A DNA stretch of 40,000 bases from assembly GCA_040384605.1 (NCBI GenBank), contig JAZKIZ010000001.1:1-40000 (forward strand), in the 5' to 3' direction. Numbering within the stretch: position 1 is the stretch's first letter; every line of letters begins with the position of its first letter. The position numbers and the translations under genes were made by a program. The DNA comes from Verrucomicrobiota bacterium (GTDB lineage Bacteria > Verrucomicrobiota > Verrucomicrobiia > Verrucomicrobiales > Akkermansiaceae). Positions 1 to 40,000 of the stretch are shown one piece after another. Below the pieces are notes generated by a model that saw nothing but the letters and a program-made list of their open reading frames with translations, had not been told where the DNA came from and ran no database searches.

Positions 1-46
1 GAAAATCCTGCGGAAATGTGAAAAAACACTTAAATCCAAGGACTGA

Positions 47-409
47 CCCCGATGCTCGGGCATCGACAACCGCTGGTTTGCCAACGTGGCGCTGCCCGCC
101 GATGGCACCGCGGCGACGATGACAGCCACCTTTGAAAGCGGCAACCTGACCCAACCGCACGCCGTTGCGTGGACCGCCGCCAATGCGTTGTCGGACGACG
201 TTCCCACCATTCGCTCGGGCGACGCCCTGCGCCTCACCGCGTTCCCCGGCACCACGCCGGATGCGGGCACGGTCACTATCACCGGCCCGGGGGTTTCGAT
301 CAATACCACAGCCGATGCGCCGGTGATCCATACCTTCGAACACGCGAATCTCGCACTTGCCGCCAACGGCGCGGTCGCCAGCCAGAGCAGCACGTATCCC
401 GGCGGATAA
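47..409 (+). pseudogene. Upstream coding segment that runs into the RHS ORF in a different frame. Probably the disrupted 5' part of the RHS-family gene, or a truncated separate gene.
   Basis: The frame is open from the stop at 44-46 and translates as ...IDNRWFANVALPADGTAATMTATFESGNL...NLALAANGAVASQSSTYPGG*. It looks protein-like but has no signal peptide or convincing start; the ORF track uses GTG at 86. It overlaps the next frame by about 50 nt, and the RHS frame becomes protein-like right at the stop (DNSVSHISYW). Confidence 0.4.
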
Positions 410-2909
410 CTCCGTCAGCCACATCAGCTATTGGCCAACCGGTAAAGAAAAGGCCACTTGGGGTAGCCAGACCAATCCCGTTGTCAAACTCTATAGCCCG
501 CACGGCGAACTCATCGAGCTTCGCACCTTTCGCAGTTCCAACCTCGCCCTCGCTCCCGACGAAAACACCGCCGGTTACGACGCGACCACCTGGACTTACA
601 ACAACCGCGGCATGCTCACCCAGAAAACCTACGCCGACGACAAAGGCCCGACTTATACCTACACCCCCGGCGGCAAACTGCATACCCGCACCTGGGCCCG
701 CACAGTCGGCGGCAATCCACTCGTCACCACCAACGGCTACAACACCGCCGGAGAACTCGCCTCCACGGATTACTCCGATACCACATCCGACGTCTCCGTG
801 GTCTTCGACAAACTCGGTCGCCAGGTTTCCGTCAGCAACAGCTACGCCACCAGCGGCTTCGCCTACAATCCCGCCACCCTTCGCCAAACCAGCGAGACTA
901 TCAGCTACGACCTCAACCGCGACGGTACGCCGGAACTCACCCGCGTGCTTGATCGATCCCAAGACGTGCTCGGCCGCGATACCGGCTACTCTCTTCACGG
1001 GAGCGCGGGCGTCCCGCCCGCTGTAGAAGCGCAAGCGTCCTACCAATATTCAGCAACCAGCGGAAGACTCGAATCCGTGGGCAATGGTACCCACAACTTC
1101 GCTTATGGCTACGTTCCGAACTCCAACCTCATCTCCACTATCACCGGCCCCGCCCACACCGTCACCAACACCTACGCCGCCGACCGCGATGTTCTCCTTG
1201 CGAAAGAAAACAAAGTTGGCACCACCACGGTCTCGAAGTATCAATACACGGTTAATTCCCTCGGCCAGCGCACCGCCCTTGCCCAAACCGGCAGCGCCTT
1301 CCCTGCCGCCACCGGCTGGAACTGGGATTACGACATCCTCGGCCAGGTCACCACCGCCGAACATTCTTCCTTACCCGCCAACCACCGTGCCTACCAATAC
1401 GACGCCATTGGCAACCGCATCGAAGCCAGGGACGGTGTCACGACCGTAACAGGTACGACTAACTACGCTGCCAATGGTGTGAATCAATACATAGCCGTCA
1501 ACTCCTTGAGTCCGGCTTACGATTTTGATGGAAACGCCACCTCCTACCCGCTGCCCGCTGCCCCGGCCGTCAGCGGCACCTTTGCCTGGGACGCGGAAAA
1601 CCGGAAGATTTCCAACTCCGATGGAAACACGGTCACCATCGCATTTTACGACTCCCAATCTCGCCGCGTTGCCGAGACGAGAGAAGGCACCACCACCCTC
1701 TATGTTTACGATGGCTGGAACTGCATTGCCGAATACACAGGCTCCACCCTTTCCAGAATCCGCACCTGGGGCTTGGATCTACCAGGTCCACTACAGGGCG
1801 CAGGCGGAGTCAACGGCCTCTTGGCGGAAAAGCAAGGTGGCAACAGCTTCTACCCAACGTATGACAGCAACGGGAACGTCAGTGAATACCTTGACTCAAG
1901 TGGCGCAGTGAGTTCCCATTTCGAGTATGACCCGTTCGGCAACACCGTGGTCAACACTGATTCTACCAACCAGTTCGCCTACCGCTTCAGCACGAAACCG
2001 CTGAATTTTGCAACCGGATTCTACTACTATGGTTATCGTGACTACGACCCATTAACCGGCCGATGGCCATCAAGGGATCCGATAGAGGAAGAGGGAGGGG
2101 TGAATGTTTATGGGTTCGTCAACAATGATGGGGTTAATCTGTGGGATTTCTTAGGAATGTGGATTGGCCCCGAAAAGACCGAGAAAGGGGGGAAAGTAAT
2201 TCACCCGGGTCGACAATCCTCTGAAAGCGTTACTGAGGTTTGCGCCGAAGAAGGCGATACTTGGAATAGCTTGGCCGCAAAGGTCGGACTTGAGGGGGCA
2301 GAGGCTAGCGAGTGGGTGACTGGCTATACAGATAGTCCAATCCCAGGAAAAAAGTACAAAGTCCCAAATACCATTGTTGCTCATTGGGCAGGAGACGTCT
2401 TCGCCGTTGGTAAGGCATACGTGGGCTGGGACGGACAAATTCAATACCTCGAAAAATTGGGATTCAAGGTCGACAAACAAGATAGCGCGAAAGGAAAACA
2501 CTTCGCGCTCCAGAACAACCTCAATAGCAAGTCTTCAGCTAAATCACTGCATGGGTTATATTTTTGGGGCCATGGAGGATTAGGGCCAGGCAATGCAGAC
2601 GGCGATCAATATCCTGCGGTCGGGTTGGCGAGCAACAAGAATGGTGGGGTTATTGAAATACTCATTGATCAGCCATGGTTTACGAATGCGGCAGGCACAA
2701 AATATCAAGATTCCGGCCACCCAATCTTGTCCATGAAATACAAAATGGCGGCCGGGTTTGTGTTTGCATGCGACTCTAATTCCCTTAAGTCGGCCTTGGT
2801 TAGCAGCAGCGGGATATGGCACGGCTACAAAGGAACGCTCTACCCAATTTTTAAATTCTACGGACTCAAAGATCACATCAAGCCTGGCGATCAATCTACA
2901 CAAAAATGA
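357..2909 (+). CDS. RHS/YD-repeat family protein with a divergent C-terminal tip (polymorphic-toxin architecture). The true 5' end is uncertain.
   Basis: Many YD-type repeats (TWTYNNRGMLTQKTY, YTYTPGGKLHTRTW, YQYDAIGNRIE, YVYDGWNCIAEY, FEYDPFGN). The canonical core end reads YYYGYRDYDPLTGRWPSRDPIEEEGGVNVYGFVNNDGVNLWDFLGM (motif at 2121-2159) and is followed by about 249 unrelated residues. The TTG at 357 is only the ORF-finder start. Confidence 0.85.
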   Translation: MPPTARSPARAARIPADNSVSHISYWPTGKEKATWGSQTNPVVKLYSPHGELIELRTFRSSNLALAPDENTAGYDATTWTYNNRGMLTQKTYADDKGPTYTYTPGGKLHTRTWARTVGGNPLVTTNGYNTAGELASTDYSDTTSDVSVVFDKLGRQVSVSNSYATSGFAYNPATLRQTSETISYDLNRDGTPELTRVLDRSQDVLGRDTGYSLHGSAGVPPAVEAQASYQYSATSGRLESVGNGTHNFAYGYVPNSNLISTITGPAHTVTNTYAADRDVLLAKENKVGTTTVSKYQYTVNSLGQRTALAQTGSAFPAATGWNWDYDILGQVTTAEHSSLPANHRAYQYDAIGNRIEARDGVTTVTGTTNYAANGVNQYIAVNSLSPAYDFDGNATSYPLPAAPAVSGTFAWDAENRKISNSDGNTVTIAFYDSQSRRVAETREGTTTLYVYDGWNCIAEYTGSTLSRIRTWGLDLPGPLQGAGGVNGLLAEKQGGNSFYPTYDSNGNVSEYLDSSGAVSSHFEYDPFGNTVVNTDSTNQFAYRFSTKPLNFATGFYYYGYRDYDPLTGRWPSRDPIEEEGGVNVYGFVNNDGVNLWDFLGMWIGPEKTEKGGKVIHPGRQSSESVTEVCAEEGDTWNSLAAKVGLEGAEASEWVTGYTDSPIPGKKYKVPNTIVAHWAGDVFAVGKAYVGWDGQIQYLEKLGFKVDKQDSAKGKHFALQNNLNSKSSAKSLHGLYFWGHGGLGPGNADGDQYPAVGLASNKNGGVIEILIDQPWFTNAAGTKYQDSGHPILSMKYKMAAGFVFACDSNSLKSALVSSSGIWHGYKGTLYPIFKFYGLKDHIKPGDQSTQK

Positions 2910-3346
2910 ACATCATGATTAAGTATAAACTAAAAATCGCAAGCCGCCTTACGCTTCTTGCCCTGACCCTCGGAAGCACTTCGTGTGGAACGGTCAAGGT
3001 TTACGAAAGTTATGGAATTCAAGCTCGAATTTCATATAAAGGCAAAGCCATTGCCAGGGAACAAGTTTCCATTTCCACACGTGGAAAAGTTAACGATTTA
3101 ACAACAGATGAGAATGGATTTATGAATCTAGCAGCTAAATCATCATCTAGGGTAACATGGCTTGGTGGGCCAATTGCCGCCAGCCTAGTGGAGCAGCATT
3201 ATGTCGTCAACGTCGAAGGTTATGAGCCAATTTCAATAAACTACCATCGAGTTCTTCCTGAGAAATCGACGATGGTCGATGGCAGACGCATTGAAGAAGA
3301 AGGAGGAATTATCAAAGTGGGAGAAATAAGATTAGCAAGAAAATAG
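2906..3346 (+). CDS. Small lipoprotein with a beta-sandwich (CarboxypepD_reg/transthyretin-like) pattern. Candidate cognate immunity protein.
   Basis: Its ATG overlaps the RHS stop (ATGA at 2906-2909). Signal peptide plus lipobox: MNIMIKYKLKIASRLTLLALTLGSTSC. The pattern KGKAIAREQVSIS...TTDENGFMNL...VVNVEGYEP is present. The gene shares the low GC of the RHS tip. Confidence 0.6.
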   Translation: MNIMIKYKLKIASRLTLLALTLGSTSCGTVKVYESYGIQARISYKGKAIAREQVSISTRGKVNDLTTDENGFMNLAAKSSSRVTWLGGPIAASLVEQHYVVNVEGYEPISINYHRVLPEKSTMVDGRRIEEEGGIIKVGEIRLARK

Positions 3347-3700
3347 ACTCATAACTAAGCGCAAGGTCCCTACATTAGGGAACCCCCACTAACAGTCTTC
3401 TAACAGATCTGTACTCTGTAGAATGAACGTACAAGCCAAACCAATAGCGATGGCCATGCCAACCTATTTGGAAAAACGAAATCCAGATTGCTGCTCGGCT
3501 ACGAACCTCCTTGTCCCCGTTCAGGATCGGACGACTTCCGGCGTGGTTACTCTCACTTTCACCACTTTGCGCCGGATTTCGCCTTTTCCCGTTCGCGGCT
3601 TTTCTCGGAGGAAGATCGCCTATTCTTACTCAACACCCAAACGGCTTGCCCTCCGCCGACCGCTTGTCCCCGTAAAACCAATTTGCTAAAAGAATCAGGT

Positions 3701-4259
3701 ATGAATGCGAGGTTCCGAACGATGTGCCATGACGGTAAACGTTTCCGTTCACTCCGCGCAACGCCGGATTCCAATGGTTGCAGCATTCCGAATACACCAC
3801 TTCGCAGTTGTCGGCGCCGAATTCGGCTGGCATCCGCACGGTCTCGTCAGGCGTGGAACCAATCGCCATTACGATTTACAAAAATCCCGATGGCACACCA
3901 ATGGGCAGAATGGATGTGGTCTATCGCCAACGTCATGCCCAAGGCAGTGGCATCGTTACCCGGACCGTCCGGGTGGAAGCCTGCGTGGCGCTGCGAATTG
4001 GAACCGCAAATTTTACCTTGGCGATCCGGTCGAAGATCCTTCTTTGCAGCCGTACCGGGAAGTTTCGGTGACCCGCACGGAAAATCCGGATGGCCGAGAA
4101 ACGGATCACGAAGTCACCCGCGAACGTTTCGGCAGCGGCGCGGGCGATTGGGTGGTCAGCGATGAAACCAAGGTGACGCGGCGTGACCACGTGGCGACGG
4201 AGAGTTTTCATGAAAAATCGTTGATTCTGTTGGCTGAGTTGATCAGGTTCCACTCTAGT
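3701..4259 (+). pseudogene. Frameshifted or degenerate coding remnant(s) with a beta-hairpin repeat flavour.
   Basis: Protein-like translation jumps between frames. Frame of 3778: VEPIAITIYKNPDGTPMGRMDVVYRQRHAQGSGIVTRTVRVEA (about 3853-3981). Frame of 3705: KFYLGDPVEDPSLQPYREVSVTRTENPDGRETDHEVTRERFGSGAGDWVVSDETKV (about 4008-4225). No single intact ORF with a plausible start covers both. Confidence 0.3.
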
Positions 4260-5075
4260 ATGACAATTTGGAGACGTTTCCATAGTCGGTTGGCGATCGC
4301 CGTTATTTGCTTCGTCACGCCATTGGCCGAGGGTGCATTCACGATTTCCTACAACTATGACCCGTCAGTCTCTCAGGACAACAGGGTGGTGTTTGATCAA
4401 GCGAAAGCGTTTTGGGAGGGAATCATTGTCGGGCGGTTGAATGGAAGCGACCATACTCTTGCGATTGATGTATCAACTTTCAGTGAGGCGGCGTCGGGAG
4501 GCTCGGTCACGCTAGGCAGTGCTGGTCCCACGACTGCGCAATCGTTCTCGTTTTCGGCGGATTCTTACACGGTTGCAACAGCGGGACAGGCGGAATTCAA
4601 CACTCATCCAGACGCCATCGGCTCAAATCCAACGTTTGATGCGAATGTCATTCGGCACGAAATCGGTCACGTGCTTGGAATCGGGACGTTGTGGGGATTT
4701 AGTCAGAACTCCGATGTTTATACCGATGGTAGCGGTCAATTCACGGGGGCGAACGCGGTGGCTGCCTTTAATCTGGAATATGGCCAAAGCCTGACCCACG
4801 TGCCCGTGGAATTGGATGGTGGAGCGGGAACCGCCAACGGACATTGGAATGAAACCGGCCCGGCGGCACCGGTCGTGGCCAGTGGTCCCAATGCCGGGAA
4901 ATCGTTCGATGACGAACTCATGACGGGAAACCTGAGCGGCGATGCTTATCTTAGCAATACCACGGTCGCATCTCTCAGGGACATCGGCTACGAGGTGATT
5001 CCCGAGCCATCGGCCGCAATTCTCGCCGCCGCGGCGGGAGTAATTCTCACCTGCCGCCGACGGCGGAAAGCTTAA
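4260..5075 (+). CDS. Secreted zinc metallopeptidase, leishmanolysin-like (M8-type) pattern, with a PEP-CTERM sorting signal.
   Basis: Signal peptide [26 protein letters not shown]. HExxH site [13 protein letters not shown], with a downstream [10 protein letters not shown]-terminus [25 protein letters not shown] gives PEP, a TM helix and a basic tail. The upstream 185 codons of ORF 3705..5075 are not counted as part of this gene. Confidence 0.7.
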
Positions 5076-6265
5076 AGCAGATGGCGTGATGCCTGCTCGA
5101 CATCCTTGTCGCCGCGGCCGGAGAGGTTGGCGATGATGATGGTTTCCTTCGGAAGATTTCCGGCGACTTTGGAGACGTAGGCCATGGCGTGCGAGCTTTC
5201 CAAAGCAGGAATGATGCCTTCGAAAGTCGCGAGTTCCTTGAATGCGGCGAGGGCTTCGTCGTCGGTGGCATAGGTATATTCCACGCGACCGATGTTCTGC
5301 AGATAGGCGTGTTCGGGACCGACGGCGGCGTAGTCGAGGCCGGCGGAAACCGAGTGGGTGAGCTCGATCTGTCCGTCGTCGTTGGCGAGCAACCAGGTTT
5401 TGGTGCCTTGGAGGACACCGAGTTTTCCGCCTTGGAATCGGGCGGCGTGGCGTTCCGGGATGATGCCTTCGCCGCCGGCCTCGACGCCGACCATGCGGAC
5501 GTTGGCGTCATCGAGGAACGGATGGAACAAGCCGATGGCGTTTGATCCGCCGCCGACACAGGCGACGAGCATATCAGGCAGGCGGCCTTCTTTTTCCAAA
5601 ATCTGGCGGCGGGCTTCGATGCCGATCACGCGGTGGAAATCCCGCACGATCATCGGGAACGGATGTGCACCCAGCGCGGAGCCGAGAATGTAATGGGTGT
5701 GATCCACGCTGGCCACCCAGTCGCGCATCGCTTCGTTCACCGCTTCCTTGAGCGTGGCTTGGCCGGCGGTGACGGCGCGGACCTCGGCACCCATCAGGCG
5801 CATGCGCGAAACATTGAGAGCCTGGCGCTCCATGTCCACCGCGCCCATGTAAACGACGCACTCCATTCCGAAACGCGCGCAGACTGTAGCCGTGGCGACA
5901 CCGTGTTGGCCGGCACCGGTTTCCGCGATGATGCGTTTTTTGCCGAGGCGTTTTGCCAGCAAAATCTGGCCGATGGCGTTGTTGATTTTGTGTGCACCGG
6001 TATGCAGCAAATCCTCGCGTTTCAGGTAAATTTTCGCGCCGCCCAGCGCTTCGGTCCAGCGCTCCGCGAAATAAAGCGGTGTCGGCCGGCCGACGTAATT
6101 GTGCAGCAAACCGTCGAGTTCCGCTTGGAACGACGGATCGTTGCGCGCTGCTTCATAGGCAGCCGCAAGCTCCTGCAGTGGGGCCATCAGAGTCTCGGGA
6201 ACGAACATGCCGCCGAATTGGCCGAAGTGGCCGGTGGCGTCGGGAAGCGAAGTGGCGGAACTCAT
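5072..6265 (-). CDS. trpB: Tryptophan synthase beta chain.
   Basis: [15 protein letters not shown], the PLP-lysine region HTGAHKINN and GGGSNAIG are present, with full-length colinearity to the TrpB1 type. Start chosen at MSSATSLPD (cat at 6263-6265). Confidence 0.93.
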
Positions 6266-6529
6266 GGTGCGGGGCCGCGAACCATCACGCCGAGCTTTCC
6301 GGGAATCAAGGCCGAAGGCGCGGCGCGGAGGAGAGGTCATTCTTCCTCTCCGAGGTCATCACTATCATTCTCATCATTCCTATTTTTCTTCGGAGCAGGA
6401 TTTATAGGAAGAATGGTTATTATTAGACTGGAACTGATCTCCAGCGTCCGAATTGTTGTTGCAAGGCAGTCTCAACTGGGAAAATCTTCGCGGATGTTTG
6501 GAGCGAACGACCGCTGCGCTTCCGTCGGC

Positions 6530-6739
6530 ATGACATTGAATCAGGCCGCGGTGGGGTGTGACGTGCGGATCAGCAATCTGAGCGGCCCGGGGTGTGCGCG
6601 ATTGCGCGATCTTGGGTTCTGCGAGCAGTTGAAAATCCGCAAGTTGTCAGGCGGTCGCACGTTGGTTTGCTCGCTGTGCGGCACCCGTTTGGCGATCAGC
6701 CGGGAGCTGGCGGAACAAGTTTGGGTGGCACCGGTTTGA
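6530..6739 (+). CDS. feoA: FeoA-family small protein (SH3-like).
   Basis: This is the C-terminal part of ORF 5633..6739: MTLNQAAVGCDVRISNLSGPGCARLRDLGFCEQLKIRKLSGGRTLVCSLCGTRLAISRELAEQVWVAPV. It lies directly upstream of feoB. An alternative start is ATG 6494. Confidence 0.7.
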   Translation: MTLNQAAVGCDVRISNLSGPGCARLRDLGFCEQLKIRKLSGGRTLVCSLCGTRLAISRELAEQVWVAPV

Positions 6740-6747
6740 GCAAGAAC

Positions 6748-8637
6748 ATGAGTGGGGAGGAAACGATGATCATTGCCCTCGTTGGCAATCCGAATGCGGG
6801 CAAAACCACGTTGTTCAATGCGTTGACCGGCGGGAATGCACGGGTCGGCAATTACTCGGGCGTGACGGTGGAACTGAAGTCGGGGGAATTTTTTTCATCG
6901 CACGGCAATCGGATGCGGGTGGTGGATCTGCCGGGTTGTTATTCATTCAAGGCGGTTTCCGCGGATGAACAGGTGGCGGTCGATGTGTTGAGCGGTGCGT
7001 CGGGAAAAATCGCGCGGCCCGATCTGGTGGTGTGCGTAGTGGACGCCTCGAACTTGGAGCGGCATCTGGTTCTCGCGCTGGATGTCATCGCGCTCGGGCT
7101 GCCGGCGGTGATCGCGCTCAACATGGTGGACGTGGCGGAAAAATCCGGGCTGCGGCTTGATCCGGCAAAACTTTCCGAAGAGCTCGGCGTGCCGGTGGTG
7201 CCGATGCAGGCAAACGCAAAGAAAGGTTTGGTCGAGCTGAAACAAGCGATTCGTCCGCCGTTTCCCGCGCCTGCAAAACCGGCGTGGGATACCGGGAACG
7301 GTGAAGCGGCGGAAAACCAGCGACGGAAATTCGTGCGTGATCTCTGCGACCTCGCCGCGCGGCGTCCGACGGAACATCAGATGACCGTGTCCGACAGGAT
7401 CGACGCCTGGCTGCTGCATCCGGTTTTTGGCTGGGTGGTTTTTGCCGGGGTGATGCTGGGGGTGTTCTGGACGATTTTTTCGTTCTCGGCGATTCCGATG
7501 GATTTCATCGAGGGCGCGCTCGGATCATTCGGCGAGTGGGTGGGCGCGAACATGGCGGAGGGCGATTTGAATTCGCTGGTCGTCGATGGCGTGATTGGTG
7601 GCTTGGCAGGCACGTTGGTTTTCCTGCCGCAGATCGTGCTGCTGTTTTTGTTCATTGGGTTGTTGGAAAGTTCGGGCTACATGGCGCGCGCCGCGTATTT
7701 GATGGATGGGGTCATGTCGTTTGCCGGTTTGAGCGGCAAAGCGTTTTTGCCGTTGTTCAGTGCCCATGCCTGCGCGATTCCAGGGGTGATGGCGGCGCGC
7801 ACGATTGATTCCCCGAAAGAGCGCCTGGTGACGATTTTCGTCGCGCCGTGGATGAGTTGTTCCGCGCGCCTGCCGGTGTATTTCCTGTTGATCCCGCTGC
7901 TGCTTTCCGCACAGGCACCGGCTTGGAAACAGGCATTGATCCTCGCTGGTGTGTACTCATTGGGCATCATCACTTCGTTTATTGTCGCCCGCATTCTGCG
8001 GGGAAGGATTGATCCCGGCAAAAAACCGAATCATTTCCTGCTCGAGTTGCCGCCCTACCGTGCGCCGCAGTGGGGTTACATCCTGCGTCATGTGGGCGGC
8101 CGCGCATGGGCGTTTGTGAGTCGTGCCGGCACGATCATTCTCGGTCTGTCGATTTTGCTGTGGGCGCTGAGCACGTATCCGAAAAGCGCGAGCGAAGATT
8201 CCGCGGAACAGCTTGCACACAGTGCGATGGGTCGCATCGGCAATGTGATTGAGCCGGTCGTGAAACCCCTGGGATTCGATGGACGGATCGGTACGGCCAT
8301 TCTCACGTCGTTTGCGGCGCGGGAGGTTTTCAATACGACGATGGCGGTGATTTTCCACGTCGAGGAATCCGATGACGAGGATGCAGCGACTCGAAGTTTG
8401 CGCGAAAAAATCGCCGCGGCGACCTGGCCGGACGGACGGCCGTTGTTCACGCCGCTGGTGGTGATTTCGCTGCTGGTGTTTTACGTATACGCGCTGCAAT
8501 GCCTGCCGACCTCGGCGGTGGTGGCGCGGGAAATCGGTTCATGGAAATGGGCGGTGGGGCAGTTCTTTTTCATGAGCGGCTTCGCGTATGTGGTGGCGCT
8601 GCTGGTTTATCAGATCGGGAGATTGTTCATGCGATGA
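6748..8637 (+). CDS. feoB: Ferrous iron transporter FeoB (G-domain plus membrane permease).
   Basis: IALVGNPNAGKTTLFNALTG (G1 motif), DLPG (G3 motif) and a long polytopic C-terminal domain. An alternative start at ATG 6766 is preceded by GGAGG. Confidence 0.92.
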   Translation: MSGEETMIIALVGNPNAGKTTLFNALTGGNARVGNYSGVTVELKSGEFFSSHGNRMRVVDLPGCYSFKAVSADEQVAVDVLSGASGKIARPDLVVCVVDASNLERHLVLALDVIALGLPAVIALNMVDVAEKSGLRLDPAKLSEELGVPVVPMQANAKKGLVELKQAIRPPFPAPAKPAWDTGNGEAAENQRRKFVRDLCDLAARRPTEHQMTVSDRIDAWLLHPVFGWVVFAGVMLGVFWTIFSFSAIPMDFIEGALGSFGEWVGANMAEGDLNSLVVDGVIGGLAGTLVFLPQIVLLFLFIGLLESSGYMARAAYLMDGVMSFAGLSGKAFLPLFSAHACAIPGVMAARTIDSPKERLVTIFVAPWMSCSARLPVYFLLIPLLLSAQAPAWKQALILAGVYSLGIITSFIVARILRGRIDPGKKPNHFLLELPPYRAPQWGYILRHVGGRAWAFVSRAGTIILGLSILLWALSTYPKSASEDSAEQLAHSAMGRIGNVIEPVVKPLGFDGRIGTAILTSFAAREVFNTTMAVIFHVEESDDEDAATRSLREKIAAATWPDGRPLFTPLVVISLLVFYVYALQCLPTSAVVAREIGSWKWAVGQFFFMSGFAYVVALLVYQIGRLFMR

Positions 8638-8795
8638 GTGATTGGCAGACACCTGCGGCAATGGTGGTCGTCCTCATCACGGCGGCATGGCTGATGATGC
8701 GTTTTTTCAAGAAACGCCGGAACCAGGGAAACTGTGGGAAATCGTGTGGATGTGGTGCGGAGAAAAAAGTGAGAATCGGTGAAAAAATCAAGTGA
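8634..8795 (+). CDS. FeoB-associated Cys-rich membrane mini-protein.
   Basis: ATGA overlap with the feoB stop. One TM helix (AAMVVVLITAAWLMM) followed by CGKSCGCG, the pattern of the FeoB-associated Cys-rich family. Confidence 0.6.
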   Translation: MSDWQTPAAMVVVLITAAWLMMRFFKKRRNQGNCGKSCGCGAEKKVRIGEKIK

Positions 8796-8814
8796 GTCGT
8801 AGCGTTATGGCATC

Positions 8815-10725
8815 ATGCCGTTACATTTACGTTTCGCTTCTGCCGCCCTTGCGATGTCCTTGGTTTCACCGCTGGCATTTGCCGCGGCACTGGGAGTCGA
8901 TAATCCCGCCCGGCCTGACGGGAAAAAACACACCTTCGTCTTCGGCGGTGAGAAAAACGAATCCTTCATGCTGGATGGCAAGCCGTTGCAAATCCGCGCG
9001 GGCGAGATCCATTACCAGCGAATTCCCAGGGAAACGTGGCGGCGCAGCATCCAGCTCGCCAAGGCGATGGGTTTGAATACCGTCGCCTCGTACACGTTTT
9101 GGAACGATTTGGAGAAACCCGATGGGACCTTCGATTTCAAGACCGGCAGCCGCGACCTCGCCGCCTTTTTGAAGCTCTGCCAAGAGGAAGGGATGTGGTA
9201 TTTGTTCCGCCCCGGCCCATATGTTTGCGGCGAATGGGATTTCGGCGGCATTCCTACGCGGTTGCTGAAACATGAGGACCTCAAGATCCGCACCACGCAG
9301 GACAAGCGCTTCATGGAAGCTCAGGAAAAATATTTGGATGCCGTGGCCAAGGTGGCGGAGCCATTCCTCGTGAAAAACGGCGGGCCGATCCTGCTGACCC
9401 AGATTGAAAACGAATACGGCAGCTATCAGCGCAAAGACCATGCGTATCTTCATTGGCTCAAGGATTATTGGACGAAAAAAGGTTTCGGCCCGTTCAACAT
9501 GGCGGATGGCGCGAGCGATAACTATCTGAAGGGCAATACGATTCCCGGGGTGGCCGTGGGTCTCGACGAAGGCACCAGCGACGCACACTGGGAAGCCGGG
9601 CGCCGCAACAATCCCGGCGTGCCGGTATTTTCCTCCGAAACTTATCCCGGCTGGCTGCGCCATTGGGGTGAAGGAGATTGGAAAAATACCGATAAACAAA
9701 ACGAGATGCACTTTTACATGAACGGTGGGAAATCGTTCAGCCTGTATGTTTTCCACGGCGGGACCAACTTCGGCTTCACCGCGGGAGCGAACGGTAGTGA
9801 TGGCGGCTATCAGCCGGATCTCACCAGCTACGATTATGCCGCGCCGGTCAACGAACAAGGGAACAAGTCCCACGCCTATCGTGAGTATCGCCAGATCATT
9901 TCCTCTTACCTGCCAGCGGATCAACAACCACCCGCCATCCCCGAGGATTTGACTCTCATGGAAATCCCGGGGTTCACACCCAAGCGGATTGGATCGCTCT
10001 CCGATCGACTGCCCACGCCCATGAAGCAGGCGGACCCGAAATTCTTCGAGTCATGGGGACAAAACCAAGGACTGGCGATTTACACCACCGAACTTCCCGC
10101 GGGACCCGCCGGGAAACTGGTGTTCGATAAAATCGCGGACTACAGCCAGATCTATCTGGATGGGAAACAAATCGCCAAGACCGATCGCCGTCGCGGAAAA
10201 CCCAAGCCCATCGATATTCCCGAGCGTGCACAACCCGCGAAACTCAGTCTTCTCGTCGAAGGCATGGGTCATATCAATTTCAGCATCACCATGGAAGGCG
10301 ACCGCAAGGGAATCGTTGGCACGGTGACGTTCAATGGCGCGCCGGTGAAGAACTGGTTGGTTTATCCGCTGCCGCTGTTTGCCAAGGAAGTGTGCGGCTT
10401 CAAACCGGTGACCGGAGAATCCGCGGGCGCGGGTTCACGTTTCCGCGGGACCTTCAAGATCGATGGCAAGCCGACTGGTGCCACGTTCATCGACATGTCG
10501 AAGTATGTGAAAGGTTTTGTCTGGATCAATGGCCACAACATCGGCCGTCACTGGAACGCCGGACCGCAGGAGCGCCTTTTCTGCCCGCAATCCTTCCTCA
10601 AAGCCGGGGAAAACGTCATCGATATCATTGATCTCGAAGCCGCTGATGCGCGTCCCGTGCGCGGCACCAATGTCCAGGGTCGTTCGGCCAACAAGGATAC
10701 CAAGAACCTGAACAACATCTGGTAA
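8815..10725 (+). CDS. Secreted glycoside hydrolase family 35 beta-galactosidase.
   Basis: Signal peptide MPLHLRFASAALAMSLVSPLAFAAA. GH35 core: GEIHYQRIPRETW, NTVASYTFWN, RPGPYVCGEWDFGG, QIENEYGSY. Confidence 0.9.
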   Translation: MPLHLRFASAALAMSLVSPLAFAAALGVDNPARPDGKKHTFVFGGEKNESFMLDGKPLQIRAGEIHYQRIPRETWRRSIQLAKAMGLNTVASYTFWNDLEKPDGTFDFKTGSRDLAAFLKLCQEEGMWYLFRPGPYVCGEWDFGGIPTRLLKHEDLKIRTTQDKRFMEAQEKYLDAVAKVAEPFLVKNGGPILLTQIENEYGSYQRKDHAYLHWLKDYWTKKGFGPFNMADGASDNYLKGNTIPGVAVGLDEGTSDAHWEAGRRNNPGVPVFSSETYPGWLRHWGEGDWKNTDKQNEMHFYMNGGKSFSLYVFHGGTNFGFTAGANGSDGGYQPDLTSYDYAAPVNEQGNKSHAYREYRQIISSYLPADQQPPAIPEDLTLMEIPGFTPKRIGSLSDRLPTPMKQADPKFFESWGQNQGLAIYTTELPAGPAGKLVFDKIADYSQIYLDGKQIAKTDRRRGKPKPIDIPERAQPAKLSLLVEGMGHINFSITMEGDRKGIVGTVTFNGAPVKNWLVYPLPLFAKEVCGFKPVTGESAGAGSRFRGTFKIDGKPTGATFIDMSKYVKGFVWINGHNIGRHWNAGPQERLFCPQSFLKAGENVIDIIDLEAADARPVRGTNVQGRSANKDTKNLNNIW

Positions 10726-10845
10726 CAAAAAAGCCGGGTCGTTATGCGGCTCGGCGATTCATACCATTTCAGATCAAAATCAGGCGTTGAAAAACCACGG
10801 ATTTACTGATTTTCAGAACAATCAAGCCGCGAAGGAAGAGGAGGA

Positions 10846-10974
10846 AACCGCGAATCGAACGAATCGGGCGAATCATTGATTGGCAGCGACGGGAGCTGAT
10901 TTTGCGATCGCTGTCAGGTTCCCAAGTTGCTATCCTGGGTCTTTCAATTCGCAAGATTCGCCCGATTCGCGGTT
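10846..10974. repeat. Long inverted repeat (20-bp arms, one arm with a 9-nt duplication) enclosing an 80-nt loop.
   Basis: aaccgcgaatcg[aacgaatcg]ggcgaatc at 10846-10874 is the reverse complement of gattcgcccgattcgcggtt at 10955-10974. The loop contains further small palindromes, including gcgatcgc. Confidence 0.7.
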
Positions 10975-11078
10975 GTTACAAATTCTTTCGCCCTTGGCGT
11001 TTCAACCTCTTCACCGGCGGCTTCCTCTCAAGAAAGTCCGAATCACATTTGGATTTGGTCTCAGTTTGAAATCCAGCA

Positions 11079-11108
11079 GCGCTGGCCGAAAGGTCGCGCT
11101 TCTTTTTT
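11079..11108 (+). terminator. Intrinsic-terminator-like hairpin oriented for a plus-strand transcript.
   Basis: gcgc(t)ggcc-gaaa-ggtcgcgc followed by ttctttttt. The T-run is only on the plus strand and overlaps the end of ptsH, which is on the minus strand. Confidence 0.45.
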
Positions 11109-11373
11109 ATTCTTCGTCGAACTTTCGTTCGATCAAATGTCCGATGGCTTCCAGTGCGGCGGCCTCGTCGGTGCCATCGGCGCTCACGCTGATCACCGAG
11201 CCATGGCCCGCGGCAAGCATCATCAGACCCATGATGCTTTTGCCATCCACTTCCTCGCCGTCTTTTTCCACCATGATGTCACATTGGAAACGATTGGCGG
11301 TTTTCACAAACTGAGCGGCCGGCCGGGCGTGAATGCCGAGCTTGTTGATAATCGTGAAATCTTTCTTCGCCAT
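11107..11373 (-). CDS. ptsH: Phosphocarrier protein HPr.
   Basis: 88 aa. His15 lies in GIHARPA and Ser46 in GKSIMGLM. Only the last 88 codons of ORF 11107..11670 are used. Confidence 0.9.
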   Translation of the reverse strand: MAKKDFTIINKLGIHARPAAQFVKTANRFQCDIMVEKDGEEVDGKSIMGLMMLAAGHGSVISVSADGTDEAAALEAIGHLIERKFDEE

Positions 11374-11443
11374 GGGGGTCGCTTGTTGCGGGCAGCCTAG
11401 AAACTCCGGCGGGTGGGTCAAAGGCAAATTTCCCGCTGCTCCA

Positions 11444-12772
11444 TCAATCGAAGTAGCGTTTGAACGCGCGTTGTTCCTGTGGATCGAGCGATTGTTTCCA
11501 AATCTGCTCGCCGCCGCGGCCTTGCGAAGCGGTGGCGCCACCCTGGGTGATCTTGCTGGCGGTCCGATCAATATCGTGCTCGCCGGTTTTGAGTTCAAGT
11601 AAATCGCCCGGACTGGTGCGACTGAGATCTTTGGATTCGAGACCCGTGATGTCACCGATCGCCGAAGCATCGTTGCCCTTGCCCAATAGATTGGGGTCGT
11701 GACCGGGGCCGCGATTCACGTCGCCTTTACCGGGTTCTTCGCCGCCCTGGCCTTCGCCTTCGCCCTGGCCTTCAGAGCCGTCGCCAGCGAGCAATTCATC
11801 GGCCCAATCGTCACCGGTTCCCTGACCTGCGTTGCCAATTTTGTTCGCGGTGTTGCGAAGGTTCTGGCGCAGTTGTTGAAGTTGGTCGGCGGAAAGCTGG
11901 CCGAGGTTTTTCAAGTCCACGCCTTCGAGTTGTTGCAGCAATGCAGCATTTGGCTTCATTGTGCCATTGCGCAGTCCTTCCAGCGCCTTGTCAAAATCCT
12001 CCATGATTCGTTCACGCGCCGCTGGATCCCCTCCCGCCTGTTTGCCGAAATTTTCGAGCGAATTGGCGGCTTGATTCAGATCCTTTGAAACTTGCGATTT
12101 TTTCGCTTCGTGTGACTCGCGGAGCGAATCGGTCGCTTCCAGTGACGAATGGCTGAACCATTGTTCTTCTTCCTGCGCTTTCAGGTCATCAAGGCGTTTC
12201 TTGGTTTCTTCGATGTATGGCTGATCGACCAGTTCCTCCTTGGCGAGGTCGTCGAGTTCCGCGGCAAGCTGTTGCCATGCTTGCGGCTGCGGTGGTGCGG
12301 TGGCAGTCGCGGGCTTTGCACGGATGGGAATCACAAAGCCGGCGGCGAGAAGCACCAGCGAGCCGATGATGGGAACGAGCAGCCGCGGCCAGTTCCAGGC
12401 AAGATCCTTCTTGCGGGACGCCGCCACCGGTTGCGGCCAGGGCGCGATGCCCGAGTGTGCTACGGCCAGCGCGTTGTGCAGCCGCAACGAGACATCCATG
12501 CGCGTCAGCGAGCAATCGAGCGTGTCGAACCGTCGCGCCGCAAAAAAATAACATCCCAATGCGAGGAGCGAAACCGATCCGGTGATCGCAACGATCACCG
12601 GCACTGGAGTTCCGCCACCATGTGCTTGGCGAATCCATGGAAGGGCGGCGGCGGTGAGAAGCGATCCAATGACCAGCGGCCCGGCAAAAATCTGCATCCA
12701 CCAGCCAAGGTTGACCTTGCGCCGCAGCGCCGTGGCGCGGGCGATCCAGTAATCGCGATGTGGATCCTGCAT
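11444..12772 (-). CDS. Hypothetical membrane protein with a long coiled-coil/low-complexity extracytoplasmic region.
   Basis: Several N-terminal TM helices (FAGPLVIGSLLTAAAL, VIVAITGSVSLLALGCYFF, LLVPIIGSLVLLAAGFVI). These are followed by Gln/Glu/Leu-rich heptad-like sequence and a GEGEGQGGEE tract. I recognise no catalytic motif. Confidence 0.6.
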   Translation of the reverse strand: MQDPHRDYWIARATALRRKVNLGWWMQIFAGPLVIGSLLTAAALPWIRQAHGGGTPVPVIVAITGSVSLLALGCYFFAARRFDTLDCSLTRMDVSLRLHNALAVAHSGIAPWPQPVAASRKKDLAWNWPRLLVPIIGSLVLLAAGFVIPIRAKPATATAPPQPQAWQQLAAELDDLAKEELVDQPYIEETKKRLDDLKAQEEEQWFSHSSLEATDSLRESHEAKKSQVSKDLNQAANSLENFGKQAGGDPAARERIMEDFDKALEGLRNGTMKPNAALLQQLEGVDLKNLGQLSADQLQQLRQNLRNTANKIGNAGQGTGDDWADELLAGDGSEGQGEGEGQGGEEPGKGDVNRGPGHDPNLLGKGNDASAIGDITGLESKDLSRTSPGDLLELKTGEHDIDRTASKITQGGATASQGRGGEQIWKQSLDPQEQRAFKRYFD

Positions 12773-12866
12773 GAGTCGTGGGGGTTTTCAGAAACGACGC
12801 GAAGGTAGCCGATGCCACCGATGTTACGATGGAAAAAGCCAGCGGAAGCAGTCCGCCGCGCGGATG

Positions 12867-13526
12867 TCAGAGAAGATCAGCGGCGTCTTCGAGCGTGGCA
12901 ACCACGACATCCGCGCCATAGGCGGAAAGTTCGGCCATGGAAAACCGGCCGGTCGCCACTGCGAGGCAGCGTGCGCCAAGCGCCCGGGCGCAGGCAATGT
13001 CTTTTGGAGTGTCACCGATGATCCAGGTTTCCTCCGGATGAAACGCGCGGCGATGATGCTGCCGCGCACGGGTGAGTGCGATCGGTCCCAGCAAGTTGCG
13101 TTCGTGATGATCGCAGCCATAGGCACCGAAATGGAATCTTCCGCCGAAGCCAAAATGGATCGTCTTCGTTTCCGCGCCGTGCCGGGTGTTTCCGGTCAGC
13201 AGGCCGATGGCGACATTTGCTCTGTTGGCAAGCGCATCCAGTAATGCCTCGGCACCCGCCAAGGCCCTGCCGGGAAAGCCGCCATTGGCGAGATTCCATT
13301 TCAAGCGGATATGATAATGATCGAAATAACCGGCAATGCGTTCTTCGGTGGCTGGTTCTCCGAAGTGGGCGAGCAAACCATAAACGATGCCGAGGTCCGT
13401 GCTGCCCGCCAGGTCGAGCGGGGGACCATCGGCACCAAAAACATGGCGGGTGGTTTCCTCCAGCGCCCTGAGTCCGGCACCCCCGGTATCTACGAGGGTG
13501 CCGTCGATATCAAACAGGCAGAGCAT
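12867..13526 (-). CDS. HAD-superfamily hydrolase (phosphoglycolate phosphatase-like).
   Basis: Motif I LFDIDGTLVD, a later GLLTGN, and motif IV IIGDTPKDI. Confidence 0.8.
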   Translation of the reverse strand: MLCLFDIDGTLVDTGGAGLRALEETTRHVFGADGPPLDLAGSTDLGIVYGLLAHFGEPATEERIAGYFDHYHIRLKWNLANGGFPGRALAGAEALLDALANRANVAIGLLTGNTRHGAETKTIHFGFGGRFHFGAYGCDHHERNLLGPIALTRARQHHRRAFHPEETWIIGDTPKDIACARALGARCLAVATGRFSMAELSAYGADVVVATLEDAADLL

Positions 13527-13533
13527 GGCACGA

Positions 13534-14220
13534 TCAGGCCTGCGACTTCACGGGTTCACCGATTTCTGGCGCTTCGGCGGCCTCCACTGTTCCAGTGGTT
13601 TCCGCGACCACTTCCTCGTCCGGGATATCCTCATCGAAATCTTCCTCGGTATGTTCCTCATCGTCCTCCTCCATCAGTTCGCCGTGGAAGAGGTGGAACT
13701 TCCGCTTGCGCTGGGCTTGTGGCAGCGGCGAGAGAATCATCGCAACCGCACGGCCCGTGAGCTTCGGCACCTGATCGACCTGGGCCATCGTCTTGAGATC
13801 TTCGATGATCCGGTTGAGGACGACAAAGCCGAGATCCTTGTGGGCGTTTTCCCGTCCGCGGAATTGCAGGACGAAACGAACCTTGTGATTCCCATCGAGG
13901 AAACCTTCCGCCCGGCCGAGCTTGATGTTGTAGTCGTGCGTGCCGGTGCCGACGCGGAATTTCACTTCCTTCATCCGCGTCGATGCCTTCGACTTCTGCT
14001 TCTTGAGCTTCGACTGCTCGTATTTGTATTTTCCGTAGTCGATGATCTTGCAAACGGGCGGGTCCGCCTGGCCGGCGATCTCGACGAGGTCGAGCCCCAG
14101 CGATTGCGCCTTGGCCAGCGCTTCGCGGGATCCCATGACGCCGAGTTGTTGGCCGTCTGACGTGACGACACGCACGCGCGGTGCGCGGATACGGTCGTTG
14201 ATGCGCGTCATGTCGCGCAT
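13534..14220 (-). CDS. infC: Translation initiation factor IF-3 with an acidic C-terminal extension.
   Basis: INDRIRAPRVRVVTSDGQQLGVM, CKIIDYGKYKYEQ and KEVKFRVGTGTHDY. After ...AMILSP there are about 60 extra Glu/Asp-rich residues. The frame stays open upstream of the ATG, and an in-frame ATA at 14254-14256 would add AKPNRDQNRGR, so a rare start codon is possible. Confidence 0.88.
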   Translation of the reverse strand: MRDMTRINDRIRAPRVRVVTSDGQQLGVMGSREALAKAQSLGLDLVEIAGQADPPVCKIIDYGKYKYEQSKLKKQKSKASTRMKEVKFRVGTGTHDYNIKLGRAEGFLDGNHKVRFVLQFRGRENAHKDLGFVVLNRIIEDLKTMAQVDQVPKLTGRAVAMILSPLPQAQRKRKFHLFHGELMEEDDEEHTEEDFDEDIPDEEVVAETTGTVEAAEAPEIGEPVKSQA

Positions 14221-14619
14221 ACGACCCCTGTTTTGGTCTCTATTTGGCTTTGCTATGGCTTTGTCCTCCGATGGGTGGATGCGACACGCCGCGCTTGCTC
14301 CCGGACAAAGCCGTGCCTGCGCGGTGTGAAGAAGGTTTGGGAACGATGTGCCAAGCGCCGACTCATGGGCGGAAGCTGCCGCCGCGTTTTTGAAAAACAG
14401 GCGGCGGGGGTTGGGTCACGGTGCGTTCCGGGGAAATCATAAGTGTTACGAACGGCGGACGAATGAGAGCAAAAAGCGGGTTCGTCGCGATTGCCGCTGA
14501 ACTTGGCGGGAAGGTATGGGGATTTTACGCTTTCGGGCAAGCAAAGTTTTTCCGGTTCTTGACCATGCAAAGCGCCTGATCTATCGCATCGTTGTTTAAC
14601 CGCACAATTTCTCCACTGC

Positions 14620-15270
14620 ATGCGCACGTTTTCCCAATTTGTGATTCCGGCGTCCGGCATCGTGCTGGCGCTTGCCTCCGTTTCGTGCAAAGTCACGGCC
14701 CCGCTTGCCAACCTGTTGCCAGCGAGACAGGTTTTGCATGAATGGCACGATGATGGCGGCCCGGGAAAAGTCACGGTGCGAATCAGCCTGAAAGATCAGA
14801 TCGCTGAGTTCAAGCGGGGTGGGCGCGATATTGGCTGGTGCTACGTCGCCACCGGCAAGGAAGGGCACGGCACCGCGGCGGGAAGCTACCGGATTACCGA
14901 AAAAATCGTGGACAAGCATTCGAACCGCTACGGTTGGATCGAGGATGAGTTTGGCAACGTGGTCAACGGCGATGCGAAACCAAGCACCCGCCGCAAAAAA
15001 GGCGAAGTTTACGTTCCCGCACCAATGCCATACTGGATGCGTCTTACCAGTTATGGCATCGGCATGCATGGCGGCATCATCCCCGAACCTGGCAAGACCG
15101 CTTCCCACGGGTGCATCCGCCTGCCGAAAGAATTCGTGCCAAAGGTTTTTGATTCCGTGCAGGTCGGCACGCCGGTGACCATCACCTATGCGCGCAGCAA
15201 CATCATGAAACAGCGCGAGGAGCCCGCGGTCGAACGCCTCGATTTGCCGTCCGCCCCGTTTGCCAACTGA
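14620..15270 (+). CDS. L,D-transpeptidase (YkuD domain) lipoprotein.
   Basis: Lipobox LALASVSC. Catalytic region GIGMHGG...TASHGCIRL. Confidence 0.85.
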   Translation: MRTFSQFVIPASGIVLALASVSCKVTAPLANLLPARQVLHEWHDDGGPGKVTVRISLKDQIAEFKRGGRDIGWCYVATGKEGHGTAAGSYRITEKIVDKHSNRYGWIEDEFGNVVNGDAKPSTRRKKGEVYVPAPMPYWMRLTSYGIGMHGGIIPEPGKTASHGCIRLPKEFVPKVFDSVQVGTPVTITYARSNIMKQREEPAVERLDLPSAPFAN

Positions 15271-15274
15271 CCGG

Positions 15275-15844
15275 CTACTGCGGGTAATACGGGCGCAGCA
15301 TGAGATAACAAAGCGGCCCCGTGACGGCCACGTAAAGCCACAGGGGAAACACCCGCTTGGCGAGACGACGGTGCTTTTCGAACTGGTTGGTCCAGCCGCT
15401 GATAAACGTGAACAAGATCAGCGGCAGGCTGATCCCCGCCAGCACGATGTGGCTGATCAGCAGGAAAAAATAGGCGGTGCGGCTCCAACCCGTGCCGCCG
15501 AATTTCGTTTCCACGGTCGTGAAATGATACGCCACGTAGCAAAGCAAAAACAGAACCGACAAACCCATCGCCGAGCAAATTAAATTCCGGTGCAGCGCGA
15601 TGCATCCTTTTTTCACCGCCCACACGGCTGCCAACAGAAAGACCGCCACCAGCGAGTTCAGCACGGCATGCACCGGCGGCAGGAACGCGAACGACCAAGC
15701 GTCCGGCAGGGGAATCTTCGGTCCACTCATCAGCCCCACCAATCCAAACACGACAGCGGTGAGAATCCACGCCGCGATCCCGAGTTTGCGGGCAAGCGGC
15801 AGGTTTGCGGGGCGGGACAGCCAGGCGGCGCGGTCGGGTTTCAT
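15275..15844 (-). CDS. DUF420-family integral membrane protein (CtaM-like).
   Basis: 189 aa with about 4-5 TM helices; the pattern HRRLAKRVFPLWLYVAVTG is typical of DUF420. Its start ATG overlaps the upstream stop (ATGA at 15841-15844). Confidence 0.65.
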   Translation of the reverse strand: MKPDRAAWLSRPANLPLARKLGIAAWILTAVVFGLVGLMSGPKIPLPDAWSFAFLPPVHAVLNSLVAVFLLAAVWAVKKGCIALHRNLICSAMGLSVLFLLCYVAYHFTTVETKFGGTGWSRTAYFFLLISHIVLAGISLPLILFTFISGWTNQFEKHRRLAKRVFPLWLYVAVTGPLCYLMLRPYYPQ

Positions 15845-16563
15845 GGTTTGGTGCCGGGGCGGTTGAGTTCCGTGCGGATGCGGTTGAACATGTCCGCCTT
15901 GATGCGTTCGTAGAGTTTCGGATCGCGCTGGCGCGCCTCTTCCGAGCGCGCGTCTGCCAACGGCCATTTGCCGATGACATTGAAATCCCGGTCCACCAGC
16001 AGGAAACCGAGATCATGGAGGTAACGTCCGTTCGCCTCCATGTCCTGCGCGTTCGTCCGCTCGCGAATACCGAAAAACTTCAACGTCTGTTCCAAGTATT
16101 CATGCGTCCCCGACGCGCTGCCGGCGTTCAGGAACCACCAGTTTTTCGCGTCCGCGCCCAGCGCCTGCGCATAGTCCTTCAGCTTTGCCACCTGGTCGTT
16201 TTCCGGGTCCACCGAAATGCACGTGATATGGAAATCCGGATGCTTGCCGAACTCATCATAAATTTTCCGCAGTTCCTCGCCATTCCGCACCGCGCAATGC
16301 GGGCAAACCGCAAAGAACTCGGCGACGATCCACACTTTGCCTTTTAGATCGCTGAGCTTCACCGCCGCGCCGCTCTGATTGATCGCCGCAAGGTCTTTTG
16401 CGATCGGGAAAAAACTCCGCACCTCCTCCCGTCCGCTGTCAATGAATGTCGAGAGTTCCGGCCGCTTCAATTTCGAGCGGACAAAAAATGCGGTAGTGAG
16501 GATGGCCGCGGAGATGAGTGCGACGCAGCTGTAGAAAATCGTGAGGGATGCTTTGCGTGTCAT
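15841..16563 (-). CDS. SCO1/SenC- or TlpA-like thioredoxin-fold protein (CxxC).
   Basis: N-terminal TM anchor. GKVWIVAEFFAVCPHCAVRN (CPHC) and a conserved His context YLHDLGFLLVDRDFNVIG. Confidence 0.7.
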   Translation of the reverse strand: MTRKASLTIFYSCVALISAAILTTAFFVRSKLKRPELSTFIDSGREEVRSFFPIAKDLAAINQSGAAVKLSDLKGKVWIVAEFFAVCPHCAVRNGEELRKIYDEFGKHPDFHITCISVDPENDQVAKLKDYAQALGADAKNWWFLNAGSASGTHEYLEQTLKFFGIRERTNAQDMEANGRYLHDLGFLLVDRDFNVIGKWPLADARSEEARQRDPKLYERIKADMFNRIRTELNRPGTKP

Positions 16564-17336
16564 TGGCGGAGTGGTGTGGCGAGCAGCGTCGCGATCGTTT
16601 CATCCAGCAGCTTCCGGAGCTGGGCTGCATTGGTTAAGTCGGTGTTGGTCCCGATTCCGAGTGCGTCCCACGAAGCTGCCTCGTTAAAATCGAACGTCGC
16701 AACGTAAACTTGCCCGCTGGCCGCGCTTTCCGGGCGCTGGATGATCTTCGGACGGCTGAGGTTTCCATCGCGGTCGATCAAAACAATCGCCGTATCGAAC
16801 TTCCATTTCCCATCCACCCGTTCCGGCGGCACGCTCGGTTTGAGCTCCGAGCGGATGAATTTGTGCAATGTCTTTTCCTCGTTGGTCCCCAGCCACCATT
16901 GCGGCAAACTCATGCTGCGGGCGGCGGCCGTTTCGCCTAGTGTCCGTGACAATCCCGAAGGTTCGGATGGTGGATCAAGCACCAGCGTAACGAGCCGAAA
17001 ATCCTCGTGATCCTGATGCTTTTCCGCCAGACGTTGCATCTCAGCCTCGACCAGCTTCGAATCATCCGGCTGGGAAAGGCTCACGACGTTCAGCGCCACC
17101 ACCTTGCCGCGCAGTGAAAACAAATCTTCCTGGCTGCCATCCTGGCGCAGCATTCGCAGCGAGCGTTCCTCCACGATCCGATGCACCTTCGCCGGCACCT
17201 GCGTTGGTCCCGAAAGTTGTTTGCGCGCCCAGTGATTGTAGGCCTTCAGCACCAGGAAACCACCGGCGATCATGATCGCGATCAAAATCCACGCGGTCTT
17301 GCGCAATTGTTTCGGGTCGGGAGTGACAGGTTCCAT
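16560..17336 (-). CDS. SCO-like thioredoxin-fold paralogue that lacks the active-site Cys and His residues.
   Basis: TM anchor AWILIAIMIAGGFLVL. GKVVALNVVSLSQPDDS occupies the position of the SCO CxxxC, and FDTAIVLIDRDGNL lacks the His. Start at MEPVTP (cat at 17334-17336). ATGA overlap with the next gene. Confidence 0.55.
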   Translation of the reverse strand: MEPVTPDPKQLRKTAWILIAIMIAGGFLVLKAYNHWARKQLSGPTQVPAKVHRIVEERSLRMLRQDGSQEDLFSLRGKVVALNVVSLSQPDDSKLVEAEMQRLAEKHQDHEDFRLVTLVLDPPSEPSGLSRTLGETAAARSMSLPQWWLGTNEEKTLHKFIRSELKPSVPPERVDGKWKFDTAIVLIDRDGNLSRPKIIQRPESAASGQVYVATFDFNEAASWDALGIGTNTDLTNAAQLRKLLDETIATLLATPLRQ

Positions 17337-17341
17337 GGTGG

Positions 17342-18112
17342 TCAGACAATCATGTCGCGGGTGACATCGTAGCCGGCACCACAGCGCGGGCACTGGATGC
17401 GGATTGAGTTCGCTTCTTCGAAAAGTTCGTCGGGCCGTTCCCGCCAGGTTCCGAGCACCGGCAAGATGCGCTCCAGCGTGCAGCCGCAGTGAAACCGAAA
17501 CCGCCGCGTTTCCAGCAAATTCGTCTCTTCCGCCGTATCGATCGCCGTCACACCCGCTGCATCCAGCGCTTCCAACCACGGCAAGTCGCAGTCCGGTTGC
17601 GCCACGACCAGCGCGAAGTTCTCATCCTCCAGGCGAAAACCCCGCGCCGGACGTTGCTCCGATTGATCGTAGTATTGTTCCACCCAGGCGACGGGGTTCT
17701 TGCCCTCTACCTCCACCGTCGAAACCCGCGGCTTCGGGTGCTTTACCGAAAACATCTGCGAGTAGAAAAAATTCCGGTCCGGTTCACGGACGTCCTCGGT
17801 GAAAATCCGTCCCGTCACCGCCTCCTCTGTTGAGGAACCCGTGACAAACAAATTTACGCGCGGGGCGCGCAGGTTTACCGTCCACGCGCTGGTTTCCGCC
17901 CACGGCCGCGCCGTCAGATGCAGTGCCAACATCGCCAGAGAATCCTTCAGCATCGAATCCAACTCCGGTGCGTGGCGAATGCCATGCTGCATCAAGTGCA
18001 GATAGTAATCGCAATACACCGCCGTGAACTGACCGCGTAAAAGAAGCGCATTGCGGCCACGTACAAAGATCGATTCGACCTTCGAAAACTCCTCCACTGG
18101 TGTCTCTTCCAT
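17342..18112 (-). CDS. hslO: Hsp33-family redox-regulated chaperone.
   Basis: C-terminal zinc centre FHCGCTLERI...QCPRCGAGY (CxC...CxxC). Alternative start at 18139. Confidence 0.8.
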   Translation of the reverse strand: MEETPVEEFSKVESIFVRGRNALLLRGQFTAVYCDYYLHLMQHGIRHAPELDSMLKDSLAMLALHLTARPWAETSAWTVNLRAPRVNLFVTGSSTEEAVTGRIFTEDVREPDRNFFYSQMFSVKHPKPRVSTVEVEGKNPVAWVEQYYDQSEQRPARGFRLEDENFALVVAQPDCDLPWLEALDAAGVTAIDTAEETNLLETRRFRFHCGCTLERILPVLGTWRERPDELFEEANSIRIQCPRCGAGYDVTRDMIV

Positions 18113-18199
18113 CGGCGCGCGGCAACGTGTCGGCACCAAGTCCCGCTGTCAAGAGCGCGACCCGTTTGCGCTGCGGGCACAGGTATGCACTCTTCAAAG

Positions 18200-18332
18200 T
18201 GGCTGCGGCGGCCCGCCACCCTTGCAAGTCATTGCCGCGAGCTTGCGGCAAGGAAACTGCCGTGAGACGCAACAGCCACGGGGATTCCATTGCGGCGAGC
18301 CGCCGCAATCACGGCCTGCCGCGAGCCGCGGC
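18200..18332. repeat. Cluster of GC-rich hairpins in the rpoD-hslO spacer.
   Basis: ttgccgc-gagctt-gcggcaa (about 18232-18251), ttgcggcg-agc-cgccgcaa (about 18290-18308) and tgccgcg-agc-cgcggca (about 18316-18332), plus two weaker stems. None is followed by a T-run. Confidence 0.55.
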
Positions 18333-18347
18333 AGCCACGCAGACCTT

Positions 18348-20396
<2,049 letters not shown>

Positions 20397-20604
20397 GGAA
20401 TTCTGAGCGCTGGGAAAGATGTTCGAGTACAATCCGCCTATCCTAGGGGCACGGCGGAAAAACCGAAGGCGCGCGGAATGAAGAGGGGAACGCGGGGTCC
20501 GTCAAGAATTTTGTCCAAGAGCGGCGGAACAAGGAAAATCAATGATTTGTGGGATGGCTCCTGATCCTGCTGGAAATTCCCGGTGAGACCGGCACGATGG
20601 TTTC

Positions 20605-23055
20605 ATGGCGCGGATATCAATGACGGATTCTGAAAAACTTGGGCAATTTTATCTCGGACGCGAATACGACGCGGAGAAACAGTCCGCCGATGGCCCGCCG
20701 GTTCTGTATGACTCAAGGGATCTCGTTACTCACGGCGTGGTTCTCGGCATGACCGGCTCGGGGAAAACCGGCCTTTGCCTGGCGATCCTCGAGGAGGCCG
20801 TGCTGGACAATATCCCGGTGATCGCGATCGATCCCAAGGGCGATGTTGCCAACCTGATGCTGACGTTTCCCGATTTAGCGGCGTCGGATTTCCGACCGTG
20901 GATCAATGAGGATGATGCGGCACGCAAAGGCATGTCCGCCGATGACTTTGCCGCGAAGACCGCGGAAACCTGGAAAAACGGCCTTGCCGACTGGGATCAA
21001 GACGGCACGCGGATCGCGAAACTCAAGGGCAGCGCGGAGGTGAATATTTTCACCCCGGGCAGCCGGTCGGGGATTCCCGTGTCCATTCTCAGTTCCCTCG
21101 CCGTGCCACCCCGGGAGATTATCGACGATGGCGAACTGTTGGCCGAGCGGGTGGAAAGCACTGTTTCCTCGCTGCTTTCGTTGATCGGCACGGATGCCGA
21201 TCCGGTGCAAAGTTCCGAGGCGATTCTATTAGGCACGATTTTCCAGAAGGAATGGACCGCTGGCCGCGGGCTGACATTGGAAACGCTCGTTCGCCACATT
21301 CAGAAGCCGCCATTCGACAAGGTCGGCATCATGGACCTCGATTCCTTCCTGCCGGAGAAGGCGCGCCAGGCACTCGCATTGAAGTTCAACAACCTCCTCG
21401 CATCGCCGGGTTTCTCGACGTGGCTGGAGGGTCCGCCTCTCGACATCGCATCCATGTTGCATGGTGCGGACGGAAAACCGCGCGTCTCCATTTTCTCGAT
21501 CGCCCATCTCGGCGATGCGGAGCGGATGTTTTTCGTAAGCCTGTTGCTCAACCAGATGCTCGGCTGGATGCGCTCGCAGAAAGGCACCACTTCGTTGCGT
21601 GCCTTGCTCTACATGGATGAAATTTTCGGCTATCTTCCGCCCAGCGCGAATCCACCATCGAAGAAGCCGATGATGACCTTGTTCAAGCAAGCGCGCGGGT
21701 TTGGATTGGGCTGTCTTGTCGCCACCCAGAACCCGGTGGATCTCGATTACAAGGCGCTGTCGAACGCCGGCACATGGTTTCTTGGCCGCTTGCAAACCGA
21801 GCGGGACAAATTGCGCGTGCTCGATGGTCTCGAAGGCGCGGCCGGTTCGCAAAACTCCACCTTCGACCGCAAACAAATGGAGGTGCTGATTTCCGGCCTC
21901 GGCAACCGCGTCTTCCTTATGAACAACGTGCATGATGACGCACCCACGCTTTTCCAAACGCGCTGGGTGATGAGCTACCTCGCCGGTCCGCTGGCGCGCG
22001 GGCAGATCAAGACGTTGATGGACCCGAAACGCGCCGCGTTTTCCGGGACCGAAAAATCATCGGATGAATCTCCGGCAGATGGTGGTATGCCAGGCATGCC
22101 GGGATTCGTGGCGGACGCACCGGCGGCGGAAAATGCGCGTCCTGCGGTCGGTGCGGGCGTGCGGGAAATTTTCGCGCCGCCAGCGGGAAGCGCCGAGGAC
22201 GTCACCTATCAGCCGCATCTTCTACGGGTGGGCACCGTTCATTTTTCGGAAACGAAAGGTGGGATCGAAGGCAGTCGCATCGTGAGATTCGCGAATCCGA
22301 TCTTGCCGGGAAAAATCGATCTTGCGACGGATCTTCCGCCGCCACCGTTGGATTTTGAAAGCAGTGAAACGAAGCCGGTGAAAGGCGCATCATTCGGTGC
22401 GCTGCCGGGCTTTGCGATGAACGCGGCCAATTACAAGGCGGTCGAAAAAACGTTCGCGGAAGAACTCTACCGGACCCAGCGGGCGGAACTGTTTTTCTGC
22501 CCCTTGCTCAAGCAATGGTCGGAGTTCGGCGAGACGGAAGCGGAATTCCGCGCCCGCCTTGCGCTGGAAGCACGCGAAGCGCGCGACGCCGCATTGGACA
22601 AACTCCGCGCCGACGCCGCGAAAAAACTTTCCTCACTGCAAGACAAACTCCGCACGGCACGCGGTCAGCTTGAGAAACAAAAATCCGAATCCAGTTCCGC
22701 GAAGATGCGGGCGGGAGCATCGATCCTCGGCGGTCTTCTGGGTGCGGTGCTCGGCAAGAGATCCGGGCTTGGATCGATCGGCAGAGGAACATCGGCTGCT
22801 GCCAAAGGAATCGACGCATGGAAACAAGGGCAGGACGTCGGACTCGCAGAAGAAAAAATCGAAGCCCTCGACGCGGAAATTGCCGCCCTGGACGAACAAC
22901 TCGAAGCCGCCGCCGCGGACCTCGCCGCAAGTTACGAACCCGCCGCGCTTGGCATTGAAAAGGAAACGATCAAACCGACACGGGCAAACGTCAAAGTCGA
23001 TCGGATTGCGTTGCTTTGGCTGCCGTTCGATGGAAACGGACAAAGGGCGTGGTGA
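20605..23055 (+). CDS. Large HerA/FtsK-superfamily (DUF87/YjgR-like) P-loop ATPase with a C-terminal coiled coil.
   Basis: Walker A GMTGSGKTG (about 20746-20772), Walker B-like ALLYMDEIFGY, and LVATQNP. The C-terminal 200 aa are heptad-rich (LDKLRADAAKKLSSLQDKLRTARGQLEKQ). Confidence 0.7.
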   Translation: MARISMTDSEKLGQFYLGREYDAEKQSADGPPVLYDSRDLVTHGVVLGMTGSGKTGLCLAILEEAVLDNIPVIAIDPKGDVANLMLTFPDLAASDFRPWINEDDAARKGMSADDFAAKTAETWKNGLADWDQDGTRIAKLKGSAEVNIFTPGSRSGIPVSILSSLAVPPREIIDDGELLAERVESTVSSLLSLIGTDADPVQSSEAILLGTIFQKEWTAGRGLTLETLVRHIQKPPFDKVGIMDLDSFLPEKARQALALKFNNLLASPGFSTWLEGPPLDIASMLHGADGKPRVSIFSIAHLGDAERMFFVSLLLNQMLGWMRSQKGTTSLRALLYMDEIFGYLPPSANPPSKKPMMTLFKQARGFGLGCLVATQNPVDLDYKALSNAGTWFLGRLQTERDKLRVLDGLEGAAGSQNSTFDRKQMEVLISGLGNRVFLMNNVHDDAPTLFQTRWVMSYLAGPLARGQIKTLMDPKRAAFSGTEKSSDESPADGGMPGMPGFVADAPAAENARPAVGAGVREIFAPPAGSAEDVTYQPHLLRVGTVHFSETKGGIEGSRIVRFANPILPGKIDLATDLPPPPLDFESSETKPVKGASFGALPGFAMNAANYKAVEKTFAEELYRTQRAELFFCPLLKQWSEFGETEAEFRARLALEAREARDAALDKLRADAAKKLSSLQDKLRTARGQLEKQKSESSSAKMRAGASILGGLLGAVLGKRSGLGSIGRGTSAAAKGIDAWKQGQDVGLAEEKIEALDAEIAALDEQLEAAAADLAASYEPAALGIEKETIKPTRANVKVDRIALLWLPFDGNGQRAW

Positions 23056-23070
23056 TGACACCCGGTTGCA

Positions 23071-24600
23071 TCAACGTTTTTTCCGAAGGAACGGCGGCAA
23101 ATCCAGATCCTCGCCTTCAAAGACGTTCGGGCCTTCTCCCTCAAAGCGGCCGCGCGGCGGCGAGTCGAGTGACAGCTCGCTGTCCGGTGAATGGGATTTC
23201 ACGCCGAGCTTCAACTTCTTGGCAGGCGTTGCATTTTCTTCCGCTTGTGCCGTGGAAAATTCTTCGTCCACAGGGCGGAACTGCGGCGAAAAATTTTGCG
23301 TTTCATGGCCTTCCGCCGGTTCGGGAGCAATGGGTGCTGGCTTCCCGGGAGGTTCGGCAAATGGCCGCTCGGCTTCAAACAACGGAAAGTCCGGCGGCTC
23401 CGGTTGCAGTTCTGCAGGGGATGAGCACGTGAAGCTGGCGACGACGGCGGGCGGATGGGGAGTTTCCGGCTCGACGTATTCGGGAGTTCTTTCCGGTTTC
23501 GGCAACGTGGCTTCCGGCTCTACGGGAAATGTGTCGGCAGGTTCCGACGCGGGAGTGGTGAAACCCTGCGATGGTTCGAGCAAAGACGGCACCGTGTGGC
23601 TGATCCCGGCGCGCGGCGCACCGGTCAACGCATCTTCCGGCAGGGCGCTGATGAGCGTGAGCGAAAGGGAATCGCCCATGGATGGATCGACCGCCGCGCC
23701 GAAAAGTATGTGTGCGCTGTCCGGCACATGTTTCTGGAGCTGCTGCATCAGCAGTTCGATTTCATAAAGTGTGAGGTCTTCGCCGCCGGCGAGATGGACG
23801 AGAACGGTGCGGGCCTCGTTGAGCAGCGAGCCTTGATCGAGCAGGGGGCTGGCAAGCGCGTTGCGCAAGGCCTTGGCCGCGCGGTCCTTGCCCGAAGCGA
23901 TCCCGGAGCCAAACAAACAGCGTGATCGGTTGGTCCGCAATGCGCTCATCAGGTCGTCGAGGCCGACGTTGATCAACCCGGGTCGCACAACCAAACGGAT
24001 CACGGCTTTGATCGATTCGCAGATCATTGAGTCCGCGGCGGTGAATGCTTCGTGTACTCCTTGTTTCGCCAAAACCAGTTCGCCCATCCGATTGTTGTCG
24101 AAGGTGACGAGCGCATTGGAAAGAACGGCGAGTTCGTTGAGCGCGGTTTCCGCCTGCTCGCGGCGACGCCTGCCTTCGAAGGCGAAGGGCATGGTCGCAA
24201 ACACCACCACAAACGCGCCCTCCTCGCGGGCAATCCGCGTGACAATCGGCGCGGCTCCGGAGCCGGTTCCACCGCCAAGGCCAGTGCAGATGAAAATAAT
24301 GCGCCTGCCTTTCACCGCTTCCCGGATCGCATCCTCGGCTTCGAGCACGGCCTTGTGACCGAGGTCGGGATCGCCGCCGGTGCCGAGGCCCTTGGTAAGG
24401 TTTGCGCCAAGCTGGATTCTGCTGCGGGTGACGCTGGAATCGAGCGTGCGGACGTCGGTGTTGAGAGCCAGCAGCTCCGCGCCTTCGATGCCGTCGAAGG
24501 TGATGCGTTCGAGCATGTTCGAACCGGCGCCGCCGAGACCAATGATTTTGACGGAAGATGGATTCAACGGCTCGCTGGCGGTGGTGGAATAAGTGATCAT
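23071..24600 (-). CDS. ftsZ: Cell division protein FtsZ with a long Pro/Glu-rich linker.
   Basis: KIIGLGGAGSNM, the tubulin signature GLGGGTGSGAAP, and the C-terminal peptide DLDLPPFLRKKR. Start at MITYST (cat at 24598-24600). Confidence 0.93.
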   Translation of the reverse strand: MITYSTTASEPLNPSSVKIIGLGGAGSNMLERITFDGIEGAELLALNTDVRTLDSSVTRSRIQLGANLTKGLGTGGDPDLGHKAVLEAEDAIREAVKGRRIIFICTGLGGGTGSGAAPIVTRIAREEGAFVVVFATMPFAFEGRRRREQAETALNELAVLSNALVTFDNNRMGELVLAKQGVHEAFTAADSMICESIKAVIRLVVRPGLINVGLDDLMSALRTNRSRCLFGSGIASGKDRAAKALRNALASPLLDQGSLLNEARTVLVHLAGGEDLTLYEIELLMQQLQKHVPDSAHILFGAAVDPSMGDSLSLTLISALPEDALTGAPRAGISHTVPSLLEPSQGFTTPASEPADTFPVEPEATLPKPERTPEYVEPETPHPPAVVASFTCSSPAELQPEPPDFPLFEAERPFAEPPGKPAPIAPEPAEGHETQNFSPQFRPVDEEFSTAQAEENATPAKKLKLGVKSHSPDSELSLDSPPRGRFEGEGPNVFEGEDLDLPPFLRKKR

Positions 24601-24616
24601 GGAATGGGGAAGAAGA

Positions 24617-24661
24617 TGAACATCGAACGTCGGACATTGAACATCGAATGTTCGACGTTCG
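24617..24661. repeat. Left inverted-repeat arm flanking the four-helix-bundle gene. It is also self-complementary.
   Basis: tgaacatcgaacgtcggacattgaacatcgaatgttcgacgttcg contains cgaacgtcg...cgacgttcg. It matches the reverse complement of 25038-25076 across the segments gaacatcgaacg and aacatcgaat. Confidence 0.7.
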
Positions 24662-24665
24662 TTAT

Positions 24666-25037
24666 CTATTTGCGGCGTTTTTCCGCGGTTGAAATGCTGG
24701 TGACGAAGATGCGGATCAGTTGGTCGGTTTCGTCGAGAATGGAACTGAGTTTCTGGTCGGGAAGAATGGCGGAGCGGACGATAAGTTTCAACCATCGCTC
24801 GGATTCGCGCAGTTCTTTGAGAGCCAAGCGCATTTTATGAATGAAGTCCGCGGGAGACTCGGCCGCCTGAGCTTCCCCGTGATGGGATAGAGGTGCGGTC
24901 CCTGAACGGAGGAGTTGGTTGCCAATGTGACGCGATGCGTAGTCGATGCCGAGTGAGCGGGTTAACGCGATGATTCGCGCTCCGTAGGCGAGCAAACGCT
25001 CCTCCAAATCATAAGCCGCTTTCGATTCTTGATTCAC
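24666..25037 (-). CDS. Four-helix-bundle protein (23S rRNA intervening-sequence protein / Avd-like family).
   Basis: YDLEERLLAYGARIIALTRSL...HIGNQLLRSGTAP...EAQAAESPADFIHKMRLALKELRESERWLKLI is the family signature. GTG start at 25035-25037. Confidence 0.85.
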   Translation of the reverse strand: MNQESKAAYDLEERLLAYGARIIALTRSLGIDYASRHIGNQLLRSGTAPLSHHGEAQAAESPADFIHKMRLALKELRESERWLKLIVRSAILPDQKLSSILDETDQLIRIFVTSISTAEKRRK

Positions 25038-25076
25038 TTCGATATTCGATGTTGGGCGTTCGATGTTCGACGTCCG
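25038..25076. repeat. Right inverted-repeat arm flanking the four-helix-bundle gene.
   Basis: ttcgatattcgatgttgggcgttcgatgttcgacgtccg. Its reverse complement, cggacgtcgaacatcgaacgcccaacatcgaatatcgaa, aligns with the left arm. Confidence 0.7.
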
Positions 25077-26291
25077 TCACTTTCCGAACGGCCAGAAGAG
25101 CGAAAGCAGTTTCCGAATGCAGCCGGAAGGTGCGGCCCGCTCCGACTCGACGAGCTGCGCGTAGCGGATCAGGCCGATCGCGGTCGCGAAGCGCGGATCG
25201 CGGAAGGTCGCTTGTTCACCGGCGAGTTCGGATGCTTCCGGCCGATAAATGTCGCGACCGAAAACCTGGAATGCGAGTTCGGAAATTCCCTTCATCAGGC
25301 TGGTGCCGCCGGTGAGATAAACTCCCGCGCCAATCTGCGCAACCGCGCCTTTCGGCAAGCGACCAAGGACCAGCCGAAAGGTTTCATCCAACCGCTGGTT
25401 GATGATTTCATTGAGCGTGGAGCGGGAAATTTCCACCTCGGCGAACCCACGCTCGTCGATGAGCCGCGCGGTGCCGACGGATTTCGCCGGGTCGCCGGAG
25501 GCGTCGCCCTCGCGGATCTTGAGCAGCTCGGCTTGGGAGAACTGGAGGCCGGTGACGAGGTGAATGTCATTGGTGATGTGATCGCCGCCCACGGGAATGC
25601 AACCGGTGGCAGTGATGATGCCGTCGAGATAAAGCGCGTAATCCGTGGTGCCGCCACCGATGTCGATGACCAGAGCGCCGCGCTGGCGTTGCTCGCGATC
25701 CAGCGCCATCTGCGCGGTGGCGATCGGCGAAAAAACGACATCGTCCATTTCCAGCGGAATTTCGCGGACCAGTTTGATGCTATTCTGGATGCGCGTGCCG
25801 ATGCCATGCACGACGTGGAATCGTGCTTCGACCGTTTTCCCGTACAGTCCGGCTGGCGAGGCGGTGTAGTCCATTCCATCAAGACAGTAGTTGCGGATGA
25901 TCGGGTGCAGGTAAACGTGATCGGCGGGGATGGGTACTTCGCGCGCGATCGTCATTGCTTCCTCAATGTGCTCGGGGCGCACGACGGGTTCGCCGTCCGG
26001 CAGGCGGAAGGTTCCGGCGTGATTCACTCCCTGGATGTGCGCCCCGGTGATGGCGAGAAACACGGAACCGATCTCGACATCGCTTGCGTCCTCGGCCTTG
26101 GCGAGCGCGTCCTTCAGGCAGGCGCGGGCAAGGGCGAAATCCATGATTTCACCACGGCGCACGCCGGCGCTTTTTGTTTCGCCAATGCCGAGAATCTTGA
26201 CGGCGCTATCCGCCCTGACCTCGCCCACGACCAGGCAGGTTTTGCTGGTTCCGATTTCGAGGCCGACGTGGATCTTGGTGCGGCGGGACAT
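25077..26291 (-). CDS. ftsA: Cell division protein FtsA.
   Basis: Actin-fold motifs: HVGLEIGTSKTCLVVGE, ALVIDIGGGTTDYALY, VYLTGGTSLMKGI. Confidence 0.92.
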   Translation of the reverse strand: MSRRTKIHVGLEIGTSKTCLVVGEVRADSAVKILGIGETKSAGVRRGEIMDFALARACLKDALAKAEDASDVEIGSVFLAITGAHIQGVNHAGTFRLPDGEPVVRPEHIEEAMTIAREVPIPADHVYLHPIIRNYCLDGMDYTASPAGLYGKTVEARFHVVHGIGTRIQNSIKLVREIPLEMDDVVFSPIATAQMALDREQRQRGALVIDIGGGTTDYALYLDGIITATGCIPVGGDHITNDIHLVTGLQFSQAELLKIREGDASGDPAKSVGTARLIDERGFAEVEISRSTLNEIINQRLDETFRLVLGRLPKGAVAQIGAGVYLTGGTSLMKGISELAFQVFGRDIYRPEASELAGEQATFRDPRFATAIGLIRYAQLVESERAAPSGCIRKLLSLFWPFGK

Positions 26292-26309
26292 GGGAGAAAT
26301 GAAGGGAAA

Positions 26310-27266
26310 TCAGTTGCGGTTGAGAAGACTGCGGACGTCCTGATCGAAGCGGGAATCCATCGCTTCCGCGGGCGCGACGATGGAGACGGGTTCGGGCGCG
26401 TCCCCGCGCAAGGTATACGGAACGTTGTGTTTGGGAATGAGATTGATGGTCGCAATAACCAGGCCTTTTGCGGCGGCGTGATCACGCGCCGAGCGGAAAC
26501 GGGCGATCTGGGCGTCGTGATCACCGAAGCTGAACGTGGCGGCCGTGCCATCGCGGGTCAGCAACTCCAGCGACCATTCGTTCGCCTGGCGAATCGAATC
26601 GATTTGTGTCGCCGCAACCGGATCGGCGCGGACGGCCGAATCGAGCAAACGAAAGCAACGTTCGATTTCCGCGCCGGTCACAACTTGCCCGGTGGCGCGG
26701 GGTTTCTCGGGTTTCGCGGCAAGCCGCACCACGGGCAGATCCATCGTGGTCCCCAGCATGGTTTCCGAAACGGGAAAGGGGACGCCAGCGGCATCAATCA
26801 CGAAACCACCGGTTTCGCGGATGGTTTCGAAGCCAGCGGCCGGCCAGTGCAACCATGCCTTCGGCATCCGTGGCACGATGCGAACGACGAGTGTGCCGGG
26901 AAGATCACGCGTCACCTCGGCGGACTGCACGCCGGGGAGTTTTTCGAGCGTTTCTTCGGCGCGACGGACGTTGATCTCGAAAATGGTGGGGCGGTCGGCA
27001 AGATTGATGCCTGTCATCTTCGCAAAGCCGATCGCGTCCACCACCGGATTTTCGTTGAGGTCGATCATCACGAGTTCGAAGTCCGGGTTCTTGTAAAGTG
27101 CCTGGCGGATGCCGAGAAGCACGCCCCAGCCGAGCGCCACCGCCAGGGCCGCGAGCACCGCGAGTTTCGAGAGCCGCAGCATCCCGCGCAGAAATCCAAT
27201 CCAGAGAATGCGCGGCGAAGTGACGCGGAGGTGGAGCGTCTTGGAGCGGTTCGGCTTGCGTTGCAT
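26310..27266 (-). CDS. ftsQ: Cell division protein FtsQ (POTRA domain).
   Basis: Single TM helix (LAVLAALAVALGWGVLLGI) followed by a POTRA-like FEINVRRAEETLEKLPGVQSAEVTRDLPGTLVVRIVPR. It sits between ddl and ftsA. Start chosen at MQRKPN. Confidence 0.75.
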   Translation of the reverse strand: MQRKPNRSKTLHLRVTSPRILWIGFLRGMLRLSKLAVLAALAVALGWGVLLGIRQALYKNPDFELVMIDLNENPVVDAIGFAKMTGINLADRPTIFEINVRRAEETLEKLPGVQSAEVTRDLPGTLVVRIVPRMPKAWLHWPAAGFETIRETGGFVIDAAGVPFPVSETMLGTTMDLPVVRLAAKPEKPRATGQVVTGAEIERCFRLLDSAVRADPVAATQIDSIRQANEWSLELLTRDGTAATFSFGDHDAQIARFRSARDHAAAKGLVIATINLIPKHNVPYTLRGDAPEPVSIVAPAEAMDSRFDQDVRSLLNRN

Positions 27267-27280
27267 GGGAGGGCGGAGGT

Positions 27281-28204
27281 TCAGGGTTTGCGCAAAGCGA
27301 GGGAAAGTTCGGCGATTCTCCGGCAAAGCTCGGGGAAGGAAATGCCGGCGGCGGCTGCGGATTTCGGCAGCAGGCTGGTTTCCGTCATGCCGGGAATCGT
27401 GTTTGCCTCAAGGACAAACGGACGGTTCTGTGAATCAAGCAGGACATCGACGCGCGAGTAGATTTCAATGCCGAGCGCACGATGGGCAGCCAGCGCGGCA
27501 TCTTGTACGGCGCGCGTCGTAGCTTCATCAAGGTCCGCCGGGCAAATGTACTGGCTGCCGGCGGAGCCGGAAAGGAAAGGGTATTTGCTGGAGAAATCGT
27601 ATTCACCTTCCGGCGGAATTATGTGGATAACCGGATACGCGACGTCGTCGATGATCGGCACGGTGAGTTCCCAGCCATCGATGAATTCCTCGACCAGGAT
27701 ATCGTTGCCATATCGCGCGGCGTCTTCCATCGCCGCCATCGCATCGTCGGGGTTTTTGACGACGTGGACGCCGACGCTCGAACCCTCGCGCGGGGGTTTG
27801 ACGACAAACGGTGCGGAAAAGGACGGCAGTTTCACGCCGTTGGAAACATCGACGATTTCCGATCGCGGCGTAGGGACTCCGGCAGCGAGGAAAGCTCTCT
27901 TCGCGATGTTTTTGTCGAAGGCGCGGCGGCTGGATTCCATGCCCGCGCCGGTGTAGGGAACGCCGAGATTTTCGAGGATTTGCTGGAGTTTGCCATCCTC
28001 GCCGAAGGTGCCGTGAATGATGTTGAAGGCGAGGCCGGTGTTCTCTGGAAGATTGATTTCCTCGGCCGTCAGATCGACCGCCACCGCGTCAAGGCCAGTG
28101 CTTTGCAGCGCCTTGACCACGGCCTTGCCGGAAGCGAGGGAAACCTCACGCTCGGAGCCGGGTCCGCCCATCAGAACGGCGATTCTTAGGTTTGAGAGAG
28201 ACAT
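27281..28204 (-). CDS. ddl: D-alanine--D-alanine ligase.
   Basis: RIAVLMGGPGSEREVSLASG, FNIIHGTFGEDGKLQ, and ATP-grasp motifs up to EANTIPGMTETSL. Start at MSLSNL (cat at 28202-28204). Confidence 0.92.
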   Translation of the reverse strand: MSLSNLRIAVLMGGPGSEREVSLASGKAVVKALQSTGLDAVAVDLTAEEINLPENTGLAFNIIHGTFGEDGKLQQILENLGVPYTGAGMESSRRAFDKNIAKRAFLAAGVPTPRSEIVDVSNGVKLPSFSAPFVVKPPREGSSVGVHVVKNPDDAMAAMEDAARYGNDILVEEFIDGWELTVPIIDDVAYPVIHIIPPEGEYDFSSKYPFLSGSAGSQYICPADLDEATTRAVQDAALAAHRALGIEIYSRVDVLLDSQNRPFVLEANTIPGMTETSLLPKSAAAAGISFPELCRRIAELSLALRKP

Positions 28205-28278
28205 GGATAAGAGATTTGAAACGCCAAGACGCGGAGACGCAAAGGAAGAGAGATTAAGGTGGTTTGGAGATTTCAGAA

Positions 28279-28364
28279 GGTTTGTGAAACTGTGGCGCGG
28301 GCGTCCCGCCCGACGCCGGGATGAGAGAGGCATGCGGGCGGGACGCCCGCGCCACGGTTTGTGA
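28279..28364. repeat. Perfect 21-bp inverted repeat flanked by 9-bp direct repeats (REP/MITE-like palindromic element).
   Basis: gtggcgcgggcgtcccgcccg at 28292-28312 and cgggcgggacgcccgcgccac at 28335-28355, separated by a 22-nt loop. ggtttgtga occurs at 28279-28287 and again at 28356-28364. Confidence 0.8.
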
Positions 28365-28390
28365 TTTCATGCTTCGGGCTTCATGCTTTT

Positions 28391-30688
28391 TCAGAACGTG
28401 AATTCGTCTTCGCCGAGGATTTTGATTTCGGTTTCGAGGTCGATGTTGCGTTCGGATTTGGCGGTTTTCTGGATGGAGGAAATGAGGGTGAGGATGTCGC
28501 TGGCGCTGGCACCGCCTTGGTTGACGACGAAATTTCCATGCACATCCGAAACGGCGGCTTTGCCGTTGGCGGAACCTTTGAGACCGAGGCTGTCGATGAG
28601 TTTGCCGGCGGGAATGACGTCGGGATTTTTGAACGTGCAACCTGCGGAAGCGCTGACGGGTTGGGTTGCCTTGCGTTTTTCGCGCGATGCCTCCCAGCGT
28701 TCCTTGATCGCTTCGGGTTTGTCCGCCTTGCCGCGGAAGACGGCTTGGAGCGCAAAGTTGCGGCGCAGCTCGCGGACATCGCGGTAGTTCGCGACGATTT
28801 CCTCGCGCTCGCGGGTGCGGATGACGCCGTCTTCATCAAGGAAGGTGACACGCAGCACGTGGTCGAAGGTCTCGCTGTCCATCGCGCCGGCATTCATGCG
28901 CAGAGCGCCGCCGACATTGCCCGGAATTCCTTCCATCCACTCGAAGCCACCAATTCCGGCGGCACCGGCAGCGCTGGCGAGTTTTTTCAAACGCACCCCC
29001 ACGCCTGCCGTCACTTCGGCGCGCGTGCCGGTTGTGATTTGGGAAAATTGTCCGCCGCTGGGATGGATGACCGCGCCGCGGATGCCGCCATCGCGCACGA
29101 GCAAATTCGAGCCGCGGCCGATGACGCGCACGGGAATCCCGCGCTCGCGGCAGTAACCGACGAGAAATGCGAAGCCGTAAAACGTGTGCGGTTCGAGCCA
29201 GAATTGCGCCGGGCCGCCGACGAGCATCGTGGTGTGCCGCTTCATCGGCTCGTAAAGTTTCCCATCGATTTCGCCCGGCGGCATCAGTGCACGCATTTCC
29301 TCAAGCGTCTTGAGATCCCGCGCGATGCGGGTGCCTGCTTCGTGGACGTTGCCCGCACCGAGGGTGATCAGCAGGTCGCCGGGCTGCAATGCGTTGCCAA
29401 CGGCGTGATGCGCGGTGGTGAGATCGGGCAGGAAAGTTGCGGGCACGTCGCCGTGTTGTGCCATCGCATCGACGATGGTCTGGCCGGAGATCCCCGGAAT
29501 GGGTTGCTCCGAGGCCGGATAGACATCGGAAATGAAAACGAGATCGGCGGCTTGCAGGACTTTGCCGAAATCATCGGCCAGCGCCTGGGTGCGCGTGTAT
29601 CGATGCGGTTGAAAAAGCACGACGATGCGCGCTGGTTTCAGCGAGCGCGCGGTTTGCAGCGTGGCTGCGAGCTCGGATGGATGATGGCCGTAGTCATCGA
29701 CAATGCGGAAGTCCGTGGAGAGATACTTCGTCTCGAAACGACGTTTTGCGCCGGCGAAATTCGCGAGCGCACGGGCGATATGCGGAAACTCCGCGCCACA
29801 GGAATCGGCAAGCGCGATGGCGGCGAGTGCGTTGAGGATGTTGTGGCGGCCGGGAATGCCGAGTTCAATATCGCCGAGCGGCTTGCCGAATTTGGCGACG
29901 GTAAAAGCGGAGGAACCCCGCAGTTCGCGCACATCTTCGGCGGTGAAGTCCGCGTCTTCCCAGCCGTAGGAGCATGCGCCAAAGTGATCCGCGCAAATTT
30001 CCGACGCCACCGGATCCTCGGCGCAATACACCATGGTGCCGTGCGTTTGTTTCGCCAGCGTGGCAAAGACCTCGCGGATGTGATCAAGGTCGCGGTAATA
30101 ATCGAGATGCTCGGCCTCGACATTGAGAACCACGGAATGCTCGGGCCGGTAAAGCGCCAGCGTGCCATCGCTTTCATCGCCCTCGGCAACCATGTGTTCG
30201 CCATCCGACCAATTTGCGTTCGCGCCGAGAATCGGAATCTCCGCGCCGACGTAATGGCTCGGCTTCAGGCCCGCCTCGCGCATGATGTGGGCCGTCATCG
30301 ACGACGTGGTGGTTTTTCCGTGTGTCCCGGCCACGACGATGCCTTTCCGCGTGTGAAGGATCGCGGCGAGACATTCGGCGCGGCGATAGAGCGGAATTCC
30401 CGCGGCGACTGCGGCGGCGTAAGCCGGATTTTCCGGCCGGATGGCGGAGGAAAACACCACCGCGTCCGCGTCATCCACCGCGGCGGCGGTGTGCGGCGAG
30501 GAAAAAACCAAACCGAGTTTCTGCATGCGCTCGGTTTCCGCGGAGGTGACGCGGTCCGAGCCGCTGACTTTGTGGCCCATCCCCATCAACAACAGCGCGA
30601 GTCCGCTCATGCCGGACCCTGCGACGCCAATGAGATGCACGCGCAGCGGCGGGTCGGCTTGTGTGAGGCGCTGGGAAAAATCGGTCAT
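28391..30688 (-). CDS. murC/murB: Bifunctional MurC-MurB fusion: UDP-N-acetylmuramate--L-alanine ligase (N-terminal) fused to UDP-N-acetylenolpyruvoylglucosamine reductase (C-terminal).
   Basis: The N-terminal ~455 aa are MurC (HLIGVAGSGMSGLALLL, GTHGKTTTSSM). The C-terminal ~300 aa are MurB (MLVGGPAQFWLEP, VIGRGSNLLVRDGGIRGAVI, AGCTFKNP). There is a single uninterrupted frame, with the junction near nt 29310. Confidence 0.9.
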   Translation of the reverse strand: MTDFSQRLTQADPPLRVHLIGVAGSGMSGLALLLMGMGHKVSGSDRVTSAETERMQKLGLVFSSPHTAAAVDDADAVVFSSAIRPENPAYAAAVAAGIPLYRRAECLAAILHTRKGIVVAGTHGKTTTSSMTAHIMREAGLKPSHYVGAEIPILGANANWSDGEHMVAEGDESDGTLALYRPEHSVVLNVEAEHLDYYRDLDHIREVFATLAKQTHGTMVYCAEDPVASEICADHFGACSYGWEDADFTAEDVRELRGSSAFTVAKFGKPLGDIELGIPGRHNILNALAAIALADSCGAEFPHIARALANFAGAKRRFETKYLSTDFRIVDDYGHHPSELAATLQTARSLKPARIVVLFQPHRYTRTQALADDFGKVLQAADLVFISDVYPASEQPIPGISGQTIVDAMAQHGDVPATFLPDLTTAHHAVGNALQPGDLLITLGAGNVHEAGTRIARDLKTLEEMRALMPPGEIDGKLYEPMKRHTTMLVGGPAQFWLEPHTFYGFAFLVGYCRERGIPVRVIGRGSNLLVRDGGIRGAVIHPSGGQFSQITTGTRAEVTAGVGVRLKKLASAAGAAGIGGFEWMEGIPGNVGGALRMNAGAMDSETFDHVLRVTFLDEDGVIRTREREEIVANYRDVRELRRNFALQAVFRGKADKPEAIKERWEASREKRKATQPVSASAGCTFKNPDVIPAGKLIDSLGLKGSANGKAAVSDVHGNFVVNQGGASASDILTLISSIQKTAKSERNIDLETEIKILGEDEFTF

Positions 30689-31782
30689 TGCGGGAGAAAG
30701 GTGGCTTCGATGGCGGTGCGCACTCGTGTGGCCGCGTCCGGCACGGCGAGTTCGCGCGCGGCTTTTGCCATGCGTTTGAAAGTTGGCAAGTTCCGCAAAA
30801 TGGAAACCGCCAGATTCGCAAGTTTTTGCGCAGTGAGGTCTTTCTCCTGAATCAATGTCGCCGCGCCCCCGGCAGCGAATACCTCCGCGTTTTTCGTCTG
30901 GTGATCATCGGCCGCAAAGGGAAACGGAATGAGAATCGATGGATGACCGGCGATGGCGATTTCCGTGAGGCTCGATGCTCCCGAGCGCGCGATCACGATG
31001 TCGGCCAAGGCATACGCCGCGGCCATTTGATCGCAAAAACCGAGAACCGTGTGCCGTGGATTCTGTTGGGAAATTTCCAGCACGCGATCGTGATCGAGTG
31101 TGCCGGCGATGTGCAGGAGCTGGATTTCCGGCGGCAGGAAAGCGATCGCTTCCGCGCACAGCTCGTTCAACTTCCGTGCGCCCTGGCTGCCACCCGTGAC
31201 GAGAATGGTCGTCTCGTTTTCATCGAGACCAAAGGCCGCCGCTGCCTCCGGGCGCGATGGCATGTTGAGGATTTCCGGTCGCACCGGCGTCCCGGTAGTC
31301 ACGGTTTCCCGTTTCGGGAAGTAGGCTTTCGCCGCTTCAAGGCCGAGGAAAACCCGGGTGCAGAAACGGCTGGTGAGCACATTGGCGCGGCCAGGCCGGG
31401 CGTTCGAATCGTGTATGAATGTTTTCAGGCCCAGCTTGTGCCCGGCGTAAACCGGAGGCAGCGAGGTGAAGCCGCCCATGCCGAGCACCGCATCGGCGCC
31501 AAAGTCCTTGAGAATTTTCCGGCAAGTGCGGACGGATCTCAACAACTGGAAACCAAACGGAATCATGCCCGGCGAAAGCGTGGCCGGTTTCGCCACCGCG
31601 GGCATCGTGGCGAAGTTCAGGTGCGCGTATTTTTTCGATGCCTCGGCATCCACTTTTTTCCGGGAAATGAGCAGCAGCACTTCGTGACCGCCGGCGATCA
31701 ATTCCTCCGCCACGGCGATTCCCGGGAACAAGTGGCCGCCGGTGCCACCGCAGGCGATGAGGATTTTCAAGGATTTCGACAC
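30685..31782 (-). CDS. murG: Undecaprenyldiphospho-muramoylpentapeptide beta-N-acetylglucosaminyltransferase MurG.
   Basis: KILIACGGTGGHLFPGIAVAEEL. There is no ATG near this N-terminus, so an in-frame GTG at 31780-31782 (VSKSLKIL) is proposed. The long upstream part of ORF 30685..32073 is not protein-like. The stop overlaps the murC start (ATGA). Confidence 0.88.
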   Translation of the reverse strand: MSKSLKILIACGGTGGHLFPGIAVAEELIAGGHEVLLLISRKKVDAEASKKYAHLNFATMPAVAKPATLSPGMIPFGFQLLRSVRTCRKILKDFGADAVLGMGGFTSLPPVYAGHKLGLKTFIHDSNARPGRANVLTSRFCTRVFLGLEAAKAYFPKRETVTTGTPVRPEILNMPSRPEAAAAFGLDENETTILVTGGSQGARKLNELCAEAIAFLPPEIQLLHIAGTLDHDRVLEISQQNPRHTVLGFCDQMAAAYALADIVIARSGASSLTEIAIAGHPSILIPFPFAADDHQTKNAEVFAAGGAATLIQEKDLTAQKLANLAVSILRNLPTFKRMAKAARELAVPDAATRVRTAIEATFLPQ

Positions 31783-31990
31783 GCTGGGAATTGGGATGGG
31801 GCGCAAGCAAACGAAAGGGGAGAAATGCCTCCGGCGCTTTGCGGCAGATTTGTAAGCAATCCCGAAAGATCGCGCAATCGCCAAAGCCGGGGATTCCGCG
31901 TCAGCCCGGGATGGGCCAGAAGGACTGAATAAAAAGATTTGTTGGCGTCTATCGGAAATCGTAGCATGATCAAGTAACCCTGATAACCAT

Positions 31991-32245
31991 ATGAAACACA
32001 TCCTCCTCATTACTTCCGCGGTGGCTGCCACCGCGTTTTTCACCAACTGTACCGCACCTGCCGGACCAAGCACGCAGAGCGGAGCCGTTTCCGGCGCACT
32101 CCTCGGCGGTCTCGCTGGCGGCGTGATTGGCCATCAGTCCGGCCGCACCACGGAAGGCGCACTCCTCGGAGCCGCCGCAGGTGGCACCGCTGGCGCAGTG
32201 ATTGGCAATCAACAAGACAGCCGCCGCTATCACCACCGCCACTGA
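31991..32245 (+). CDS. Glycine-zipper (YMGG/17-kDa-antigen-like) small lipoprotein.
   Basis: Lipobox AFFTNC. GALLGGLAGGVIGHQSG and GALLGAAAGGTAGAVIG repeats. Confidence 0.7.
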   Translation: MKHILLITSAVAATAFFTNCTAPAGPSTQSGAVSGALLGGLAGGVIGHQSGRTTEGALLGAAAGGTAGAVIGNQQDSRRYHHRH

Positions 32246-32273
32246 AAAAGCATACCGCAGTCGCGGAAAAACG

Positions 32274-32306
32274 GGCGTCCGGGAAACCGGACGCCTTGTT
32301 TTTTTT
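32274..32306 (+). terminator. Rho-independent terminator.
   Basis: ggcgtccgg-gaaa-ccggacgcc (9-bp stem, GNRA loop) followed by ttgtttttttt. Confidence 0.85.
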
Positions 32307-32352
32307 GGATGAATCCCGCGGCGCATTGCTCTTAGGATCGGAAAACACCACG

Positions 32353-34452
32353 ATGGCCCGATTTTTTCTTCTCCTGCTCTCCTGTTTTTTTGCGTCGATC
32401 GCCCATGGCCAATTCGATTTCAGCACGCCGGGCGGCGCGCTTGGCGGCGGAACCAAATCGCGCGCCGAGATGGTTGCCGAGGTCCGCACGATCGCGCCCG
32501 GCGCCACGTTCACGGTCGCATTGAAACTTTCGCACCCGGAGAACTGGCATAGTTACTACCGGAATTCCGGCGGCGTCGAACTTTCTCCGGCGATCGAATG
32601 GACGCTGCCGCCGGGTTTCAAGGCCGGGCCGATCCAGTGGCCCGCGCCGCAGGTGAAGGATGGCTTTCTCGGCAAAAGTTTCATCTACCCCGGCAGCCCT
32701 GTTTTTCTAACAGAAATCACCGCACCGAGGGATTTGGAAGCGGGTCCGCTGGTCATCAAGGCGAGGGCGACGTGGCAAATCTGCGACAAGGCGTGCATCA
32801 ATGAGAAGGCGGCGTTCGAGGTTCCGCTGTTGGCGGCAACCGCTACTGAGCCGAATCCGGAACATGCAGCGTTGTTCACCGCGGCCCGCGCGGCGTTGCC
32901 GCTCCAACCGGACGGACTCACCATTGCCGCAAAACCCGAGGGCACGGATATCATTTTCACGATCGGACCCGCCTCGTCGGTGGCCGGCGAGCCGACCGAC
33001 TTTGTTCCCGATCAACCGTTTGTGCAGGCGGCCAGCGCGGGCGGGTCGATCCAGCGTATGGGGGACGCCTGGGTGGTGCGTTTGAAAACCCGCGGGAAAA
33101 ACGATCTGGATGAGGCGATCCCGCGCGGCGATTCGTTTTCCGGCATTCTCCTTGGCAACAATCCGGTCGTCATTCCGGAAACGATGATCGGCCCGGCCGC
33201 ACGGCAACCGATGCCCGCCGCGGGATTCGCACGAATTCTCGGTGGCATGTTTCTCGGCGGACTGTTGCTCAACCTGATGCCCTGCGTGTTTCCAGTGATT
33301 GGACTGAAGATCATGGGCTTCGTGCAACAGGCCGGAACGGATCGCCGCAAGATCGTGGTTCACGGTGTCGCCTTCACGGCTGGTGTGCTGGTCTCGTTCG
33401 CGGTGCTTGCGGGGATTTTGTTTGCCGTGCGGGCGTCCGCATTCGGTGGCCGGGGCGATACGTTGAACTGGGGTTACCAACTGCAAATTCCGTGGGTGGT
33501 GCTGTCGCTGATGCTGTTGATGTTCGTGCTGGCGCTCAACATGGCGGGGGTTTTTGAAATCGGTGCGAAGGCCACATCGGTGGGCGGATCGTTGCAAACG
33601 AAACATGGAACAGGCGGCTCGTTTTTTTCCGGAATGCTTGCGACGATCGTAGCCACGCCATGCTCGGCACCATTTCTTGGCGCGGCGATTGGCGCCGCCA
33701 TCGCGCTGCCGGTCGTGCCGTTTTTCACGGCCTTTGCGGCGATGGCATTCGGACTCGCCACGCCGTATCTGGTGCTCTCGTTGTTTCCAAAACTGGTGGG
33801 ATTTCTGCCGCGGCCCGGGGCGTGGATGGAAAGTTTCAAGCAGGCGATGTCGTTCCTGCTGTTTGCCACGGCGGGTTATCTATTGTGGGTTTACGCCGGA
33901 CAAATCGGTTTGGAGAATTTGTTGGGTCCGGTATTCGGTCTGACGGCAGTGGCGGTGGCGGCGTGGATTTACGGTCGCTGGAGCCTGCCGCACCGGAAGT
34001 TTTCGGTCCGCGTGGCGGCGGTGGTCACCGCGGTCGCATTCGTCGCGGCGGGTGTTTGGTTATGCAAACCGCCGGAAAAATCCGCGCTCGTCTGGGAACC
34101 ATGGTCCGAGCAACGGGCAATGGAAATTCTCGCGGCAGGCAAGCCGGTTTACATCGATTTCACCGCGCAATGGTGTGCGACCTGCCAGGTGAACAAAAAA
34201 CGCGCATACACACCGGAAGTGATCGCTTTGATGAAAGAAAAAGGCGTCGTTGCGCTGAGAGCGGACAAGACGAATCCGAATCCTGAAATCGATGGCGCGA
34301 TCGAGAAACTCGGCCGCACCGCGATTCCCGTGAACGTCCTTCAGCAACCGGGAAAAGCGCCCGTAATACTGCCCGAGCTTCTCAGCCCGGAGGATGTCAA
34401 AGAAGCGTTGCAAACGCTGCCGTCAGCGCCGGTTCCAAACGGTGACCAGTGA
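32353..34452 (+). CDS. dsbD: DsbD-like thiol:disulfide interchange protein (N-terminal DsbD-type domain, CcdA-type membrane core, C-terminal thioredoxin).
   Basis: Signal peptide MARFFLLLLSCFFASIAHG. WQICDKACI, the membrane Cys pair LNLMPCVFPVIG / ATPCSAPFLG, and a C-terminal FTAQWCATCQVN. Confidence 0.85.
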   Translation: MARFFLLLLSCFFASIAHGQFDFSTPGGALGGGTKSRAEMVAEVRTIAPGATFTVALKLSHPENWHSYYRNSGGVELSPAIEWTLPPGFKAGPIQWPAPQVKDGFLGKSFIYPGSPVFLTEITAPRDLEAGPLVIKARATWQICDKACINEKAAFEVPLLAATATEPNPEHAALFTAARAALPLQPDGLTIAAKPEGTDIIFTIGPASSVAGEPTDFVPDQPFVQAASAGGSIQRMGDAWVVRLKTRGKNDLDEAIPRGDSFSGILLGNNPVVIPETMIGPAARQPMPAAGFARILGGMFLGGLLLNLMPCVFPVIGLKIMGFVQQAGTDRRKIVVHGVAFTAGVLVSFAVLAGILFAVRASAFGGRGDTLNWGYQLQIPWVVLSLMLLMFVLALNMAGVFEIGAKATSVGGSLQTKHGTGGSFFSGMLATIVATPCSAPFLGAAIGAAIALPVVPFFTAFAAMAFGLATPYLVLSLFPKLVGFLPRPGAWMESFKQAMSFLLFATAGYLLWVYAGQIGLENLLGPVFGLTAVAVAAWIYGRWSLPHRKFSVRVAAVVTAVAFVAAGVWLCKPPEKSALVWEPWSEQRAMEILAAGKPVYIDFTAQWCATCQVNKKRAYTPEVIALMKEKGVVALRADKTNPNPEIDGAIEKLGRTAIPVNVLQQPGKAPVILPELLSPEDVKEALQTLPSAPVPNGDQ

Positions 34453-35154
34453 GCGCGACCACTGAAACTTGCGTCCTGTTTCGCGGATGAGGAACGGTTC
34501 GTCGCACTGGGATTCCAAGTCGAACGATGCGCCGAGATTTTCCGTTAGCCAATCCAGCGTCGAGCCCGCCGGCCAATTTTCCGGCGGTGTGAATTCCGCC
34601 AGCCATGTGCACGGCGTCGCGAGAACAAGAATGCCGCCGGGTTCCACCAGCGATGGCAGACGACGCAACAGCGCGAGCGGTTCCGGTAAGCGGCAGAGCA
34701 AATTCGCGACGTGGACACGATCAAACGTCCCGAGCGTTTCCGGCAGGTTCATCGCATCGCCTTGTTGGAACAAAATACGACCGCTCGAATTTCCGGCCGG
34801 CGCACGGGCGGTGAGATTGGTGGTTCGATTTCCCTCGTCATGGCGGCGATAGGAAATTTCCTTTCCACTCGCGAGATCCGCCGCGGCGCGGATGAACGAC
34901 TGGGAAAAATCAATGCCCGTGACCTCGTCGCAGATGCGCGCCATTTCAAACGCCGAGCGCCCAACCGCGCAACCGAGGTCAAGCCCGCGGCGCGCGGAAA
35001 CATCGCCGAAATGCGCCACGGTGCGCACGGGAAAACCAAGCGCTTCGCGCATCCCCACCGGCCAAGCCGTGTCAGCCGGGAGGATTTCATCTTCCGCGCC
35101 ATAGTGGAACAGCAGGTACTCCGCGAGCAGCTTGTCAGTCTCGTAAACGTTCAT
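34423..35154 (-). CDS. Class I SAM-dependent methyltransferase. Resembles the OvoA C-terminal / putative 4-mercaptohistidine N1-methyltransferase family.
   Basis: YETDKLLAEYLLFHYG N-terminus, motif I GLDLGCAVGRSAF, and GGILVLATPCTW. The family assignment is from memory of the pattern and is not verified. Confidence 0.6.
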   Translation of the reverse strand: MNVYETDKLLAEYLLFHYGAEDEILPADTAWPVGMREALGFPVRTVAHFGDVSARRGLDLGCAVGRSAFEMARICDEVTGIDFSQSFIRAAADLASGKEISYRRHDEGNRTTNLTARAPAGNSSGRILFQQGDAMNLPETLGTFDRVHVANLLCRLPEPLALLRRLPSLVEPGGILVLATPCTWLAEFTPPENWPAGSTLDWLTENLGASFDLESQCDEPFLIRETGRKFQWSRSLVTVWNRR

Positions 35155-35159
35155 TTTTC

Positions 35160-35537
35160 AAGGAGCGCCGGTCTTCAGACCGGCATCTTTCCAAGGAATT
35201 GTGATCATTTTTAAATCACGATGACAACCGGAGAGCGAAACGAGGCGCGGATTCTCCCACTCGGGAAGGCGATCCGAGGTAGCGATCCGAACTGTTCTCC
35301 GGCGGCCAGCAAAACCACGGCGGCAGCGTTGGTCTTCACGTGAAGTTCTGATCAAAGGAGCAAGGAGCGCTGGTCTTCAGACCGGCATCTCTTCAGATCG
35401 CCAGTTCAGGCCGCTTTCCCGAATGGCAAGAATCCGCACGTCTCTTCGCTCCTGGATCATCAAGATGCCGGTCTGAAGACCACCGTTACTCCATGTCGCG
35501 ATTCGAAGAGGTGCCGGTCTGAAGACCAGCGCTCCAC
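35160..35537. repeat. Four copies (two forward, two inverted) of a ~26-30-bp palindrome-containing REP-like repeat.
   Basis: aaggagcgccggtcttcagaccggcatct (35160-35188), caaggagcgctggtcttcagaccggcatct (35361-35390), agatgccggtctgaagaccacc (35463-35484) and aggtgccggtctgaagaccagcgctcc (35508-35534). The core ccggtct..agaccgg is self-complementary. Confidence 0.8.
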
Positions 35538-35587
35538 GTCCAGATTCCATTCGCCAAGCCCGGGTGATTGCCGTTACGGCTCGTCGT

Positions 35588-36028
35588 ATGCAAATCCGCG
35601 TCATCGCCGCCGGCAAACCAGCGCTCGCTTATGCAAAAGCGGGTGTGGAGGAATACGTGAAGCGGCTTTCCCGCGAACCGATTGAACTCATAATCCTAAA
35701 GGCGGGAAACAGCGACGAGGTTTCAGCGCACTTGCTGGAAAAGTCCGCAGGGACTTTCCGCATCGCGCTTGATGAACGCGGGACATCCTTCACCACGCGG
35801 GAACTCGCCGCGAAACTCGAAACCATCGCATTGCGCGGGGATGTGAAAACCGTTTCCTTTTTGATCGGCGCGGCCGACGGCCACAACGATTCCTTGCGCG
35901 CTCAAGCGGACCTGTTGCTCGCGGTTTCGCCATTCACACTCCAGCACGAACTCGCGTTGCTCGTTTTGTTAGAACAAATTTACCGGGTCTCGACTTTGAA
36001 ATCCGGCTCGCCTTATCACCGGGATTGA
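35588..36028 (+). CDS. rlmH: 23S rRNA (pseudouridine1915-N3)-methyltransferase RlmH (SPOUT).
   Basis: MQIRVIAAGKPALAYAKAGVEEYVKRL...FLIGAADGH...SPFTLQHELALLVLLEQIYR. Confidence 0.88.
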   Translation: MQIRVIAAGKPALAYAKAGVEEYVKRLSREPIELIILKAGNSDEVSAHLLEKSAGTFRIALDERGTSFTTRELAAKLETIALRGDVKTVSFLIGAADGHNDSLRAQADLLLAVSPFTLQHELALLVLLEQIYRVSTLKSGSPYHRD

Positions 36029-36129
36029 CCGTAGCCGGGCCATCCTGGCCCGTATGCCAGCGGTGCGGCACGTTCATGCAAAGCCGCAAAGATAAACAAA
36101 TTGATACCGATTTCCATGAGAAATGGAAC

Positions 36130-36232
36130 CACGGATGAACGCGGATGGACACAGATGGGAGAGGAAGATTGGATGCTGCGGTGGCAAATCCTGTAAATTC
36201 TGAAAAATTCTGAAAAATTCTGTAAATCCTGT
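36130..36232. repeat. Phased short repeats of about 10 bp (GGATG series, then A-tract ttctga/tcctgt series).
   Basis: cggatgaacg cggatggaca cagatgggag, then aaatcctgt aaattctga aaaattctga aaaattctgt aaatcctgt (36186-36232). Confidence 0.65.
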
Positions 36233-36288
36233 CCCAACTTCTCCGAAGTCCGAATGATATTCGATTTTGGTATGAATCGGAATAGATA

Positions 36289-37158
36289 TCAACGCACGAC
36301 TTCCGTGCCGACGCCGCCATCGGTGAAGATTTCCAGCAAGAGTGCGTGGGGCAGGCGGCCATCGACGAAGTGGACCTTGCGCACGCCGGCGTTGAGTGCG
36401 TCCACGGCGCTGCGGATTTTGGGGATCATGCCGCCGGAAATCGTGCCATCGGAGATGAGCGACTCTGCTTCCGCGCGGGTGACGGATTTGATCAGCGTGG
36501 CGGGATTTTTCGGATCGGCGAGCAGTCCGGGGACGTCGGAAAGATACACGAGTTTGGCGACGCGGAGCTCCTTGGCCAGCGCGGCGGCGGCGAGATCGGC
36601 GTTGATGTTGAGCGGCCGGCCGGTGGCGAGTTCCGAGGCGAGCGGGGAAATGACGGGCACGATGCCTGCCTGATGCGCGGCATCCATACGCGCGAGCTGA
36701 CAACCGACGACTTCACCGACGCGACCGATGTCCACTTTGTTGCCGTCTGCATCGGTGCTTTTGATTTTCTCGCCGAGGAACACATCGTTTCCGGGAATGC
36801 CGACTGCCTTGCCGCCGAAGTTGCGGATCATCGCGACGAGGCCGGGGTTGATTTCCTCGGAAAGCACCGTCGAGACGATATCGATGGCCGCATCGGTGGT
36901 GACGCGGAACCCACCGATGAATTCCGCCTCCAGCCCGGCTTTTTCCATCGCCGCGGAGATCGCCTTGCCGCCGCCGTGAACGACGATCGGATTGATGCCG
37001 GCCACTTCGAGGAAAACGATGTCGCGCATCACCTTGGCGACGAGTTCCGGGTTTTCCATGGCGGAACCGCCCATCTTGATGAGGAAGGTTTTCCCGCGGA
37101 AGGCCTGGAGGTAGGGAAGAGCCTCGATCAGTGCATCGGCTTTCTTGATGGGGTCCAT
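36289..37158 (-). CDS. argB: Acetylglutamate kinase.
   Basis: FRGKTFLIKMGGSAM, PIVVHGGG and NINADLAAAALA. Confidence 0.92.
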   Translation of the reverse strand: MDPIKKADALIEALPYLQAFRGKTFLIKMGGSAMENPELVAKVMRDIVFLEVAGINPIVVHGGGKAISAAMEKAGLEAEFIGGFRVTTDAAIDIVSTVLSEEINPGLVAMIRNFGGKAVGIPGNDVFLGEKIKSTDADGNKVDIGRVGEVVGCQLARMDAAHQAGIVPVISPLASELATGRPLNINADLAAAALAKELRVAKLVYLSDVPGLLADPKNPATLIKSVTRAEAESLISDGTISGGMIPKIRSAVDALNAGVRKVHFVDGRLPHALLLEIFTDGGVGTEVVR

Positions 37159-37273
37159 GGTCGCGCGCGCAGCATGGCGCTTCGCGCGCTAGCTTGTCAA
37201 ACCACGCGGATCTGATGTGCGATCCGTCGTTGCGCCGGTCGCGATCCTCCCCAAGCATCGGACCCAACAACTC

Positions 37274-39790
37274 ATGGAATATCCATTTACCCAAGCCACC
37301 GTTGAGACTTTGCCGAACGGCCTCGTTCTGATCTGCGACCCGGATGCCACCGCGCCGGTTGTCAGCTGCCAGATCTGGGTGGAAACCGGGAGCATGCACG
37401 AAGGTGCGCTGGCGGGCGCGGGACTTTCCCATTTCCTCGAACACATGGTTTTCAAGGGCACTCGCGATTATGATGCGGACACGCTGGCTGGAAAAGTGCA
37501 GGCCGCGGGCGGCCATTGGAACGCATACACGACTTTTGATCGCACGGTGTATTACATCGACGGTCCCGCCGCCTCGCTGCCGGAGTTTCTCAAATGCCTC
37601 ACCGGCCTGGTGTTTTTCCCGACACTTCCGGAGAGCGCATTCGAACTGGAAAAAGACGTGATCCGCCGCGAGATCGATATGGGCTTGGACGATCCGGACA
37701 ACGCCGCCTCGCGGCTGCTGTTGCAGACCGCATTCCGCGATGACCCGCGGCGTCTGCCGGTCATTGGTCACCGGCATTTGTTTGATGCGATCCGTCACGA
37801 AGATCTGCGCGAGTATCATCGCACCCGTTACACGACCGACCGGGCATTCGTGGTGATCTCCGGAGATTTTGATCCGGCACCGGTGCGCGGAACCCTCATG
37901 GAGATGACGACCGGATGTTTTCCCGGCGCGGGAGTGGAATCTCTCGTCCCGCGTGATGCCGCGCAGCTCGGTCCGCGTGAAGCGCGCGAAACATTCGCCA
38001 TTCCGGTCAGCCGGATTTCCATGGCCTGGAAATCCGCATCGCTGGATCATCCGGACTCCGCCGCGTTTGAAATCCTTGCCGCGATTCTCGGCCGTGGGCG
38101 TGCCTCAGTCCTGCATCGCAAGTTGCGGGAGGAGCGTGCGCTGGCATTGGAAATTTCCGCATGGCAATGGACGATGCCGGGCCGCGAGGGGATTTTCGCG
38201 ATTTCCGCCGATGCCAAACCGGAACTTCGCGATGAGCTCATCCAGGCGATTCAAAGCGAGATCGAAGAATTGACGCTGACGCTTGATGACTTGGCCAAAG
38301 CAAAACGCCAGATTCTCGCCAGCCAGTTCGGATCGCTCACCACCGCATCGGGCCGTGCTTCCGATCTCGCATCGAATTGGCACGATGCGCGCGATCTCGA
38401 TTTTACCCGCAGTCACGTCGCGAATATCGACAACGTCACGCTTGGCGATATCGATCGTGTCCTTGCCACGCTGCGACTTGAGCGGGTGATCCTGACGGTG
38501 CTTGATCCCATGGACACACCGGTTCCAAGGCCGCAACGGACGCAGCGGAAAACGGATGCGGGCATGGAAGTTGTCACGCTTGCCAACGGCTTGCGCGCCG
38601 CTCTCGTGCCGGATCGCCGCGTGCCATTGATCCATTTCCAAGCAACGGTTCGGGCTGGTTTGCCATCCGAAAATCCTGCCACCAATGGGATCAATCAGTT
38701 GCTCGCATCTTCGCTGCCGAAAGGTGCGGCCGGAAGGTCCGCCGCTGAGATCGCACTGGCGATGGAATCGCTCGGCGCATCAATCCACGCGCGTTCCGGC
38801 AACAACGCGGTGTTGGTCAGCGCCTCCGGATTGGCGCCGGATCTGCATGCCATTGCATCGACATTTGCGGACGTGGTTCTTGCGCCCGATTTCCCCGCCG
38901 ATGCGGTCGCGCGCGAAAAAACCAGTCAGGAAGCCGTTTTGCGCGAATCACTGGAGGAGCCGCTGCATCAAGCGTTTTGCTCGTTGCGGGCGGCGCTTTT
39001 TCACGGCAGCGGATACGGGCTCGACCCGCTGGGAACGCTGGACTCGCTGCCGTTGTTGGATCGCAAGACGCTTACCGGTCATCACGCCCGCCATTTCAAC
39101 GCCGCCAACACCGTGCTGGCGGTTGCCGGGGATTTTGAACCGGCCGACGTCCGCGATTTGTTAGAGGAACGTTTTGCGGGCATGCCGTCGGGCGCGGTTT
39201 GGACACCGCCACCGTCCGCCACGGCTCCGGCCGGAACCATGCCGGTCGTGCGGTTGCCGAAAAAACAAGCGGTGATCGCGATTGGTTTCCCCGGTGTTTC
39301 CGCAACCGATCCGGACCGGCACGCGCTCGCGTTTCTCCAGGAATACGTTTCCGACATGGCGGGACCGCTGTTCACCCGCCTTCGGGAAGATCTCGGTCTC
39401 GCCTATCAGGTCGGCGCCACCCAGTTCCTCGGGTTCGATGCCGGATTGTTCTCGTTTTACATCGCCACCGCGCCGGAACACGCGGACCAAGCACGCGATG
39501 AAATGCTTGCCGAGATCGCAAAAATCGCCGCCGCGGGAATCCCCGTTGACCAGATCGACCAAGTCCGCGCCACCGTGTTGAGCAGTCATGCGCTCCAGCA
39601 ACAATCGTCTGCCACCATCGCCCGCATGGTTTCGCTCGACCTGCTTTTCGACCAGTCGGCGGATGGCTACCAACGACTTCCGGAAATTTACCGTGCGCTC
39701 GATTCCGTCGCGATCCAATCCGCCGCGGCGCGGATTTTTTCGGGGCCGCCGGTGATCGCGACGGTTGTGCCGGCAGATGCCAGTATTTGA
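37274..39790 (+). CDS. Tandem M16 (pitrilysin-family) zinc peptidase: active N-terminal unit plus an inactive C-terminal unit in one chain.
   Basis: HxxEH site GLSHFLEHMVFKGT with downstream NAYTTFDRTVYY. The second M16-like half (from about VVTLANGLRAAL) lacks HxxEH. Start at MEYPF (ATG 37274). Confidence 0.85.
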   Translation: MEYPFTQATVETLPNGLVLICDPDATAPVVSCQIWVETGSMHEGALAGAGLSHFLEHMVFKGTRDYDADTLAGKVQAAGGHWNAYTTFDRTVYYIDGPAASLPEFLKCLTGLVFFPTLPESAFELEKDVIRREIDMGLDDPDNAASRLLLQTAFRDDPRRLPVIGHRHLFDAIRHEDLREYHRTRYTTDRAFVVISGDFDPAPVRGTLMEMTTGCFPGAGVESLVPRDAAQLGPREARETFAIPVSRISMAWKSASLDHPDSAAFEILAAILGRGRASVLHRKLREERALALEISAWQWTMPGREGIFAISADAKPELRDELIQAIQSEIEELTLTLDDLAKAKRQILASQFGSLTTASGRASDLASNWHDARDLDFTRSHVANIDNVTLGDIDRVLATLRLERVILTVLDPMDTPVPRPQRTQRKTDAGMEVVTLANGLRAALVPDRRVPLIHFQATVRAGLPSENPATNGINQLLASSLPKGAAGRSAAEIALAMESLGASIHARSGNNAVLVSASGLAPDLHAIASTFADVVLAPDFPADAVAREKTSQEAVLRESLEEPLHQAFCSLRAALFHGSGYGLDPLGTLDSLPLLDRKTLTGHHARHFNAANTVLAVAGDFEPADVRDLLEERFAGMPSGAVWTPPPSATAPAGTMPVVRLPKKQAVIAIGFPGVSATDPDRHALAFLQEYVSDMAGPLFTRLREDLGLAYQVGATQFLGFDAGLFSFYIATAPEHADQARDEMLAEIAKIAAAGIPVDQIDQVRATVLSSHALQQQSSATIARMVSLDLLFDQSADGYQRLPEIYRALDSVAIQSAAARIFSGPPVIATVVPADASI

Positions 39791-40000
39791 GAAACCGCGG
39801 CAAAAGGAAGCCGCCGGAGCACTCACCCCGGCGGCCAACTGTTCACCCTTACATGAAAACACGAACTTGCGTCCGGTCTTCATGAAATTTGACAGCATGT
39901 GGGCAGAGACGTTCAAAAATCGCTCGGATTTATTTTTTCCCGGGTCTCCCTAACGGATTCCATTCTTGCCACAGGGGTGGCCAATCCCTCTCATTTCACG

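Follow-up and report, generated by a model that had tools for sequence, protein, structure and literature searches.

The cell-division region considered here belongs to a Verrucomicrobiota bacterium of the family Akkermansiaceae (GCA_040384605.1, contig JAZKIZ010000001.1) and falls within positions 1–40,000 of the contig, a 40-kb stretch referred to below as the window. The division genes lie on the minus strand in the order ftsQ (26310–27326), ftsA (25077–26291; 404 aa, assigned from the Pfam domains FtsA and SHS2_FTSA and from the gene order of the contig) and ftsZ (23071–24600; 509 aa, Pfam Tubulin and FtsZ_C). The 476-nt spacer between ftsA and ftsZ is occupied on the same strand by a gene with a GTG start (24666–25037) that encodes a 123-aa four-helix-bundle (4HB) protein of the 23S rRNA intervening sequence (IVS) family, leaving flanks of 39 nt on the ftsA side (25038–25076) and 65 nt on the ftsZ side (24601–24665). 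The gene is bordered by two repeat arms on the minus strand, a 5' arm (25038–25086) made of five GAACATC-type heptamers with a core array at 25038–25070, and a 3' arm (24607–24656, core array 24618–24648) that is its reverse complement; the 3' flank also holds, on the minus strand, a local hairpin with a 15-bp stem and an 8-nt loop (24624–24661). This cassette follows the ftsA stop codon directly and in sense orientation. The base of the 5' arm contains the final codons and stop codon of ftsA, with weak pairing that reaches across the stop, and the arm stops 3 nt short of the GTG at which the 4HB gene begins, while 17 nt separate the heptamer array of the 3' arm from the ftsZ ATG.

Membership of the encoded protein in the IVS family, proposed in an earlier note on this DNA, is borne out by profile scores above the cut-offs of PF05635 (44.3 bits against 33.8) and TIGR02436 (71.5 bits against 24). 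The AF2 monomer model (pLDDT 91) consists of helices 11–27, 33–57, 62–89 and 95–122, and a Foldseek search with this model returned 2RLD (TM 0.81/0.92) and 2GSC (TM about 0.8), followed by Avd; 2RLD is also matched by the sequence profile at E 5e-21. The first of these structures is BT_0352, with five chains in the crystal, and the second is Xcc0516, a homopentameric toroid (PMC4990558). The motif GxxRxxxSxxxNxxE has been described for the family (PMC3936711) and lies outside the curated family definition; R44 and E55 are retained in the 123-aa protein and the Ser and Asn positions are occupied by A48 and H52 (RSGTAPLSHHGE). S51, H52, H53, G54 and E55 are invariant within the clade of this protein, and this departure from the motif appears to mark a divergent subfamily. 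The median dN/dS among 4HB gene copies at the ftsA–ftsZ site is about 0.07, indicative of strong purifying selection, and because the protein is maintained by selection it should have a function. PHROGs and PADLOC gave no match to it, so that it carries no phage or defence annotation.

The flanks are inverted repeats with shared segments, as the earlier note had described them, and the coordinates, an inverted-repeat finder and Tandem Repeats Finder agree on this point. The segment gaacatcgaacg at 24618–24629 stands opposite cgttcgatgttc at 25057–25068, and aacatcgaat at 24640–24649 stands opposite attcgatgtt at 25044–25053. The inverted-repeat finder delimits arms of 48 nt at 24601–24648 and 25038–25085, whose complementarity is 73% over the full length and rises to 89% in an 18-nt core, and Tandem Repeats Finder reports period 7 in both (GAACATC, 4.4 copies, at 24618–24648; TTCGATG, 4.7 copies, at 25038–25070). 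When up to one mismatch is allowed, GAACATCGAA has nine matches in the window, and six of them lie in the two flanks. Elsewhere in the window, an array of 10-nt units (36118–36245) forms no significant hairpin. The RNA fold of the whole 501-nt region is not significant (z −1.0), and the arms were therefore analysed separately; the duplex of the flanks is 9 sd more stable than that of shuffled sequences. The ftsZ-proximal arm can indeed fold alone (24624–24638 with 24647–24661, 15 nt, 93%, inverted repeat I5; −18.3 kcal/mol for the 3' flank), and the hairpin stops 23 nt before the ftsZ ATG, not about 15 nt as first given. This hairpin, a competitor of the long-range stem, is absent from the other copies at the ftsA–ftsZ site.

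The long stem enclosing the ORF had likewise been predicted, and of this prediction the complementarity of the arms stands. On the sense strand of the window copy the stem is nevertheless broken up into helices no longer than 11 bp and rivalled by local folds: the arm duplex reaches −42.7 kcal/mol against −27.1 kcal/mol for the local folds, alternatives described as nearly iso-energetic, and the minimum-energy fold of a mini-IVS derived from this copy uses the local hairpin (z −3.0; the values for relatives run from −6 to −13). Among eight copies at the ftsA–ftsZ site, its stem is the second weakest. The sense-strand stem is thus eroded in the window copy, and RNase III processing there may therefore be inefficient. 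A scan of 24300–25500 limited to sigma-70-type sites found no sigma-70-like promoter, and the arms give a single terminator-like match, on the opposite strand, where the local hairpin resembles a terminator. No RNA family was matched in an Rfam scan of 24300–25400 with E up to 10. A second copy of the cassette was not found in the window, the remaining tblastn matches there all having E values of 0.001 or worse.

The comparison was extended to a set of 160 related loci, with flank statistics computed on 78 homologous genes. The cassettes reside mostly in sense orientation in short spacers, at least 42 of 69 being co-directional with both neighbours, and the host sites include the spacers oppD–oppF, thyA–folA and livM–livG and the region upstream of ispF; one cassette splits the gene metH, and the cultured Luteolibacter sp. 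Populi (NZ_CP161812) is among the carriers. Among 56 relatives with both ftsA and ftsZ, the spacer is 14–68 nt long and repeat-free in 29, a result that bears on the earlier note's question whether relatives have an empty site. In others the spacer contains an intact or frameshifted cassette, an internally deleted or arms-only version, or another repeat-armed element; elements of this last kind include a cassette with a PD-(D/E)XK gene and heptamer hairpins that lack an ORF and have no 4HB gene nearby. The copies at ftsA–ftsZ form one clade. In general, copies cluster by site and are 72–80% identical across sites, with no near-identical copies seen, so that no recent transposition is visible. 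Judging from these distributions, the ftsA–ftsZ cassette is one copy of an old, widespread cassette family, not a local oddity. The family in bacterial operons is apparently large and undescribed: in accordance with the earlier note, we found no description of such a cassette in operons, including a division operon, in the open-access literature, which does not amount to proof of absence.

The arms share a common architecture across this family. Flank complementarity exceeds that of every shuffle for 59 of the 78 homologous genes, and a period of 7 is the best lag in 58 upstream and 64 downstream flanks but in only 6 of 78 control windows. Arms of the GAACATC type occur in Verrucomicrobiota, Planctomycetota and one Armatimonadetes MAG and those of the AATAAGG type in Chitinophagaceae, with other types in further lineages; arms of different classes pair only at background level, whereas each locus's own arm pair stays complementary. 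In 26 Verrucomicrobial arm pairs, 95.5% of the cells pair (20–47% in slid controls), and compensatory change is seen in 11 of 27 stem pairs in Verrucomicrobiota, a number reached by none of 500 shuffles. Arm conservation and co-variation, on which the earlier note had staked its reading, therefore both hold across dozens of other copies. The typical arm is about 38 nt long and comprises five tandem heptamers. In the 29 GAACATC-type cassettes, the 5' array ends 2–3 nt before the ORF start in 18 and the 3' array lies a median of 10 nt from the next gene.

IVSs of 23S rRNA that contain an ORF (S23p) are known from Coxiella burnetii and Leptospira and are excised by RNase III. The Coxiella element has a 28-bp terminal stem, three to four GACAGAT units immediately before the S23p start codon, and an RNase III cleavage site at the first repeat (PMC4990558). 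The geometry that the earlier note had likened to RNase III-excised IVSs is thus matched down to the tandem heptamers beside the ORF start (PMC4990558): both elements have a sense ORF of the same family, terminal inverted repeats that can form a stem looping out the ORF, and a 5' arm whose heptamers immediately precede the ORF. They differ in that the cassette is hosted by the ftsA–ftsZ operon and not by helix 25 or 45 of 23S rRNA, in the heptamer sequence, and in that the ORF of the cassette is strongly selected, while that of Coxiella is reported to be in decay. A purely selfish, RNA-excised element does not account for the purifying selection on the protein.

Further parallels come from intergenic heptamers, among them the heptanucleotide arrays of cyanobacteria, GGGAATC in Xanthomonas, where about 70 convergent (inverted) pairs occur per genome, and TAACTGA in Beggiatoaceae, Cyanobacteria and Bacteroidetes (PMC4692102, PMC4679880). 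Like the cassette arms, these are tandem 7-nt units in short spacers, often a few nucleotides before a start codon, and vary in length among relatives; unlike the arms, they were reported without a link to IVS-family genes or RNase III (PMC4692102, PMC4679880), have other unit sequences, and are mostly single rather than paired around an ORF. In cas operons, genes annotated as 23S_rRNA_IVP have been observed wedged, like the present gene, between two genes of one operon (cmr3 and cmr2 in one example), but were read as functionally associated with CRISPR-Cas, and flanking repeats were not described (PMC3936711). The cassettes compared here suggest that genes of this family tend in general to settle in the spacers of operons. 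Avd, of diversity-generating retroelements, shares the four-helix-bundle fold (TM 0.71–0.75), forms a pentamer and belongs to an RNA-protein complex; at about 12% sequence identity the relation is by fold only, and the cassette is directly flanked by ftsA and ftsZ rather than by a reverse transcriptase, template repeat or variable repeat.

In our analysis the best explanation, which we consider probable, is that a resident selfish or commensal cassette is co-transcribed with its host operon, forms a stem and is processed by RNase III. Given the lack of a recognisable promoter, the sense position after the ftsA stop codon and the 17 nt to ftsZ, the cassette would be transcribed within the ftsQAZ message. 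The arms would pair in the transcript to give a long stem with the entire ORF in its loop, and cleavage of this stem by RNase III, the likeliest mechanism because the RNase III-excised Coxiella 23S IVS has the same anatomy, would free the 4HB mRNA and part the ftsA message from the ftsZ message. Such self-removal at the RNA level could explain why the cassette is tolerated in essential operons, any effect on the FtsA:FtsZ ratio being a by-product. If it resembles its homologue Avd, a pentamer that binds RNA, the 4HB protein might, speculatively, bind the arrays of five heptamers.

Alternatively, the arms could work as DNA, either as terminal inverted repeats or as single-stranded hairpins or cruciforms recognised by a trans-acting recombinase or used in a replication-linked process, with RNA folding incidental; we regard this as unlikely. 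The antisense fold is at least as stable as the sense fold, and mismatches in 51 loci lean to sense C.A (108, equivalent to antisense G.U) over sense G.U (78), as they do in the five ftsA–ftsZ copies (23 against 6), which share ancestry and are not independent. The mismatch types thus do not favour the sense RNA strand, and pairing could therefore be selected on DNA or on the other strand, although the C.A excess may simply reflect a G/U-rich 3' arm that drifts more than the 5' arm. The arms accompany the ORF across phyla and sites and, as in MITEs, terminal inverted repeats are combined with presence or absence at one site among relatives and with arms-only, ORF-less derivatives. However, none of 29 cassettes has a target-site duplication, the longest flanking direct repeat never exceeding shuffled controls; a long direct repeat at one locus (L024) consists of tandem partial duplications around the arms, which would suit a process acting on DNA, and is not a target duplication. 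Unlike MITEs and IS elements, moreover, the cassette has arms of tandem heptamers, its only ORF is the selected, non-transposase 4HB gene, no transposase or recombinase gene is present, and the clustering of divergent copies by site speaks against mobility of this kind. The sense bias in operons and the tight abutment of the arms to the starts of the ORF and the next gene point to a role at the transcript level, as does the processing as RNA of the Coxiella IVS of the same anatomy.

Another reading, which we think improbable, takes the heptamers as putative sites for the encoded protein acting as a pentamer, one per subunit in a TRAP-like manner. On this reading, bound protein would regulate how the 4HB gene and the gene after it, ftsZ in the window copy, are translated, or would shield or uncover the stem. 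Five units are a clear mode, being found exactly in 23 of 29 5' arms and 18 of 29 3' arms of GAACATC-type cassettes, and pentamers are seen in crystals of the family (2RLD; Xcc0516, PMC4990558) and its structural relative Avd lies within an RNA-protein complex (8UB7). The strong selection on the protein, the shift of arm sequence class with protein clade, and the adjacency of arrays to both start codons are also in line with it. On the other hand, heptamer hairpins without an ORF occupy the same spacer in relatives that lack a 4HB gene nearby, and the number of units could just reflect a stem length that suits RNase III.

It is very improbable that the cassette is a dedicated division regulator that sets or uncouples FtsA:FtsZ through RNA processing or through the hairpin upstream of ftsZ, and the tuning of ftsZ relative to ftsA proposed in the earlier note is accordingly unlikely. 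RNase E processes ftsZ transcripts within ftsA in Escherichia coli, the copies at this site are a single clade under purifying selection, and the distances of 17 nt and 23 nt that separate the 3' array and the 15-bp hairpin from the ftsZ ATG would suit such a role. Yet the same cassette is hosted by unrelated operons, it is absent or decayed in most relatives (29 of the 56 with the repeat-free spacer and several more with decayed copies), the spacer also takes the PD-(D/E)XK gene cassette and ORF-less hairpins, and the local hairpin is missing from the other ftsA–ftsZ copies. That this is just an ordinary small resident gene, driven from a promoter of its own and flanked by chance repeats or a simple terminator, is scarcely tenable, for although the gene is conserved and selected and the hairpin is terminator-like on the opposite strand, no promoter-like site was found, about half of the relatives' spacers are repeat-free, and arm complementarity and period 7 recur and co-vary at dozens of unrelated sites. 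An integron cassette or attC reading was rejected because the repeats lie on both sides of the ORF and the cassettes are not arrayed.

To our knowledge, IVS elements have for more than 30 years been known only as curiosities of rRNA genes, with a conserved ORF without known function. Their architecture is now placed in an essential cell-division operon and holds as a rule in a large family that spans several phyla, with regular features that comprise arms of five heptamers, a position after a stop codon and a few nucleotides before the next start, and a selected gene. Extending the RNase III processing of a resident cassette that we favour for this locus, we tentatively raise the possibility that repeat-armed 4HB genes and some PD-(D/E)XK genes are unrecognised mRNA intervening sequences that colonise operon spacers and domain linkers (metH), are removed by RNase III, and have arms read by the pentameric protein for excision, translation or spread. 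If true, this would unite the IVS ORFs, the unexplained intergenic heptamers of many phyla and the IVP genes of cas operons. The cassettes offer testable handles on the role of IVS proteins, on the purpose of intergenic heptamers and on how operons tolerate insertions between co-translated genes and, if the RNase III processing is real, would be natural, portable modules for splitting polycistronic mRNAs. Where IVP genes lie in operons, those of cas genes included, a functional tie to their neighbours need not exist. The cassettes also bear on gene annotation, in that upstream genes run on into the 5' arm and downstream genes are stretched into the 3' arm by gene callers.

The spacer between ftsA (25077-26291) and ftsZ (23071-24600) holds a small open reading frame of 123 amino acids with a GTG start (24666-25037), which lies on the minus strand together with these two genes and ftsQ (26310-27326); the order ftsQ-ftsA-ORF-ftsZ is identical in the annotation of the source contig, part of a Verrucomicrobiota metagenome-assembled genome (MAG). 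The product is a clear member of the 23S rRNA intervening sequence (IVS), or four-helix-bundle, family, scoring 44.3 bits against PF05635 (cut-off 33.8) and 71.5 bits against TIGR02436 (cut-off 24), and its AlphaFold model consists of four helices (pLDDT 91), with BT_0352 (2RLD, TM 0.81/0.92) and Xcc0516 (2GSC) as the top structural matches, followed by the DGR protein Avd. No further copy of the gene is present in the 40-kb window. Among nine copies from the ftsA-ftsZ site the median pairwise dN/dS is 0.07, with synonymous sites near saturation, a value that argues for a functional gene at this position. The family motif, S...N..E (PMC3936711), has diverged in the Verrucomicrobial clade to RSGTAPLSHHGE; S51, H52, H53, G54 and E55 are invariant in the protein alignment (A2), and two histidines occupy the usual place of the asparagine. 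Elsewhere in the dcw cluster, murC and murB are fused into one 765-aa ORF (28391-30688, minus strand) with Mur ligase (MurC-like), FAD_binding_4 and MurB_C domains.

The core observation of the earlier note, an IVS-type gene with inverted flanks in this spacer, is confirmed: the flanks measure 39 and 65 nt, as it gave them, and are mutually inverted over 48 nt at 73%, with an 18-nt core at 89%. Tandem Repeats Finder independently detects period-7 arrays in both, 4.4 copies of GAACATC at 24618-24648 and 4.7 copies of its complement at 25038-25070, and motifs of this type are nearly absent elsewhere in the window. The ftsZ-proximal arm does fold alone, as had been proposed, into a local hairpin of 15 bp (24624-24661), but the gap to the ftsZ ATG is 23 nt and not about 15 nt. 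The duplex of the two arms reaches -42.7 kcal/mol, with helices of up to 11 bp, compared with -27.1 for the arms folded separately. When the arms are joined by GAAA in a mini-construct, the minimum-energy fold of the window copy consists of local hairpins (z -3.0), and that of its relatives is a long stem (z -6 to -13) with unbroken helices of 12-40 bp. Because the mini-construct favours local hairpins while a 501-nt fold includes the long-range stem in its minimum-energy structure and keeps a 12-bp helix in its centroid, the long-range stem of the window copy is predicted to be possible but marginal.

Heptamer arms characterise the family and not just this copy, and the two arms of a pair co-vary. 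Relatives of the protein are encoded at 80 loci found by scanning one genome per species (of all loci compared here, most are metagenome-assembled, and taxon labels may be imperfect), and nearly all loci whose flanks were read carry a heptamer array before the gene and the reverse complement of that array after it. At 59 of 78 loci the two flanks are more complementary than in any shuffled control, and period 7 is the dominant periodicity in 58 of 78 flanks upstream of the gene and 64 of 78 downstream of it, as against 6 of 78 control windows. The arm sequence depends on lineage, GAACATC-type units being found in Verrucomicrobiota and in MAGs of Planctomycetota (L032) and Armatimonadetes (L037), AATAAGG-type units in Chitinophagaceae, and others in Flavisolibacter, Cyclobacteriaceae and a deltaproteobacterial MAG; arms paired across classes score at background (median 7-9 versus 21-29 for arms of one locus). 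When 26 Verrucomicrobial arm pairs are aligned (column homology is approximate, the arms being repeats), the consensus stem of 27 pairs has 95.5% of its cells paired and compensatory changes in 11 pairs. None of 500 shuffles attains any of five stem measures, and only 20-47% of cells pair when the partners are slid by 1-3 columns. These comparisons support the structural interpretation of the earlier note and generalise it considerably, to dozens of loci, and pairing between the arms is clearly under selection.

This selection could act on sense RNA, antisense RNA or DNA. Mismatch counts (78 G.U versus 108 C.A in the sense strand) do not favour sense RNA, and antisense folds equal sense folds or are better. 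Five copies from ftsA-ftsZ spacers (L001, L002, L005, L007, L024) have 23 C.A/A.C mismatches versus 6 G.U pairs in sense RNA, with a 5' arm (the ftsA side) near consensus and G-to-A and T-to-C changes in the 3' arm (the ftsZ side); this skew could reflect a 5' arm held under constraint, a selective advantage of weaker sense stems, or selection acting on the opposite strand.

The anatomy of the cassette is that of the 23S IVS of Coxiella burnetii, in which a 28-bp terminal stem accompanies an S23p ORF with 3-4 tandem heptamers (GACAGAT) just upstream of its start codon, and RNase III cleaves where the first repeat begins (PMC4990558). The cassette lies outside 23S rRNA but is constructed like a 23S rRNA IVS; the Coxiella ORF is reported to be decaying, whereas the gene between ftsA and ftsZ is under purifying selection (dN/dS 0.07). 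The best-supported reading is that of an IVS-type cassette co-transcribed with its host operon, the arms serving as an RNase III substrate. The comparisons establish what the cassette is, its status as an insertion and the selection for pairing, whereas its transcription and cleavage, like any effect on ftsZ, are steps that we infer. Transcription of the host operon would carry the cassette along and RNase III would cut the paired arms, which would free a small mRNA and separate the messages of the neighbours, and this would let essential operons tolerate the insertion. That the arms act instead at the DNA level, in mobility, is unlikely, if still the strongest alternative: selection on pairing could act on DNA as well, and no target-site duplication is found across 29 cassettes. 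We give distinctly less credence to the arms being binding arrays for the cassette's own protein, taken as pentameric, an idea suggested by their five-unit mode: of the 29 GAACATC-type cassettes, 23 have precisely five units in the 5' arm and 18 have that number in the 3' arm. The layout is markedly regular: in 18 of these 29, a gap of 2-3 nt separates the 5' array from the ORF start, and the next gene begins a median of 10 nt after the 3' array. The 5' arm of one locus (L022:1970-2061) has grown to ten heptamers, six of them CAACATC units in a row, consistent with replication slippage within arrays.

Among genome loci, the gene adjoins ftsZ only in L002, L005, L007, L024 and L029. Pfam scans of neighbours place other copies at oppD/oppF (in many genera), thyA/folA, livM/livG, upstream of ispF and inside metH; three more contexts, recognised from neighbouring sequences, are the region ahead of alaS, the gap between a pair of ketosynthase genes and that between a DUF1553-type and a DUF1501-type gene. 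A crude test based on longest ORFs finds 42 of 69 cassettes to run in the same direction as both neighbouring genes. In a neighbour-joining protein tree (no support values) copies cluster by insertion site, the full-length, intact ftsA-ftsZ copies forming one clade, as do those at oppD-oppF, metH, ispF and alaS; L029, which is divergent, starts with TTG and lies at a contig edge, is not part of the ftsA-ftsZ clade. Since copies group by site, the insertions are probably old and mostly vertically inherited. At two loci (L010:2863-7328 and L015) a cassette with GAACATC arms sits within metH, at the linker that joins the homocysteine-binding and pterin-binding domains: the first ORF, with PF02574 only, ends in REVPVVED, and the second, with PF00809/PF02607/PF02310/PF02965, starts with MNSLPRVLRLSG. 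Because a relative that is 81% identical (P0129) has both domains in one chain, metH appears to have been split into two genes by the cassette, which resembles the fragmentation of 23S rRNA by IVSs. In L003, L004 and L009, oppD continues into the 5' arm and terminates within it (ending SNIEH), and longest-ORF calls stretch downstream genes into the 3' arm (L003, L010, L025, L030, L041), with N-termini such as MFDVP and MLDVPCSMFDVP; ORFs running into either arm are a likely source of annotation error.

Scanning metagenomes with the core of FtsZ yielded 80 loci (69-85% identical), 56 of them with both ftsA and ftsZ. The spacer is short and repeat-free at 29 loci (14-68 nt) and short with only a few AAATYTC-type heptamers at five (34-58 nt). 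An intact cassette is found in L092 and L103 and, on truncated contigs, in L091 and L101; L114 has a frameshifted copy, L117 an internally deleted one that keeps both arms, L106 a partial copy, L095 arms only, and L131 GAACATC arms enclosing unrelated content, while three spacers (109, 160 and 266 nt) have no recognisable element. Other repeat-armed insertions are long (AAATYTC)n arrays, ORF-less hairpins of other heptamers, a nested hairpin pair and a gene cassette (L107:2986-3500), in which a PD-(D/E)XK nuclease-superfamily gene (PDDEXK_3, 130 bits) is framed by different inverted arms, gcagattaagaggattaag and its complement. ORF-less elements occupy the spacers of L084, L085, L087, L088, L090, L099, L104, L110, L115, L119, L121, L125, L128 and L134, their types being long (AAATYTC)n, GTTATNN / NNATAAC hairpins, the nested pair with GGGGTCA-type units, and a ACGGATTTT-type inverted element; they follow the same construction principle as the cassette. 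Occupied spacers are scattered among unoccupied ones in a neighbour-joining FtsA tree (no support values) and the site's copies form a single clade, a combination compatible with an old insertion that was repeatedly lost or decayed, and equally with rounds of loss and re-invasion from one relative to another. The spacer is a hot spot that takes up elements of one class, which does not support the regulatory interpretation of the earlier note, and a dedicated FtsA:FtsZ regulator is very improbable, as the spacer hosts varied elements and not a conserved regulator. An ordinary gene, the conserved resident that the note had set against its own proposal, can practically be dismissed, given the scattered occupancy and the 29 short, repeat-free spacers. 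In L024 (1-900), tandem partial duplications of the 3' end of the gene, the 3' arm and the ftsZ start, one with a degenerate ftsZ start (ATG to ACG), suggest recombination at the arms or assembly of mixed alleles.

Intergenic heptamer arrays whose function is not known are plentiful in Xanthomonas and Nostoc, with about 70 convergent heptamer pairs per Xanthomonas genome (PMC4692102), and TAACTGA arrays end just before start codons in Beggiatoaceae, Cyanobacteria and Bacteroidetes (PMC4679880). Genes for IVS proteins (IVPs) have been described within cas operons, where they were interpreted as Cas-associated (PMC3936711), and in the rRNA insertions that CPR bacteria carry (bioRxiv 10.1101/2024.02.27.582315). 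None of these papers, which come from a search of open-access literature, links the separate observations to one another or reports such a cassette in a division operon, and no Rfam family matches it. Two other repeat elements lie in the window. A tandem array of about five copies of AAATTCTGAA/T (36186-36232) follows CACGGATGAA-like units and forms no significant hairpin (z -1.1 and -1.9). The other, at 10846-10974, is an intergenic, ORF-less hairpin with a 73-nt interior, in which each arm is an array of 9-nt units (GCGAATCGA / ACGAATCGG / GCGAATC), inverted relative to the other, and both strands give a significant fold (z -5.2 and -6.4).
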